Below, piece after piece: positions 1 through 64,000 of a DNA stretch of 64,000 nt. The position numbers and the translations under genes were made by a program. The stretch comes from a candidate division WOR-3 bacterium (GTDB lineage: Bacteria; Hydrothermota; Tepidihabitantia; Tepidihabitantales; Tepidihabitantaceae). Positions within the stretch are counted from its first letter, which is position 1. The number at the start of each line of letters is the position of its first letter. The notes beneath the pieces were generated by a model. The model saw only the letters and a program-made list of their open reading frames with translations, did not search any database and was not told the origin of the DNA. The DNA lies in contig CBFGKH010000008.1 in the NCBI GenBank assembly GCA_965649295.1, positions 64,001-128,000 on the forward strand. Reading direction: 5' to 3'.

Positions 1-2
1 CT

Positions 3-578
3 TACTCGCTGGAGACGCTGACCGGCTGGCGCTCCACCACCCCCAACCTCTTTCACGCCTTTCTCGGCGCACTCTTCATCGTCGCCCTGGTCGAGGAGGG
101 AGCAAAGTTTATCGTTGTCCGGTTCCACGCCTACTACCACCGCGAGTTCGACGAGCCTTACGACGGGATTATGTACTCAGTGATGGCCGCGCTCGGGTTT
201 GCCACGGTCGAAAACGTCCTCTATGTCCTGCGCCAGGGCGTCGCCACCGGCATTGTTCGCGGCCTATTGGCAGTGCCGGTTCACGCCTTTAGCGGCGTGG
301 TGATGGGTTACTTCATTGGTCTTGGTAAGTTTCAGGGAACCGATACCCGGGCTAACTGGTACTCAGCGGCCGGACTGGGCCTTGCCATCCTTGCCCACGC
401 GGTCTATGACTTCATCATCTTCTCGCTCGACAAGGCTCCGCTTCTCCTCGGCAGCCTCGTCGTCTTTGCCGCGCTCTCCTGGGTAATCTTCTTCAAGGCG
501 ACTCGCCATCTCGCTGACCAGTCACCGCACCAAGACCCGAACCTCTCCGGCCCGAACCCGCCCGGCCCAGCCAGCTAG
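3..578 (+). CDS. prsW: PrsW-family intramembrane metalloprotease (5' truncated by window edge)
   Basis: Frame is open from base 3; EEGAK, EPYDGIxY, LGFAxxEN, HA and HxxYD motifs; several TM segments. Confidence 0.85.
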   Translation, partial: YSLETLTGWRSTTPNLFHAFLGALFIVALVEEGAKFIVVRFHAYYHREFDEPYDGIMYSVMAALGFATVENVLYVLRQGVATGIVRGLLAVPVHAFSGVVMGYFIGLGKFQGTDTRANWYSAAGLGLAILAHAVYDFIIFSLDKAPLLLGSLVVFAALSWVIFFKATRHLADQSPHQDPNLSGPNPPGPAS

Positions 579-1210
579 CGACCGGCCTGCTCGAACTCGG
601 CAATCGCTTGCTCGGTCAACGGATGGTCCCCCAGCTCGCGCAGGACTGCGAGCGGCATTGTCACCTCATCCGCGCCGGCAACCATCGCCGCGACTGCCTC
701 AGCCGGCGACTTGATGCTTGCCGCCAGAATTGCCGGTGCCCTCTTCATTGTCGCAAACAGCGCGTCTATCTCATTGACTAGGCGGACTCCGTCACCAAGC
801 AGCCGCGTTGCCCGATTGACATAGACAATCACGATTGCCGCCCCGGCCTCAGCCGCGACCAGCGCCTGGGCCGGCGAATAGACCGCGGTCGCCGCGCAGG
901 GAATATCCCGCGCGAGCGTTGCCAGCAGCCGCATGTTCGCGGTAGTGGCCGGAATCTTCAGCACCACCTGGTCCTTGCGCCCTAGCGCAGCAAACTCGTG
1001 GCCCTCGCGCTCCCGTTCCTTCTCGCTCGGACCGGTCAACTGATAGAATACCGGATGCTCGGTTGCCGCACAGATGGCCGAAATGACTTTCTGCGGATTG
1101 CCACCCGCTGCCGCTATCAGCAACGGATTGGTCGTAACGCCGGTGACAAATCCTAGTCCGAGCGCCTCCTTCACCTCTTCTAGCCGTGCGCTATCAATCA
1201 GGATTGGCAT
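575..1210 (-). CDS. Transaldolase / fructose-6-phosphate aldolase family protein
   Basis: ILIDSA, GVTTNP, VLKIP, ATAVYS, ILAASIK motifs; 211 aa. Confidence 0.85.
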   Translation of the reverse strand: MPILIDSARLEEVKEALGLGFVTGVTTNPLLIAAAGGNPQKVISAICAATEHPVFYQLTGPSEKEREREGHEFAALGRKDQVVLKIPATTANMRLLATLARDIPCAATAVYSPAQALVAAEAGAAIVIVYVNRATRLLGDGVRLVNEIDALFATMKRAPAILAASIKSPAEAVAAMVAGADEVTMPLAVLRELGDHPLTEQAIAEFEQAGR

Positions 1211-2126
1211 ACTGCTCCTTTCTCGCCAGCAGCTCCTCGACCGCCGCCCGTTCGGGCATCGACGGCTCTGCGCCCATCACCGTGCAGGCCAGCCCACCAC
1301 AGGCATTGGCAAAAGCGACTGCCGCGTCAATCGTCGCCCCCTCGGCCAGCCGCACTGCCAGCCCGGCCCGGAACGCATCGCCGGCGCCGGTCGTGTCAAC
1401 AACATTCACCCGGTGGGCCGAAAACTCGCGCAGACCGCGCCCGTCATAGACCATCGCTCCACTGGCACCCAGCGATACCACCACCCCTTGTCGCGCCCGG
1501 GCACCAAGCAGCCGGCCCCAGTCCTCGTGCCGCAACCGATGGGTGAGCGCGTGGGCCTCAAGCTCGTTCGGCACGATATAGTCAACCATGACCCCAAGGT
1601 CGCTGGCACCATAACCGGTTGGTGCCGGATCAAGTAGCACCGTCGTCCCCTGCCTAGCCGCCAGTTCTGCCGCATAGGCCGACACCTTCAGCGGAATCTC
1701 AAACTGGAGCATCAGCACATCAGCCTCGGCAATCCGATCGGCCACGCGGTCAACGTCGCGCTTGGTCACCCGCATGTTTGCCCGCGGCACCACGATAATC
1801 GAGTTATCCCCAGCTTCATCCACAATCGGACAGGCAACCGCTGTCCCGGCCTTATCCTGCCGGATGTGTTCGGTGCTCATGCCCGACTCAGTCAGCTTGT
1901 CAAAAAAGCGGCGGCCAAAATCGTCATCACCAACCCGGCCCACAAGCGTCACCTCCGCGCCCAGCCGACGACAGGCAATCGCCTGATTGAAACCCTTGCC
2001 GCCAAGAAAGATTCCAAAGTCAAGGCCAAGCACCGTCTCACCCGCACCCGGCCAGTTCTTCACCCGAAAGACAAGGTCGGTAACAAGCGAACCGACCACT
2101 ACGATCCGCGGCCTATCACCTTTCAT
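1194..2126 (-). CDS. rbsK: Ribokinase (PfkB family)
   Basis: GGKGFNQA, VGDDDFG, PNELEA, DTTGAGDAF motifs. Confidence 0.9.
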   Translation of the reverse strand: MKGDRPRIVVVGSLVTDLVFRVKNWPGAGETVLGLDFGIFLGGKGFNQAIACRRLGAEVTLVGRVGDDDFGRRFFDKLTESGMSTEHIRQDKAGTAVACPIVDEAGDNSIIVVPRANMRVTKRDVDRVADRIAEADVLMLQFEIPLKVSAYAAELAARQGTTVLLDPAPTGYGASDLGVMVDYIVPNELEAHALTHRLRHEDWGRLLGARARQGVVVSLGASGAMVYDGRGLREFSAHRVNVVDTTGAGDAFRAGLAVRLAEGATIDAAVAFANACGGLACTVMGAEPSMPERAAVEELLARKEQYANPD

Positions 2127-2179
2127 CGCCAGTAGCCACAGCTGACACTACTCCCCTGCCCTGTAACCAAGCGGTGCGC

Positions 2180-2557
2180 TCACTCCTCGGGCTCGCGGAA
2201 CAGGGCCGACAGCACAACCGTCGTCACCGACACAATCAACGCGCCCCAGAAAGCCGGCCAGAAACCGCGCACATAGAACCCAACATGAAGCCAGTGCACC
2301 GCAATCTGCGAAGCCAGCCAGAGGGTCAGGCCATTGATGACCAGCGTAAAAAGCCCAAGCGTCAGGATAATCAGTCCGCAGGAGAGCAGCTTGAGAATCG
2401 GCCTGACCACTGCGTTGACCAGCCCAAGCACCACTGCCATCACTGCAAAGACCCACCACGCCTTTGGCTCGACCTCGATACCGGGCAGAACCCAAGCTGC
2501 CACAAACAGGGCAAACGCGGCAACAAACCAGCGAATCAACAGTCGCATCGCCCTCAA
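2180..2557 (-). CDS. YvlD / phage-holin-4-2-like membrane protein
   Basis: 4 TM segments; GLVNAVVRPILKLLS...LTLGLFTLVING signature. Confidence 0.85.
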   Translation of the reverse strand: MRAMRLLIRWFVAAFALFVAAWVLPGIEVEPKAWWVFAVMAVVLGLVNAVVRPILKLLSCGLIILTLGLFTLVINGLTLWLASQIAVHWLHVGFYVRGFWPAFWGALIVSVTTVVLSALFREPEE

Positions 2558-2725
2558 GTATCAGTCCAGGCCAAACCGAAGTCAACCGCACCGCTGCTGT
2601 CATTGGCTCCACCACAACCAGCACTCACCGCCACTGCCGGCCCGACCCGGCCACTGGCATTTAGTCTATTGACCGGCCTGTGCCCCGTGTTAGACTGACC
2701 CGTAAGCGACAAACTGGAGGTATAT

Positions 2726-4483
2726 TTGAAAAAGTCTCTGCTCCTGTGGTTGCTGGTCATTGTCGCCTTCCCGGCGCTGGCTAGCACCACCTACCCGCTC
2801 ACCGGTCCGGTCGTAAAATGGGAGAAGTTCTACGACCGTAGCGGCAAGGAGATTTTGCCACCAGCCGGCACTGACGATGTGAGCGACGACTCACTCTACT
2901 TCAAGGACTATCTCGTGCCCACCTACCTGCGCTCCAGTGCCAAAACCGCCAACCCCAATCCTGCCAACCGAACCGCCTTTGCCTGGCAGAACAATCAGAA
3001 CGTCCCCTGCATGAGCCCGGACGGTGAGTATGTCTATGAGGCTCGGCGCGGCAACCTGCGCCGCTTTTCAACCGCCGACGGCTCCTATACCGACTTCCCG
3101 CTATCCCATCCTGGCGACTCTACCTGCGGCACCGACGGTCGCTATCTCTACATCCTCGCCGGCAACACCGTCCACAAGTACAGCCTCGCCGGCACCTACA
3201 TCAACACCACCACCATCAACGTCACACCATTCTGGACCGCCTTTGCTGTAGCCCGCGAGACGGTCTGGGTCAGCCCCAGCATGAGCGGAGCTACTACCTT
3301 CTACGGCTACGCCTGCTCCCGCTTCAATGGCGGCTCAATTTCCCACGATGCAACTTGGGACATCGGCAATGTCGGCACGTCCTCGCCCATCAACATTGCC
3401 TGGGACGGAACCTACTACTACCTGCTCTGCGGCGGCCTCAACACCAATCCTTTCTATCGCTTCTACGCCAACCGTACGCTCTACTCTACCGGCACAGTTA
3501 CTGCCGACGGCCGCAGCGTGATGTGCACCTGGCGCCCGGCCGCGCCTCGTCCAAAAGTCCTCGTTGCCGGTTGCTACTCTAATCCTGCCGCAGTCAAGCG
3601 CCTCGCCGACACCCTAGCCCTGTACAACACCTACTTCTCCGCCTTCGACACCATTGATGCCAGCATCGCCCCTCCGCCATCAGCCAGAGAGCTCTGGGAC
3701 GCTGGCTACCGGGCGATCCTCACCTATTCCGACGCGGCCTATTCCGACGCTACTGCCTGGGGCGACATGCTCGCCCAGTTTGTCGAGCTGGGCGGCGGCG
3801 TGGCCGTCACCTGCTTTGCCGACGCCAACTATACTGGTTATTACCTAGCCGGTGCCTGGAACCCGCGCTACACCCTCTGGAACCTCAACACCAACGGCTT
3901 CACCGGCGCTACCCTCGGCACCGTTTATGAACCGACCCATCCGATAATGGACGGTGTCACCACGGTCGGCTGCGGCAACTGGCGAACCGCTGCCACCACG
4001 CCCATGGCGTCGCCCTATGTCACGAGAATTGCCGATTGGGCCAGCGGCAACCTCCAGTGCGTTGCCTACGACTCCGCTGGCTCGCGCGTCGTCTATCTCG
4101 GGTTCTACGCTGGCGCCAACTTCATCTCGTCGCCCAACCCTAACACCGGCGACTGGGTAAGACAGCTAAGCAACGCCCTGCGTTGGACAGCCGAAGGCAG
4201 CACCACAGCCATCGCCGACCAGCCCGCCGACAAGCCTGCTTTCCGAATCTGGCCTAACCCGGTCCGCAGCCGGCTCAACCTTGCGCTCGGCCACGCTGCC
4301 AGTAGTGCGGATGTCCAGTTATTCGACATCACCGGCCGCTCAGTACTCGACCGGACACTCACCACCGAGGAACGCACCGGCATCACCGCACTCGACCTTG
4401 GTGAGCTGCCTGCCGGCATCTACCTGCTCAAGCTCACCACCGACGGTACAACCACGTCCCAGAAACTCATAATCCAGCGCTGA
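2726..4483 (+). CDS. Secreted protein with T9SS type A-like C-terminal sorting domain
   Basis: GGAGG SD + TTG start; signal peptide; C-terminus IWPNP...LFDITGR...GIYLLKL...KLIIQR. Confidence 0.8.
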   Translation: MKKSLLLWLLVIVAFPALASTTYPLTGPVVKWEKFYDRSGKEILPPAGTDDVSDDSLYFKDYLVPTYLRSSAKTANPNPANRTAFAWQNNQNVPCMSPDGEYVYEARRGNLRRFSTADGSYTDFPLSHPGDSTCGTDGRYLYILAGNTVHKYSLAGTYINTTTINVTPFWTAFAVARETVWVSPSMSGATTFYGYACSRFNGGSISHDATWDIGNVGTSSPINIAWDGTYYYLLCGGLNTNPFYRFYANRTLYSTGTVTADGRSVMCTWRPAAPRPKVLVAGCYSNPAAVKRLADTLALYNTYFSAFDTIDASIAPPPSARELWDAGYRAILTYSDAAYSDATAWGDMLAQFVELGGGVAVTCFADANYTGYYLAGAWNPRYTLWNLNTNGFTGATLGTVYEPTHPIMDGVTTVGCGNWRTAATTPMASPYVTRIADWASGNLQCVAYDSAGSRVVYLGFYAGANFISSPNPNTGDWVRQLSNALRWTAEGSTTAIADQPADKPAFRIWPNPVRSRLNLALGHAASSADVQLFDITGRSVLDRTLTTEERTGITALDLGELPAGIYLLKLTTDGTTTSQKLIIQR

Positions 4484-4522
4484 TGCCAAACCACTAGCGC
4501 CTGCTGACAACAAATCTGCAAC

Positions 4523-4546
4523 TGGGGCGGCCAAATGGCCGCCCCA
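4523..4546. terminator. GC-rich hairpin, probable terminator between convergent transcripts
   Basis: TGGGGCGGCCA-AA-TGGCCGCCCCA inverted repeat. Confidence 0.6.
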
Positions 4547-4664
4547 ACTCTACTGCTCTTCCGGCTAATGCTGAGGCTCAAGGCCATAAGAGAACGTTCC
4601 CTCGGCTGCTGTCGCCGCCAGCATCAAGACCACAACGGCCAATAGTTGCCCCATGCAAACCGTC

Positions 4665-4688
4665 GAGCGGCAGCCAGTGCTGCCGCTC
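4665..4688 (-). terminator. Hairpin downstream of the 4713-5108 gene
   Basis: GAGCGGCAGC-CAGT-GCTGCCGCTC. Confidence 0.5.
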
Positions 4689-4712
4689 CCGGTTCTCCTG
4701 CTCCTTTGCTGG

Positions 4713-5108
4713 CTAACGCCGGCCCCGACCGCGCCGACCACGCCCCCTGCCATGGTCGTCCCAATACCCGCGGCCGCGCCGGTCATCATAGCCCGAGCGC
4801 AGTTCGTGCCGGAGACGATACACCAACCCGCCAGGCATCCCATACCAATAGACGCGGTGACTCGAGAAACCTCGTGTCAGCTCGGCCAGCTCAGTCCGCG
4901 AAAACCACCGCCAAGTCCCACTCTTTGCATCCCAGCCGTATAACGAGTCATCGCTACGCCGGAAAGACTCCCTAACAACCGCCCGTGAAGAGCTCCGATG
5001 CGGATAGTAATCATCCGCGCCCCGCCGCGCCAGCACCGGAGCAAGCAACCCACTCACCAAGAACAACCCGAGCACCAATCTTGATAGCGACCGCAAATTG
5101 CTAAACAT
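4713..5108 (-). CDS. Small exported hypothetical protein with Arg/Gly-rich tail
   Basis: AAAGGAG SD; signal peptide; ends DDHGRGRGRRGRGRR. Confidence 0.6.
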   Translation of the reverse strand: MFSNLRSLSRLVLGLFLVSGLLAPVLARRGADDYYPHRSSSRAVVRESFRRSDDSLYGWDAKSGTWRWFSRTELAELTRGFSSHRVYWYGMPGGLVYRLRHELRSGYDDRRGRGYWDDHGRGRGRRGRGRR

Positions 5109-5262
5109 TTCATGCTCCTTTCATCCGGTCCTGAGACCACTTAGACCATTGGAACCGCCGCCAGATTCTGCTATGGCCTAGCCCGGGCTCGAGACTGCCC
5201 GCCCAGATCATCACTGACGCAGTCGAGAAGGCCGACACCAGCTTACCCACGAAGTCGTTGGA

Positions 5263-5591
5263 AAGGACACCGGCAAGTAGCCGCGACAACACCAACGAAG
5301 AGAGAGCCCGAATCCTTCACCATAGGACCGTGGCTGGCATGGCCCGAGGCCTAGCACCAAACCTACGGCCTAGCCCAGCCCAAGACCCAGTCACAAGCCT
5401 AACCCACAAGCCCTGCCCAGACATCTCCGCCAGCACAATATCAGTCCCATCACGAGACAGCCACGGAAACAACTCCGGGAACCATCCCCCAGACGCCCTA
5501 CCGTAGATTAGGCCGATAAGCACATCCATTTGATTGGCAACGACTTACAGCCATTCTACCCCACCCGACCCTGTGTACTAACTCTATACTT
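5263..5591 (+). repeat. Dispersed element copy A: degenerate 12-nt-period array + conserved tail
   Basis: Units such as GGCCTAGCACCA|AACCTACGGCCT|AGCCCAGCCCAA|GACCCAGTCACA; ACCATCCCCCAGACG at 5481; tail TGTGTACTAACTCTATACTT at 5572-5591. Confidence 0.7.
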
Positions 5592-5708
5592 CTGCCCCAA
5601 CCCCAAATTCCCTGCTCATCCCCGACCGCCAACAATCCCGCGCACCCAAACAGGCCGTAAAGCATGCCCTAGAGCAGATAGTGACGAGCGGACATACTGC
5701 CCGGCCGC

Positions 5709-5736
5709 TTGACATCGATGCTACCAAGCATATATT
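5709..5736 (+). promoter_or_regulatory. Sigma70-like promoter upstream of the methyltransferase
   Basis: TTGACA-16nt-TATATT. Confidence 0.5.
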
Positions 5737-5772
5737 CCTCCACGATGACGACACATCTGCCGAGACAAGACA

Positions 5773-7140
5773 ATGCTCTCGGTTAGAGGAAGCCCACTAG
5801 TGAAGCATAGCACGAAACCGGGGCGCACACGCACGACCAAGCGCAAGCGCCTCCATGCTCCCCCTACTAACGATGGAGCTGATAGCAAGCACGAACGGCA
5901 GATCGTAATGGCGATTGAGGAAAATGGTGATCAGTTGCTTGCAAAGGACGCTCCGCTGGGCTACAACCCTGTCTACGATACTCCACCACTGACCGATTTC
6001 GCTAGCGTGACTCCAGACACAGCGCTAACCGCCCTAAACTTGAACTGGCGGGAATGCGATCTACCAGAACGGGACCGAACTAAACATGTACACCGGCTGC
6101 ATCCATACCTTGGCAAATTCATACCACAGCTGGTCGAGATATTCCTGCGCAAGTATAGACCTCGGCGCGTATATGACCCGTTTTGCGGTTCTGGAACAAC
6201 CTTGGTCGAGGCCTCCGTTCTCGGCATAGACTCTATCGGTTGCGACATTTCGCCGTTTAACTGCCTCCTTACTAGGGTCAAGACTGCACGCTACAATATT
6301 GCCGACGTTGAACGCGACGTTAAGTCAATCTTGAGGAAATTCGGGGAGCTGGTTCAAGCCAGCCAATGGCCGACGCTGTTTGGCGACCACGAACTTAGGT
6401 CCACAGACAACGAGTACCTTACCAAATGGTACCACCCGAGAGCACTTTCTGAGCTGCTTTCGTTCCGCGATCTGATCCCACAATATGAACATCAGGATCT
6501 CCTTAAGGTCATACTTAGCCGCGCCGCTCGTTCGGCCAGACAGACCACACACTTTGATCTTGACTTCCCGAAGCGACCACAAACTGCGCCTTACTACTGC
6601 TACAAACATGGCCGAACCTGCTACCCCACAACGAGCGCGTATAGGTTCATCACTCGTTACTGTTGGGATACGCTCGCACGTATTCGGGAGTACGCGAGGC
6701 TGAGAAGCGACGCCGCGGCGACGGTCTATAACGACGACGCACGCAACGTCAAGTTCTCCAAAGTGGATATGGTGATGACGTCTCCTCCGTACGTTGGCCT
6801 AATCGACTACCACGAGCAACATCGTTATGCATACGAACTGCTCGGCCTCAGTCGTGAGGCTGAGGCGCGGGAGATAGGGCCGGCAAAAAAGGGTTCTTCC
6901 TTGGCCGCAAGAAAGGAATATGTCAAGGCAATCACCGACGTATTTGAGAACACATTAAGGCATTTGACAAAGGGTGGGGTTATGGTTGTTGTGGTGGGAG
7001 ACCGGTACAACCTCTATGGCGGGATTGCCAAATCATTGGGGGTGCGAGTCGAGCATATCCTACGCAGACACGTTAACCGCAGGACCGGCAGGCGAAACAC
7101 TGATTTCTTTGAACGGGTGCTGATATGGCGAAAAGAGTGA
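5773..7140 (+). CDS. Type II DNA methyltransferase, probably N4-cytosine, alpha class (M.MjaII-like); true start may be downstream
   Basis: HRLHPYLGKF; motif I DPFCGSGTT precedes motif IV TSPPY. Confidence 0.85.
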   Translation: MLSVRGSPLVKHSTKPGRTRTTKRKRLHAPPTNDGADSKHERQIVMAIEENGDQLLAKDAPLGYNPVYDTPPLTDFASVTPDTALTALNLNWRECDLPERDRTKHVHRLHPYLGKFIPQLVEIFLRKYRPRRVYDPFCGSGTTLVEASVLGIDSIGCDISPFNCLLTRVKTARYNIADVERDVKSILRKFGELVQASQWPTLFGDHELRSTDNEYLTKWYHPRALSELLSFRDLIPQYEHQDLLKVILSRAARSARQTTHFDLDFPKRPQTAPYYCYKHGRTCYPTTSAYRFITRYCWDTLARIREYARLRSDAAATVYNDDARNVKFSKVDMVMTSPPYVGLIDYHEQHRYAYELLGLSREAEAREIGPAKKGSSLAARKEYVKAITDVFENTLRHLTKGGVMVVVVGDRYNLYGGIAKSLGVRVEHILRRHVNRRTGRRNTDFFERVLIWRKE

Positions 7141-7151
7141 AGTAGGCCACG

Positions 7152-7958
7152 GTGATAACAGACTATACGCGGCAACAGATCAAGGGCTATCTTGAGGGCT
7201 TCATTCAAGGACTAATAGAAGAAACCAAACCTTGCGCTAACCCGAAGCAACCTAGGGAGACGGCTGGTTACTCGAAGAAAGGCGACATCAAACCCTTCCA
7301 TGAGGCAATTCTACCTGCCGGCATCATTGCTGTGGCCGAGTTCGAGAGGTCGTTTTCGACAAAACTAGGATCAACGTTTGAAGAAACCGCTCGGCTAATC
7401 GCGAAGCAAAATGGGGCCGAAGCTAAGCGCCAGTACAAGCTCTCCGGCATCGCTGCAATGGCAGCTGTCAAAGAGATCGAAGGTATCACTAAGAACCTGG
7501 ACGAACATGGCTGGTCGGACTCGTATGCGGCAGCGGTAAAGGCAGTAGCCAAGGCCACGGGGGAAGGAACGGAGAGAAGGGTCGTGCTCGACCTCTACAC
7601 ACAAACGGACAACGGAGTAGAGACATACTTCGAGATCAAAAGCCCAAAGCCGAACAAGGGACAGTGTCTTGAAGTAGTAAACCGTCTGCTGCTAGTACAC
7701 GCTATTAGGCGAATGGGGCCACCGAAAGTCCGCACGTATTTCGCAATGGCATACAATCCCTTTGGCGACGAGCGAGCATCTTACAACCACTCGTTCACGT
7801 TGAAATATCTAGATTTCCCGAACATGGTGCTCATTGGACGCGAATTCTGGGAATACATCGGTGGCCAAGGGACCTACGAGGAGGTTCTTTCTATCTACCG
7901 AGAGGTCGGAATCAAAAAGGGGCCAGATTTGGTGGATCAACTCGCGCTTGGCTACTAA
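7152..7958 (+). CDS. Type II restriction endonuclease, TdeIII/MjaII-like family
   Basis: FERSFSTKLG, D..FEIKSPKPNKGQ (PD-D/ExK core), AMAYNPFG, IGREFW; adjacent to the MTase. Confidence 0.8.
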   Translation: MITDYTRQQIKGYLEGFIQGLIEETKPCANPKQPRETAGYSKKGDIKPFHEAILPAGIIAVAEFERSFSTKLGSTFEETARLIAKQNGAEAKRQYKLSGIAAMAAVKEIEGITKNLDEHGWSDSYAAAVKAVAKATGEGTERRVVLDLYTQTDNGVETYFEIKSPKPNKGQCLEVVNRLLLVHAIRRMGPPKVRTYFAMAYNPFGDERASYNHSFTLKYLDFPNMVLIGREFWEYIGGQGTYEEVLSIYREVGIKKGPDLVDQLALGY

Positions 7959-7986
7959 CCCTGCGCTGACCCGGTTGCAACCCTGA

Positions 7987-8142
7987 TTTCTGAAGGCGGT
8001 GAACCCGAACCGCAAGGTTGAGGAGGACACGCGCACACCCGAGCAACTGTTGGACGCAATCGAGGAACAGGGTCGGCGGGTGGCCGAGGCTGTGGCCAGA
8101 CTCCGGTCACTCACTCAGAAGCGAACCGCTGACAACAGCTAA
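7987..8142 (+). pseudogene. C-terminal remnant of a type I RM HsdM subunit
   Basis: Translates LKAVNPNRKVEEDTRTPEQLLDAIEEQGRRVAEAVARLRSL, resembling HsdM C-termini; in-frame TGA immediately upstream. Confidence 0.65.
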
Positions 8143-8197
8143 CCCTGCCGCGAGCAGGTTGGTCAAGGCTCTAGAGTAGAGTGGCGCTGGTTGGCGC

Positions 8198-8995
8198 TTA
8201 GAAGATGCGTTCGATGGCGCTCGCTTCGGCCCAGCCACCCTCGCCGCCCGGGGCCTGCACCAGCACCCAGCCGGGCCGAGCCTCTCTGATACTCACCTCA
8301 AGCCCGTCGTGGACAACGATAATCTCTTTGTATTCGGCGCCCGGGCCTGAACGAAGTGTCAGCTCTGGTACTACCACAACCGCGCGACTGCGGTCAACAA
8401 CCGCTCCCCAGCTCAGTTGGGCCAGAAAGAAGTAGAGAAATAGCCCGGCCAGCCCGATTCCCACCCAAAGGAAGAGCCGCCGGTCAAAGATGAAAAGCAG
8501 CGCAAACGCGGCAGCGGTGAGTAGAAACAGCACGCCGGCCAGGATGCGCACCGCGCTGTAGCCCAAAAGGCGCAGCGCTTCGGCCACAATCCGTGCCACT
8601 GGGTTTTCCAAAGAAAGTGACTTGTCAGGCCGGTACTGGCGGACAAAGGCAAGGTTATGGCGGATGTCTCGATCCTGCGGAGCGAGCACCCAGGCGCGGT
8701 TGTAGTCGGCAATTGCCCGGCCAAGCTGACCGAGCTTGAAGTAGGTGTTGCCACGATTGTAATAGACCGCGGCCCTTCTCCCCTGCGCGGCAGCGCTGTC
8801 GTAGAGCGCCAAGGCTTGTTCGTAGTTCCCAGTCTCGTAGGCGGCATTGGCCCGGCCAAACTGCTCTGGCCAGGCGGCAGAGGCGAAGCTAACCACCAGG
8901 AGCACCAAGGCACAAACAGGGCCAAGCATATGCCCAGTCCCGACCCAATCGAGCCTGGACTTGGTGGCCTTCGTGCCTTGGTGGGAAGTCATCAT
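8198..8995 (-). CDS. batE: BatE-like TPR + SH3b membrane protein
   Basis: TPR (YYNRGNTYFKLGQLGRAIADY), TM segments, LRSGPG...GW SH3 end; operon context. Confidence 0.8.
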   Translation of the reverse strand: MMTSHQGTKATKSRLDWVGTGHMLGPVCALVLLVVSFASAAWPEQFGRANAAYETGNYEQALALYDSAAAQGRRAAVYYNRGNTYFKLGQLGRAIADYNRAWVLAPQDRDIRHNLAFVRQYRPDKSLSLENPVARIVAEALRLLGYSAVRILAGVLFLLTAAAFALLFIFDRRLFLWVGIGLAGLFLYFFLAQLSWGAVVDRSRAVVVVPELTLRSGPGAEYKEIIVVHDGLEVSIREARPGWVLVQAPGGEGGWAEASAIERIF

Positions 8996-10776
8996 AACAG
9001 GGCCTCAAGCAGAGCGCGGGCCTGCTCCAGAGTGTCCCTGGGGGAGCACTGTGCCACTCCGGGCGAGAACCGGGCCGCATCGCAAGACGACACCAGGTCG
9101 AGCAGGGCCTCGATTTTGTCGCTGGCGATGCCCCGCTTTGCCAGCTCGGCCCGCAACTGCTCGCCGGTCATTCCGAATGACTCGATATTGAGCCGGTCAC
9201 CGACATAGCCGATTACTGCCCGGCTGAGCGCGGCGTAGAACTCGCGCTCGTTGCCTTGGGCCAAGAGCCGGCTCGCCTCAGCCAGTCGCTTGCGCACCAG
9301 TCGGCTGGACCGGGCCCGTCGGGCATAGCCACGGTCAGCTTCGAGGCGGCGCTGGTGCCGGCCAAGCACGATACCAGCGAGCAATATGACAAGCCCAGTC
9401 GGGTAGAAAGCCCATGTCCAGCCACCGGCTGCGAGCGGTGTTGGACCGAGGCTCGTCTTGATGTGGCGGATATCTGAGCCGAGCACCCGCATGCCGGCTG
9501 TGCCCTCGGTTACGACTGGCCGGGCAGCCGCACCGGTGGCCACGAATGCTAGCGGCTCGGTCTTGAGCGTGTAGTAGGCCCCGCGCTGCGGGCTGAAAAA
9601 GGAGACGCTCACTGCCGGAATTACGTGCCGGCCGTCTGCCTGCGGCAGAATCGGGAAGCGGAACCGCCGCGTGCCGCCGATTCGGCCGCCACTCGCGCGG
9701 GTCTCGACTTTTGACTCGGGTGTGAGCAGCTTGACGCCTGAAGGCGCGTTGACTGTCGGTTCGCCGATTATGCCAATATTGCCGGTGCCGCTGATGACTA
9801 TCTCCAGCACGACCGGCTCGCCGCCTTCTGACTTCTCCTTGCTCAGGCTGGCTTGGAGCTTGAACTCGCCAACGCCGCCACTAAAGTCGGCTGGCCGACC
9901 AGCCTCAGGCAGAGGCTTGGCCGTGATTCGAATCGGCTCGGAGGAGACCTCAAACAGCTCGGTCTCGTCAAAGAAGAAGCCAGGTACGACCAGTTGGCCG
10001 GCGATTGTCATCTTGTCAATGGTGAGGCTGCCGGACTGGGTGGGAAAGATTGCCACCTGCTTGATTGTTGCCGCGCTGTAGCGCTGGCCGTCAAGGGTGG
10101 CGTTGCGCCAGTTCAGATCCTTGGCGTCAAAGAGTTTTTCGGACCAGAACCCAGGAAAGCTCGGCGCGTCCTTCAGGTTGAGGTCGGCCACCCGGCCCTG
10201 GGTGTAGAAGGTGTAGGTGACAGTAATCTGTTCACCGACATAGACCGTTGTCCGGTCAGCGCTGGCCCCGAGGTGAACCCGGGCCCGGCCACGGCCCCGC
10301 GGTTGCGGCTCGAACCCGAACGGCGACTGGGGACGCGCTGGCGAAGGCTGGGCCTGGCTTGTTTTGGTGACGGTTATCTGAATCGGCTGAGTCTGATAGA
10401 CAGTTCCTTTGTACTCCAGCTTGGCCGGCCCAATGGTGAAGGTGCCAACCCGTTTCGGTTCGAGGAAGTAGATAAAGCTCGTCGTCTGCTCCCGGGTCAT
10501 CCGACCGTTGACAAACGATATGCTGGTTGACTGTGACGAGGTGCTGCCGAGGTTGTTGAAGTCGGTAAGGTCAGGCAGGGTTGGTCGCGGCACACCCGCC
10601 TCACCCGATACGGTGAGCACCAGTTGAAACTGCTCGCCCAGCCCAACCGTACTCCGGTCAACACTGGCACTGAAGTTCAGCTCGGCCGCGGCGACTGAAC
10701 CGGCCAGCAGGAAAAAGAGCGCACCAAGGAGCGCCGGCCGACAAACGGCGCAGAGCTGTCCCTGGCTCCTGGTCAT
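8992..10776 (-). CDS. batD: BatD family protein
   Basis: Signal peptide; ASVDRSTVGLGEQF, SISFVNG, FSGGVGEF; C-terminal TM. Confidence 0.85.
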   Translation of the reverse strand: MTRSQGQLCAVCRPALLGALFFLLAGSVAAAELNFSASVDRSTVGLGEQFQLVLTVSGEAGVPRPTLPDLTDFNNLGSTSSQSTSISFVNGRMTREQTTSFIYFLEPKRVGTFTIGPAKLEYKGTVYQTQPIQITVTKTSQAQPSPARPQSPFGFEPQPRGRGRARVHLGASADRTTVYVGEQITVTYTFYTQGRVADLNLKDAPSFPGFWSEKLFDAKDLNWRNATLDGQRYSAATIKQVAIFPTQSGSLTIDKMTIAGQLVVPGFFFDETELFEVSSEPIRITAKPLPEAGRPADFSGGVGEFKLQASLSKEKSEGGEPVVLEIVISGTGNIGIIGEPTVNAPSGVKLLTPESKVETRASGGRIGGTRRFRFPILPQADGRHVIPAVSVSFFSPQRGAYYTLKTEPLAFVATGAAARPVVTEGTAGMRVLGSDIRHIKTSLGPTPLAAGGWTWAFYPTGLVILLAGIVLGRHQRRLEADRGYARRARSSRLVRKRLAEASRLLAQGNEREFYAALSRAVIGYVGDRLNIESFGMTGEQLRAELAKRGIASDKIEALLDLVSSCDAARFSPGVAQCSPRDTLEQARALLEALL

Positions 10777-10782
10777 TCTCCC

Positions 10783-11424
10783 CTACCAGTCCTTTTCGAC
10801 CTTGCGGCGGCCGCCGCGCTGCTGCTGCTCACGTTGCTGCTCGCGCTCTTTGTTCTCGACCGCCTGCACCAGCCGCTCGGCCTGACTCCGGTCCATACCC
10901 TGTTGCGGTTGCGGCTGGGGCCGTGGTTGTTGCTGCTGCTGTTGCTGCTGTTGATTCTGCTGGGAGCTGTCAGGCGGCTGCTCCTGCTTCTTGCGCAGAC
11001 AGAACTCAAGGTTCTCCTTGGCCTGCCGGTCACGGGGATTTTCCAAGAGGGCCTGTTTGTATGCCTGAATTGCCGCGTCAAGCTGACCTGCCTTGTACGC
11101 CACATTGCCGAGATTATACAGGGCATTGGCCCGGCGCAATGGCTTGCGGTCAATCAAGGCCAGTTCGAGCTCCCGCGCTGCCTCGGGGTAGCGGCCCAGC
11201 CGGTACAGAGCGTTGCCGGTGTTGAAGCGGATTGCGCTTGCGTCTGGTTCGAGCACCGCGGCCATCTGGTACCGGCCCAGCGCCTCTTCATACTTACCGC
11301 GGGCATACAGACCGTTGCCCTGTCGCATCAGCGTGCCGACATCGGCAGCGGCGGCGAGATTTGCCACCATCGCACAAAGCACACCGATGAGAAGCGATGG
11401 ACGAATGCCCTCAATCTGTCTCAT
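10783..11424 (-). CDS. batC: BatC-like TPR protein with Gln-rich linker
   Basis: TPRs; poly-Q linker; ends VEKDW; ATGA overlap with the upstream gene. Confidence 0.85.
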   Translation of the reverse strand: MRQIEGIRPSLLIGVLCAMVANLAAAADVGTLMRQGNGLYARGKYEEALGRYQMAAVLEPDASAIRFNTGNALYRLGRYPEAARELELALIDRKPLRRANALYNLGNVAYKAGQLDAAIQAYKQALLENPRDRQAKENLEFCLRKKQEQPPDSSQQNQQQQQQQQQPRPQPQPQQGMDRSQAERLVQAVENKEREQQREQQQRGGRRKVEKDW

Positions 11425-12473
11425 GTCGTCTGCTCCTCCGTCTTTGCGTATTTCCGTCTTGGAGGTAATTCGAGCCACCGGCCCCGCCGGTTCGAGAGCA
11501 AAAGCCCGGCCAAGGTGAAGATAAACGCAAGCAGCAAGAACCACTGGTAGCGCTCGACATAGTCGGTGTAGGTGCCGCCGCCAATCTCTTTCTTGCGCAT
11601 CTGGTCAATCTCGGCCAGGAGCCGGTCCGCCGAGAAACCCTCTGCCCGCAGGAACCGGCCGCCGGTTGCCTGGGCCAGCACTATCAGCTTGGCCTCGTCC
11701 ATTCGCGACAGCACGACTTGACCTTGACTGTCTTTCTTGTAGGCGACCAGGTTGCCGTTTTCGTCATACTCAGGAACCGGCGCACCCTCAGGCGTGGCAA
11801 AGGCAACTGGAAATATCCGCACACCCGCCTCAACCGCCCGCTGCAGTGCTGCCGGTGTGTCCTTGCCCAGGTCATCACCGTCGGTGACAAAGACCAGCGC
11901 CTTGTAGCTCGCCTCCTTCGGATTGAAAAGGGTGTTGGCAACGTCAATCGCCCGGCCAAAATCGGTGCCCGGCACCGGCATCGCGGCTGGGTCAATGATG
12001 TCAAGAAAGAGCTTGGCTGCGCCGGCATCAGTGGTGAGCGGACAGAGGACATGGGCATCGCCGGCAAAGGCAACGATGCCGATAGCGTTACCGGTCAGCC
12101 CATCAATCAGGGCCGATAGCTCGGCCTTGGCCCGTACCAGACGCGAGGGCTTGATGTCCTCAGCGAGCATTGACTTTGAGGCGTCCAGGGCAATAACCAC
12201 GTCCACGCCCCGGCCTTTGTAGAGCTGTAGCTTCTCACCCCAGCGCGGTCGGGCCGCGGCGATGACGAGCAAGGCAAGACCGATGAGCAGTAGTAGCGAC
12301 TTGACTAGGTCCAGGCCCGGTAGGTAGTCAGGCATTACTGCTGGCAGTAGGTGGCCGTCAATCGCCCGCGTCAGCGTTCGCCGACCGAATAGCCGGCGCA
12401 GGAGCAATAGCACCAAACCAACCGGCACAATCAATAAGAGCCAGAGATAACCAGGCGCACCCCAACGAATCAC
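11421..12473 (-). CDS. batB: BatB vWA domain protein
   Basis: AAARPRWG, LDASKSMLAEDIKPSRL, TDGDD MIDAS motifs. Confidence 0.85.
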   Translation of the reverse strand: MIRWGAPGYLWLLLIVPVGLVLLLLRRLFGRRTLTRAIDGHLLPAVMPDYLPGLDLVKSLLLLIGLALLVIAAARPRWGEKLQLYKGRGVDVVIALDASKSMLAEDIKPSRLVRAKAELSALIDGLTGNAIGIVAFAGDAHVLCPLTTDAGAAKLFLDIIDPAAMPVPGTDFGRAIDVANTLFNPKEASYKALVFVTDGDDLGKDTPAALQRAVEAGVRIFPVAFATPEGAPVPEYDENGNLVAYKKDSQGQVVLSRMDEAKLIVLAQATGGRFLRAEGFSADRLLAEIDQMRKKEIGGGTYTDYVERYQWFLLLAFIFTLAGLLLSNRRGRWLELPPRRKYAKTEEQTT

Positions 12474-13447
12474 GGCAGCCTCCGCAATACTGTCAGGGAA
12501 AGGCCCAAGGTGGTTGCAAGCACCAGGAGCGCGGCAAGGAGCCAGCCACCAGCCAGTTCATTATAGACGGTGTACTGCTTCACCTTGAACGTCGTCGGCT
12601 CCATCCGGTCAATCTCCTCATAGACCCGGCCCAAGGCGGCATTGTCGGTGGCGAGGAAGAACCGGCCACCAGTGATGTCGGCAATCCGCTGCAGTGTCTC
12701 TGTGTCAAGGTCAATTTGCACCTGCACGTACCGCCGCCCGAAGAACGGGTCATTCACCGGGAACGGCACTCTGCCTTTTGAGCCAACGCCAATAGTATAG
12801 ACCTTGATGCCCAGCCCGGCCGCTGCCTGAGCCGCGGTTATTGGGTCAATGTCACCGGTGTTGTTGACGCCGTCGGTCAGCAGAATGATGACCCGATCCT
12901 TGGCCTTTGAGTCCTTCAGCCGGGCAACAGCACTGGCCAAACCAAGCCCAATTGCGGTGCCGTCCTCAAGCATCCCAAAACCGACGCGGTCAATCAGCGT
13001 ATTGAGGATGTTTCGGTCAAGACTCAACGGACACTGCGTCAGGCTGGTGGCTGAGAAGACAACCAGCCCGATACGATCGCCCTGCCGCTTGGCGACAAAC
13101 TCTTTGGCCCGCTGCTTGGCAACTGCCAGCCGGTTCTGGGGCGAGAAGTCCTCTGCCTGCATCGAACCAGAGATGTCAAGACAGAGCATGATGTCAATGC
13201 CGTGAGTCTCAACCTCCTGAAACTGACGGCCGCGCTGGGGCCGGGCCAAGGCAACCACCATCAGTACCAGCGCCAGGGAATAGCCGACCAGCACGAGCGG
13301 CCGCGCCCAGCGGCCACGGTTCGGCGCTCCGGAAAGGAAGTCCAAACTGGCATAGCGGACTCCAGCCCGACGCTTCCGCAACTGCCACCACCAAAATAGC
13401 GGCAGCAGCCCAAGCAGCGCAAAGAACCAAGGATGGGCGAAACTCAT
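12470..13447 (-). CDS. batA: BatA vWA domain protein
   Basis: MSFAHPW, ALARPQ, LDISGSM, GTAIGLGL, LTDGVNN. Confidence 0.9.
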   Translation of the reverse strand: MSFAHPWFFALLGLLPLFWWWQLRKRRAGVRYASLDFLSGAPNRGRWARPLVLVGYSLALVLMVVALARPQRGRQFQEVETHGIDIMLCLDISGSMQAEDFSPQNRLAVAKQRAKEFVAKRQGDRIGLVVFSATSLTQCPLSLDRNILNTLIDRVGFGMLEDGTAIGLGLASAVARLKDSKAKDRVIILLTDGVNNTGDIDPITAAQAAAGLGIKVYTIGVGSKGRVPFPVNDPFFGRRYVQVQIDLDTETLQRIADITGGRFFLATDNAALGRVYEEIDRMEPTTFKVKQYTVYNELAGGWLLAALLVLATTLGLSLTVLRRLP

Positions 13448-14493
13448 CGCGGCTTCTCCCCTGTTGCCGCCGGCTCTGGCGCCGGCGTTGTCGCCCGCAC
13501 CAGCTCGCGCGCCGTCCCTAGCGCCGCGGTCATCTCTGCCCAAGCCGGCACAAACTTGGCATACTTGACAAGGTCGGCGTTGCGGAAGAACTCGCAGAAA
13601 GCCTCCCGCTCCGGCACCTTGCGCGCCTTCAGCTCGGCAGCAATCTCGGTCGTCGTCTGGTCCGGCGCCGGGAACCCAAACCGCCGACCGAGATACCGCT
13701 TCAGTATCTCCGACACGGCGTAGTAGTAACGTTTCACCTGGCCCGAGCCCAGCCAGTCGTCCACCGGAATCGCGTCAAGCGCAGCCAGCGCTTCGGTCCA
13801 GGGGTCGGGCAGCACTGCACCCGCCAGCCGGATTCGCCGATAGCGGCGCACGAGCCAGCGGCCCAGTAGGGCCAGGCCAACAAGCCCGACCACGCCCAAG
13901 ATAATCCAAAGCGGCAGATAGTTGGGAAACTGCACCTGCGGCTTCAGGTCATTGATATCGGTCATCGAGTCGGCGATGACGCTTGCCACTTCAACTCGCA
14001 AGGTCTCTGATGCCGCAGCCAGCCGCTCGGTCGGTTCCTGCCAGACGACCAGAAACGGCGGCAGGGCCAGCTCACCGGTAGCGAAAGCGGCGAGCCGGTA
14101 ACGGTGGACGTCAACGATCGTGTCGCCCTGGTAGCGGGTCTTCGTCTTACGGTCCAGAATCGCGAAGTCGCCGTCGGCCGAAAGCAGGGGTTCGGTTGTC
14201 CGCATTGACCGCGGCCGCCGGACAGTCAGCTCCAGCTCAAAACGGTCACCAACTGTCAGCTTGCCGCGCACCGGCAGCAGCCGGGCGCTCAGTCGAACCG
14301 GCCCGTCTTGGACAATCCGGTAGGCTGGCCGCGCGGCAGTATCAGCCGCAGCCGTGCTGTCGGCCGCCCCTGCCCCACCTTGGGTCTGGCCCAGACCAAC
14401 CGCCAAAAGCCCCAGCAGCCAGAGTACTGCTAAGACTCTCTGCTTAGATGCCAGTCGGTCTGCTGCCGGGCTGTGGTGACGAACCATCTTCAT
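13444..14493 (-). CDS. Bat-operon membrane protein (Ig-like domain + TM + cytoplasmic tail)
   Basis: DINDLKP-TM-...EILKRYL...DLVKYAK, typical of the gene lying between DUF58 and batA. Confidence 0.75.
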   Translation of the reverse strand: MKMVRHHSPAADRLASKQRVLAVLWLLGLLAVGLGQTQGGAGAADSTAAADTAARPAYRIVQDGPVRLSARLLPVRGKLTVGDRFELELTVRRPRSMRTTEPLLSADGDFAILDRKTKTRYQGDTIVDVHRYRLAAFATGELALPPFLVVWQEPTERLAAASETLRVEVASVIADSMTDINDLKPQVQFPNYLPLWIILGVVGLVGLALLGRWLVRRYRRIRLAGAVLPDPWTEALAALDAIPVDDWLGSGQVKRYYYAVSEILKRYLGRRFGFPAPDQTTTEIAAELKARKVPEREAFCEFFRNADLVKYAKFVPAWAEMTAALGTARELVRATTPAPEPAATGEKPR

Positions 14494-15410
14494 CAGCGGT
14501 AGCGCCGGGCTCGCTGCTGAAAGAAACGGTGTAGTTGGCCGGTGAAATCCTCAGCCGTCGAGATCGGAATGTGGTCAATCCCAAGCTGATGCAGTAACTG
14601 GCGCTGCTCAACCCGCGCTGCCGACCGCAGGCCAGCGAATCGCTCGCGCAGCCGCGGGTCATTTGTATCAACCAGGGCCAGCTCGCCGGTTTCGGCGTCC
14701 TCCAGTTCAACCAGCCCCAGCCGGGGCAACTCCTCTTCAGCCGGGTCATTGACCGTGACCACAACCAAGTCATGCTTGCGGGCAGCGATACCCAGCGGTT
14801 TCTTCAACACGGCGGGCGCAAAGGCCGAGCCGATGAAGTCGGAGATGAAGAAGACAATCGCCCGTCGCTTGAGGACGTGCATCAGAAATTCGAGCGCCTG
14901 CGCCGGGTCGGTACCGCGCCGCTCCGGTTCGAAGTAGAGAATGTCCCGAATCAGCCTTAGCACATGGGAACGGCCTTTGCGCGGCGGAACATACTTCTCG
15001 ATGGTGTCGGTGAAAAAGACCAGGCCCACCTTGTCGTTGTTGCGGATGGCCGAGAAGGCAAGGGTCGCTGCTACTTGGGCAGCCTGGTCAAGCTTGAGCA
15101 GCCGTCGCGTGCCAAACCGGTCTGAACCGGACGCATCAACCAGCAGGATGACAACGAGCTCCCGCTCCTCGGCGAACTTCTTCACATAGGGCCGGCCGAA
15201 CCGGGCTGTCACCCGCCAGTCAATGGTTCGAACATCATCACCAGGTAGGTATTCGCGGACATCGAGGAACTCGATGCCGCGGCCCTTGAAGCTCGACTTG
15301 TAATCGCCCGAGAAGAGCGTGTTGACCAGCCGCCGCGTACGGATCTCTATTTGCCGTATGCGGCTGAAACTGGTGCTGCCGGGCCGTGCCGCCACCGACT
15401 GCTCTGCCAT
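14493..15410 (-). CDS. DUF58 domain protein
   Basis: GIEFLDVREYLPGDDVRTIDWRVTAR, VKKFAEERE, FISDF. Confidence 0.92.
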   Translation of the reverse strand: MAEQSVAARPGSTSFSRIRQIEIRTRRLVNTLFSGDYKSSFKGRGIEFLDVREYLPGDDVRTIDWRVTARFGRPYVKKFAEERELVVILLVDASGSDRFGTRRLLKLDQAAQVAATLAFSAIRNNDKVGLVFFTDTIEKYVPPRKGRSHVLRLIRDILYFEPERRGTDPAQALEFLMHVLKRRAIVFFISDFIGSAFAPAVLKKPLGIAARKHDLVVVTVNDPAEEELPRLGLVELEDAETGELALVDTNDPRLRERFAGLRSAARVEQRQLLHQLGIDHIPISTAEDFTGQLHRFFQQRARRYR

Positions 15411-15450
15411 TGCCTAAACCGTCTCGGCCAGGGCTTTCGCCCCTGCCGCC

Positions 15451-16449
15451 TTACGGAACCTCGACGCCTTCGAGCACGCGCCGAACGATGTCGTCAGTCG
15501 TCAGCTCCTCAGCCTCGGCCTCATAGGAGAGAATCAGACGGTGACGTAGCACATCCGGTGCGAGCTCCTTGATGTCTTCGGGCAGCACAAAACCGCGACG
15601 ACGCAGAAACGCCATCGCCCGAGCAGCCGTAAGCAGGTAGATCGAAGCACGCGGGCTCGCGCCGTAGCGCAGCAACGGCCCAAGCTCGCCAAGGTTGTAT
15701 TCCTTAGGCTTACGGGTCGCAAAGACAAGGTTGACGATATAGTCCTTGAGCTTCTCGTCCACGTAGATCTTCGCGCACAGCGCCCGGGCCTTGATGATTG
15801 CTCCCGGCTCAACGACCGGACTGACCACCGGTTCGGTCGCGCCGGTCATCCGGTCCACTATTTGTTTCTCCTCCTCCTTGCTCGGGTAGCCGACCCGGAG
15901 CTTGAGCAGGAACCGGTCGGTCTGTGCCTCGGGCAGCGGGTAAGTCCCTTCCTGCTCAATCGGGTTCTGGGTGGCGAGCACTAGGAACGGGTCCTCGAGC
16001 CTGAAGGTCTCCTCGCCGATCGTCACCTGCCGTTCCTGCATCGCCTCGAGCAGTGCCGACTGCACTTTTGGCGGAGCCCGGTTAATCTCGTCCGCGAGCA
16101 CGAGGTTGGCAAAAATTGGCCCCTTTCTCGCGATAAACTCGCCGGTCCGCTGGTTGAATATCTGAGTGCCAACAATGTCAGCTGGGAGCAGGTCCGGCGT
16201 GAACTGAATCCGGGCAAAACGCGTCCGAATCGCCTGTGCGAGAGTCTTTACGGCATAGGTCTTGGCAAGGCCGGGCACGCCCTCGATCAGTATGTGCCCG
16301 TTGGCTAGCAGCCCGATGAGCAGTCGCTCAACCAGATATTTCTGGCCGACTATGGCCTTGCCGACCTCGCCGGTTATCGCCTGAACAAAGAGGCTCTCGG
16401 CGGCGATCTCTTCATGCAGACGCTTGATGTCGTCTCTCAGTTCTTGCAT
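15451..16449 (-). CDS. moxR: MoxR family AAA+ ATPase
   Basis: GVPGLAKT, RIQFTPDLLPADI, LADEINRAPPKVQSALLEAMQE, TQNPIEQEGTYPLPEAQ; AGGAG SD. Confidence 0.95.
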   Translation of the reverse strand: MQELRDDIKRLHEEIAAESLFVQAITGEVGKAIVGQKYLVERLLIGLLANGHILIEGVPGLAKTYAVKTLAQAIRTRFARIQFTPDLLPADIVGTQIFNQRTGEFIARKGPIFANLVLADEINRAPPKVQSALLEAMQERQVTIGEETFRLEDPFLVLATQNPIEQEGTYPLPEAQTDRFLLKLRVGYPSKEEEKQIVDRMTGATEPVVSPVVEPGAIIKARALCAKIYVDEKLKDYIVNLVFATRKPKEYNLGELGPLLRYGASPRASIYLLTAARAMAFLRRRGFVLPEDIKELAPDVLRHRLILSYEAEAEELTTDDIVRRVLEGVEVP

Positions 16450-16553
16450 AACGCTACTCCTTGGCGTCGAGCAAAACGCTGTATAGATAGACTCAATCCG
16501 CCTAGGCTGGGTTGCGCCTAGGCCAGCGCCGACAGACCGACCGCAGACTAAGA

Positions 16554-17132
16554 CTAGGGTCGCTGGGTGGGAACTTTCTCCGGTTCCTTTGCCAGCTCGC
16601 GCAGCGCCTCGAGTGCCACCGCATGCTTCTGGATCATCTCGCGGTTTACCGCCGGAACCTTGTCGCAAGCAGCAATCAGCGCCTCGACCTGAGCAACGGC
16701 TTTCTTGGTCTCAGTAGCGGTGTCTTTTTTCATCTCCGGCAGCATTCCCTTGAACATCTCGGCACTGGTCGCGGCCTGCGCTGCAGCTATCTTCAGCATG
16801 GTGGAGCGGAAACTAGGCCAGTCTGTTCCTGCTGCCTGCAGTGCGGCATTGACGCCTTCAACCGCTCCCATGGCGTCAACAAAGCCGGTAATGACCTGCG
16901 CAATCTGAGCATCAGCAGCCGGCTCGGGTGGTGCAAACCCAGCCGAACGTAAGGCAGCACCGACACCAGGCAGCGCTTTAACACAACTCGCTATGGCCTC
17001 ATCAGTGAGCGGCTCTATCGCCTCAGCCGGAAGCTCCACGACGGCGATAGGTTTGACTTCGTTCTTCTTGCCGCCACAGTACGCTCCGACCAGGACCAGG
17101 AGCACAAACAGCAGCGCCTTCACTCGGTTCAT
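16554..17132 (-). CDS. Hypothetical lipoprotein
   Basis: AAGGAG SD; MNRVKALLFVLLVLVGAYC lipobox-like signal. Confidence 0.7.
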   Translation of the reverse strand: MNRVKALLFVLLVLVGAYCGGKKNEVKPIAVVELPAEAIEPLTDEAIASCVKALPGVGAALRSAGFAPPEPAADAQIAQVITGFVDAMGAVEGVNAALQAAGTDWPSFRSTMLKIAAAQAATSAEMFKGMLPEMKKDTATETKKAVAQVEALIAACDKVPAVNREMIQKHAVALEALRELAKEPEKVPTQRP

Positions 17133-17299
17133 TATTGGGTCTCCTTTTCGAACTTGTCCGAACAACATTTAGCCCTACCATTGGCAGCATAGTCGTGATA
17201 CCACGAATCGCTGTCCAGATCGAGCACAATCTTAGTCCACAACTAAAGACTGTCAAATATCAGCACCAAATCTCAGACTGACAAACTGACAGACCGGCA

Positions 17300-17567
17300 A
17301 GACGAGCTCGTTCTATAACAGTATGGTTGTAAATAGTCTCCACCACTAGATAGATGGTAGCTCGATCTGCAGCAGATCTTTGTTCTTTGGACTAAGGATG
17401 CTGCTGTTGTTGGTGTGTGGGTAAGTCCGTTCAATTCGTCTTGGTTTGTTGTTACGTGGCTTATGCCGCTTTTGTCATGTGGACTATCGGTTGCGGATAA
17501 GTTGGTAGTACGGCCACTGTCCCGGTGTGCACCGTTAGTCAACATCGTTGTCCACTACTTATCCGCT
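17300..17567. other. Putative oriC region downstream of dnaA
   Basis: Lower-GC intergenic region; DnaA-box-like TGTGGGTAA (17416-24), TGTGGACTA (17478-86), TGCGGATAA (17492-500), TTGTCCACT (17548-56). Confidence 0.6.
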
Positions 17568-18963
17568 CCTGCAGTCTGTCAATAGTGCTTCGGATAAGTG
17601 GGTCCTCGTTTCGGAGTCGCGACATCTTTTCTATTGCATGCATGACCGTGGTGTGGTCGCGGCCGCCAAAATGGAAGCCGATCTCGTTCAACGATAGGTT
17701 CAGGCGGGCGCGGATGATGTACATTGCTGTCTGTCGGGCGAGGACAATCTGCTTAGTACGACTCTGGCCGACGATGTCGGCGACGGTGACACCAAAGCTT
17801 TCGGCGCAGGCGGCGATAATCGTCTTGGCGTCAATCGGCTCTTCCTCGCGGACAAGGTCACGTAGCGCGTCAGCCGCCGTCTCAACCGTCAACGGTCTCC
17901 CCTCCAGCGACGCGTGCGCAAGCAGACGGTTGAGGCTGCCTTCTAGTTCACGGACGCTGCGCCGGAAATGGGAAGCAATAAAGAAGGCGACATCTTCGGG
18001 CAGCACGATGTTATCCAGCGCGGCCTTGCGGGTAAGTATGGCGACGCGTGTTTCCACGTCAGGCGGCTGGATATCTACGACTAGACCGGAGCCAAGTCGC
18101 GAGGCTAGGCGGCTTTCGAGCGTGGGGATGTCCTGCGGCGGTCGGTCGCTAGTAAAGACTATCTGACTGCCACCATCGTGGAGGTTGTTGAAAATGTAGA
18201 ACACCTCTTCTTGCAGTCGCTCCTTGCCGATGAGGTAGTGAATATCGTCGAGGAGCAGCAGGTCCAGGCCGCGATACTTGTTCTTGAACTCAAGTCTAGT
18301 GTTCCGTTCGATGGCTTGGATGAGTTCGATAAATAGGTTCTCGGCAGCAGTGTAATAGACACGGAGATTGGGACGGAGGGAGATAGCCAGGTTGCCGATG
18401 GCCTGCATCAGGTGGGTCTTGCCGAGGCCGACGCCGCCGTAGATGAACAGTGGGTTGTAAGCGGCTGCTGGCCGCTCGGCCACACTGCGGGCAGCAGCCG
18501 CAGCGAGCCGGTTGCTTTCGCCAACAACAAATGAGTCAAAGGTGTAACGAGCCTGGAGCCGGTTAGTCTCGGTGCGACTTGCCGGACGGGGGGTCGGTTC
18601 ATGCCAGGATGGGTTGGCGCGGCGGCCTTGGGTGGTGAGCACACATAAGGAAAAGTCGTAGCCCTCGCCGGCGACGGTGCGGAGTGCAGCACGGATGTCG
18701 GTTGCGTAGTGCTGGCTAATCCAGTCGGCGAAGAAGGGATTGGGGACGGCGACCTCGAGGGTCTTGCCGCTAAGTTGCAGTCCGCGCGTTGGTTCTAGCC
18801 AGGTTTCAAAACCCTCGCGGCTGACACTGACTTTCAGGTAGTCGAGTACCGATTGCCAGAGTCGCGTTGCTTCGTCAGCATGCTGTCTGGCCGTGCTAGT
18901 AGAAGTAGCCACAGGAGTCCCTTTCGTCTCTTGGTCTCTGGCGCGGTCGCAGCGCCAGGCCAT
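17539..18963 (-). CDS. dnaA: Chromosomal replication initiator DnaA
   Basis: YTFDSFVVGESN, YNPLFIYGGVGLGKTHL, LLLDDI, GGRDHTTVMHA. Confidence 0.98.
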   Translation of the reverse strand: MAWRCDRARDQETKGTPVATSTSTARQHADEATRLWQSVLDYLKVSVSREGFETWLEPTRGLQLSGKTLEVAVPNPFFADWISQHYATDIRAALRTVAGEGYDFSLCVLTTQGRRANPSWHEPTPRPASRTETNRLQARYTFDSFVVGESNRLAAAAARSVAERPAAAYNPLFIYGGVGLGKTHLMQAIGNLAISLRPNLRVYYTAAENLFIELIQAIERNTRLEFKNKYRGLDLLLLDDIHYLIGKERLQEEVFYIFNNLHDGGSQIVFTSDRPPQDIPTLESRLASRLGSGLVVDIQPPDVETRVAILTRKAALDNIVLPEDVAFFIASHFRRSVRELEGSLNRLLAHASLEGRPLTVETAADALRDLVREEEPIDAKTIIAACAESFGVTVADIVGQSRTKQIVLARQTAMYIIRARLNLSLNEIGFHFGGRDHTTVMHAIEKMSRLRNEDPLIRSTIDRLQERISSGQRC

Positions 18964-19006
18964 GCCTCTCCGTTTTACCCAAGCAGTTCAACCAGAAAAA
19001 CACAAC

Positions 19007-19027
19007 TTATCCACCGACATTTCCACA
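19007..19027. promoter_or_regulatory. DnaA boxes in the dnaA promoter region
   Basis: TTATCCACC and ATTTCCACA, each close to the TTWTNCACA consensus. Confidence 0.55.
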
Positions 19028-19170
19028 AGTATCTGCTAACGATTCTGCTTTACAGAATAGGCTCAAACACCGGCAACGTTGCCGGTCGGTTGAGCGTAGA
19101 ACGAATTGTCGTTATGGCTATTGTTGCCGCGGCCAGAATAGTCCAGACACGGGCAAAGTCAATACCCGTC

Positions 19171-21441
19171 TTAGGGGAGGCTGCGAGTAGTCAGGGTTGA
19201 GCGGCTCCAAGCCGCTGCGGCCGCCTGTCCCAAGGCGACGCCGCCGTCGTTGGGCGGTACCAGCCGATTGGTGATGACGTAGAGCTTCTCAGCGGTCAGA
19301 CGGCTGGTAAGGGTGGCTAGTAGCCGACAGTTCTGGAATGAACCGCCCGATATGGCGACGGTCGAGAGACGATACTTTCTGCCCAAGTGTAACGCCAACT
19401 GGCAGATGGCTTCAGCGATCCGGTCCTGAAATAGAGCAGCAACGGCTGCCCGGTTGCCCCTGGCAGCTGTTTCACGTGAAACAGCGCTGATGATCGGTCG
19501 TGGGTCAATCAGGGCCGGCTCAGTATCAAGAATCAGAGAGCCGGTCTCATTGTGGCGCTCCACCGGGAGCGGCTCGGCAGCGCTTTCGACGGCGATGGCT
19601 GCTTCGGCGTCGTAGGTGGCACGCAGGCAGATACGGGAGATTCCAGCCGCCGCATCGAAGAGCCGGCCCAAGCTGGAGCAGAGGAGCGCTTGACTGGCAG
19701 GTCGCGGTCTCGTAGCCGTCGTCTTGGCGTGGGCTAGGTATGCGCTGCCGACTTGGCGCGGGTCGGCCAGTTCGGCGCCGGCGCCAGGCAGAGCCAATGG
19801 CAGCATTGTGCCGACCCGCCGCCAGGTTCCATTCCGGCCAATGAGCAGAAATTCACAGCCCCAACAAGTGCCGTCGGTCCCGTAACCGGTTCCATCGGCC
19901 GCGATTCCGAGCAATGGGGCAGAGGCGCTGGTTTCTGCCAGCACTGACAGGATGTGAGCGAGGTGGTGCTGGACGCGAAGGAGCGGTACGTGCCACTCTG
20001 CTGCCAGCCGCTCAGCCAGCCGGGTTGCGGCGTAGTCGGGGTGAAGGTCGCAGGCAACAACCGCTGGTCTGATACCGGTCCAAGCTTGGTAGCGGTCGAG
20101 GGTGGAGAGGAAGAACTCTTCGCCGCTGGCTGTGACCACTGAGCCGATATGAGGGCTGAGCCATGCCTTGTCACCGACTGCCAGGCAGAAGGTGTTCTTC
20201 CACTCGGGCCCGACCGCCAGGACCGGATGTTTCACGTGCAACATCGGGTTGAGCTCGATCGGTGCGGGCGCATAACCGCGGGCGCGGCGAACGATAATCG
20301 GGCTGGCTGGGGTCGGCAGAACAACCGAATCGTCAGCTCGATTGAGAATCGGCCGGTCATGGGTCAAGGCGAAATCGAATACGGCCGCGTGGGAGCGAAA
20401 GAGAGAGGCTTCGTCGTGGCTAATCGGTTCGTCTTTGGGGTTAGCGCTGGTCATTACTAGGAGCGGCTCGGTGCCGGTGATCTTGCGCAGCTCGGAAAAG
20501 AGGATGATGTGCAATGGAGTGTAGGCAAGCATCACCCCTAGCCGGGAGTTCTGCGGAGCGATGAGGTCGCCAGGTGGAATCGGGCCACGGCGGGGCATGA
20601 GTACGATCGGAGCTTGTGGTGATGAGAGTAGTTGGGCGGCGGCGCGGCTGACTGAGCAGATGCTGCGTGCCTTGGCGAGGTTTGCGCACATCAAGGCGAA
20701 CGGCTTGCGCGGGCGCTGCTTGCGCCGCCGTAGGCGGAGCAGTGCTGACCGGTTAGTTGCGTCGCAGGCGAGCTGGTACCCGCCAATACTCTTGATGGCC
20801 ACTATCTTGCCGGACGCAATCGCTTTTGCTGCCAGGGTGATGGCTTCATTTCCGGCAGCGATGGTCGTGCCGTTCTTGGCGAGTAGTGTCGGTTGGGGGC
20901 CGCAGACCGGACAGGCATTGGGCTGGGCGTGGAAGCGGCGGTCAGCCGGATCGTCGTATTCTCGTTGGCAGTCGGGGCACATCTCAAACCGGCGCATTGA
21001 TGTCCGCTGGCGGTCGTAGGGGAGGTCCTCGATTATGGAGTAGCGGGGTCCGCAGTGGGTGCAGTTTGTGAAGGCATAACGGAAGCGGCGGTTGCGAGGT
21101 GATGCTATGTCGGCCCGGCAGAGTGAGCAGGTAGCGATGTCAGGCAGGACCTCGGTATTGGGCTGGCCAGCAGTCTTGCTTGCGACTATCCTGAGGCCTT
21201 CTAGCCTGGGCCGATAGGTCGTGCGGAGCGATACCGAACGGATTCTGGCGAGCGGCGGTGGGTGCCTTTGTAGCTCACGCACCATTGCCAAAGCATGTCG
21301 GCCCTGAAGCGTCAACACGGCACCCTTCTTCGAGTTACTGATGGTTCCGCGCAGCCCGTATCTCTTTGCTAACAGGTAGGCATAGGGTCTGAACCCTATG
21401 CCCTGGACCTGCCCAGCAAAGACAACAACAGTTGTTATTAC
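19171..21441 (-). CDS. hypF: Carbamoyltransferase HypF (start codon unclear)
   Basis: GQVQGIGFRP acylphosphatase motif upstream of the track start; two CxxC Zn fingers; RRFHAQP, VQHHLAH, DGTGYG, PPNDGG. Confidence 0.92.
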   Translation of the reverse strand, partial: VITTVVVFAGQVQGIGFRPYAYLLAKRYGLRGTISNSKKGAVLTLQGRHALAMVRELQRHPPPLARIRSVSLRTTYRPRLEGLRIVASKTAGQPNTEVLPDIATCSLCRADIASPRNRRFRYAFTNCTHCGPRYSIIEDLPYDRQRTSMRRFEMCPDCQREYDDPADRRFHAQPNACPVCGPQPTLLAKNGTTIAAGNEAITLAAKAIASGKIVAIKSIGGYQLACDATNRSALLRLRRRKQRPRKPFALMCANLAKARSICSVSRAAAQLLSSPQAPIVLMPRRGPIPPGDLIAPQNSRLGVMLAYTPLHIILFSELRKITGTEPLLVMTSANPKDEPISHDEASLFRSHAAVFDFALTHDRPILNRADDSVVLPTPASPIIVRRARGYAPAPIELNPMLHVKHPVLAVGPEWKNTFCLAVGDKAWLSPHIGSVVTASGEEFFLSTLDRYQAWTGIRPAVVACDLHPDYAATRLAERLAAEWHVPLLRVQHHLAHILSVLAETSASAPLLGIAADGTGYGTDGTCWGCEFLLIGRNGTWRRVGTMLPLALPGAGAELADPRQVGSAYLAHAKTTATRPRPASQALLCSSLGRLFDAAAGISRICLRATYDAEAAIAVESAAEPLPVERHNETGSLILDTEPALIDPRPIISAVSRETAARGNRAAVAALFQDRIAEAICQLALHLGRKYRLSTVAISGGSFQNCRLLATLTSRLTAEKLYVITNRLVPPNDGGVALGQAAAAAWSRSTLTTRSLP
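19468..19483. promoter_or_regulatory. parS: parS centromere site (perfect consensus) inside hypF
   Basis: TGTTTCACGTGAAACA. Confidence 0.9.
20228..20243. promoter_or_regulatory. parS: parS site (1 mismatch) inside hypF
   Basis: TGTTTCACGTGCAACA. Confidence 0.8.
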
Positions 21442-21501
21442 GAGGCGGCGTTCCTTGGTGTGGAGGGGCGTTTTAGTTAGATACTAGTTATTATCAGTCT
21501 T

Positions 21502-22680
21502 CTATTGGGCTGGTTCGCTCTTGCCTTGCTCTTCTTCTTGTTTGGGTGGCGGCACTACCGGCTCGATCAGTTCTTCAACTGTCTCGCTCGTTGCTTCGAG
21601 GATGTTTCTCTTGTCCTTCTTGTACGCAAGCACCGCGTAGTTCACTGTCATCCCACAGAACCAGACCGAGAAGCCAAAGCCCAAGACCATCAGGGCCGCG
21701 AGGTAGATGGTGATGCCGATGAAGAGCGAGGCGACGTCTGAGCTCCAGCCGATGGCGATGTACTCTCCGGGCAGATAGACCTGCGGGATTCCGTAGAGGT
21801 TTGCCTGAACAAGGAGCAACCGCTGGACAAATGGCGGGCACCAATCAGGCAGGCTCAGTCGGAAATAGAACAGTCCGTTGGCCATGGCGTCGGCGAGCTT
21901 GTCGCCCATGAAGGCGAGTAGAATCGAGTAACCTATTCTACCGGCGATACTTGTCGCCCAGCCGAATAGGAAGAGGCCAAGTTTGCCCAATAGGGCCACC
22001 GTTGCGGAATACCAGACCAGCCGGCCTGGTTGCTCGTTTACACAGGAGAAGACCTCGAACAGGGTATCAAAGGTGTCGCTGCGGCTTGCACCGACCACGC
22101 TCGGTGCCAGGAGCAGGGTCGCGGCAGTGGCGATTAGGAGATAGACGATAAATAGCGAGGCGACGAGGGCAATCGGGCTGAGGATACCGACAATAACCTC
22201 GCCGACATAGGGAATCGCGCCGAGGCCGCTCACACCAAGCCCGAGGACAACGATGGCCGCGACAAACGCAATTATCAGTAGCGGGCTGAAGAGGACTGAG
22301 CCAGCGTATTTGAAGGCAAAGCGGAATGCCTCGCGGGACTCGTAGAACTCGTCACCCTTCAGTTGCTCATAGCAGACTCGGGAGACGGCGGTGCCGGTAA
22401 TCAGGACTGCGCAGACCAAAAAGGCAGCACCAATCCCGTAAATGACCCAGGCGAACCAAGGGAACGGATAGTCAAAAGGGAGTGGGAATGGCACGAGTCG
22501 GAACGTCTGCCAGACGGTAATGATGTCCACGCCCGCAGCGAGATAGGCCAAATAGCTCATGATGGCATAGCCGGCAAGGCCGACAAACAGGCCCAGCGAC
22601 ATCATCCAGATTTTCTTGGCCGAGAAACCGAGCCTGAGGGCGCGGAAGGTATCCTTGTAGTTCATGTGCAGCTTTGTCAC
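21502..22680 (-). CDS. Polytopic membrane protein, function unknown
   Basis: AAGGAG SD + GTG start; about 7 hydrophobic segments. Confidence 0.75.
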   Translation of the reverse strand: MTKLHMNYKDTFRALRLGFSAKKIWMMSLGLFVGLAGYAIMSYLAYLAAGVDIITVWQTFRLVPFPLPFDYPFPWFAWVIYGIGAAFLVCAVLITGTAVSRVCYEQLKGDEFYESREAFRFAFKYAGSVLFSPLLIIAFVAAIVVLGLGVSGLGAIPYVGEVIVGILSPIALVASLFIVYLLIATAATLLLAPSVVGASRSDTFDTLFEVFSCVNEQPGRLVWYSATVALLGKLGLFLFGWATSIAGRIGYSILLAFMGDKLADAMANGLFYFRLSLPDWCPPFVQRLLLVQANLYGIPQVYLPGEYIAIGWSSDVASLFIGITIYLAALMVLGFGFSVWFCGMTVNYAVLAYKKDKRNILEATSETVEELIEPVVPPPKQEEEQGKSEPAQ

Positions 22681-22693
22681 CTGCCAACTCCTT

Positions 22694-22822
22694 TCATTGG
22701 GCAAAGGCCCGCAAGAACAGGAAAAGGCCGATCGCCAACACCGCGGCGGCGCCCCAGATCACCCAGCGCAGGCGCAAGTGGTAGTGCCGGGCTGGGAAGA
22801 AACGGCGCTCAAAGCGTACCAT
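22694..22822 (-). CDS. Small 42-aa single-TM protein (below the ORF-track cutoff)
   Basis: MVRFERRFFPARHYHLRLRWVIWGAAAVLAIGLFLFLRAFAQ*; its stop abuts the SD of the next gene. Confidence 0.55.
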   Translation of the reverse strand: MVRFERRFFPARHYHLRLRWVIWGAAAVLAIGLFLFLRAFAQ

Positions 22823-22947
22823 CGGCAGCAGTGTTATTTCGCCAACTCTTTTTTCGAGCAGCAGCAACTACTGACAGCGCCGGCTGCCCGCGGTTTATCC
22901 TATCGGTCTAGGGCGGTTTGTCAATGCTGCGGGACAGTGGGGGCAGG

Positions 22948-24381
22948 CTAGGGCAGACCGACCAGGCGCAGCCGACAGCCGTCGGCCATTGCCATGTAAG
23001 CACCCGGTTCGAGGCGGATTGCGACCCGCTCGCCCGTGATGGTGCTGGTCAGGACCAGCCGACCAAGAGCGTCAAAGACGTGCACGACCGTACCCGGCTG
23101 GCCAGCTAGGGTGAGCCGACCCCGAAACGGGTTGGGAAAGGCGCGCAGGGCCGCTGGGCCAGTGGTGCTGACAGCAGCCATGCCCGTGGCACCGACATAG
23201 AAACTGTCAAGGGACGTCTCGACGGTGGCGCGGCCGTCGCTGAAGCGAAAGTAGAATCGGTGCCAGCCGTTGGCAAAGCCGGTGAGGAACTCGCTAAACT
23301 GCGCACCGGCCCAGTAACGGTGGTCGCCATTGACAAGCGCGTAGGGAGTTGAATCAATGAAGCAGCTACGCTCGATCGGCAGGTTTGAGTCGGCATCGGT
23401 GTAGGTGACGTTGAAGCCAAAGCGCGTACCGGGCAGGCCCGAGCGGGGCGAGACAGTGGCTTGGCTTAGCAGCGGCTGACGGTTGAGGTCGGCAGGGACA
23501 AAGGGTGTGCGGTCGGCGTAGAAGCGGGCCGGCGGAGTGGTGTCGCGGAGGTGGTTGCCGCCGATCGGGAGTATTGTCTGGGTCGTGGCGGCCGCGGCCA
23601 GCCAGCCCACCGAATTGGGCCAGGGGCCGAAGCGCTCGTCTGCGGTGAAGCTTGCAATCGGGCAGCGAAAGTAGAGCCGGTTGCCGCTTGTCTGGGCTTC
23701 GATGTTGGCGATGCGGGTGAAGGCCGACGTGTAGCGGTTGATGAGAAAGAGTCCGGTCGTGAAGACCGCGGGAATGTCGGCGTAAGCCATGGCAAAGACC
23801 CAGGAGTCGCTGGGTGCTTGAGGATTGACAAACCCAAGCGAGTAGGCAAAGAACGACTGGGGAAAACGGTAGGTGGGCCAGCTCGGATGGTTGTTGGTTA
23901 GCACCGCGTAGAAGTGGCTGGCCGAACGACCGACATAGGCGCCGGTCAGATCAAGCCAGTTGCCTTCAGGGTCAATCGCGTCGCCAATCGGGTCAGGCGC
24001 GGCCAGGGCGAGCAGGTTGTCGGTGGGGGGCCAGGCGTTCTGCTGATTGAGCGGTGACCCGGTGGCAAGGTTGGTGCCGTTACTGGCCTGGATGTAGTAG
24101 TAGCTGCCGAACTGACCGTTCGGAAACTCTGCCTGATAGGTGCTGTCATAGCCCGGGGCCGCGATCGGTGTCATCGGCAGTGCTGTCCAGGTAAGTTGAC
24201 TGTCGCTGGAGAAGAAGAGCAGGGCGGCGGTTGGTCGGTCGCCAGGTCGGTCAGCGATGTCGGCATTGACGGTCACGGTCTGGGCTAGCGCGGCGGCTGA
24301 GTTGCAGATATTCGTCATCACCGGCGCATTCCAGGCAAAAAGCGCCAATAGGGCCGCGCTGAGTAACGGGCCGGTGGCCAT
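22948..24381 (-). CDS. Secreted protein with T9SS-like C-terminal domain
   Basis: Signal peptide; AFPNPF...VFDALGR...PGAY tail. Confidence 0.75.
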   Translation of the reverse strand: MATGPLLSAALLALFAWNAPVMTNICNSAAALAQTVTVNADIADRPGDRPTAALLFFSSDSQLTWTALPMTPIAAPGYDSTYQAEFPNGQFGSYYYIQASNGTNLATGSPLNQQNAWPPTDNLLALAAPDPIGDAIDPEGNWLDLTGAYVGRSASHFYAVLTNNHPSWPTYRFPQSFFAYSLGFVNPQAPSDSWVFAMAYADIPAVFTTGLFLINRYTSAFTRIANIEAQTSGNRLYFRCPIASFTADERFGPWPNSVGWLAAAATTQTILPIGGNHLRDTTPPARFYADRTPFVPADLNRQPLLSQATVSPRSGLPGTRFGFNVTYTDADSNLPIERSCFIDSTPYALVNGDHRYWAGAQFSEFLTGFANGWHRFYFRFSDGRATVETSLDSFYVGATGMAAVSTTGPAALRAFPNPFRGRLTLAGQPGTVVHVFDALGRLVLTSTITGERVAIRLEPGAYMAMADGCRLRLVGLP

Positions 24382-24479
24382 GGTAGTTCACTCTAGCACG
24401 GTCGCTCGACAGGCGCAAGCCTTGACCAGTTGTCGTTTGGTAGTAACTTTAGGCGGCCTGCGCCACTTGTCGGGCAGCG

Positions 24480-25226
24480 GTGCAGGCCGTAACCACTAAG
24501 GAGCAGCAACGCGTGAAAAGATTACGATTGCTCGCCGCCATCGGTCTTCTTGCTCAACTGGCGATGGCTGTTGCCTACTTGCCGTCGGCACGGGTTGGGT
24601 TTCGCCACGAACCAGGAGTCGAGACCAATCTTGTGCTCGGTGCTGGCATCGCAGTAATGCCGGGTGCCGGCATCACGCTCGACGGCAATATCGGCTTTGC
24701 CCTGCTAGAGCAGATGGGAATCGCCCACTACCGTCTGGGCGCAACTGCCTATCCGCTGTGGGCCGAACGGCTCGGGCTGGAGCTTGCCTTTGAGCATGAC
24801 CAGTGGGTCGAGTGGTATGCGGGCGAGAATCGAGCCGTTGGCATGGTGCGAGTGCGACCACGACCAGGTTTTGAGTTTGGGCTGGGCGCGGCCTGGCGGG
24901 CACCGGTCTATGGCGACAGTGCCAATCCTGATTCCTATAGCTCGCCCTTCAACTGGCAAAGCGACTGGCCAGAATGGAACCTGCTTTACGAGCTAAGCTG
25001 GCGGTTTGTCAGCAGCCCGCGCTTTGGGCTTGGCGCATACCTGGCCAATCACGATGGGTGGTATCTGCGCAATCCGCAGCAGTTCCCGTTCGGGTTCGAT
25101 GCCGACTACCGGAACGGCGATTATCTTTTCGCTGCTAGGCTCGGCTCAAACATCAAGGGGCTGTCTGGCCTGCTCTTCAGTCTTGGTGAGTTGCGACTCG
25201 ACTTGGGGGTGAAGCGTGTGTTCTAG
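24480..25226 (+). CDS. Hypothetical exported / outer-membrane beta-rich protein
   Basis: Signal-like N-terminus; amphipathic strands; terminal Phe. Confidence 0.65.
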   Translation: MQAVTTKEQQRVKRLRLLAAIGLLAQLAMAVAYLPSARVGFRHEPGVETNLVLGAGIAVMPGAGITLDGNIGFALLEQMGIAHYRLGATAYPLWAERLGLELAFEHDQWVEWYAGENRAVGMVRVRPRPGFEFGLGAAWRAPVYGDSANPDSYSSPFNWQSDWPEWNLLYELSWRFVSSPRFGLGAYLANHDGWYLRNPQQFPFGFDADYRNGDYLFAARLGSNIKGLSGLLFSLGELRLDLGVKRVF

Positions 25227-26073
25227 GGCAAGCTGGCTTTGGAGGAGCGGCCTACTACTGCTGGCTGGATTGCTGCTGGCTGGCTGCGAATACGAGACCC
25301 GGCAGTTCTTCTGCCGGCCACCAGTTGACGGGCGTGTCGCCGCTAGCGAGACGACAGCTCTTCAGACCGGGCCCGCAAGCCTCGCGCTGCCGGACAGCTT
25401 CCGTTTCGCCGTTATCAGCGACCTCCACTTCTACAAAGAATCACATCCAGTGCGGCTGCCATTTTTCCGCGATACCGTGCCCGGTCTGGGCATCGCCTTC
25501 TTCTGCGTCACCGGCGACATCACCGACCACGGCCTTGACAGCGAGTACGTTGCTGCCCGGGCCGCGCTCGATTCAATTGGCCTGCCCTACTATGTTACGA
25601 CCGGCAATCACGACCTCTACGCGGCTGGGAGCTGGGAGCGGTTCCGGCAGACCTTTGGACCAAGCTGCTATGCGGTGGTTGTGGCCGACCGGCTCAAGCT
25701 CATCTTTCTCGACACGGCCGATGGTCTAGTTGGTCAGCGGCAGTTTGACTGGCTTGAAGCCCAGCTCAACGACAACGACGCGACGGTCAAGATTGTGCTC
25801 ACCCACTTTCCCAGCTACGACGGGGCAGTGCCGATAATGTGGCGGCTGGCGAGCGGCGCCGAGCGGTACAAGCTTCAGTATTACCTTGACTCATTTGGGG
25901 TGAAAGCCTACATTGCCGGCCACACCCATGGCTGGCGCCACTCGACCATCGGCAACGTCGAGCACTTTACCAACTCCCTGGCGCCCGGCGTGCCTGACTA
26001 CGGCACCCACGGCATCCTTGTCTTCACCTTTGCCGACGACTCGCTTTCCTGGGAGCGCGTCAGGGTCGAGTAG
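25216..26073 (+). CDS. Calcineurin-like metallophosphoesterase lipoprotein
   Basis: LLAGC lipobox; SDLH, TGDITD, GNHD, GHTH motifs. Confidence 0.88.
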   Translation: MCSRASWLWRSGLLLLAGLLLAGCEYETRQFFCRPPVDGRVAASETTALQTGPASLALPDSFRFAVISDLHFYKESHPVRLPFFRDTVPGLGIAFFCVTGDITDHGLDSEYVAARAALDSIGLPYYVTTGNHDLYAAGSWERFRQTFGPSCYAVVVADRLKLIFLDTADGLVGQRQFDWLEAQLNDNDATVKIVLTHFPSYDGAVPIMWRLASGAERYKLQYYLDSFGVKAYIAGHTHGWRHSTIGNVEHFTNSLAPGVPDYGTHGILVFTFADDSLSWERVRVE

Positions 26074-26137
26074 TACAGTCCCAACGATAGAAGACAAAGA
26101 GAATTAAGCCGCAAACAGCCGCCTCACAATACTTCTA

Positions 26138-26169
26138 TTGACATTGCGACAGTAAAACTGTATTATAAT
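26138..26169 (+). promoter_or_regulatory. MerR-type promoter/operator
   Basis: TTGACA (26138-43), 20-nt spacer containing palindrome ACAGT-AAA-ACTGT, TATAAT (26164-69). Confidence 0.7.
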
Positions 26170-26175
26170 GGCGCA

Positions 26176-26628
26176 ATGAGCCAAATACCTGGCCGTTACA
26201 GTATCGACGAGTTGGCGCTTCTGACCGGTCTGACCAAGCGCACAATCCGGTACTACATCCAAATCGGCTTGGTCGAACGACCGGAAGGCGTCCGGCGGGG
26301 CGCGTTCTACACCGATCGGCATCTTGAGCAGCTCATCAATGCGAGTGGGCTCAGGCAGGCTGGGTTGACGCTCGATGGCGTGCGCCGTCAACTTGCTGCC
26401 ACGCCGGTGCTGCCGGCGCGGCCGGTCGGGGCCGGCGTAGAGGTGTGGAGCCGCATCACCGTCCGCGATGGCATCGAACTAAACATCGAGCCGCACCGTG
26501 CCGGGCTGCGGCCGGAACAAGTCCGTGAACTCTGCCACACGATAGTCCGCGCGGTCGAGGCGCTCGCGGCCGAGAACGAGGGGGGCTTGATGGTGGCAGA
26601 TCGTCCGTCCGACAGCAAAGGAGAATAG
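26176..26628 (+). CDS. MerR-family HTH regulator
   Basis: YSIDELALLTGLTKRTIRYYIQIGLV. Confidence 0.88.
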   Translation: MSQIPGRYSIDELALLTGLTKRTIRYYIQIGLVERPEGVRRGAFYTDRHLEQLINASGLRQAGLTLDGVRRQLAATPVLPARPVGAGVEVWSRITVRDGIELNIEPHRAGLRPEQVRELCHTIVRAVEALAAENEGGLMVADRPSDSKGE

Positions 26629-26631
26629 GAG

Positions 26632-28848
26632 ATGAGCATTGCAAGACAGGCCCCAGAACTGATTGGCACCGGGCAGGAACAGGCCGTGTTGGTTGGCGTC
26701 AGCGTTGCCGCTAGGCTGCGCGACCTGCTGTCCGAGGTGACGATCGAGCAGACCTACCGTAACAGCGGCAAGCGCAACATTGAAGCGGTCTATACTTTTC
26801 CGCTGCCGGCCAACGCCGAACTGCTGGCGCTGGAAGTGGAACTAGGCGAGCGTCGGTTGCGCGGCAAGGCGGTGAAGAAGTCCGAGGCGCAGGAGCGGTA
26901 CGAGGACGCGATTACCGACGGCGATGCCGCGGTGATGCTCGAACAGACCCAGCCCGGCATCTTCACGATGAACGTCGGCAACCTGCTGCCGGGCGAAACC
27001 TGTCGTATCCGGTTTCGCTACGCGGAGCTACTTGCCTGGCAGGGCGACACGCTTCGGTTCCTGCTACCAACGGTCATCGCTCCGCGCTATGGTGACGCCT
27101 GGCGTGCGGGCGTGCAGCCCCACGCCGCGCCTGAAACCGACCCGACTGGCGACCTGCGCCACGAGTACGCCTTGCGAGTCGAAGTCGAGGGGCTGCTCGC
27201 GGGGGCCGACATCACGTCGCCATCCCACGAGGTTGTGGTGACGCGCGCTGGTGACCGAACCGTGGTTGTGCCGAAGGCGGAACGCGTGGTGATGGACCGC
27301 GACTTCGTCCTCAACCTGAAGAGCAGCGACGCCAACCGCTCGGCTGCGACCTACGGCCCGGACCGGGATGGCTACGTCGTGCTTGCGTCGTTCAACCCGA
27401 ACCTGCCCGTAGTCGAAACCGCACCGCGCCGCATCAAGATCGTCGTGGATTGCTCCGGCTCGATGGGCGGCGACTCGATTGCCCAGGCCCGCGAGGCCCT
27501 GCTCCTCATTCTCGACAGGCTCCGGCCGCAGGACGAGTTCGACATCATCATGTTCGGTAGCACTTACCGGTCCCTGTTCGGCCGGTGCCTGCCCGCCACG
27601 CCCGAGAACGTCGAGCAAGCGCGCTCGGCCTGCGCGCGCCTCGACGCCAATATGGGCGGCACGGAAATCGGCCAAGCCCTGCTGGCCGCGTTCAGGACCA
27701 GCGGCACCGCCGACATCAAGGGCGGCGACGTCCTACTTATCACCGACGGCGAGGTCTGGCAGTCAGCCGAGGCAATCGCGGCTGCGCGCGGGTCCGGCCA
27801 CCGCGTCTTCACGGTCGGCGTTGGCAACTCGGTTGCCGAAGCGGTCGTGCGCGGTTTGGCCGAACAGACCGGCGGTGCCTGCGAACTCGTCGCCCCGAAC
27901 GAACAGATGGCCGAGAAAATCGTCCGCCACTTCTGCCGCATCTACGCGGTGCGGACCTGCCGTGCCACCGTCGTCTGGCCGGGGAAACCGAACTCAGTCG
28001 TGCCCGAGCGGCTGAGCGCGGTGTACGACGGCGACACAGTTCACGTCTTCGCCCGGTTCAGCGAGAAACCCGCTGGCGAAGTGGTGTTCAAGGCGTGGCT
28101 CGAGGACGGGACCGAACTGGGCCAACGCGTGCCCCTGCAGTCGGAAGCCGACGCTGCGAACCCAAGCACGATTGCTCGGCTCGCGGCCGCGACCGAGATT
28201 CGTGGTATCACTGCCGGTCGCAGCGCCGATGAGTGTACGCTAAAAGAGCAGCAACGCGCGGTAGAACTGGCCGAGGCCTACGACCTCGTCACCGATTTCA
28301 CCAACTACCTCGTGGTGGAGACGCGGGCCGAGGACAAAAAAGCCGGCGACCTGCCCGATCTCTATAAGGTCAAGCAGATGCGTCCAGCTGGGATGGCTAT
28401 GTTTGCGGCACGACCGATGGAGTACATGGCGTTTAATTACGTGTGCCGCTTGGACGAGCCAATGTTCTGCTTGAGACAGATGGATATGCCGACATTCGTG
28501 CGTTGCGAGCGGAACACAGACCAACATGGCTGGCGAGTCCGACTTGCAGCCAGGCTTGACGCACTGCACCCGGACCAGCGCGGCCTGTCGCTGCAGGTCA
28601 GCACCATCGCCGAGCTGGAAATGCTCGGCCTGCCGAGAAGGCTGGCCGACGAACTGCGTCGGCTTGTCCGGCAGGGCGTGAGCGAAGAACAGGTTGTGGT
28701 TAGCTTCCTCTACGAGCTCAGCGACATGGCGGTGTTTGGCCGGTCAACGCGCCGCGCGATACGTCAGGCGCACAAAGCTCATCCGGCTCCGGAAGCACTG
28801 GTGCGACTAGTCCGCTCCATCCTTGCCGCAGACAACGGGTCTGCCTGA
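26632..28848 (+). CDS. VIT + vWA domain protein
   Basis: VIT (QTYRN..IEAVYTFPLP, FTMNVGNL); vWA DCSGSM, GGTEI, LITDGE. Confidence 0.9.
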   Translation: MSIARQAPELIGTGQEQAVLVGVSVAARLRDLLSEVTIEQTYRNSGKRNIEAVYTFPLPANAELLALEVELGERRLRGKAVKKSEAQERYEDAITDGDAAVMLEQTQPGIFTMNVGNLLPGETCRIRFRYAELLAWQGDTLRFLLPTVIAPRYGDAWRAGVQPHAAPETDPTGDLRHEYALRVEVEGLLAGADITSPSHEVVVTRAGDRTVVVPKAERVVMDRDFVLNLKSSDANRSAATYGPDRDGYVVLASFNPNLPVVETAPRRIKIVVDCSGSMGGDSIAQAREALLLILDRLRPQDEFDIIMFGSTYRSLFGRCLPATPENVEQARSACARLDANMGGTEIGQALLAAFRTSGTADIKGGDVLLITDGEVWQSAEAIAAARGSGHRVFTVGVGNSVAEAVVRGLAEQTGGACELVAPNEQMAEKIVRHFCRIYAVRTCRATVVWPGKPNSVVPERLSAVYDGDTVHVFARFSEKPAGEVVFKAWLEDGTELGQRVPLQSEADAANPSTIARLAAATEIRGITAGRSADECTLKEQQRAVELAEAYDLVTDFTNYLVVETRAEDKKAGDLPDLYKVKQMRPAGMAMFAARPMEYMAFNYVCRLDEPMFCLRQMDMPTFVRCERNTDQHGWRVRLAARLDALHPDQRGLSLQVSTIAELEMLGLPRRLADELRRLVRQGVSEEQVVVSFLYELSDMAVFGRSTRRAIRQAHKAHPAPEALVRLVRSILAADNGSA

Positions 28849-28877
28849 CCGGCCGGGCGCACCAACGGTCAGCTTAG

Positions 28878-28911
28878 GCCAAGAACCCGCCGCATCGGGC
28901 GGGTTCTTGGC
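28878..28911. terminator. Bidirectional terminator-like hairpin between convergent genes
   Basis: GCCAAGAACCCGCC-6nt-GGCGGGTTCTTGGC, 14-bp perfect stem. Confidence 0.75.
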
Positions 28912-28921
28912 TCCCGAGTCA

Positions 28922-29641
28922 TTAGTCCAGCCTGCCGCGCTCGGACATCTCTGCGAAGAGCGCGAGTACGGCTTGCTTGGTTCGGGCAAAGGGAGCAGGT
29001 GGTAAGTTGTGCTGTTCGGCCCAGTGGGCGAGTGCGGCGAGTTGGCGCTCGCGCACTGCCGGTCTTGAGTTGCGGGTGCGGCGGAGAATGGAGAAGAGCT
29101 TGCGAGCATAGGCCTTGATGTTGATGGCGAGCGGGTCGCGGACACCGATCCGTAGCTCGTCGAGCACGCTGACGACGACCTTCATCAGTTCCTTGTCTTG
29201 GCGCACGGCCGCGGCCTGTCGCACCGCTGCTCTAGCCAGCCGCTCAAGCTTTTCTGGCTTATTGGTCTTGGCCAGTAGCCCATCATAGTAGTTCAGGGCG
29301 CGGCGGCGCTCGTCCTCAGGGGCGCTCGCCAGCATCTCGAGCAGGCGCTGGCGAAGGGCAGGGCTCGGCTTGGTTGCAGTATCGAAGATGTCTGCTAACG
29401 CGGTGATGCTCTGCTGGGTTGCGCGTAGATAGTCCACGACCGAATTGATAGTCAGATAGGGCAGGTTGCCGCGCTCAATCTGCGATACGTGAGACTTGCC
29501 GCCCGGCCCGGTCTTGCCCATGAGCAGGGCGACTTGGGTTTGGGTAAGTCCGGCCTGCTTGCGCAGTTCGCGCAGGCGCTGGCCGAGCGATAGGACGAAC
29601 GCTCGGGCGGCTGGGTCGCTTGAGTAGCGTCGCCGGCTCAC
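28922..29641 (-). CDS. XRE-family HTH protein with unknown helical C-terminal domain
   Basis: LRELRKQAGLTQTQVA...SHVSQIERG; TATACT 6 nt before GTG. Confidence 0.8.
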   Translation of the reverse strand: MSRRRYSSDPAARAFVLSLGQRLRELRKQAGLTQTQVALLMGKTGPGGKSHVSQIERGNLPYLTINSVVDYLRATQQSITALADIFDTATKPSPALRQRLLEMLASAPEDERRRALNYYDGLLAKTNKPEKLERLARAAVRQAAAVRQDKELMKVVVSVLDELRIGVRDPLAINIKAYARKLFSILRRTRNSRPAVRERQLAALAHWAEQHNLPPAPFARTKQAVLALFAEMSERGRLD

Positions 29642-29646
29642 GCCTC

Positions 29647-30045
29647 AAGTATAAAGTTAGTACACACCTCCAGCAAGGGTCTTGCAGTCATAACTGGTTG
29701 GCAGAATTACCGTTAGGCCGCGTTCGCCAATCTGCCCCAGGGCGTCCCGGGGACGGCCCCAGGAGTCTCTCGCCGAGTCACTGGTTCGGTTGTCTCTTAC
29801 GCGGTTCCTGCGGCTGTTCCTCGAGACGTCCGAGGGGCCGTTATCCGTGGGGCTTGCTAAGCTGCCCGGCGAGAGGTCGTCCGAGGTGCCCGGCGAGGAG
29901 TCGGTTACGCTGTTCCGGGCTGGGTTGGGAAGACGGCTTGGGGCAGAGCTTGCCCGAGTCTCGGCCGCGGTGCTGGGGGAGCTACTTGTCGGGCTGCTTT
30001 GCAGGCTGCGGCCCGAACCGCTCGCCGGTACCTGCTTGGTGCTGG
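29647..30045 (-). repeat. Dispersed element copy B (12-nt-period array + tail), directly upstream of the XRE gene
   Basis: Minus-strand units AACCCAGCCCGG|AACAGCGTAACC|GACTCCTCGCCG|GGCACCTCGGAC; GCCGTCCCCGGGACG; tail TGTGTACTAACTTTATACTT. Confidence 0.7.
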
Positions 30046-30051
30046 CTTACC

Positions 30052-31257
30052 CTAGCGGCCGAGGAAGGTGCGGATGAACCCGTCGCCGCGGAGTTCGCCG
30101 AGCAGGCCGGCTTTGACCGATTCCTCGTCGTAGCGCTGGACCGAGTCGGCTGGGAACGCCCGGCCCATTATCGCCACGGGCACGGCGCCGTGGACGTGGG
30201 TGCCGGTTGATACCGGGGTCGGATGGTCAGGCAGGACCGCGACCGTGGCCTCGATGCCTTTCTCTTCAAGACCGCGCATCACCCGGCTGATGAGTCGCCG
30301 GTCAAGGAACTCGATGGCCTGAATTTTCTCTTTCACGTTCTTGGAATGGCCGGCCTCGTCCGGGGCCTCGACGTGGACATAGACAAAGTCGTGGTCAGCA
30401 AGAGCAGCGAGGCAGGCATCGGCCTTGCCTTCGAAGTTGGTGTCAATCAGTCCGGTCGCACCTTCGACCGGAATCGAATCGAGCCCGGCATATCTGCCGA
30501 CACCGTGAATCAGGTCAACTGCCGAGATGACGGCGCCGGTCAGACCGAACATCTCCTGATAGGTTGCCATCTTGGGCCGGTGGCCGGCAGACCAGGGCCA
30601 GATTGAGTTGGCCGGATCCTTGCCCTTGGCAACCCGCTGCTGGTTGACCGCGTGTCCGGGCAGTATCTCCCAGGATTTGTGAATCAGTCGGGTCAACAGT
30701 TCAGCGGTTGGCTCGGCTGCGGCAGTTCTTGCCTTGGGCAGCAGCGCGGCAGCGGGCTCGCCGACGTGGTCGTGGGGCGGTGCCAGTTCGAGTTCGGCAG
30801 AGCCGGAACTGAGCACGAGTAGGTGGCGGTAGGAGATGCCGGGGAAGAAGTGGACGTTCTCGTTGCCGAGGTGGCGGTCAATTGTGCGAATCAGTTCTGC
30901 GCCTTCCGGGGTTGAGATGTGGCCGGCAGAGTGGTTCTTGATGCGGCCGTCTTGCAGGCAGATGAGGTTACAGCGCATCGCCACATCGTTTGGCCGGATT
31001 TCGACGCCCATACTGGCGGCTTCGAGCACACCGCGGCCCTGGTGGCACTGCTTTGGGTCGTAGCCGAGCACGGTCAGGTTGGCAACCTCAGAGCCGGGCG
31101 GCATGTCGTCTTCGACCGTGACAAATGTGCCGCACCGGCCCAATCGGGCGATTCCGTCCATTGTCGGCTTCTGCGCTACCTGAAGCGGAGTCTTGTGGCC
31201 AAGCTCCGGTACCGGATAGTCGGCCATTCCGTCGCCAAGGAAGATGATGTACTTCAT
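30052..31257 (-). CDS. apgM: ApgM-type cofactor-independent phosphoglycerate mutase / proposed homoserine kinase
   Basis: GDGMAD, PGSEVANL, GRGVLEA, HVEAPDEAGH, PDHPTP; adjacent to thrC. Confidence 0.88.
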   Translation of the reverse strand: MKYIIFLGDGMADYPVPELGHKTPLQVAQKPTMDGIARLGRCGTFVTVEDDMPPGSEVANLTVLGYDPKQCHQGRGVLEAASMGVEIRPNDVAMRCNLICLQDGRIKNHSAGHISTPEGAELIRTIDRHLGNENVHFFPGISYRHLLVLSSGSAELELAPPHDHVGEPAAALLPKARTAAAEPTAELLTRLIHKSWEILPGHAVNQQRVAKGKDPANSIWPWSAGHRPKMATYQEMFGLTGAVISAVDLIHGVGRYAGLDSIPVEGATGLIDTNFEGKADACLAALADHDFVYVHVEAPDEAGHSKNVKEKIQAIEFLDRRLISRVMRGLEEKGIEATVAVLPDHPTPVSTGTHVHGAVPVAIMGRAFPADSVQRYDEESVKAGLLGELRGDGFIRTFLGR

Positions 31258-31311
31258 TGGGAAGTGAACGAGTGGGCTAGTCGGTGTCGGCCAATGGTGA
31301 CCACGTGCGAC

Positions 31312-32667
31312 CTAGAGGGCTTTTTGCAGGTAGTCCTTGAACCAGCGATAGTCGTTTGGGCCCTGGTCGTAGTGCTCGGGCTTGTGGTCGAGGCCGGCGA
31401 GTGCCGGCGGCAGTTCGGGTTCGATGCCAAGCAGCCGGCTAATCTCCTCAGGAAACTTGGCCGGGTGGGCAGTTTCGAGGGAGACGGCAAAGCCGGACTG
31501 GTCAAGCGGTGAGCTGGCGAGATACTCTTCCAGCGCGGCCCAGCCGACAGCGCCGTGGGGTTCGAGCATGACCCGGTGGTTTTGCCAGGTGCGGACGATT
31601 GCCTGACGGGTGGCGTCCTCAGAGATGCTGGTTGAGTACATGTCGCGGCGCATGGCCGCAAAGTCGGGTTGGACCTTGACATTGCCCTGCTCGTCCATCT
31701 GGCCGCCATAGAGCGCAACCAGCCGGGGCAGGTTGGACGGATGGCCGACGTTCATCGCCGAGGAGATGCAGACGCGGGACGGCACAACCTTCTCGTAGCG
31801 GCCAGTGGCAAGGAAGCGGGGAAACTCGTCGTTGGCGTTGGTGGCAATGATGAACCGCTCGGCAGGCAGCCCCATTTTGAATGCAAACATCCCGCCGCAC
31901 ATGTCGCCGAAGTTGCCCGAGGGAACCGAGAACAACGCCGGCTCGCCCCGCTCCTGCAGCTTTGCCCAGGCGTAGAAGTAATAGACTGACTGGGGCAATA
32001 GCCGGCCGATGTTGATCGAGTTGGCGGAGGAGAAGGGGATGTTTTTGAGGTCGGGGTCGGCAAAGGCCTGCTTGACCAGGGCTTGGCAGTCGTCGAACTT
32101 GCCGTCAATGCTGATGATGGTGACATTGCCACCAAGGGTGGTCATCTGCTTGCGCTGGCGGGAGGTTACTTCCTTTTCGGGAAAGAGGACAATGACGCGG
32201 ATGCGTTCGACATTGTGGAACGCGGCGGCAACCGCCGAGCCGGTGTCGCCAGAAGTGGCGGTGAGGATGACGATTTCGCCGCCCTGTTGCTTGAGAAAGT
32301 AGCGCATCATCCTGGCCATTGCCCGGGCGGCAAAGTCTTTGAAGCTGGCAGTCGGCCCTTGGTCGAGGCGGAGCACATAGAGCCCATCCCGCACCGGTTC
32401 GAGCGGCACCGGATAGTCGTAGCACTCCTGGCAGATGCGGCCAAGCTCGTCGTCGGGTATCAGGCCGGCAGTGAACCGGCGCAAAACCGCAAAGGCAATC
32501 TCGTGGTAGGGCTTGTCCCGGAACCCCAATATCTCCTCGCGCGGGATTACCGGCAGCTCGCGCGGCATATACAGGCCTTTGTCCGGAGCCTGGCCGGTCA
32601 GCAGGGCGGTGCGGAGATTGACATCGGGCGAGGACAGGTTAGTGGAGAACAGGCTAGTGGAGGACAT
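31312..32667 (-). CDS. thrC: Threonine synthase
   Basis: GPTASFKDFAA, ATSGDTGSA, SANSINIGRL, VPSGNFG, TAHPAKF. Confidence 0.95.
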   Translation of the reverse strand: MSSTSLFSTNLSSPDVNLRTALLTGQAPDKGLYMPRELPVIPREEILGFRDKPYHEIAFAVLRRFTAGLIPDDELGRICQECYDYPVPLEPVRDGLYVLRLDQGPTASFKDFAARAMARMMRYFLKQQGGEIVILTATSGDTGSAVAAAFHNVERIRVIVLFPEKEVTSRQRKQMTTLGGNVTIISIDGKFDDCQALVKQAFADPDLKNIPFSSANSINIGRLLPQSVYYFYAWAKLQERGEPALFSVPSGNFGDMCGGMFAFKMGLPAERFIIATNANDEFPRFLATGRYEKVVPSRVCISSAMNVGHPSNLPRLVALYGGQMDEQGNVKVQPDFAAMRRDMYSTSISEDATRQAIVRTWQNHRVMLEPHGAVGWAALEEYLASSPLDQSGFAVSLETAHPAKFPEEISRLLGIEPELPPALAGLDHKPEHYDQGPNDYRWFKDYLQKAL

Positions 32668-32739
32668 GGCTAGTGAAGGATGCGACCAGTGGTTAGGTTA
32701 GTGACGGACAGGGCGAGCGAGAAGTACGAAAGAAGCAAG

Positions 32740-33147
32740 TTAGGCATAGGCACGTTTCCTCTCAAGGGACTTGATGAGCGCCTTGCAGAGGCGGTCCACA
32801 TCGCCGAGCGACTGCAGCAGCTCGTTGACCTGCTTGTCGGCCAGGAAGCCAAGGTTGCCGGCAAGCAGAATGTGGGTCTCAAGCTCGCAGATGGAGCCAT
32901 AGGCGATGTATAGCGAGCGCAGGAAGTCGGAAGTGGTGCGGCGGCCATAGCCTTCGGCGATGTTCGCCGGGATCGAAACAGCAGCGCGGCGAAGTTGGCT
33001 GGTAAGGCCGTACAGTTCCGATGTCGGGAACTTTCGAGTGTGGCGGTAGGCGGCAACAGAAAGGCTGAACGCCTGCTGCCAGACCTTCAGGTCACGGTAA
33101 CTCTTGACCACTGCTCGCCGCACTTGGCCGTTCGTCGATTCCGCCAC
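32740..33147 (-). CDS. Four-helix-bundle protein (23S rRNA IVP / bAvd-like family)
   Basis: YRDLKVWQ...FP..E.YGLTSQLRRAAVSIPANIAEG. Confidence 0.92.
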   Translation of the reverse strand: MAESTNGQVRRAVVKSYRDLKVWQQAFSLSVAAYRHTRKFPTSELYGLTSQLRRAAVSIPANIAEGYGRRTTSDFLRSLYIAYGSICELETHILLAGNLGFLADKQVNELLQSLGDVDRLCKALIKSLERKRAYA

Positions 33148-33195
33148 TAGTGCTGTCCCTTACTGGCCGTTTTCACTAGTCGAACCACTAGTCTC

Positions 33196-34605
33196 CTACT
33201 TTGCTACTGTCAGCGCTTGGTCTAGGTCGTTGATGACGTCGTCAGGGTGCTCGCCGCCGACCGAGAGACGGATGAGGTCCGGTGGAATGGCGGCCATATC
33301 GCGGGCGGCCTCGCCCTGCAGCAGGTGGGTCGAGATTGCCGGAATGGTGGCTACGGTTTTGACCCGGCCAAGGTCGGTGGCGCGCCAGATCATTCCCAAC
33401 CGGTCGAACACGGCCCGCGCCGACTTGGGCCCGCCCTTGACGCGGAACGAGAGCAGGTGGGTGTAGCGGTTCACCTTCTGCCGGTACCGGTCGTCATACT
33501 CGGCGTCAACAAGCCAGAGATACTTGCTGGCCACCGGATGGAGCGGATTGTCCTCAAGGCCGAGGTAGTTCACCGCCGCTACCGCCGGATGGCGGGCGAG
33601 GAACCGGGCAACTTTCATTGCGTTCTGGCTCCAGATGTCAACCCGGGTGCGCAGGGTGCGAATGTCGTTGAGGCTGGAGGTTGCTTGGAACGGATGGAGG
33701 CAGCCGCCCTGGTCGCGCTGCGGCCAACGTTTGAGATAGAGGGCGAAGTCGGCCTTCATCTCATCGTTGTCAATGTTGGAGACGATCGGCTTGCGACATA
33801 TAACCGCGCCGGCAATGCCGGTGCCGGACGAGCTCATCACCTTGGTGACCGACTGAATCACGATATCCGCACCATGGGCAAGCGGCCGGAACAAGGCGGG
33901 CGAGGCAACAGTTGAGTCGGCAACCATCGGGATGCCGTGCTCGTGGGCCAGGGCCGCGACCTTGGCGATGTCAAAGAACGCAAGCCCCGGATTGGAGGGC
34001 AGCTCGCCGTAGAGGAAGCGGGTGTCCCTATCAATCTTGCTGCGCCATTCGTCAATATCGTTCGAGTTGACAATCCAGCGGACGTCAATGCCACGCTCCT
34101 TCAGCTTGCGGGTGGCGAATTGCTGGAACGTGCCGCCATAGACTTGGCAGGTGGCAACAAAGTTGCCGATGCGGCCGTGCTGCTGGACGAGCAGCGTATC
34201 GGTGACGTTTTCGATGGCCGCCATGCCTGAGGAGTAGGAGCAGCAGCTCGTCTCAAAGTCGCAGCCGTAGCCTTCGAGCAGGGCAAGCGTGTCTTCCAGG
34301 TAGCCAAGAGTCGGGTTGTGGATGCGGGAGTAGCACCAGGTTGGAATCTGGTAGGAAAGAGCTGCTTCCATTTCATCGGAGTCCCGGTAGGCCTGCGCGG
34401 CAGCAAGGAAGGTCGGCTCCATGGTCGCGCCCTGGCAGTTGGTGAGCGCTTCTTCAACCGTATAGAGGCCGTGGACCGCAATCGTATCGAAGCGTAGCTT
34501 GCGGGCGCGCTGAATCCGACGGTCGCGTTCGGCCAGGAGCTTCTTGGCCTGTTCGAGATAGCGGCGGACGCCTTCACTGGGGGATGGTTCACGAACACTG
34601 CTCAC
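33196..34605 (-). CDS. Cys/Met metabolism PLP enzyme (O-acylhomoserine sulfhydrylase / cystathionine gamma-synthase-like)
   Basis: YSRIHNPT, SSGMAAI, YGGT, ELPSNP, DST, SVTK, LIRLSVG. Confidence 0.85.
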   Translation of the reverse strand: MSSVREPSPSEGVRRYLEQAKKLLAERDRRIQRARKLRFDTIAVHGLYTVEEALTNCQGATMEPTFLAAAQAYRDSDEMEAALSYQIPTWCYSRIHNPTLGYLEDTLALLEGYGCDFETSCCSYSSGMAAIENVTDTLLVQQHGRIGNFVATCQVYGGTFQQFATRKLKERGIDVRWIVNSNDIDEWRSKIDRDTRFLYGELPSNPGLAFFDIAKVAALAHEHGIPMVADSTVASPALFRPLAHGADIVIQSVTKVMSSSGTGIAGAVICRKPIVSNIDNDEMKADFALYLKRWPQRDQGGCLHPFQATSSLNDIRTLRTRVDIWSQNAMKVARFLARHPAVAAVNYLGLEDNPLHPVASKYLWLVDAEYDDRYRQKVNRYTHLLSFRVKGGPKSARAVFDRLGMIWRATDLGRVKTVATIPAISTHLLQGEAARDMAAIPPDLIRLSVGGEHPDDVINDLDQALTVAK

Positions 34606-34715
34606 ACTAGCTCCTTTCGCTTAGTCACAAGGTAATATTCGCCTTAGTGAGAGCAAAGTCAAGCCGGCAAGAGACCAAGAGCACCAAATACGCGCTGGGC
34701 TGAACCGGACAGGTT

Positions 34716-35897
34716 TCAGGCGCCGGCCAGGGCCTGGTCGAGGTCGGCAATCAGGTCCTGCGCGTCCTCGATGCCGGTTGAGTAGCGGACAAGACCGTCG
34801 GTGATGCCAGCGGCAAGCCGCGATTCGCGCGGCACGCCGGCGTGAGTCATCGAGGCGGGGTGCTCGATGAGGGTCTCGACCCCACCGAGCGAGACTGCGA
34901 GCGTTGCCACCCGAACACTGTCCATCACATGCCGACCAGCCGCAATACCGCCCTTGAGCTCGAAGCTGAAGACTGCACCGGGCCCGCGCATCTGGCGGCG
35001 GCCGAGTTCATACTGCGGATGGGACGGAAGGCCGATATGGCGCACCCAGGCGACTTTGGGGTGCTGTTCGAGCCAAGCGGCAATCTTGGTGGCATTCTCC
35101 TGGGCGCGCTCGATGCGCAGGGCCAGGGTCTTGAGGCCGCGGATGGTCAGGAATGCCTGGTGGGGGTCCATATTGCAGCCGAAGTTGACCATCATCGGTC
35201 GGATGCGGTGGTAGAGTTCTTCGGTCTTGGTGACGATGACGCCGCCAACAACGTCGGCGTGGCCGTTGATGAACTTCGTTACTGAGTGGAGTACGATGTC
35301 GGCCCCGAGTTCGAGCGGCTGCTGCAGGTAGGGGCTGGCAAAGGTGCTGTCCACTGCCAAAAGGCAGTTATGCTTGTGCGCCAGTTCGGCAGCGGCAGCC
35401 AGGTCGGTGAGCAGCATCGCCGGATTGGATGGCGTCTCGACATAGAGGAGGCGGGTGTTCGGGCGCAGTGCAGCCCGGACCTGCGTAAGGTCGGCGGTGT
35501 CAACAAATGTCGCGGTCACACCGAAGCGGGAAAGGTGGTTCTCCAGCAGACCGCGCGATGGGCCATAGACCGAGGCAGTGCTGACAACATGAGCGCCGGC
35601 TGCGAGCAGGCCGAGGAAGACCGATGCGACTGCGCCCATGCCTGAGCTGGTGGCGATGCCGCCGTAGCCATTCTCGAGCACCGCCATCCCGTCTTCAAGC
35701 GCCTTGATGGTTGGGTTGGCGATGCGAGTGTAGATGTAGCCCTTGTCCTCGCCGGCAAAACGACTGGCGCCCTGGGCCGCATTGTCAAAGGCAAAGGTCG
35801 AGTTTTGATAGATGGGGACATTGACCGCGCCGAACTGGTCCTTCGGCAGGGTGGCATGAACGAGTTTGGTATTGAACCGGTGCTTGGGATTGGTCAT
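34716..35897 (-). CDS. Methionine gamma-lyase / cystathionine gamma-lyase family enzyme
   Basis: YIYTRIANPT, ETPSNP, HSVTKFINGHAD, AVSLGGVETLIEHPASMTH. Confidence 0.9.
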   Translation of the reverse strand: MTNPKHRFNTKLVHATLPKDQFGAVNVPIYQNSTFAFDNAAQGASRFAGEDKGYIYTRIANPTIKALEDGMAVLENGYGGIATSSGMGAVASVFLGLLAAGAHVVSTASVYGPSRGLLENHLSRFGVTATFVDTADLTQVRAALRPNTRLLYVETPSNPAMLLTDLAAAAELAHKHNCLLAVDSTFASPYLQQPLELGADIVLHSVTKFINGHADVVGGVIVTKTEELYHRIRPMMVNFGCNMDPHQAFLTIRGLKTLALRIERAQENATKIAAWLEQHPKVAWVRHIGLPSHPQYELGRRQMRGPGAVFSFELKGGIAAGRHVMDSVRVATLAVSLGGVETLIEHPASMTHAGVPRESRLAAGITDGLVRYSTGIEDAQDLIADLDQALAGA

Positions 35898-36006
35898 GGG
35901 GTTGTGCTCCTTTTGCCGGGCAATCTTCCCCGAATCGGCAAGGGAAGTCAAGCCGCTGGTCCGCGCCGGCAGTTGCATTGGGAATGGCGATGGATTACAA
36001 TTAGCT

Positions 36007-37254
36007 ATGGCAGAGTCTTTCCCGCGCCGGGCTGGTAACAGACGGGACCGTTCGCCGCTGGCCGCTGGTATCAACGAGCCGGGTTCGGCCTCCCAGCTAC
36101 TGCGGCGGGCGCAAGCAGCCTTCTATCGCGAGGACGATCACGAGGCGCTGGACCTGTTACTGGAGGTGCTGCGGCTTGCGCCGAATAACCTCCACGCCCA
36201 CTACCTAGCTGCGCTCTGTGCCCATCTGGTGAGCGATGAGGCAACGATTGACGAGGTGACCGCCCACGCGCTGGCGATTGACCGGCGCCATCCTTTCACG
36301 ATTGCCTGCGAGGCGGTGCGGTTTCTCTTCCTTGACAACTACTCTCGTGCCGATGACCTGTTCAGTAAGGCACTCTCCTATCTGCCCGATGACCTTGACC
36401 TCTGCATTGGCTGGGGGATTCTCCACGAGTACTCGGGCGACGAGGCGCGGAGTGTCGAGGCGTTTCAGCGGGCAATAGAGATTGATCCAAACAATGTTCG
36501 GGCGCGGGTCTCGCTGGGCATTGCCTACGCGATGAGCGGTGAGTATCAGAGCGCGCTGGAGGAGTATCAGCGGGCCAAGGCGATTGACCCGACCATCGAG
36601 AATCCCCACCAGCGGCTGGGCCGCGACTACTACCTTGACGGTGCGTTTGAGGAGGCGGCAAGTGAGTTTGCCCAGGCGACTGCTGAGGAGCCGGAGGAGG
36701 CCGCAGCCTATTTCTACCTGATGGACTGCTATAACCGGCTGGGCCGGTGCGACGACGCGCTTGATGTCTATGACCAGATTCGCCAGCGGTTTGACGATGA
36801 CCCCGAGACGACGAGCGGTTTCTATGAGTACTTTCATATGCACAAGGAGGCGATTGGTGCGCTGGAGAAGCTGGTTGAGCAGGACCCAGAAGATGCCGAG
36901 GTCCGGTTCCGATTGAGCATGGCCTATGCTGAGGCGGGACGGGTAGAGGATGCCATCAAGGCGATGGAGTGCGGGATTGACATGGACCCCGACAACGCCG
37001 TGGCTCAGGCACAGTTTGGTCGGCTGCTCTTTGAGCACGGTGAGTTTCATCGGGCAGTGACCGCGTGCCGGCGGGCGATCAGGCTCAACCCTTATGACCA
37101 GAACGCGCACGTGACCTTGGCCGATGCGCTGCTCTTTTTGGGTCGGGATGAGGAGTCGCGGCAGACTATTGAGGAGATGGAGCGAACGCGCGAGGAGGCT
37201 TGGCGGCGCTACCGGGACAAGTTCTCGGGCGGTACCGGAGATAGCGAGGAGTAG
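36007..37254 (+). CDS. Tetratricopeptide repeat protein
   Basis: Multiple TPRs; TTGCAT-17-TACAAT promoter 5 nt before ATG 36007. Confidence 0.85.
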   Translation: MAESFPRRAGNRRDRSPLAAGINEPGSASQLLRRAQAAFYREDDHEALDLLLEVLRLAPNNLHAHYLAALCAHLVSDEATIDEVTAHALAIDRRHPFTIACEAVRFLFLDNYSRADDLFSKALSYLPDDLDLCIGWGILHEYSGDEARSVEAFQRAIEIDPNNVRARVSLGIAYAMSGEYQSALEEYQRAKAIDPTIENPHQRLGRDYYLDGAFEEAASEFAQATAEEPEEAAAYFYLMDCYNRLGRCDDALDVYDQIRQRFDDDPETTSGFYEYFHMHKEAIGALEKLVEQDPEDAEVRFRLSMAYAEAGRVEDAIKAMECGIDMDPDNAVAQAQFGRLLFEHGEFHRAVTACRRAIRLNPYDQNAHVTLADALLFLGRDEESRQTIEEMERTREEAWRRYRDKFSGGTGDSEE

Positions 37255-37274
37255 CGGCCGTCGGTCGCAGCGCC

Positions 37275-37305
37275 AAGACCGGCTTGCCGGTCTTTTGTTT
37301 TTGTT
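37275..37305 (+). terminator. Rho-independent terminator
   Basis: AAGACCGG-CTTG-CCGGTCTT followed by a T-rich tail. Confidence 0.8.
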
Positions 37306-37360
37306 GGCGGTGGCCCAGTGATTATTGACACGACTAGGTCGAAGGTTACACTCTGCCAAG

Positions 37361-39517
37361 ATGCTAGTGGTCTTGCTGCTGGTTGGGCTGGTGCCGGCAG
37401 ATTCGAGCCGGCCGGCGATTGCGGCGAGATTCACAACGGTTGCGCCCGTGATTGACGGCGAGCTGGAGGAGGTCTGGCAACAGGCTGACCCGGCCACGAA
37501 CTTCACTCAGCTCACCCCGAACTGGGACTCGGCGGCTACCGACCTGACTACTGCCTGTGTGCTCTACGACCGGCAAAATATCTACGTCGCGTTCCGCTGC
37601 TTTGTCCACGACCCCAAAACCATTCGCGCCCGGCTTTCGGATACGCCGGACGGCGTCCGGCTGTTCTTCGACACATTTGAGGACCACAACAGTTGTTATC
37701 AGTTCGTAGTCAACGCCTCTGGCACCGAGCAGGGCTACCGGTTGACCGAGAACGGTACGATGGTAGCGAAATGGGATGGTGTCTGGCGCTCGGCAGTAAA
37801 GGTAGCTGACTGGGGCTATGCGGTAGAGCTGGCGATACCGTTCAAGACATTGCGCTATCCGCCAACGAAGACCACCTGGGGGGTTGATTTCGGTCGCTAT
37901 ACGGTCTCACGGGGTGAGAAGAGCTTCTGGTGCCGTCACCAGCAGACCGGGTTCAGAGTCGAGAATATGGGCCGGCTAACCGGCATCACCCCGCCGCCGC
38001 CAGGACTGCATCTGGAGGTCTATCCGGTCGCGCTCGGCCGCGCTGCTAAGACCGGCGAACCGTGGCGCGATTCGCTCTCAGCCGCTGCCGGCCTGGACAT
38101 GTCGTGGTTGCCGACGCCGTCTGCCAATGTCCAGCTCACAGTGCTGCCTGATTTTGCCCAGATTGAGGCTGATCCATATCAGCTCAATCTGACCAAGTAT
38201 GAACTCTGGCTTGCCGAGCGCCGACCGTTCTTTACCGAGGCGCAGGAGAACTTCGGCAGCGCAGTCGGGACTGCCCGGATGTTCTACTCGCGCCGCATTG
38301 GCAAGGCGTTGCCGGACGGCAGCGTGGTGCCGATTCTCGGTGGGCTGAAGTACACCGACCGCTGGGGCCGATATCAGGTCGGTGCGCTCGCTGCCCTGAC
38401 CGGCAAGACTGATTACGACTACTATGGCAGCCGCTTGACTGAACCCCAGAGCTGGTTCAGTGTGGCGTCCTTGCGGCGCGGCATTTTTGAGAACTCAGAG
38501 GTCGGTTTGCTCTACGCTGGCAAGGATAACGCTTACGGTCACAACAATGGGCTGCGGGCTGATGCCACGTTGCGGTTTGGCGAGCTGACTGCCGGGCTCG
38601 TCGGCGCTGCCAGCCTGCGCTACGATACGCTGCATGACTTCGCCAGCTTGATAAGGCCCGGAACAAGCGACAGTTTTGATTGGGCTACGGGAGCCGGCCT
38701 GAGCTACGAGACTTCAACCTTCACCGGGTCGGTCGCGCTGCGCCATGTCGGTCCTGAGTTTGATATGAATGGGCCTGGTTTCACGACTTGGCGCGGGCAG
38801 GAGCTGAGCCTCAATGCCGGTCCGGTCGTCTATAACCGCGGCCCGTTTCGTTATGCGATGCTGACCTTTTCGGCCAATGCGAACCGGGAATGGGATTACA
38901 AGGAGCCAGGGCCGGACTGGGGGGTGACGACCAATCCTTATGCGATCTTTCAGAATCGCTGCGGCCTTGCGTTATGGGGTGGGTTTAGCCGTAGTCGGTA
39001 CCAGGACCAAGGCGGCACCGAGCACCGGTACTCTGGGGCTAACCTGGGTTGCCATATCTTTACTGATGAGAGTCAGCCAGTATCGGGATGGGTCTGGGCC
39101 GACTTCAACACCCAGACCTACAACTACAACCGTCAGGTGTTGGCACCAAGCGGTTCCGGCGGCGGCTATCTGATGGTGCAGGTCGGCGATCGAGCCCAGG
39201 TCTCGACCGAGGCCAATCTGACGCTGGAGTTTCCTGAGCGGGGAGGGGTTAGTTGGCAGCGAGACGTGACCGTCGTGTTGCGGCCTAGGCTTGACTATGC
39301 GCTCAGCCCCAAGATGACAGTTGGTATTGGTAACGAGATAGTGGACGCGGCAGTTGGCGACGGCATGCGCGCCTGGACGTACCGCCTGACTGGCCTCTAC
39401 TCCTATACGTTTCTACCACGGAGCACAGTTTACTTTGCCTGGAATATGAATCTGGGCGAGGACAAGCCAACCGAACTGGTGCAGGTAATCAAGCTGCGCT
39501 ATCTCTTCGTGTTCTGA
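37361..39517 (+). CDS. CBM9-like + DUF5916 outer-membrane protein
   Basis: PVIDGELEEVW, ELAIPFKTLRY, PDFAQIEAD, ERRPFF, FYSRRIG; C-terminal YLFVF. Confidence 0.82.
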   Translation: MLVVLLLVGLVPADSSRPAIAARFTTVAPVIDGELEEVWQQADPATNFTQLTPNWDSAATDLTTACVLYDRQNIYVAFRCFVHDPKTIRARLSDTPDGVRLFFDTFEDHNSCYQFVVNASGTEQGYRLTENGTMVAKWDGVWRSAVKVADWGYAVELAIPFKTLRYPPTKTTWGVDFGRYTVSRGEKSFWCRHQQTGFRVENMGRLTGITPPPPGLHLEVYPVALGRAAKTGEPWRDSLSAAAGLDMSWLPTPSANVQLTVLPDFAQIEADPYQLNLTKYELWLAERRPFFTEAQENFGSAVGTARMFYSRRIGKALPDGSVVPILGGLKYTDRWGRYQVGALAALTGKTDYDYYGSRLTEPQSWFSVASLRRGIFENSEVGLLYAGKDNAYGHNNGLRADATLRFGELTAGLVGAASLRYDTLHDFASLIRPGTSDSFDWATGAGLSYETSTFTGSVALRHVGPEFDMNGPGFTTWRGQELSLNAGPVVYNRGPFRYAMLTFSANANREWDYKEPGPDWGVTTNPYAIFQNRCGLALWGGFSRSRYQDQGGTEHRYSGANLGCHIFTDESQPVSGWVWADFNTQTYNYNRQVLAPSGSGGGYLMVQVGDRAQVSTEANLTLEFPERGGVSWQRDVTVVLRPRLDYALSPKMTVGIGNEIVDAAVGDGMRAWTYRLTGLYSYTFLPRSTVYFAWNMNLGEDKPTELVQVIKLRYLFVF

Positions 39518-39570
39518 ACAGGGAGGGGACGCTTCTGTCCAGCGGTGGGCGAGTTGCGGACGGACGCCGG

Positions 39571-40233
39571 TCAGGGTACGACAGTAACCACTAGCACCGG
39601 CGACCAGCCACTAGCGGCGCCGAGCGTGTCCTGGGCCCTGACCCGGACCCAATACTCGCCAGGAGCAGACCAGGAATAGAGCAGTCGGGCAGTGTCGCCG
39701 CTAGCGTAACCGCTAGCGGTCGTGGTCCGGCCATCACCCCAGTCAAAGCAGTAGCTGATGATGTCGGCCTCAGGGTCGGTTGTTGCCGCGCGAAACTCGG
39801 CAGCCGAGTCAGCCGGCAGGGTGTCCCGTCCGAGCACAGCTGTTGGCGGTAGCGGCGGCGCGTTGATTACGGTCACCTGTTTTGGCTCTGACCAGGCTGA
39901 TGCCGGTCGGTCGGCAGCCACAGCGATGACTCGACAGCGGACAGTGAAGTGGCCGGTGTCGAGCCAAGTATGGACTAGGGTCACAGTATCACCGAGCCGC
40001 AGCGGCCCAGTAGTCTCGGTGGCAACGTTGCTCCAGACTATCACATAGCAGATACGGGCGACGACGTCGGGCTGATTGTAGAATCGAAACGTGCCCGGTT
40101 CATGATGGTGAAGGGTGTCGGGACCGGCTGGGGTTTCGGGCATGGGCAGGTCATTGCGGCCGCAGCAGAAAATGAGGAGTGCCGCCAGCAAAGGCGGCAC
40201 TCCTCCTAACAGGTGTTTCAGACCAGCCCTCAA
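39571..40233 (-). CDS. PKD-domain lipoprotein
   Basis: Lipobox-like Cys; TDPEAD.ISYCFDWGDG, YWVRVRAQD. Confidence 0.75.
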   Translation of the reverse strand: MRAGLKHLLGGVPPLLAALLIFCCGRNDLPMPETPAGPDTLHHHEPGTFRFYNQPDVVARICYVIVWSNVATETTGPLRLGDTVTLVHTWLDTGHFTVRCRVIAVAADRPASAWSEPKQVTVINAPPLPPTAVLGRDTLPADSAAEFRAATTDPEADIISYCFDWGDGRTTTASGYASGDTARLLYSWSAPGEYWVRVRAQDTLGAASGWSPVLVVTVVP

Positions 40234-42363
40234 CTAGCGAGCGCCATACCGACCGGTGTGGCGGGCGTCGTGGTGGAACATCGGCCAGGGCGTTGTTGCC
40301 AGACGCCGGTTGGCCGCTGGGCCGGCAACGGCAAACAGGCCGCTCTGAGTGGCGACATAGATGATGCCGTATTCGTCAAGTACTGGCGATGGTTGCTCGC
40401 TGAAGCCAAACCGACGGGCGCCCGATGGCGGAAGCAGGTCGAGGTACCAGCGGACAAAGCCGAACCGATCGAGCGAGAAGAGCCGTTCGTCATCATCAAC
40501 AAGATAGAAGCCGTCCTGATACACGACCGGCGTGGCAGAGAATGCGTAGGTCGAAATCGGCTTCGGCCAGCCAGGCTCAGACTGGCGGGTCTGGATGTTG
40601 ATGTTGTGGAACCGGCCGTTCTCGTCGGCAATATAAATATTGCCGTCGGTGCCGAAGACGGGTGACGATGTGAAAGCAGTTGACTCGGCAGTGTAGGTCC
40701 ACTGGATGGCGCCGTCCTTGACGGCGTGCAGGCGACCAGCCTCAGTGGCGACATAGGCGGTGCCGTCGGGACCAATCGCCGGGCTGGCAGTGATGCCAAC
40801 CGGGTCGGTGGCTACGGTCCAGACAACGGCGCCGGCCGGAGTAACCTTGTACACGAAGCCGGAGTCGTCGGCGACGATGACATTGCCGGCTCCGTCAATT
40901 ACCGGCGATGAGGATGCCTCATAGCGCAGGTCAACAGCCCAGTTGTGGGTGTAGGTCGAGCCGTTGTCGGTTATCTTGTGGAGCTTGCGGTCGTCGCCAG
41001 CAAAGTAGATGGCGTTGCCGTCAATTGCCGGCGTGGTGGTGATGTCAATCCCGGTTGCCGAGTCAGGATAGTGCCAGACCAAGGAACAGTTGGGGGCGAT
41101 TGCAAAGAGCGTACCATTGTCGTTGCCGATGTAGATTGTGCCGTTGGTGTTGATGGCGGGGGACGAACTGAAGCCTTCGAGGTCGTCGCCAAGCGTGCCG
41201 CGGTCGAGCAGCCGTCGTGCGGTCGGGCCGAGGTGGGCATCAATACAGACAATCGCCTCGTCTTCGTTGCCGAAGCTCTTGCTGCCGATGACGAGCGCGG
41301 TCTGATTGCCGCCGCGATAGGGCATGGTGCTGATAGCCGGAGAGCTGATGAATTCGCCACTAATCGCCCAAATCTGCTGTCCCTCGCCGACAACGCGGAA
41401 GGTAGTAGCACGTTCGGCCGAACGGGCACCATAAGGGTCAATTGCGACGACTCGGATGTTGAACGTGCCGGTATCGGTAGGAGTCCAGGTGGCAAAACCA
41501 GTGCTGCCACTGCGGAAGTAGCTGGTAGTCACACTGTCACTTGCGCCGAAATAGAAGCGGTAGCAGATACTGTCGCCATCGTCGTCAATCGCCCAGACAT
41601 AGAAGCGATAGGCCGGGCCGTTGGCCATGCCTTGGGACGGGGCAGCATCAAACGTTGGCGTGCCTGGGGCGCGATTGCCGCCCGGAACCTGGATGGTGAT
41701 GACGGTCGGCGGTGAGGCCGGTGAAGTGTCGCCGCGGACATCAATTGCCCAAGCAGTGATGGTCTTCTGGCCGGCGCTGGGATAGCGGACATAAGCAGTG
41801 GCAGTGCCACCGCTGGGGAGGGTTGGGCTCTCGTAAGGGTTGAGGCCGGGGTCGCCAAAAGTAATCAGGACGCGCAGCGAGTCGTTGTCCGGGTCGGTTG
41901 CCGAGGTGGTAATGGTCAGCAGCGAGTCCTTGAAAAGCGGCCCAGACACAGCCGGCTGAGTTGGCGCATTGGGACGCTGGTTCGGCGGTGGATTGGCCGA
42001 ATCGTAATAGACCCGCACTCGGAGCGTATCTGACCAGTCCGGGCTGTACAGGCCCTTTTCGTCTTTGGCTTTGACGCGAATGTAGTAAACGCCAAGTGAA
42101 CGCCAGGCGTGGCTGGCGGTTACGGTCTGGCCGGATTTGACCAGGTCGGTTACGGTTGAATCGCCGTCGCGCCAGTCAAAGATGTACAGTATGCGATCGC
42201 GATTGGGGTCGGTGGTAACAGCGGTATAGGCGGCGGTGTCGCCGAGCGCTACCGAGTCTGGCCCAGTCGGCCGAGCCGGGACTCGCGGCGCCTTATTACG
42301 ACAGCCGGCTGCGAGCAGCAGAATCATTGCGGCCAGCAGCGTACAGACCAGGTTTCGTTTCAC
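40234..42363 (-). CDS. Lipoprotein with PKD repeats and PQQ-type beta-propeller
   Basis: LAAGC lipobox; YIFDWRDG; repeated SSPAI..DG.IY; WPMFHHDARHTG. Confidence 0.85.
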   Translation of the reverse strand: MKRNLVCTLLAAMILLLAAGCRNKAPRVPARPTGPDSVALGDTAAYTAVTTDPNRDRILYIFDWRDGDSTVTDLVKSGQTVTASHAWRSLGVYYIRVKAKDEKGLYSPDWSDTLRVRVYYDSANPPPNQRPNAPTQPAVSGPLFKDSLLTITTSATDPDNDSLRVLITFGDPGLNPYESPTLPSGGTATAYVRYPSAGQKTITAWAIDVRGDTSPASPPTVITIQVPGGNRAPGTPTFDAAPSQGMANGPAYRFYVWAIDDDGDSICYRFYFGASDSVTTSYFRSGSTGFATWTPTDTGTFNIRVVAIDPYGARSAERATTFRVVGEGQQIWAISGEFISSPAISTMPYRGGNQTALVIGSKSFGNEDEAIVCIDAHLGPTARRLLDRGTLGDDLEGFSSSPAINTNGTIYIGNDNGTLFAIAPNCSLVWHYPDSATGIDITTTPAIDGNAIYFAGDDRKLHKITDNGSTYTHNWAVDLRYEASSSPVIDGAGNVIVADDSGFVYKVTPAGAVVWTVATDPVGITASPAIGPDGTAYVATEAGRLHAVKDGAIQWTYTAESTAFTSSPVFGTDGNIYIADENGRFHNINIQTRQSEPGWPKPISTYAFSATPVVYQDGFYLVDDDERLFSLDRFGFVRWYLDLLPPSGARRFGFSEQPSPVLDEYGIIYVATQSGLFAVAGPAANRRLATTPWPMFHHDARHTGRYGAR

Positions 42364-42457
42364 AACTCCTCCTAAAGATCGGTGGCTTCCTGCAAGATAA
42401 AGCAACATAAGAGGATAGCCAAAATCGCGTGCGCGTCAATACTCAGGATGTTTCAGA

Positions 42458-42660
42458 GCTGTGGGGAGATAAAGTGGTGCGCGGTGCGCCTTGGGCTTAG
42501 GCGCACCGCGCTGGTGTTGGTCCCCGTCGAGATTTGATTGACTGGTGAAGGAAGGAGGGGACACTTGTGAGCGCAAAACCCTCCCTTGAGACAGTTGGAG
42601 AGAACCTCAGCTTGGCTCGGTCTAAAACTCTCCAAGGCCCACCACGTTACTACCCCAGCG
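42458..42660 (-). ncRNA. Candidate sigma54-dependent structured sRNA (~200 nt), family unknown
   Basis: 5' end GCTGGGGTAGTAACGTGGTG can pair with 3' end CACCACTTTATCTCCCCACAGC; three internal hairpins; begins 12 nt after a -12 GC. Confidence 0.65.
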
Positions 42661-42670
42661 TTTCCCTTAC

Positions 42671-42687
42671 TGCAACTCCTGTTCCAG
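42671..42687 (-). promoter_or_regulatory. Sigma54 (-24/-12) promoter
   Basis: CTGGAACAGGAGTTGCA (GG-N10-GC). Confidence 0.7.
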
Positions 42688-42711
42688 CAGCCAAGGTTTC
42701 CATTGTCTTCT

Positions 42712-42765
42712 GTAAGTGTCACACTTACGCATCTTGTGGGAAGGTATGCGACCAATAATGTCGCA
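42712..42765. promoter_or_regulatory. Putative enhancer (UAS) and second palindromic site upstream of the sigma54 promoter
   Basis: TGCGAC-N7-GTCGCA (42747-65); GTAAGTGT-C-ACACTTAC (42712-28). Confidence 0.6.
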
Positions 42766-42814
42766 CTAGCTTAGAAAGTGCCGTATTCTTCTGCTTTAGA
42801 ACAGCAGAAAACGG

Positions 42815-44410
42815 CTATAGATTGTATTCGTCGAGCTTGCGCCGCAGGGTGTCGCGGTGGATTCCGAGTAGTTCTGCGGCCTTGGTCTGGTTGTTACCAG
42901 TCTTGGCCAGGGCTTCCTTGATCGCCAGTCGTTCTAGCTGCTGTAGATTGAGGGTGCCGGTGATCTTTTCAATTGAGACGGACTGTCCGGTCGGAGCACT
43001 GGCGCTGGGCGGGTGGAGGAGGCTGGCCATGGCCAGGGTTGACATTATGTGACCGAGGCCGAGCTGTTTGCTACCGTCGTATTGGGCGCGTTCGTAGGCC
43101 CGTTCGATTACGTTGCACAGTGTCCGGATGTTGCTGACGAAGATCTGGTTGCCGCCATCGATGTGTTCCTGAACGAGCTGGGTCAGGAACTTGACTGCAG
43201 CCGGTTCGGCGGTGAGTTTATTCGGATGGCGCGGACTGGCGTTCATTTGATTGATGATGTACTCAAAGTAGTCGCCGATGTCGGCAGCCACGACCTGCGG
43301 CGACTCAGACTGCCAGCGTTCGCGCAGGGACGGAACAATTATGCAGTGCTGGACAAGACGGGCGTAGAAGTCGGGCCGGAAGCGAACTTGAAGTTCGGCA
43401 ATAGTGCGGTTGGTAGCGGCGATAATCCGCATGTCCACCACGGTCTCAGTGGATGAACCGAGTCGTTTGATGCGGTGGTGTTCAATCGCCCGGAGGAGTT
43501 TGACCTGAACTTCTTGGTCAACATCACCGATTTCGTCGAGGAGAACAGTCGAGCCCTGGGCGGCCTCGAAGATACCCGCTCGCTCGCCGGTAGCGCCGGT
43601 GAAGGCGCCTCTTTCATGGCCGAACAGTTCGTCCTCGATAAGGCTACGTTCGAGCGAGGCCATGTTGACGGTGCAGGGATACTCACGGAGCCGGTCCTGG
43701 GCACGATAGCGACTACTACAGCGGTGCAGGGCGTTGGCCACCAGTTCCTTGCCAGAGCCAGTCGGACCAAGCAGGATGACTGCCGCATCGGAGGGGCCGA
43801 TTCGTTCAATCTCGTAGGCGAGGAGCGCCATTTTGCGGGCCCGGCCGATGACCATGTGATGGTCATCCAGCCAGCGCTGGCGCCGGTTTTCGTCGAGTGG
43901 CCGCAGGGCCAGGGTATCAATGCTTTCGCAGATATGGGGATAGTAGTTCTCGCCGGCTGCCCGTTCCGGCACAAAATTACAGATTCCGTATCCGGGATGG
44001 ACAATGAACTCGGCGAACTCGCTAAGTGATTCGGTGCCGATGCGGCCAGAGACAAACAGTACTGGTGCTACTCGATCGATATCATCGTGGCGAAGGTGGG
44101 CATAGATAATGAATCCCTGCAATGCCTGGTTGTCGAACGGCCGCGAGCTGGGCCGCAACGAGGCTGGTCGCGCGGCGAGCTTGCGTTCGTCCTTGATGTG
44201 CGAGAAGTCAATATCCTGGACAATTAGCGACACAAAACGACCGGTGTTGTGGCGATACCAATCGCGAAGCGCGGCGAGACAGTCGATGTGTTCGAAGTCG
44301 AACTCGGCCGCCAGCCGGCCGCCAGCATAGCTACGGGCATGGCTGACTAGGGTGTCGAAGCTGGTTTTCAGGTCATCGATGACGAGGATAACGGGTTTAG
44401 GGTCGGGCAT
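42815..44410 (-). CDS. Sigma54-dependent activator (bEBP) with divergent receiver domain
   Basis: VILVIDD/QDIDF receiver-like N-terminus; GPTGSGKE, ELFGHERGAFTGA, LLDEIGD; Fis HTH. Confidence 0.93.
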   Translation of the reverse strand: MPDPKPVILVIDDLKTSFDTLVSHARSYAGGRLAAEFDFEHIDCLAALRDWYRHNTGRFVSLIVQDIDFSHIKDERKLAARPASLRPSSRPFDNQALQGFIIYAHLRHDDIDRVAPVLFVSGRIGTESLSEFAEFIVHPGYGICNFVPERAAGENYYPHICESIDTLALRPLDENRRQRWLDDHHMVIGRARKMALLAYEIERIGPSDAAVILLGPTGSGKELVANALHRCSSRYRAQDRLREYPCTVNMASLERSLIEDELFGHERGAFTGATGERAGIFEAAQGSTVLLDEIGDVDQEVQVKLLRAIEHHRIKRLGSSTETVVDMRIIAATNRTIAELQVRFRPDFYARLVQHCIIVPSLRERWQSESPQVVAADIGDYFEYIINQMNASPRHPNKLTAEPAAVKFLTQLVQEHIDGGNQIFVSNIRTLCNVIERAYERAQYDGSKQLGLGHIMSTLAMASLLHPPSASAPTGQSVSIEKITGTLNLQQLERLAIKEALAKTGNNQTKAAELLGIHRDTLRRKLDEYNL

Positions 44411-44412
44411 CG

Positions 44413-46626
44413 CTATTGTGATTGTAGGCTTTGGGGTTGGGTTTGCAAGCGGTTATGGGCCTCCTGCAACACCGAGATGAGGTCGGTGATGCGGAGCCAG
44501 AGTTTTTCTTCGGGGTGGGCTGGTTGCCAGTCTGGGCCGGGCGCGTCGAGGGCGGGGCGCAAGTTGGTAACGAGCTCGGTGAGCTCACTGACGAGGTGTC
44601 CCTGGCGCTGACCGAGATCAATCCTCTCGGTCGAGTCGGAGTAAAGGGTGATGAGGAGCTTGCGGTTCCACTGGGTGCTGACGATGTAATCGAGGACGAT
44701 TGCGCCCTTGTTGTGGGCGTAGCTGAAGTGGTCGATCAGCAGGTGCTCAAACACGCTGCGCAGCCGTGGGCTGGAGAACCAGCGCAATTGGCCGTAGATG
44801 TCGGGGTACTCCCGGTTGCGAACGCAGAGAATCCTGAAACCGGGCTGGGCCAGTTCTTGGTCTAGCTGTTCACGGCTGATGGTTGCAACGCTAGTTTCGG
44901 GCCGGATATGTAGCGCGGTCTTGGTAATGAAATCAAGAGCCAGGTCGGTCGGGGTCCTTTCGATGAGCCGGGTGACAGCAGCAGAGTAGTGTGGTTCGAT
45001 GCGGGTTCGAATCTGCCCCAGGTCATAATCGTCCTTCAGTCCAGCGCGGTCGCGTATATCGATAAGCCGATCCAGCGCGGCCGGCCAGTTGCCCTTGGAG
45101 ATGAAGTTGTGTTCGAGAGCGACAAAATCGACTGCCAAGCCGGTGCGAACCGATAGTGGCAGACTTTCGATGAGCTGACGGGTTGTCTTTCGTCGTCGTA
45201 GCAGGATAAGCGCTAGACTGATAACGAGACCTAGACCTAGGGCGGAGATTAGCAAGGTGGGCAACAGGCGCCGGACTGAGAAAGGAGTTCGTCGCAGCCG
45301 GGGTGTTGGAAGCTGACGGTTGGGGTCGAGGCTGGCATTGAGCAGTTCGAGCCGACGCAGGGCCCGTTGGAGACCGGTTTCGTCGCCGGCCAGGGCAGCG
45401 GCATTTGCCCTCGCTTCGGCCTCGACAATGGCCTGCCGCAGGTGATGGAGGTTGTTCTTGAACAGGTCAATCCGATAGGGTGAGTCGGCCGCGGTGCGAA
45501 CGACTACCAGATCGGGAAAGGTGTCAGCGCCAAGTTGGGCAGTGAGCAGGTGCCGGAAGGTGACGCCGTTGTAGCCGGGCGAGTAGTCAACCGCATCGGC
45601 TAGGTTGGCGGGTAGTAGGTGGAATGTTTCCGGCCCAGACGGCTTTCGCCAGATTACGAGTAACCGACCAGCAACGGGCGCAAGCAGGACTGGTCGGCCC
45701 AAAGTGGGAGCGAACAGATGTTTCGCACACTGCCGTCCGGAATCGTCGAACGCGGCGATGAATCCCTGGTTATCAGGAGCGAGAGTACCAGCAACATAGC
45801 AGGCGCCGGTTGTGGCCAGCACAGCCAGGCCGCTCGCCGGGCTTCCGTCAATCACCAGCGGGGCAGACCAGCGAACCTGGGCGGTGGTGCCGCCAAGACA
45901 GGTGAGGATCGAGGACGAACTGCCGTCGGTCGTCGGGCCGGCCAAGCCGACGATTTCGGGCTCGCCGTCCTGATCAATGTCAGCGCAGGAGAACTTGCTG
46001 ATGGCCGGTACACGAATGACCAGCTCGCGGCGGCCGCCGAGGTCAGCTACCAGCAGTCCATCTGGACCAGCGGCGACAAACTCGGGGATTCCGTCGCCGT
46101 CGAGCTCACAGAGCAGCGATTGGTTTGAGGCGTGGCCGGGTCGCAGCCGGTTGCTGGTAGCGGTGTTTTGGGTCAGGGCAATCAGCCAGGCGGTGTCGCC
46201 AGCCCAGGCGCAGCAGTGCAGTGTCTCACCGCGGCCCGGCGAGACGAAGGTGAGGCTGTCAACATTAGTGGGCAGGATTTTCGCCGATTGCCAGCGCCAC
46301 TGACCGAAGATGTTGGTGCTGACTATTGTGCCCTGGGTGGCAAAGTAGAGAGAAGAATCGACCCCAGCCAGTGCAGTAGCGCCGGCCGGAGCTTGGCCGA
46401 CAATCCGCAGGGTGTCGGCCAGCGAGACGGTGGCAAGCCGACCGTCGGCGAGCAGCAGATAGACGACGTCACCGCCAGGTTGGTGAAGGACCGTCACTGC
46501 TCGGGGTCGAGCCGCGAGCTTGAAGGATTGCAGCGGCGACAGGAGGCCGGCCTCGGCGGGCAGCACCAACGCCAAGAGGGTCAGCAACGGAAGCAGGCGA
46601 TGATGGGGCGTGGGTGCCAGGACCAC
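44413..46626 (-). CDS. Membrane sensor-like protein: FG-GAP propeller + TM + degenerate histidine-kinase-like region
   Basis: Signal peptide; DGDGIPE and DIDQDGEPE repeats; one TM; LEHNF and LRSVFEHLLIDHFSYA. Confidence 0.7.
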   Translation of the reverse strand: MVLAPTPHHRLLPLLTLLALVLPAEAGLLSPLQSFKLAARPRAVTVLHQPGGDVVYLLLADGRLATVSLADTLRIVGQAPAGATALAGVDSSLYFATQGTIVSTNIFGQWRWQSAKILPTNVDSLTFVSPGRGETLHCCAWAGDTAWLIALTQNTATSNRLRPGHASNQSLLCELDGDGIPEFVAAGPDGLLVADLGGRRELVIRVPAISKFSCADIDQDGEPEIVGLAGPTTDGSSSSILTCLGGTTAQVRWSAPLVIDGSPASGLAVLATTGACYVAGTLAPDNQGFIAAFDDSGRQCAKHLFAPTLGRPVLLAPVAGRLLVIWRKPSGPETFHLLPANLADAVDYSPGYNGVTFRHLLTAQLGADTFPDLVVVRTAADSPYRIDLFKNNLHHLRQAIVEAEARANAAALAGDETGLQRALRRLELLNASLDPNRQLPTPRLRRTPFSVRRLLPTLLISALGLGLVISLALILLRRRKTTRQLIESLPLSVRTGLAVDFVALEHNFISKGNWPAALDRLIDIRDRAGLKDDYDLGQIRTRIEPHYSAAVTRLIERTPTDLALDFITKTALHIRPETSVATISREQLDQELAQPGFRILCVRNREYPDIYGQLRWFSSPRLRSVFEHLLIDHFSYAHNKGAIVLDYIVSTQWNRKLLITLYSDSTERIDLGQRQGHLVSELTELVTNLRPALDAPGPDWQPAHPEEKLWLRITDLISVLQEAHNRLQTQPQSLQSQ

Positions 46627-46677
46627 CGCCTAACTGTAGCCCGGTGGTGAGAACTGTCAACCGGGCCGAGTCGCCAA

Positions 46678-47835
46678 CTAGCGGTTGGCGGCGCCGTCCT
46701 GAACTGCGGCGACGACAGTAGCAAACTCCTTTTCTGACATCAATGGCTCCATTGGCAGCGAGACAACTTCGGCAGCAGCTTGCTCGGTCTCAAGTAGCGG
46801 GCCAGCAACTCGGGCGCGGCTGGCAAAAGCCTTCATCTTGTGGAGCGGCAGACCGTAACGTACCGCGCAGGCGACGTTGCGGTCGCAAAGATACTGAATG
46901 AGCCGGTCGCGGTTGGTGCTGCGCAGGGTGTAGCCGTTATAGACATGCTCGCCGTTTTGGGGGAATGGCGGCGGGGTGATGCCGGGGATGCGACCAAAGG
47001 TACGGGTGTATTGGATCGCAATCTGCCGGCGCAGACCGTTGAATGCCTCAATGTGGTTGAGCTTGGCGAGGAGGACAGCGGCCTGCAGCGTGTCCAGCCG
47101 GCTGTTGTAGCCGAGGAGGTCGGCCGACTCGGTACCATTGGTGCCGTGCCGGCGCAGACTGTCAATGATGCGAACCAGCTCGGGGTCATCGGTTGTCACC
47201 ATTCCGCCCTCGCCGAAGCCACTCAGGTTGCTCTCCGGGCCGAAACTGAAAGCGGCCGCGTCGCCAAACGAACCGCAACGTCGGCTGCCGCAGCGGGCGC
47301 CAAACGCCTGAGCGGTATCCTCGACAACAAAGAGCTGGTGATCGCGGGCGATGGCAATGATTTCGTCAAGGCAGCAGGCCTGACCATAGAGATGAACCGG
47401 CACGATTCCCACGGTTCGGCTGGTGATGGCGGCGTGGATTTGGGCGGGCGCGATGTTGAACGAAGTGCGGTCGATATCAACGAACACCGGCGTTGCGCCT
47501 GCTCGGACGATCGCATCAGCCGTTGCCGGGTGACTGAAGGCGGTGGTGATTATCTCATCTTCGAAACGGAAGTACTCCCGGCCGGTCCGCTGCTGCGCAA
47601 GCGCTCGCAGCGCCAGTAGTAACGCATCGGTGCCCGAGGCACACCCGACAGCGTGTTTCGTACCGACATACTCGGCGACGCGAGTCTCAAGCTCCCGAAC
47701 CTCGGGGCCATTGACCCAGCCCTGATGATTCAGGGCACGACTGATGGCGGTGTCAATGTCGTCACGAAGAAAGTCATATTGACGCTTGGGGTCGAAGAGC
47801 GGAACCCGAAAGCGCGGTTTGTTTGAGCCGGTCAT
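46678..47835 (-). CDS. DegT/DnrJ/EryC1/StrS (WbpE-like) aminotransferase homolog lacking the catalytic Lys
   Basis: ASGTDAL, VHLYGQ, VEDTAQAFG, GYNSRLD; SFGPESNL in place of SFxPxKNL. Confidence 0.85.
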   Translation of the reverse strand: MTGSNKPRFRVPLFDPKRQYDFLRDDIDTAISRALNHQGWVNGPEVRELETRVAEYVGTKHAVGCASGTDALLLALRALAQQRTGREYFRFEDEIITTAFSHPATADAIVRAGATPVFVDIDRTSFNIAPAQIHAAITSRTVGIVPVHLYGQACCLDEIIAIARDHQLFVVEDTAQAFGARCGSRRCGSFGDAAAFSFGPESNLSGFGEGGMVTTDDPELVRIIDSLRRHGTNGTESADLLGYNSRLDTLQAAVLLAKLNHIEAFNGLRRQIAIQYTRTFGRIPGITPPPFPQNGEHVYNGYTLRSTNRDRLIQYLCDRNVACAVRYGLPLHKMKAFASRARVAGPLLETEQAAAEVVSLPMEPLMSEKEFATVVAAVQDGAANR

Positions 47836-47883
47836 TCATCCCTCCCACAGTCTTAGAACTCAGAGCATCATAATCTTGTTTCT

Positions 47884-49422
47884 TTACACCGTTCGCTGCT
47901 GGTCACAAGGCCGCGGCCGGTCTTCAACCAGTTCGTATTCACCGCCACAGCCGGGGCAGCGGGTTCTAGCAGCAACAAAAGCAAGGCTAACACCGCAGGC
48001 GCAGGCCCAGCCCTGAAAACGGGCTGGTGTGCCGGCGACTACGGCATAGTCAGGAACATCAGTAGTGACAACCGCGCCGTCACCAACGCGGCAATACTGA
48101 CCGAGTGTACAACCGGCGGCAATGGTCGCTCGGTGGCCAATGACCGCACCGCGCCGAATACGGGTGGTTACTACCGACCGTGAATCGCCCACGGCTGCGC
48201 CGTTGCCACAGCTAACGTTGTCGCCGATTTCAACTCCCGCGCCGATGATGGCGCCGGTGCCAATCCGGCAACCCGCACCAATCCGGGCATCACTGGCTAC
48301 CAGCGCGCCGGCAGCTACCACCGTGTCAGGGCCGAGCCGCGGGTTAGCGCTAATGACGTTGGCAACTGGAACTAGCTGCGGCGGCGGGTTCTTGGCAACG
48401 GTTGTCGGTGACGCCATTGCCTGAGACACAGTTAGTGGCCAGGGTTCGGCGCTGGTCGCGCCGGCGGGTTCCTCGTCCGGGACTAGGTCGGGATGGGCCT
48501 CGCCGATGGAGACAAGCTGACCTTGGGCCAGCAGCGATTCCTCGGCAGCAGCCAGTACCCGTAGGAGCTTCAGGTATTCGTGACCGTCGGTTCGCGAGGG
48601 CAGACGGTTGGTGCAGCAGTCGAGGAAATGCTCGCATTCGACCAGCAGCGGGTCGCGGTTGAGATAGGGAACGAGTTCCTCAGCGGCGCTGGCGACACCG
48701 GTCGGCTTGGGCCCAGGAGCGGGGCGGACGAGCTTGATGCCAGGCAGAGCGTCGTCAAGAACAGCCAGTCCGCGCGAGCCGATAACGACGAGCTGGGCAG
48801 CGGCCAGCGGATGAAGCCAGGATACAAAAGTATGGGCGATGATGCCGCCCGAAAATGTAATCGCTGTCAGGGTGACATCGGAAGCGGCGAAACCGAGAAA
48901 CGGCGAGCCGTGCGCGGCCACCCGTACCGGCTGGTCTTCGAGCAGACCGAGAATGACGGCCAGGTCATCGGGAGCAAAGCTGGTCCTCAGCTCTTCGTCC
49001 GGCCGTAGCTGGCCAGGGCAGAAGCGATGGACGTAGATATGCTCGATGCGGCCGAGCACGCCCAGGCCAACTAGTTCCTGAAGCTTGAGTACTGCCGGGT
49101 GATAGCGCCGAGCACAGCCGACCTGCAGAATCCGCGATTGGCTGTCAGCCAAGGCAACCAGTTCCTCGGCAGCGGCAATGTCGGCGGCCAACGGTGGCTC
49201 AACAAAGACATCTCTGCCGGCGGTAAGCGCTGCGCGGCAGATCTCGAGTTGTGCCGCAGGCTCTGTCGCTACGACTAGGCCGTCAATGGTCGGGTCGGCA
49301 AGGAGTTGGGTTGGTTCTGGTCTTTCGGTGCCAAGGCGCAGGGCACCAAGGCGGGCGAACTCCCGCGCCAAGGCTGCGGCGCGACCGCGACTGCCGACAA
49401 CAGCGAGACGCCGCCGGGTCAT
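47884..49422 (-). CDS. Gfo/Idh/MocA oxidoreductase - hexapeptide acyltransferase fusion (WbpB/WbpD-like), degenerate motifs
   Basis: VFVEPP, FVSWLHP; hexapeptide repeats; DVPDYAVVAGTPARFQGWACACG. Confidence 0.8.
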   Translation of the reverse strand: MTRRRLAVVGSRGRAAALAREFARLGALRLGTERPEPTQLLADPTIDGLVVATEPAAQLEICRAALTAGRDVFVEPPLAADIAAAEELVALADSQSRILQVGCARRYHPAVLKLQELVGLGVLGRIEHIYVHRFCPGQLRPDEELRTSFAPDDLAVILGLLEDQPVRVAAHGSPFLGFAASDVTLTAITFSGGIIAHTFVSWLHPLAAAQLVVIGSRGLAVLDDALPGIKLVRPAPGPKPTGVASAAEELVPYLNRDPLLVECEHFLDCCTNRLPSRTDGHEYLKLLRVLAAAEESLLAQGQLVSIGEAHPDLVPDEEPAGATSAEPWPLTVSQAMASPTTVAKNPPPQLVPVANVISANPRLGPDTVVAAGALVASDARIGAGCRIGTGAIIGAGVEIGDNVSCGNGAAVGDSRSVVTTRIRRGAVIGHRATIAAGCTLGQYCRVGDGAVVTTDVPDYAVVAGTPARFQGWACACGVSLAFVAARTRCPGCGGEYELVEDRPRPCDQQRTV

Positions 49423-49632
49423 GGGTTGGTCAGGTCTTGTCGGCTGCCCGACAATTGGCCCTTGCTTTTTCGGAAGTCAGCAGTCAGTTTCACCCTCCCG
49501 GCCAGAATGGCCATCAGGACCGCAGTGCGGTCAGTTCACGGGCGCGTCACATTGTCGCCGGGTTTCTGCTGCTAGTGGTTCGCCGGTGCCCAAATCGGGC
49601 ACGGAAGATTATAGCCAAAACGATAGGATTGG

Positions 49633-50163
49633 TCAATTGCCGGCAGGCGGCGATGGCCCAAACTGGTCGGTGATTGGTTTGAGAAGCAAGATCACTAGGA
49701 CTGAAGCCGGAGCCAGGGCAATGAGTAATCCTAGGATGAGGCTGAGAAGACCCGCGCGGTCAGGCTCGAGCAGGCTGAGAACTGGCAGTAGCAGTGTTGA
49801 GCCCCAGACGACAGCGACGACCGCGGCCAAAAGATGAAGCAGGGTTACGAGATACCAGCCCCAGCGGCGCCGGCGGAGCAAGCCGACTGAACCGGCGAGC
49901 AGCAGCCCATTGGCCACGACGGCGATGCGGTTGAGCAGGGTCAACTGGCCAAGCAGCCGGTCCAGGGCCAGACTGCTCGTGCTGCCCAACAGCGAGCCGA
50001 GTCCACCGAGCACGGAGTCGGCCGAGAAACTGGCGTACAGGCCGAGTGCTAGCAGGCCAAAGAGCAGTCCTAGTCCGGACTGGATAATCAGCAGCCAGGC
50101 GCCGATTGTCAGTAGAACGCGCCAGCGCCGGAGATTCCGATTCTCTCCGGCGCTGGCAGCCAA
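49633..50163 (-). CDS. Hypothetical 4-TM membrane protein
   Basis: Four hydrophobic segments; RRRRWGW. Confidence 0.65.
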   Translation of the reverse strand: MAASAGENRNLRRWRVLLTIGAWLLIIQSGLGLLFGLLALGLYASFSADSVLGGLGSLLGSTSSLALDRLLGQLTLLNRIAVVANGLLLAGSVGLLRRRRWGWYLVTLLHLLAAVVAVVWGSTLLLPVLSLLEPDRAGLLSLILGLLIALAPASVLVILLLKPITDQFGPSPPAGN

Positions 50164-50187
50164 GGTGTCGCGGCTAGTTGGTCGTTC

Positions 50188-51537
50188 CTACCGAACGACG
50201 CCTTTCCTCTTGAGCATTGCCGTGACCAGCTCCTCGAGGTCGGGCTTGGACTTCTCGTGCAGCCGGTAGCGCACGCGCACTATCGGCTTGGCGGAGCTGA
50301 TGATACGGCTGAGGTCAATCGGCGTCCCGGAGACGACGACGTCGCAGTCGGTCCGGTTAATCGTGGCTTCGAGCTCGCGCAGCTGCTGGCTAGAGTAGCC
50401 CATTGCCGGCAGCACATTTTCGAGGTGGGGAAACTCGACAAACGTCTTCGCCAGTGAGCCGACCGCATAGGGCCGCGGGTCCACGATCGCCTTGGCGCCG
50501 AACTGCTCGGCCGCAATCTTGCCAGCGCCATAGCCCATGCCGCCATGGGTGACAGTTGGGCCGTCTTCAACGACGAGCACCCGTTTACCCTTGATTGCTG
50601 CCGGGTCGGTAACGGTCAGCGGTGAATCGGCGTCAATGATGACGGCATTGGGGTTGGCCTTGCGGACGTTGCGGCGGACCTGCTCAATCGCTTCCGCCGT
50701 GGCCGAGTCCTCTTTGTTGATGATGACCGCATCGGCCAGCCGGAGATTGACCTCACCGGGGTGATAGAGCAGCTCGTGGCCGGCACGGAGCGGGTCGGCA
50801 ATCACAGCAAGGAAGTCGGGCCGGAAGAAGGCGATTTCGTTGTTGCCGCCGTCCCAGACAATCACATCGGCCTCGGCCTCAGCATGCTTGAGGATTTCGG
50901 CGTAATCGCAGCCGGCATAGATTACCATGCCGTGCTCGATGTAGGGCTCGTATTCCTCACGTTCCTCGATTGTCACCTTGGCGCGGTCGAGGTCGTCGTA
51001 AGTTGCGAAGCGCTGCCAGACCTGCTGCTCGAGGTCGCCATAGGGCATCGGCTCGCGCACCGCCACTACCCGCAGGCCATGGTTCCGGATTATTTCATAG
51101 ACGCGGCGCGAGGTTTGCGACTTGCCGCAGCCGGTGCGAACCGCACAGACCGCTGCTACCGGCTTGTGCGCCTGGAGCTGTACCCGGCGCGGCGAGATGA
51201 GCCGAAAGTCGGCGCCGGCAACCAGCACCCGCGAGGCCAGGTTCATCACATAGACATGAGCGACGTCAGAGTAGGCAAAGACGACCTGGTCAACTTTCAG
51301 TTCGGGGATGAGCCGGTCGAGGTCGTGCTCGTAGTAGGTGGGAATGCCGTTGGGGTAGAGCTTGCCGGCAAGGCTGGCAGGATAGGGTCGAAGTCCACCG
51401 GTCGTGCCCAGGTTCTGCTCGGCGGCCATCGTGAAGCCGACAACATCGTAGTCAGGATTGTCGCGGAAGCAGGTGTTGAAGACGTGGTAGTCCATGCCGA
51501 CCGCGCCGACAATGATGACCCGTTTCTTAGTAGCCAC
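50188..51537 (-). CDS. ArcE/COG2403 family P-loop enzyme (arginine synthetase / cyclic 2,3-diphosphoglycerate synthetase-like)
   Basis: AVRTGCGKSQTSR, PMPYGDL, TIEEREEYEP, WDGGNN, VEDGPTVTHGGM. Confidence 0.85.
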   Translation of the reverse strand: MATKKRVIIVGAVGMDYHVFNTCFRDNPDYDVVGFTMAAEQNLGTTGGLRPYPASLAGKLYPNGIPTYYEHDLDRLIPELKVDQVVFAYSDVAHVYVMNLASRVLVAGADFRLISPRRVQLQAHKPVAAVCAVRTGCGKSQTSRRVYEIIRNHGLRVVAVREPMPYGDLEQQVWQRFATYDDLDRAKVTIEEREEYEPYIEHGMVIYAGCDYAEILKHAEAEADVIVWDGGNNEIAFFRPDFLAVIADPLRAGHELLYHPGEVNLRLADAVIINKEDSATAEAIEQVRRNVRKANPNAVIIDADSPLTVTDPAAIKGKRVLVVEDGPTVTHGGMGYGAGKIAAEQFGAKAIVDPRPYAVGSLAKTFVEFPHLENVLPAMGYSSQQLRELEATINRTDCDVVVSGTPIDLSRIISSAKPIVRVRYRLHEKSKPDLEELVTAMLKRKGVVR

Positions 51538-51573
51538 AGGTTCCTCCGCTCACAGGTCGGGTTCGACCCATTG

Positions 51574-53118
<1,545 letters not shown>

Positions 53119-53373
53119 GATGCCTCCTGCAATAAGTAGTAAAGGACACTTGGCTTATCGCAACGGCTATTATTGATCCGGGCTGTGCTGGCAAAAGCAC
53201 GCGCGGCCGCGGTTTCAGAGCGACCGCCGTTGCCGGGTACAAAACTCTGAAGCGACGACTTGCCGACAAGTCGTTGGGCCGTCTCTTCGGCCCCCTCAAG
53301 ACCCGATAGCATAGCCAGCGGAGGGCCAAAGTCAAACCGGGCCAGGATGGTGGCTAGCGTTGGCAGGCAGGGG

Positions 53374-56325
53374 CTAGCGGAGGACCAGTTTGGCGGTCTG
53401 GCGAACCGGACCGGCCTGAAGCTGGCAGAAGTAGGTTCCAGGACTGACAGGCCGGCCAAGCCGGTCGCGCCGGTCCCATGTGATAGCATGGTGACCAGCC
53501 AGCCGTGTGCCGTGTGCAAGGACGCGCACCAGCCGACCAAGCGGGTCGTAAATCGTGATGGTTACTGGCCCGGACGCGAGCAGCTCGAACTGGACGGTCA
53601 GCTCGAGCCGGGCCGGGTTGGGGAATGTCATAAGCCGGCCCAGGCGCGGCCAGGACTTGCTGCCACTAGCAACACCGGCCAGCGGCTGATAGCTGTTCTC
53701 AACATAAGTGACCGTAGCGCCTGTCAGCAGGCTTGGGGTGCGCAACTGAATCCAGTAGTAATCGTTCGGGGCGGTAATCGCTACCGGCCCGGTTAGCGGC
53801 TGCCAGGGTTCCCAGCAAACAAGACTGATGTCGTCAAACCAGGCTCGACTGATGACCGCCGCGCTAGGTGCCTGACTGGCCAGCTCGACGTTGAAGAAAC
53901 CGGTGTCGGTTCCGAGAGCCAGGTCGCGATAGTAGAACTGCCAGTCGGTTGTACCAGTATCGGCACTGAGGGCGCTCGTAGCAATCGGTGTCGAGCCTGT
54001 GCGGGTAGCATAGAACTTTGCGGTCACGGTAGCGGCGGCAGTACTCTCGGTTCTAACCCAAGCGCAGATTGAGAACTGGGCCGCGTCGGCGCTGAATGTC
54101 GGCCGTTCCTCAAGCCCAGTCACAATCTTTGTGGTATCGTGGGTGCGGCGGTGGCCAAGCGAGCGGCTGCCACGGTGTGAGACCGTGTCATAGAACTCGT
54201 CCGGCTCACCCAGCGACCACATTGTCGCGCCCTCATCTTCGCAGTTGCCCCAGGGCAGCAGCTCGCGGCCAAGTCGGAACTGCCAGTTACCAGCGGGCGT
54301 AACCGACTCGATTCGGGCGATACTGCCAGCGCGTCTTAGCCGGGTTGGCCGCGACAGCGACCAACCGGCCGCGGTATCGAGTGGTAAGGTTGCAGTCACG
54401 GTCACCGGTGCGGGAATGAGCCCGGCTGTGTCGAGGAGTAGCTTTCCGACCACACTTTCGGGTTGGGTAATGAGATAAGTGCCGAGGTCGCGTGAACGCC
54501 GGGCTAGGTCGTCGAGAATGTGCCGGCCGAGCTCGCCCGTGGCCCGGCGCGGGATATAGTCGTCAATATAGACCGGCACGACGCGATAGTCGTAGAAGCC
54601 GCGTCGGTCCCAATAGCCGGTGAGAATCGCTGACCGATAGGTCTCTGGATAGTCGAGGTCAAAGGCGAAGTTTCCGAGCGAGTGGGCAATCAGCTTGCCC
54701 TGATAGACCTCGAACCCCTGCAGGACGTGCGGGTGATGGCAGATGACCGCGTCGGCACCATACTCAATCAGCCGGTGCCGCTCAGCAGTATCGCCCGGGG
54801 CCAAAGGTCGCGGCCAGGGGCAGTACATCTCATCTTCACTGTCCAGTTCTCCGGGCGCGGGATTGTACTCCTCGCCGGTGTGCAACTCGCAGATGACAAT
54901 ATCAGCTCGGTCGCGCACCAGTTCAATCTGCTCGCGCAGGTGGAAGCTGTCGAGATAGGCAAAACCCGGCTTGTTGTAGCCGGCGTCGAGATAGGGTTGA
55001 TAGTTGTCATACTGGCCGTTCCGGTCAGAGGCAGCAAGAAACGCGATGCTCTGGCCGCGTGCCTGCCAGAACAGGGGCAGATACGCCTCGTAGGAGTTCG
55101 CGCCAGCACCAGAATAGGCGATGCCGACCGAATCACACATCCGCTGGGTCTTGCGCATGCCGACCAGGCCATAGTCAATGATGTGGTTATTGGCGAGCGA
55201 AACGACATCAATGCCGGCATAGGCAAGGCCGGTGACATTGGTCGGCCGACCGCGAAAGACAATCGGCTTGGTCGGGTGGCGCGTGCCGGAGTCGGTCAGC
55301 GGCGATTCAAGGTTGGCAACGGTGATGTCGGCGCTATCAAGCCACGGTTTGATTGGCGCAAACACCCCTTCGGGACCGATCGAGTCAATGATGCCGCCCG
55401 GCTGGTCATAGCGTCGGGCCAGCATGATGTCGCCGACAAAGCTGATGGTGAGCGGAAAGGTCGTCGGCCCAGGGTCAACCTCGACTCGGCAGGTTGCCCG
55501 GCCGCGGCGGCCAGTACTGTCGGTTACCTCGAGCAGCACTGTGTAGGCGTGGTCGTCAAAGACCGTATAGGTGTGCACCGGTGCCGAGTCGGTGCTCGAA
55601 CTGCCATCACCAAAGAGCCAGCGATAGGAGTGCCAGGGGCTGTCAGGGTCGAGCACTCGCGAATGAAAGCGCACGGTCACAGCCCAGGCCGGGCCATGCT
55701 CTCCTTTGCCAGTTGCCTTTGCCCTGCTGGCAGCGGACTGCTCATACCATATCTCGACAACCGGTGCTATTGGCAGGTCAGCGGTGATGCACTCAATGTC
55801 GTCGTAATAGACAACGCCGCGCGCGCCCGCATCCCGGTCGCTCACAAAGACCAAGCTGGTGATTGTCGGCAGATAGCCGAACCGGCAGAGCCAGTCTTGG
55901 GCCACGGGCAACTGATAGTTGTTCCAGCGCCGGTAGGTGAATGCACCCTGATAGACCGGTACCCACGAATCTGGGTTTACCTCTTCATTGCCGGAGAGCG
56001 AGTAGAGCAGGGTGTTGGCCGAGTCAGCCAGTCCGAATCCCTGAATCTCGCAGACGCTGTTGACATAGGCCCAGACCTGCCAGACATCGCCGGAGTCGAG
56101 CCGCACCGGCGCGATTGACTCGGTCTTCCAGGTGTTACCAAAGAGCGCAAGCGAGTAATGGGAGCTATCGTGCGTCACCAGCGTATCAAGGATCCACGAA
56201 TCCGGCTCGGCGTCCTCGCCGGCAAACGAGCCGAGCGCCACCCGGCCCGACTCGAAATTCTCGATTATCACCCCTGGCCGGCCCACTGCCAGCACAATGA
56301 GCAGTAATAACAACATCTTCTTCAT
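53374..56325 (-). CDS. Secreted CapA-family metallophosphatase with PKD domain and FlgD/T9SS-like tail
   Basis: VGDIML, ANLESPL, LANNHIIDYG, HHPHVLQG, SLGNFAF; WLFGDG; FPNP...WDRRDRLGR. Confidence 0.87.
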   Translation of the reverse strand: MKKMLLLLLIVLAVGRPGVIIENFESGRVALGSFAGEDAEPDSWILDTLVTHDSSHYSLALFGNTWKTESIAPVRLDSGDVWQVWAYVNSVCEIQGFGLADSANTLLYSLSGNEEVNPDSWVPVYQGAFTYRRWNNYQLPVAQDWLCRFGYLPTITSLVFVSDRDAGARGVVYYDDIECITADLPIAPVVEIWYEQSAASRAKATGKGEHGPAWAVTVRFHSRVLDPDSPWHSYRWLFGDGSSSTDSAPVHTYTVFDDHAYTVLLEVTDSTGRRGRATCRVEVDPGPTTFPLTISFVGDIMLARRYDQPGGIIDSIGPEGVFAPIKPWLDSADITVANLESPLTDSGTRHPTKPIVFRGRPTNVTGLAYAGIDVVSLANNHIIDYGLVGMRKTQRMCDSVGIAYSGAGANSYEAYLPLFWQARGQSIAFLAASDRNGQYDNYQPYLDAGYNKPGFAYLDSFHLREQIELVRDRADIVICELHTGEEYNPAPGELDSEDEMYCPWPRPLAPGDTAERHRLIEYGADAVICHHPHVLQGFEVYQGKLIAHSLGNFAFDLDYPETYRSAILTGYWDRRGFYDYRVVPVYIDDYIPRRATGELGRHILDDLARRSRDLGTYLITQPESVVGKLLLDTAGLIPAPVTVTATLPLDTAAGWSLSRPTRLRRAGSIARIESVTPAGNWQFRLGRELLPWGNCEDEGATMWSLGEPDEFYDTVSHRGSRSLGHRRTHDTTKIVTGLEERPTFSADAAQFSICAWVRTESTAAATVTAKFYATRTGSTPIATSALSADTGTTDWQFYYRDLALGTDTGFFNVELASQAPSAAVISRAWFDDISLVCWEPWQPLTGPVAITAPNDYYWIQLRTPSLLTGATVTYVENSYQPLAGVASGSKSWPRLGRLMTFPNPARLELTVQFELLASGPVTITIYDPLGRLVRVLAHGTRLAGHHAITWDRRDRLGRPVSPGTYFCQLQAGPVRQTAKLVLR

Positions 56326-56399
56326 CGGCGCTGCTGGGCAAGGCTGGTAGCCAGTTGCCCACGTTCCATTCTCGGCCCACTGCCGAACTCTGTCAACGG

Positions 56400-56737
56400 C
56401 TGGTCGGGAAGCACTTGTTAGAACCTGGTGGGAAGCGCCAGCCGTGGCAGGTGGGAGATGACCAGCGGAAAGTAGCTTGCAGGCGGCACGAGAAAGGGAA
56501 GAAGCTGCTCAGTCGCAGGCGCTGGTTAGGAGAGTAGCAGCGGCAGGAGCAGAGACTTTGCCGCAAAGAACCTAAGGAGCGCAGTCGCCAAGACACTTGG
56601 GAGCTTTCTTGGGGGTACTTTAGGAGACCATCCCGGGGACGATGGGGTGGGGGCGGGCAGAAATGCGATAGCCGATTGAAGAGCTTGGGGTTAGCTTGAC
56701 TGGCCGTACGCCGGGCCTGTGGCCTAAGTCTATACTT
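56400..56737 (+). repeat. Dispersed element copy C (12-nt-period array + tail)
   Basis: AGCTTTCTTGGG|GGTACTTTAGGA|GACCATCCCGGG|GACGATGGGGTG; tail TGTGGCCTAAGTCTATACTT at 56718-56737. Confidence 0.6.
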
Positions 56738-57173
56738 CGGCCAGCCTGGTCGAAGATGGCACTTTTCTGCTGGCTTCTACTTTCGCGCTCATTGCCGGGC
56801 GCTGGCGCGTATAACTAACTTAGAGCGTTGGCTCAGTCACATCGACGTGCTGCGTCGGACGCAGTCGGAGATATCGCGGCAAACCCGGGTAACCTCGATT
56901 GGTTGCCGGGTCTCGCGGTCGGAACCGGATTCTCCTTACCGGCTGATGATGTCTCTGGTCCTGCAGCTGCCGATACCCAGTAGTGCTATGGGCCTGCCAA
57001 ATCGCAGTCTCTCCCTCGCTTCTGCGTATCGGTCAGCCTGGCAATTCCACGTTCGCCGGTTTCTGACCGGTTGACACTGTTCGACACAGACATATAGTGT
57101 AGTCGTGAGCCACAGAAAACTGGCGTGGGGTGATTGTCCCATAGTGGCATCCCATTCAGCTCAGGAGGTCGTT

Positions 57174-58229
57174 ATGTTTCGGGTCATTGGCAGCAAGAAC
57201 CAAGTCGCTGCAGCGCTGCTCGTTACTGCGCTCGCAATGACGGTTGGGGAGGCATACTCGGCGCCAGCGCACAAGTCAGGGGTCCCGCTCAGCCACAGCG
57301 GGGGACCGGACTCGGCAGGATACCGTTGGATTGACTCCGACACAACTGGTGGGCCGCAGTTCGATTGGATTGACACCACTGGTTTTTACCGGGTGCCCTA
57401 TCTCGGAGATGAGGGACGAATCAATATCCCCACTTTCTTCGAGTACCCGTACTATGACAGCACCTACAACTATGTTTGCGTCTCGGCCAATGGCTGGCTA
57501 TCTGCGGGCTGGAACCCTGGGGGAGTTGGGGATTCACTACCAAGGCGTCTGCCCGACACGGGACTTCCGAATAACATCATCTGCCCCTACTGGGACAATC
57601 TTGCCGGCGGGCCGGGGTTCGGCGGCGGGCGCCTTTACTACGGCTACGATTCGGCGACAGTACCGCGTGTGACGATCACGTGGCTGAATGTCAATCGCGT
57701 TGGCACGGACACGACCGACCTGTTGTCCTTCCAGGTCACCATCGGCGCGGACGGCACTATCGTTTTCCAGTATGCCGACGTGTCTACGGGAGATACATTG
57801 CACGACTTCGGGCGAACCGCCTCGGTTGGCATTGAGAACCGAGCCGGTACCGTCGGTTTGCAGTACTTGCGTGGCCACCCGGATTCGTCAGTCAACTGGC
57901 CCTGCAACCAGCTGCGCCCGGGTCGGGCAATAAGGTTCTGGAGAAGCCTCCCGGGGATAGCGGAGCTGTCTGGAGGATTCAGTGAGCGTGTCCTGTTGGA
58001 ACTAGAACCGGCTGTCGCCAAGAACTCCTGTACCATCAGGTACGGCCAGCCCGACCGTGCCTGTGCAACACTAGAGGTGCACGACGTCTCGGGGCGGAAC
58101 ATAATGCGTATGCGGGTGCTGGGCGGCGCACAGAGACGTCTGGAAGAGCTGCGACCGGGCCTCTACTACTGCACGCTATCGTCTGCTACCGGGGGACGGC
58201 AGGCGCGCAAGCTCATCGTGGTTGACTAG
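57174..58229 (+). CDS. Secreted protein with T9SS-like C-terminus
   Basis: AGGAGG SD; signal peptide; GGPD..GYRWIDSD, VSANGWL, IC.YWD; HDVSGR...GLYY...KLIVVD. Confidence 0.78.
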   Translation: MFRVIGSKNQVAAALLVTALAMTVGEAYSAPAHKSGVPLSHSGGPDSAGYRWIDSDTTGGPQFDWIDTTGFYRVPYLGDEGRINIPTFFEYPYYDSTYNYVCVSANGWLSAGWNPGGVGDSLPRRLPDTGLPNNIICPYWDNLAGGPGFGGGRLYYGYDSATVPRVTITWLNVNRVGTDTTDLLSFQVTIGADGTIVFQYADVSTGDTLHDFGRTASVGIENRAGTVGLQYLRGHPDSSVNWPCNQLRPGRAIRFWRSLPGIAELSGGFSERVLLELEPAVAKNSCTIRYGQPDRACATLEVHDVSGRNIMRMRVLGGAQRRLEELRPGLYYCTLSSATGGRQARKLIVVD

Positions 58230-58366
58230 ACCGATACTCTCCGGTCGAACCGCCACCGGACGATAACGGAAGTCATAGTCACGCCCAGACGCTAGCCCTT
58301 CACTGACCGCCCGGAATAGGCACGCCTTGCGTATGTGTCAACCGTCTCGCCCGGCCCGGTTCTAGC

Positions 58367-58936
58367 TCACCCGGTCGGGCAGGCGCCGCCGTGCTTTTGG
58401 TGATACTTCTGATGGTACTCCTCGGCCGGCCAGAAGTCGCTGGCTGGCACTATCTCGGTGACAATCGGCCGGCGGAACTGGCCTGATTTGGCAAGGCTAT
58501 CGCGCACGGCTGTGGCTATTGCCTGTTGCTCGGGTGAGAAATAGAAGATGGCGGAGCGATACTGGGAGCCGGTGTCTGGTCCCTGCCGATTGAGCGTGGT
58601 CGGGTCGTGGATGCGGAAGAAGTATTCAACCAGTTGGCGGTAGCTTACCTTGGCCGGATCAAACTCCACCAGCACTGCCTCGGCATGGCCGGTGGTATCG
58701 GTACAGACATCGCGATAGGTCGGGTTTGGAGTGTGGCCGCCGGTGTAGCCAACCGTGGTGCGGACAACGCCGCTAACTCGGTCAAAAGCAGCCTGAACGC
58801 CCCAGAAGCAGCCGGCTGCGAAAACTGCCTTTGTCGTTGGTGTCATTGTCTTATCCTCCGCCAGTCTCTGCGTTCGTGGCGAATAGCAGCCCGCCAGCAA
58901 GGAGAAGGCCAGCAGCGCTAGTGAGAATCTTGTCAT
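58367..58936 (-). CDS. msrA: Peptide methionine (S)-sulfoxide reductase with lipoprotein signal
   Basis: [37 protein letters not shown] lipobox. Confidence 0.93.
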
Positions 58937-58981
58937 AGTTATTGGACGCGGTGATGGTGCGGACCGGAGCAACCAGCCGAA

Positions 58982-59896
58982 CTAGACCGAAAGCTGGACT
59001 AGCAACTCCTTCGCCTTGGCGATGGCCGACAGTTCTTTGGCCTTGAGCGTAAGGGCCAGTGCCTGTTTCTCGGTTGCGGCCAGGTCGCGGGCGGCCAGTC
59101 TTTCGAGGCCGGCAGCGATGTCGCCATACGCGGCAGCCAGACTCTTTGCCGGGCTAGCGTAGCGGGGCAGTTTTGCCGCAATCTCGGTGAAGTAGCTGGC
59201 AGCCATGCGGCGGCACTCAGACCAGACCATGCCGTTCCACCAGTTGCCGTGGGAGTCGCCGTGCTGGGCAGCAGCGGCTGCCCAGTTGTCGTAGGCATCA
59301 GGGCCAATGCCATAGCCTTGTTTGGCGTAGCGGTGTGGTTCTTCAAACAGGCTGACAGCGTAGCTGAGGCTGGCCCGGACGACGACGCTGGTGCTTGTTG
59401 GCTGGGAGCGGCGGAAGGTGAAGAAGTTGGCGTGTAACTCGCGCCCGAACTCGCGCCACGAGCCGTAGCTCAATCGCGAAGGAGTTAGTTCGGGTGCGCA
59501 GTCCCAGGGCCGGCAGAGGAGAAACGCCTGCTCGTCGTAGCCGTAGATGAGCTGGTTCTCCATGTTGACGACCGAACAGGCCTGGCCGGAGTCGAGCAGA
59601 CCGCGCAGTTCCTTCTCTAGGGCGGTTCGTTCTTCGGGCAGGCTGCCTTTGTGAAAGAAGCCAAGGTCAATCATTTCGAGGCCGAGGTTGCGCAGGAGTT
59701 GACAGAACCCGTCGTACTTCCAGCAATAGGGACTGCTCGGGCAAAGCTCTTTGTGGATGTTGATGAGGAAGGCATGGCCGGTGCCACCAAAGGCCCAGGC
59801 CGGGCTGGCGACGATCCCGTAGTAGTCAAGCGCTCCTTTGACGACGCCAAGGAGCGTGGTATTGAACGGCGGCTGCTTCAGACCTTCGAGCTCCAT
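58982..59896 (-). CDS. Hypothetical protein
   Basis: 304-aa ORF with GGAGG SD. Confidence 0.7.
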   Translation of the reverse strand: MELEGLKQPPFNTTLLGVVKGALDYYGIVASPAWAFGGTGHAFLINIHKELCPSSPYCWKYDGFCQLLRNLGLEMIDLGFFHKGSLPEERTALEKELRGLLDSGQACSVVNMENQLIYGYDEQAFLLCRPWDCAPELTPSRLSYGSWREFGRELHANFFTFRRSQPTSTSVVVRASLSYAVSLFEEPHRYAKQGYGIGPDAYDNWAAAAAQHGDSHGNWWNGMVWSECRRMAASYFTEIAAKLPRYASPAKSLAAAYGDIAAGLERLAARDLAATEKQALALTLKAKELSAIAKAKELLVQLSV

Positions 59897-60010
59897 TTTT
59901 GCCTCCGGGGATGGGTTGGCGACATAAGAGCATCGGTCGCCAGCCGCCGGCTGTCAAGAGGGCGGCTGGTGGGTGACGGTTTGCGCTGCTAGCCCGGTGA
60001 CCGGGCAGCG

Positions 60011-62194
60011 CTAGTGTGACTTGACCAGTTTGTAGCTGTGCTGCTCGGTGCCGTAGCTAACTCTTGCTAGGTAGATGCCCGCTGGCAGCAGTCGGCCAGC
60101 GTCATCCCGCCCGTCCCAGATGGTGTTTTGAGCGGTGGCCGAGACCGTTAGTCGCCGCACTAGTCGGCCGCCGGCGTCAACAATCCGAACGACGCTGGTG
60201 CCGGTCTGGTTCGGGGCGAGGCAGATGGTTGTCCAGCCGCGGAACGGATTGGGAGAAGCGGTGATGGCATTGCCTGCGGCGACCGGCACACCCGGCTGGC
60301 TAGCGCCGGTCAAGTGCCAGCGAATCTCGGCGATTCCCTCGCTTGCGCAACTCACCCACGGGTTGTTGTCCCAGTCAATGGCGATGTCGTATATCTGCTC
60401 GTGCGGCAGGGGTGAGTTCTCGCGGTCAAAACGTAGCCAGCTCGGCCCGTCGAACCGCAGCAGCGCTCCTCGGTACGGGTAGATGTCACCGCGGAAGAAT
60501 GCGTGCCAGAGCACGCCGTTTTGGTCAACTGCCGAGATACCGCCGGCTTTGACCGGTGAGTTGGTCGAGTCGTATAGGGTCCAGGTTGTGTCGCGGCGGT
60601 CGAATCGGGCCAAGCCGCTGCGCGGGTCCGGGTCGGTCAGGTCAACCGATAGCCAGAGAGTGCCGTCGGGCGAGCGCGCCGGCGCCCAGCAGCGACCGGT
60701 GCCGGGCATCCCGGCTGTCAGGGTGTCGTAGATTTCCCAGCGCGTGCCGTCGGTGCGGATGAGCCCAGCTAGCGTTGCCACCCAGACATAGCCGCCTTCA
60801 TCGGCGCAGATGCCCTGCACATAACTGGTGATGGGCGAGTTGGTATAGTCGAACTTTCTCACGACGCCGTTGGCAATGCGGTAGAGCCCGCGGGTACTGA
60901 AGTCCTCATATGCCCAGATGACGCCGGTGCTGTCACGGATTACATCCTTGATAACTTCACCGTCAATGTACTGCTCAACCCAGTTTGTGCCATCCCAGAC
61001 CACTACGCCCGCAGCATAGGTTGCAACCCACATTTTGCCATCCGGACCCTCGACCGCAGCGTTCACGATGTCAGTGGGGTATGGCCACGGTTGGGTGCCG
61101 CCATAGCGGTTGAAGTTGCGCCAGACCTGGCCGTCAAACGTGCAGATGCCGTAGCCGGTGCCCATCCAGACGCGGCGATGGCTGTCAAAGGCGATGCCGT
61201 TGACCCAGTAGTCGTTCAGGCCGGTGCGGGAGATGTTATAGCCATCCCAGTTGCTGCCGACCTTGTGCGCCACTCCGCCGATGCCGCACGCCCACAAGCT
61301 GCCGTCCGGTGCCTCAGCCGCCAGGTAGCAGAAGCCGCCCGGCCAGCCCTGTTCGGTCCAGAAATTGTTCTCGACCGCGAATAGGCCGTTTGGGCACCCG
61401 GCCCAGAGCCCACCTGCGCGGCGCAGGGCCAGCCCGAGCACCGGCAGGGCCCCAGACGAGCCGTGGTTGCGCCACGTGCCGTTGTCGTAGCTGATGAGAT
61501 AGGTCTGGGCAATCCAGACCACACCGTTTGAGTCGATGACAATATCGTCAACCCCATATTGGAGGGTATCGAAGTACAGCCAGCTTCCACCGCGGAATCG
61601 GGCCAGTCCGACTGAGGTAGCCCCGGCCCAGACATCGCCGTTCGGAGCGCAAGCAATGGCCCGTACTGGGTTCCACGGGGCGGGAAACGGGTGTCCTTGG
61701 CCGCGTCGCCAGAAAGTCCAACTGGTGCCGTCGAAGCGGCCAACCCCGCCGTTATTGCCGTTGAAGTTCTCCATTGCAAACCAAATGTTGCCGGTCGCAT
61801 CAATGTCCACGTCGCTGACGGTGTCACAGGGAAAACCGGGTACCGTGTTCGAGTTGTAGGCGATGAAGTTGGTGCCGTCGAACTTCAGCAGGCCGGCGAT
61901 TGAGCCGCACCAGATGTTGCCAGCACGGTCCATTTTGAATGACCCGATGTCATAGGTCGGACAGCGGCCGTCCACGTTTGACCAGTTGTGCCAGCGGTTA
62001 CCGTCGAACATCGCCAGTCCCCCCTGTCGCCAGCTCGGCTGGTAGCCGTGGGTCCACACTCGGCCGGTTGAGTCAACGAGGAGCGCAAACGAGTAATCGC
62101 CCATCGTGCCAGTGTTGCCTGGTGTCCAGAGCTTCCATTCGGGGTTCTGGGCCGCTGCCACGGCAGCGACAAATAGCAGGGTCATTGATTTCAT
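60011..62194 (-). CDS. Secreted beta-propeller (Reg_prop-like) protein with FlgD Ig / sorting tail
   Basis: Repeated D..G.IW...GL..FDG..W; SPNPF...WDGRDDAGR. Confidence 0.85.
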   Translation of the reverse strand: MKSMTLLFVAAVAAAQNPEWKLWTPGNTGTMGDYSFALLVDSTGRVWTHGYQPSWRQGGLAMFDGNRWHNWSNVDGRCPTYDIGSFKMDRAGNIWCGSIAGLLKFDGTNFIAYNSNTVPGFPCDTVSDVDIDATGNIWFAMENFNGNNGGVGRFDGTSWTFWRRGQGHPFPAPWNPVRAIACAPNGDVWAGATSVGLARFRGGSWLYFDTLQYGVDDIVIDSNGVVWIAQTYLISYDNGTWRNHGSSGALPVLGLALRRAGGLWAGCPNGLFAVENNFWTEQGWPGGFCYLAAEAPDGSLWACGIGGVAHKVGSNWDGYNISRTGLNDYWVNGIAFDSHRRVWMGTGYGICTFDGQVWRNFNRYGGTQPWPYPTDIVNAAVEGPDGKMWVATYAAGVVVWDGTNWVEQYIDGEVIKDVIRDSTGVIWAYEDFSTRGLYRIANGVVRKFDYTNSPITSYVQGICADEGGYVWVATLAGLIRTDGTRWEIYDTLTAGMPGTGRCWAPARSPDGTLWLSVDLTDPDPRSGLARFDRRDTTWTLYDSTNSPVKAGGISAVDQNGVLWHAFFRGDIYPYRGALLRFDGPSWLRFDRENSPLPHEQIYDIAIDWDNNPWVSCASEGIAEIRWHLTGASQPGVPVAAGNAITASPNPFRGWTTICLAPNQTGTSVVRIVDAGGRLVRRLTVSATAQNTIWDGRDDAGRLLPAGIYLARVSYGTEQHSYKLVKSH

Positions 62195-62278
62195 GCCTGT
62201 CTCCGTTCGGGCTAGCAACGTTTTGCCCGCTAGATTATATGATAATCGCTATAATCCTGTCAACTGCGTCTGCCTGGG

Positions 62279-63673
62279 CTAGATGCGCAGCATCAGCTTG
62301 GCGGTGGTGAAGAAGATGAGTAGGCCGGTGATGTCAACAATTGTGGTCAGGGCCGGACTGGCGACGACGGCCGGGTCAATGCGCAGGCGGGCCGAAACCA
62401 AGGGCAGCAGGGCGCCGATGAGGGTGGAGGTGATAACCTGCAGCCCCAGGGCGCAGGCAATGGTAAATCCAAGCCAGAGCGGGGTGACGCCCGGCGGCAA
62501 GCCGCGACCGGCCTGGAAGAGCATTACCCGCAGGAAGGCGAAGAGGCCGAGGACTGTGGCCAGGAGCAAGGCGGTCAGTAGCTCGCGGCCAAGGACGCGC
62601 AGCGAGTCGCGGGGCGCAATCTCACCCAAGGCCAGGGCCCGGATGACGAGCGTGGCTGACTGGCTGCCGGTGTTGCCGCCGGTGTCGGCCAGCATCGGCA
62701 TGAACGTCGCCAGCAGGGCAACCTGGGCGAGCAGGGCTTCGAAGCGCTGGACGATGAAGCCAGAAATGAGCCCGAGCGCGGCGAGGACAACAATCCAGCC
62801 GACGCGGTTGCGGAAGTGCTGAACCGGCGAGGTGCGCATGTAGGCGTAGGACTCGTGCTCACCACTGATACCCATCAGCTTCTCGACGTCCTCGGTCTGC
62901 TCCTGAGTGATGACGTCAGCGGCGTCGTCGTGGGTGATGATGCCGACGAGAGCGCCATTCTCGTCCAGCACCGGCAGGGCAATGAGGTCGTATTTGAGAA
63001 TCGTCCGCGCGGCGGCTTCCTGGTCGTCGGTGACGCGGGCCGAGATGGTGTCGGTGCGCATAATCTCGCTGACCTTTGCCTCGGGCCGAGCGAGAATCAG
63101 TGACTTCAGGGAGACGTCGCCAAGCAACTGCCGATTGCTGTCAACGACATAGGAGTAGTAGATCGTCTCCTTGTCCGGGGCTTCGCGGCGCAGCCGCGCG
63201 AGCGCGTCAGCCACGGTCTCGTCCGGCGAGAGGGTGGCGTAATCTGAGGTCATGATTGCGCCGGCCGTGCCTTCGGGATAGGACATCAGCCGCCGCACAT
63301 CCTCCCGTTCGGCCTGGGCCATTGCCGGCAGGATCGCCTCGCGCCGGTCCTCGGGTATCTCGCGCAGAAGGTCAACGCGGTCGTCCGGCGCCATGTCGGA
63401 GAGCAGCCGGCCGAGCTCGTCGCGCGGCAGAATCTCAATCAGAGCGAGCTGTTCATCAATGTCAAGGTGGCTGAAGATTTCGGCGCGGGTCTGGGGCGGA
63501 GCGAGGCGCAGGGCGGCAACGATTTCGACCGGTTCGAGTGCCGAGAGAAAGTCGGCAATGGTCTGCGGGTGCATGTTGGTGAGAAATTCGCGCAGCTCGG
63601 CCGGGTCCTGGCTGGCGATTGCCTCGCGCAGCTCAGGAACGAGCAATGGGTTGCGCTGCGTGTGTCGCTGCAT
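62279..63673 (-). CDS. mgtE: Magnesium transporter MgtE
   Basis: N-domain, CBS pair (TAGAIMT), GGNTGSQ, DPAVVASP.LTTIVDITG. Confidence 0.95.
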   Translation of the reverse strand: MQRHTQRNPLLVPELREAIASQDPAELREFLTNMHPQTIADFLSALEPVEIVAALRLAPPQTRAEIFSHLDIDEQLALIEILPRDELGRLLSDMAPDDRVDLLREIPEDRREAILPAMAQAEREDVRRLMSYPEGTAGAIMTSDYATLSPDETVADALARLRREAPDKETIYYSYVVDSNRQLLGDVSLKSLILARPEAKVSEIMRTDTISARVTDDQEAAARTILKYDLIALPVLDENGALVGIITHDDAADVITQEQTEDVEKLMGISGEHESYAYMRTSPVQHFRNRVGWIVVLAALGLISGFIVQRFEALLAQVALLATFMPMLADTGGNTGSQSATLVIRALALGEIAPRDSLRVLGRELLTALLLATVLGLFAFLRVMLFQAGRGLPPGVTPLWLGFTIACALGLQVITSTLIGALLPLVSARLRIDPAVVASPALTTIVDITGLLIFFTTAKLMLRI

Positions 63674-63755
63674 CGTCGTTTACCTTGGTGCGGGACAACG
63701 ATAGCACGAGCAGTCGGTGAGTGCAACTCTGACTAGGCTTGCCAGTGCGAATAGC

Positions 63756-63783
63756 AAGTGGGGCGGCCAAAGCCGCCCCACTT
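63756..63783 (-). terminator. Hairpin after the peroxiredoxin gene
   Basis: AAGTGGGGCGGC-CAAA-GCCGCCCCACTT. Confidence 0.7.
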
Positions 63784-63802
63784 CTCCTAGGATTCTTGGC
63801 GG

Positions 63803-64000
63803 TTAGCCGAGCTTTTTATGGCAGAACCACCAGTCGTAGCACTCGAACTGCTTGGGTCGCTCAGCCGCGGTCTTCTCGTCCCGGGCCGGCGGGATGATAA
63901 CGTGGTCGCCGACGAGTTCGTTATGCGGCCAGTTTGCCGGCATCGCCACCTTGTTCGCATCAGATACGTGCAACGCTTTGACCATCCGCAGCAGTTCGTC
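63803..64000 (-). CDS. Peroxiredoxin (Prx6/TDXH-type), C-terminal part only
   Basis: [18 protein letters not shown]...[11 protein letters not shown]. Confidence 0.85.

Follow-up and report, generated by a model that had tools for sequence, protein, structure and literature searches.

The window, a 64-kb (64,000-nucleotide) stretch of the genome of a candidate division WOR-3 bacterium, encodes on its minus strand a sigma-54 activator (bEBP), whose gene ends in the stop codon TAG at 42817-42815 and is followed by candidate regulatory sites, a structured RNA and a lipoprotein gene (Table 1). The bEBP matches the Pfam families Sigma54_activat (E = 5.5e-47) and HTH_8 (E = 7.9e-15), and the GAFTGA motif is seen in its translation. 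Its N-terminal 190 aa have no Pfam match; an AF2 model of this part (pLDDT 81) has structural matches to receiver domains only, which suggests a receiver domain too divergent for Pfam. The host genome encodes rpoN (161.7 bits), on whose presence an earlier sequence-only reading of the locus had depended.

That reading had called the 737-aa membrane protein encoded ahead of the bEBP a sensor. At default thresholds the protein matches neither a Pfam nor an NCBIfam family, and its periplasmic part contains a faint FG-GAP-like repeat (FG-GAP_3, E = 0.0021, below the family cut-off). The AF2 model of its C-terminal domain (pLDDT 90.6) has CpxA, DesK, HK853 and ThkA as top Foldseek matches (E about 1e-4), and modelling thus points to a histidine-kinase-like (DHp + CA) fold for the C-terminal 282 aa. 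Despite this fold, the protein is not supported as a general part of the module, being present in only 13 of 44 family genomes and three of 15 genera. In the compared loci of genera g8 and g9 its gene lies directly upstream of the bEBP gene.

Table 1. Features of the locus, in coordinates of the window
Feature	Position	Strand	Remarks
737-aa membrane protein ("sensor")	44413-46626	-	Signal peptide, periplasmic part, one TM helix, cytoplasmic C-terminal 282 aa
bEBP gene, 531 aa	42815-44410	-	Divergent receiver domain (predicted), sigma-54 AAA+ domain with GAFTGA, Fis-type HTH
Dyad TTCTGCT-N7-AGCAGAA	42789-42809	.	Candidate enhancer (UAS) site, missed by the sequence-only reading
Dyad TGCGAC-N7-GTCGCA	42747-42765	.	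Candidate enhancer (UAS) site
Second palindrome GTAAGTGT/ACACTTAC	42712-42728	.	Varies in close relatives
Sigma-54 promoter CTGGAACAGGAGTTGCA	42671-42687	-	-24 GG at 42685-42684; -12 GC at 42673-42672
Non-coding RNA, about 186 nt	42475-42660	-	Predicted 5' end 12 nt after the -12 C; 3' end just past the terminal hairpin
Hairpin H1 UUGGAGAG/CUCUCCAA	42595-42635	-	Invariant apical motif GACCGAGCC at 42614-42622
Middle stem H2 of the sequence-only reading, AGGGAGGG/CCCUCCUU (GGGAGGG/CCCUCC)	42579-42586 / 42552-42559	-	Minimum-energy fold
Motif UGCGCUC (family consensus CGCGCUC)	42569-42575	-	In 36/36 anchored copies at <=2 changes
Hairpin H3 GUCCCC/GGGGAC	42520-42562	-	Encloses conserved loop CCUCC...UCACCAGUCAA...CUCGAC
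Terminal 13-bp GC hairpin GCGCGGUGCGCCU	42479-42511	-	Loop AAGCCCA, then ACCACUUUAUC
Downstream gene, PKD/PQQ beta-propeller lipoprotein	40234-42408	-	Starts 67 nt after the terminal hairpin

The GG-N10-GC promoter proposed from the sequence is indeed present and is the only match to TGGMAY-N5-TTGCW in the 64 kb (42671-42686; 10 of 11 consensus bases, with TGGAAC instead of TGGCAC as the -24 element), where chance would give a mean of 0.28 matches and at least one in 25 of 100 shuffles. A promoter-like sigma-54 site occupies the corresponding place in all 38 homologous copies, 37 of them with at least nine of the 11 consensus bases and 34 with both GG and GC intact. Farther upstream, the palindrome TGCGAC-N7-GTCGCA was found as described, and among the listed differences of close relatives only its spacer (42756) varies, the half-sites being unchanged; g8 and g9 loci likewise have GTCGCA words ahead of the promoter. 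The dyad TTCTGCT-N7-AGCAGAA has the identical N7 geometry and sits farther out, about 105-135 bp before the promoter. Loci of g9 have CTGC/GCAG-type dyads at the equivalent place, and one arm position of the window's dyad (42803) differs in one close-relative run. The second palindrome of the earlier reading exists as well but is altered at three positions among the listed differences of close relatives. The sigma-70-like promoter that had been assigned to the next gene, TTGACG-16-TATCCT, was located at 42439-42412.

By blastn, 14 of 36 further members of the family carry the RNA, and 24 genomes outside it gave no match. With a covariance model, R1, the count is 36 of the 43 other family genomes, spread over 12 of 15 genera if the window's own is included; none of the 22 genomes searched from four sister families has a match. 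Of the seven family genomes that escaped the model, two carry the RNA behind their bEBP gene. The homologs downstream of orthologous bEBPs that the earlier reading had called for do exist, with a covarying terminal stem: in 26 of 31 loci the RNA immediately follows a same-strand bEBP ortholog, the other five comprising two second copies and three loci without usable upstream DNA. Second copies in g8 stand apart from the bEBP gene. The bEBP orthologs of families f3 and f4 have no adjoining RNA unit in any of six loci. Downstream of the RNA the genes vary by genus, with a convergent next gene in g9 and one and the same gene pair, presumably TldD/PmbA-like judging from N-terminal sequences, in g3, g12 and g2. 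The flanks fetched for the 31 homologous loci contain no relative of the window's downstream protein, and besides the bEBP no conserved partner gene was found beside the locus. Four blocks of the RNA are invariant (GACCGAGCC, CGCGCUC, CUCACCAGUC and ACUCUCGAYGGGGACC). Like the terminal-loop word AGUGCCCAC, they persist in genera with bEBPs that share only about 50% identity.

The boundaries of the RNA were drawn from microdiversity among close relatives from hot-spring metagenomes, for which nine further differences exist beyond those listed. Within the RNA body (42475-42660) all five listed substitutions fall in one 8-nt linker (42586-42593). The listed substitutions number eight in 42433-42467 and about 30 in 42661-42820, both flanks being about 20% diverged; the promoter at 42671-42686 has no listed difference, and the 10 nt from promoter to +1 vary. 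This sequence pattern shows purifying selection on exactly the interval from promoter to hairpin.

The covariance-model match in the window spans 42470-42663 (112 bits). The RNA interval of the sequence-only reading has a minimum-energy fold of -89.7 kcal/mol (z = -5.06, equalled by none of 200 shuffles), and the refined RNA of about 186 nt has z = -3.61. Its three inner hairpins all appear in the minimum-energy fold and the first and last covary, but the middle one, H2, is rivalled by the more widely kept H3. The two are mutually exclusive; of the 38 copies, 23 have an H3 better than 95% of shuffles and four such an H2. H3 is well supported in g1, g9, g3, g2 and most g8 and g12 copies, and H2 is strong in g13, where 2, 7, 19 and 6 of 200 shuffles are as good. 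The GAGAG/CUCUC helix of H1 is 90.9% paired, with three of five pairs changing on both sides, and helices 6-7 of H3 are 97% paired, with five of six pairs doing so, inner-helix counts that come from an alignment fitted to the structure. The second g8 copies lack the apical part of H1 and have GGAGAGC/GCUCUCC as a rebuilt stem. CGCGCUC has no consistent pairing partner, its partners in single-sequence folds varying by copy. For the structure as a whole the paired fraction of cells is 91.6%, compared with 80.9% for shuffles and 38-55% for slid controls, and two-sided changes occur in 27 of 35 pairs; a fresh RNAalifold run on the diverse alignment retains only the terminal stem and, at the 5' end, a hairpin of 3 bp.

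Every one of the 38 copies has the terminal stem (99.7% paired; 10 of 11 pairs covary), and a T-run of at least three follows it in 33 copies and of at least four in 21. The window's own hairpin, with tail ACCACUUUAUC, fails the prediction rule for canonical intrinsic terminators and is non-canonical because it lacks a T-run. Since the rule fails and the next same-strand gene begins 67 nt on, some read-through is possible. A helix joining the 5' end to sequence beyond this hairpin had also been proposed, and it does exist in the window, but it is not conserved: the corresponding complementarity exceeds 95% of shuffles in only two of 37 homologs. Close relatives carry uncompensated changes in its 3' strand (a 1-nt deletion at 42474 and substitutions at 42467, 42460 and 42458), and the 5' strand has none among the listed differences. 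By these comparisons the closing helix is private to the host genome and the conserved RNA ends at the terminal hairpin; because the helix is genome-specific, the proposed closed multibranch fold is unsupported.

These observations bear out the core of the sequence-only reading, a sigma-54 promoter right behind the bEBP gene and a conserved, non-coding, hairpin-ended RNA. With a probability of roughly 0.78, the stretch is a regulatory RNA gene of about 186 nt forming its own transcription unit, the local and possibly main output of the adjoining upstream bEBP. The comparisons show the elements, their conservation and synteny, the absence of coding and the selection on the interval; from these we infer activation of the RNA by the bEBP, its transcript ends and its mode of action. 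A signal would reach the divergent receiver domain of the bEBP, in the host genus and two others most likely through the adjoining histidine-kinase-like membrane protein. The bEBP would bind the N7 dyads, which lie some 60-135 bp ahead of the promoter, and, using ATP, open the sigma-54 holoenzyme complex at TGGAAC-N5-TTGCA, with transcription predicted to start near 42660 and to end past the 13-bp GC hairpin.

If the RNA is real, a tentative proposal with slightly less than even odds is that it pairs in trans, without Hfq, through conserved, largely unpaired pyrimidine-rich blocks. These would be the H3 loop CCUCC..UCACCAGUCAA, which resembles an anti-Shine-Dalgarno sequence, and the C-rich terminal loop, and pairing would mask ribosome-binding regions of target mRNAs. 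Neither Hfq nor CsrA was found in the host genome, which is 100% complete by marker genes. In duplex scans of 2024 predicted start regions, energies were no better than those of reversed or shuffled queries; the search for exact matches of 10 nt or longer gave 28, compared with 17 and 8 for the controls. The best target candidate is a PF00144-family gene with a 16-bp duplex over its RBS; just one of five searched relatives has an ortholog, without the site. Four separate invariant blocks exceed the need of a simple seed-type sRNA, which counts against this best explanation, as do the outcome of the target scans, the possible read-through, the -24 element TGGAAC, the few stems retained by RNAalifold and the bEBP orthologs of f3 and f4 without an RNA unit.

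The same blocks, kept together with AGUGCCCAC despite the divergence of the bEBPs, would fit a structured protein-binding or switch-like RNA in which they serve as contact surfaces for a conserved partner. The unpaired CGCGCUC and the target scans without signal also favour this reading, as does the mutual exclusion of H2 and H3, each strong in different genera (H2 in g13): the C-run, pairing upstream (H2) or downstream (H3), might form a two-state switch. However, the bEBP aside, no candidate partner gene is conserved at the locus, CsrA and Hfq were not found in the genome, and the two-state idea draws on thermodynamic predictions and lineage-specific stems, without covariation of both states in one lineage. 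This alternative to a base-pairing sRNA is unlikely.

Still less probable is a cis-acting, terminator-gated leader, in which the sigma-54 promoter serves the lipoprotein gene and the hairpin attenuates read-through. The same-strand gene 67 nt past a hairpin without a good U-tract, and the shared gene pair behind the RNA in g3, g12 and g2, are what such a leader would give. Yet downstream genes otherwise vary by genus and the next one in g9 is convergent, a separate sigma-70-like promoter precedes the window's downstream gene, conservation among close relatives ends at the hairpin (the 42433-42467 spacer being about 20% diverged), T-runs of at least four follow the stem in 21 of 38 copies, and the second g8 copies lie away from the bEBP gene. 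That the stretch encodes a small protein is hardly credible. A mechanically called 100-aa ORF with a TTG start (42453-42755, minus strand) overlaps the RNA and qualifies the earlier statement that no credible ORF lies there, and G+C-rich DNA yields long stop-free runs. However, no reading frame is common to the homologs, the longest ORF switches frame and strand between copies, and two invariant motifs lie at spacings of every class modulo 3 (18/10/8). The changes in close relatives crowd into the 8-nt linker and do not follow third codon positions, a 1-nt deletion falls inside the ORF, and the start of the ORF would precede the promoter. The stretch is non-coding.

Small RNAs controlled by bEBP response regulators through sigma-54 promoters include CrcZ and CrcY with CbrAB and Qrr1-5 with LuxO; crcZ adjoins cbrB, and some such systems have multiple sRNA copies and one activator. 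CrcZ acts by sequestering Hfq/Crc with its A-rich motifs, and the Qrr sRNAs require Hfq. The proposed RNA resembles both as an sRNA output of a bEBP, and crcZ-cbrB in its adjacency; unlike them, it has no A-rich repeats or Rfam match and its host genome has no detectable Hfq. An Rfam scan of the whole window gave no match at gathering score, and 42300-42900 only two chance-level matches (E of about 1), so that the novelty of the RNA family stands. As a kind, however, the module is not undescribed, since bEBP genes with an adjoining sigma-54 ncRNA have been published (PMC5568312, PMC4253122, PMC4641369). The Pxr gene lies directly downstream of nla19, a sigma-54-dependent response-regulator gene, and has its own predicted sigma-54 promoter; as described there, the 108-nt RNA gates fruiting-body development, has several stem-loops, is conserved within one lineage and has paralogous copies in some genomes, each with its own sigma-54 promoter (PMC5568312). 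The locus shares with that account the gene order, own promoter, stem-loops, one-lineage conservation and extra copies in some genomes. It differs in RNA length (about 186 vs 108 nt), in the absence of sequence or covariance-model similarity to Pxr in Rfam scans, in its unrelated uncultured host lineage and in a bEBP receiver too divergent for Pfam.

NrsZ of Pseudomonas aeruginosa, a sigma-54-dependent sRNA encoded immediately behind ntrC in the intergenic region, works with NtrB/NtrC and RpoN and is described as a processed RNA of three repeated stem-loop modules in the nitrogen limitation response, with rhlA as target (PMC4253122). The order of sensor kinase gene, bEBP gene and sRNA and the promoter type TGGCAC-N5-TTGCW are alike, but the RNA of the window has no internal repeats or Rfam match and the kinase-like partner has no recognisable HisKA/HATPase sequence motifs. 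In Desulfovibrio vulgaris Hildenborough the sole listed target of the bEBPs DVU0653 and DVU0679 is an ncRNA just downstream, cases reconstructed from binding sites and promoters of a cultured model organism; such one-activator, one-RNA regulators tend to occur in free-living species (PMC4641369). The layout is the same here, in another phylum and presumably with another RNA. The RNA is thus a real new family within a regulatory design already known, and because the RNA and its bEBP stay together throughout a family of uncultured bacteria, the locus is a solid new example of that design.

All features of the locus lie on the minus strand (see table). The gene for a sigma-54 activator (bEBP) is followed by inverted repeats, a predicted sigma-54 promoter and a strongly folding stretch that starts 12 nt past the -12 C. 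The promoter agrees with TGGCAC-N5-TTGCW at 10 of 11 positions, has the expected 10-nt spacing between its -24 GG and -12 GC, and is the sole match to TGGMAY-N5-TTGCW in the 64-kb window. Two dyads with N7 spacers, about 60-135 bp upstream of it, are candidate enhancer sites. A sequence-only reading of the window had proposed that this promoter drives a small RNA (sRNA) and had made rpoN in the genome a check on the idea; the gene is present (161.7 bits). With rpoN, a bEBP carrying GAFTGA and candidate upstream enhancer sites, the genome appears to provide what a sigma-54 promoter requires. The genes on both sides of the locus look ordinary. Those upstream (46678-49422, minus strand) encode a DegT/DnrJ-type aminotransferase and a GFO/IDH/MocA oxidoreductase fused to a hexapeptide transferase, and look like sugar modification genes; those downstream (39571-42408, minus strand) encode two PKD-domain proteins, one with a PQQ-like beta-propeller.

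Features of the activator-RNA locus in the window and of a second unit elsewhere in the same genome
Feature	Position	Strand	Remarks
737-aa protein gene	44413-46626	-	upstream of the bEBP gene
bEBP ORF	42815-44410	-	Sigma54_activat E = 5.5e-47; HTH_8 E = 7.9e-15; GAFTGA in translation; TAG at 42817-42815
Dyad TTCTGCT-N7-AGCAGAA	42789-42809		3' of bEBP gene
Dyad TGCGAC-N7-GTCGCA	42747-42765		between bEBP stop and promoter
8-bp palindrome	42712-42728		between dyads and promoter
Sigma-54 promoter CTGGAACAGGAGTTGCA	42687-42671	-	core TGGAACAGGAGTTGCA at 42671-42686
Putative RNA	about 42660-42475	-	about 186 nt
Hairpin H1	42595-42635	-	GAGAG/CUCUC
Hairpin H3	42520-42562	-	GUCCCC/GGGGAC
Terminal stem	42511-42479	-	13 bp, GC-rich
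Sigma-70-like site TTGACG-16-TATCCT	42439-42412	-	ahead of PKD/PQQ beta-propeller gene
PKD/PQQ beta-propeller gene	40234-42408	-	next gene after the RNA
Second unit, locus L098 (G000:C16:3000-6200)	about L098:308-2216		outside the window
Second-unit bEBP ORF	L098:308-1705		465 aa
Second-unit promoter-like CTGGCACGGCTGTTGCA	L098:1826-1842		after bEBP ORF

The RNA is widespread in the family of the window's organism. A blastn search with 42440-42700 finds matches in 14 of 36 other family genomes and in none of 24 genomes outside the family, while a covariance model (R1) built from ten copies in three genera is positive for 36 of the family's 43 other genomes (26 of the 29 of high quality) and for 12 of 15 genera, including the window's own. 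R1 finds it in none of 22 genomes from four sister families of the order. The region behind the bEBP gene was inspected in two of the seven R1-negative family genomes: in one (G012) a contig end truncates the RNA, and the other (G030) carries a divergent copy. A pattern scan of genome contigs returned eight loci, six of them real (four already counted and two further copies); the other two, in a Usitatibacteraceae and an Acidobacteriota metagenome-assembled genome, were dismissed as chance matches.

In 26 of 31 loci the gene directly upstream of the RNA, in the same orientation, is a bEBP ortholog of 48-65% identity, which ends 130-230 nt before it. The remaining five comprise two second copies in genus g8 and three loci whose upstream DNA is too short or masked. 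A promoter-like sigma-54 site stands just upstream of all 38 RNA copies, matching at least 9 of 11 positions in 37 and keeping both GG and GC in 34. Dyads of the TGCCG-N7/8-CGGCA, GTCGCA and CTGC..GCAG types recur by eye (unscored) between the bEBP stop codon and the promoter. In the fetched flanks of the 31 loci, nothing related to the protein encoded downstream in the window turns up; g9 has a convergent next gene, and a different gene pair follows in g3, g12 and g2. The conserved unit, to judge from these loci, is the bEBP gene plus the RNA, and the downstream genes vary.

Two of three g8 genomes hold a second RNA copy away from any bEBP gene (L025, G016:C145; L026, G024:C27). These copies share the TGCCG..CGGCA and TGTCGCA words upstream of the first copies, which suggests one activator for two RNA genes. 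In g9, one copy at a contig start (G036:C262, the single locus L040, L013 and L034) has an altered -24 GG (TGTCAAGACTCTTGCA) and may reflect strain variation or decay of the copy; a second copy in that genome (L024) has an intact promoter and ends at a contig break.

The sequence-only reading saw no credible ORF here. A 100-aa mechanical ORF does overlap the RNA in the window, but no frame is kept among copies: the longest ORF switches frame and strand, and the spacing between the conserved GACCGAG and CGCGCUC blocks falls into all three classes modulo 3 (18, 10 and 8 of 36 copies). By these patterns the stretch is non-coding. A search of sequencing runs brought up no RNA data set that contains it and five DNA metagenomes that contain part of it. 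Contigs from four hot-spring metagenome runs, about 90-97% alike, were compared over 42380-42860. Among the differences listed, which are lower bounds for flanks or body as nine more exist, 42475-42660 has five substitutions, all at 42586-42593 in a linker present in the window's genus alone, the promoter (42671-42686) has none, 42433-42467 has at least eight in addition to a 1-nt deletion at 42474, and 42661-42820 has about 30. By this pattern, the functional unit runs from the promoter to the terminal hairpin.

All 38 copies end in a stem of 11-14 bp, followed by a run of at least three T in 33 and at least four in 21. The window's own copy has no U-tract after this stem (tail ACCACUUUAUC), and a terminator scan gives zero sites. 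Many homologs (for example, L037, L047, L048, L067 and L068) carry CCUCCUUU after the terminal stem, which the window's tail lacks; the word is identical to the anti-Shine-Dalgarno end of 16S rRNA.

The minimum-energy fold of 42665-42450 (-89.7 kcal/mol, z = -5.06; z = -3.61 for the trimmed 42660-42471) contains all the hairpins named in the sequence-only reading. In an R1 alignment of 34 copies, 91.6% of the cells are paired; shuffles give 80.9%, with none of 500 reaching the observed level, and controls with slid partners give 38-55%. Both sides vary in 27 of the 35 pairs. Since R1 itself shaped the alignment, these counts are biased toward the model. Pairing reaches 99.7% in the terminal stem, where 10 of the 11 pairs covary, and 90.9% and 97% in the helices of H1 and H3. 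Run afresh on the same alignment, RNAalifold drops everything except the terminal stem and a 5' hairpin of 3 bp; on a plain MAFFT alignment, too, it loses the inner helices. Independent support for H1 is hinted at by its deletions and rebuilding: both arms are absent together in g3 and g12, and in the g8 second copies the apical part is deleted entirely and the stem rebuilt as GGAGAGC/GCUCUCC. A leader helix, GUGGGC/GCUCAU (UA to GC in five copies), was also considered and is unconfirmed because the partners of CGCGCUC differ from copy to copy.

Within the R1 alignment the counts favour the terminal stem, H1 and H3. The closed multibranch shape originally proposed is not supported. Its closing helix, which would join the 5' end to sequence beyond the terminal stem, loses four of about 17 pairs to uncompensated changes in close relatives, and the corresponding complementarity exceeds 95% of shuffles in only 2 of 37 copies, the window's being one. 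The middle stem of that shape (AGGGAGGG/CCCUCCUU) competes with H3 for one C-run, so that the two are mutually exclusive. Of the 38 copies, 23 have an H3 that outscores 95% of shuffles, and four have a middle stem that does so; three of these four belong to g13, where the arms of the middle stem covary.

The first 190 residues of the bEBP match no Pfam family, Response_reg included; their AF2 model (pLDDT 81) is a receiver domain with an insertion, and the top Foldseek matches are all receiver domains. Genera g1, g8, g9 and g10 keep the acidic DD pair (12-13) and D66, located where strand 3 ends; in g3, g5, g12, g13 and g2 other residues take their place. The 737-aa protein, called a sensor in the sequence-only reading, has no family match, HisKA and HATPase_c included, and none in a PDB sequence search or a protein atlas search. 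Its sequence shows a signal peptide, a faint FG-GAP-like repeat and one transmembrane segment, and its C-terminal domain gives a model (pLDDT 90.6) that resembles the DHp and CA domains of the histidine kinases CpxA, DesK and HK853 (E about 1e-4). One histidine (DHNF) is invariant, and canonical ATP-lid motifs were not recognised among the conserved residues. The protein was found in only 3 of 15 genera: g1, g8 (3 of 3) and g9 (9 of 11). Sensor is thus probably a fair label in this genome, but the protein is a clade-specific addition.

The bEBP orthogroup, defined by its N-terminal domain, is distributed more widely than the RNA: it occurs in 38 of 43 genomes of the window's family (f1) and, among the sister families, in 2 of 2 (f2), 4 of 4 (f3), 6 of 6 (f4) and 0 of 10 (f5). 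At one f2 locus (L107, G037:C69:11000-12300, about 395-520) the ortholog is followed by a sigma-54 promoter (TGGCATAATTTTTGCT) and then by about 95 nt that R1 fails to recognise and that end in GGTGCATGC..GCATGCACC plus a T-run, a terminator. The layout may therefore predate the RNA family, the RNA having been replaced or having diverged. No sigma-54 promoter or RNA unit lies behind the ortholog at three f3 and three f4 loci (L109-L114), where the next gene begins or converges within tens of nucleotides; the regulatory target of those orthologs must then lie elsewhere.

A second unit of the same design appears to exist in the 2.3-Mb genome, which has five strong PF00158 matches. At L098, the longest ORF in the roughly 290 nt beyond CTGGCACGGCTGTTGCA is at most 54 aa; after this ORF-poor stretch come a hairpin (GAGCAGGGGCG/CGCCCCTGCTC), TTGACG-N17-TATAAT and the next gene. 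This unit has no Rfam match at gathering score.

Membership of a known RNA family would have removed any novelty. Scanned with Rfam 15, the complete window yields nothing that reaches a gathering score, also for the sigma-54 sRNA families in that catalogue (Pxr, CrcZ, Qrr, GlmY/GlmZ, NrsZ and others); at E up to 10, 42300-42900 yields a COG2908 hit (14.3 bits versus 58.7 needed) and a lncRNA fragment, both at chance level. No prior description was found in Rfam or the literature, searched without the lineage name, so that papers naming the organism could be missed. The window contains a real, well-delimited new RNA family that belongs to no Rfam family. The claim of an undescribed module holds for this RNA but not for its design, an activator gene followed by its own sigma-54-dependent non-coding RNA, which is shared with published systems: Pxr after nla19 (PMC5568312), NrsZ after ntrC (PMC4253122) and the RNAs downstream of DVU0653 and DVU0679 (PMC4641369). 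Because the architecture matches these cases, the adjacent bEBP would activate the RNA promoter through the upstream dyads, and the RNA would work like the known one-activator, one-RNA sigma-54 units.

Hfq (PF17209) has no match in the genome, which is 100% complete by marker genes, and control genomes are positive; CsrA (PF02599) likewise has no match, and the few GGA words of the RNA lie in a G-rich linker. The RNA does not qualify as an Hfq-dependent sRNA or as a CsrA/RsmA-sequestering one. Hfq-independent base pairing, through the conserved pyrimidine-rich loop of H3 and the C-rich terminal loop, is the favoured, if weakly supported, mode. Scans of the window's own genome give no target signal above controls. 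Full-length RNAduplex against 2024 predicted start regions returns long, meaningless duplexes, exact complementarity of at least 10 nt occurs 28 times versus 17 and 8 in controls, the best H3-loop duplex reaches -37.6 versus -36 to -42 for reversed or shuffled queries, and blastn-short over the whole genome finds only chance-level 13-14-mers. The top candidate, a PF00144-family gene (G000:C8:132187), was rejected, with an ortholog in one of five relatives and the site missing there; the 8-mer GACTGGTG was likewise not accepted as a genome-wide motif, given how often it occurs within genes.

The RNA also has conserved unpaired blocks, and the number of invariant blocks leaves room for a protein-binding or switch-like function. 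Such a function would fit an RNA whose structure offers several surfaces for contact with partners and has a core that switches between two states. An orphan receiver-bEBP would have this RNA as its dedicated output, in a lineage lacking both Hfq and CsrA; we give this reading a probability of only about 15%. In one state the C-run would pair with the upstream G-rich block and display CGCGCUC in a loop; in the other it would pair with the downstream GGGGAC and display the anti-Shine-Dalgarno-like loop.

Since the principle is not new, the value of the finding is that of a catalogue entry and a handle for metatranscriptomics: a family-wide, well-delimited RNA gene with a working covariance model for an uncultured lineage. 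It offers a concrete testable circuit of kinase-like sensor, receiver-bEBP, sigma-54 and RNA, and shows that this lineage, like Proteobacteria and Myxococcota, pairs an activator gene with a sigma-54 RNA of its own. If the two-state reading is true, the RNA would open a new functional class among sigma-54 output RNAs; in these hot-spring bacteria it might, for instance, sequester a protein or respond to temperature or to a ligand.
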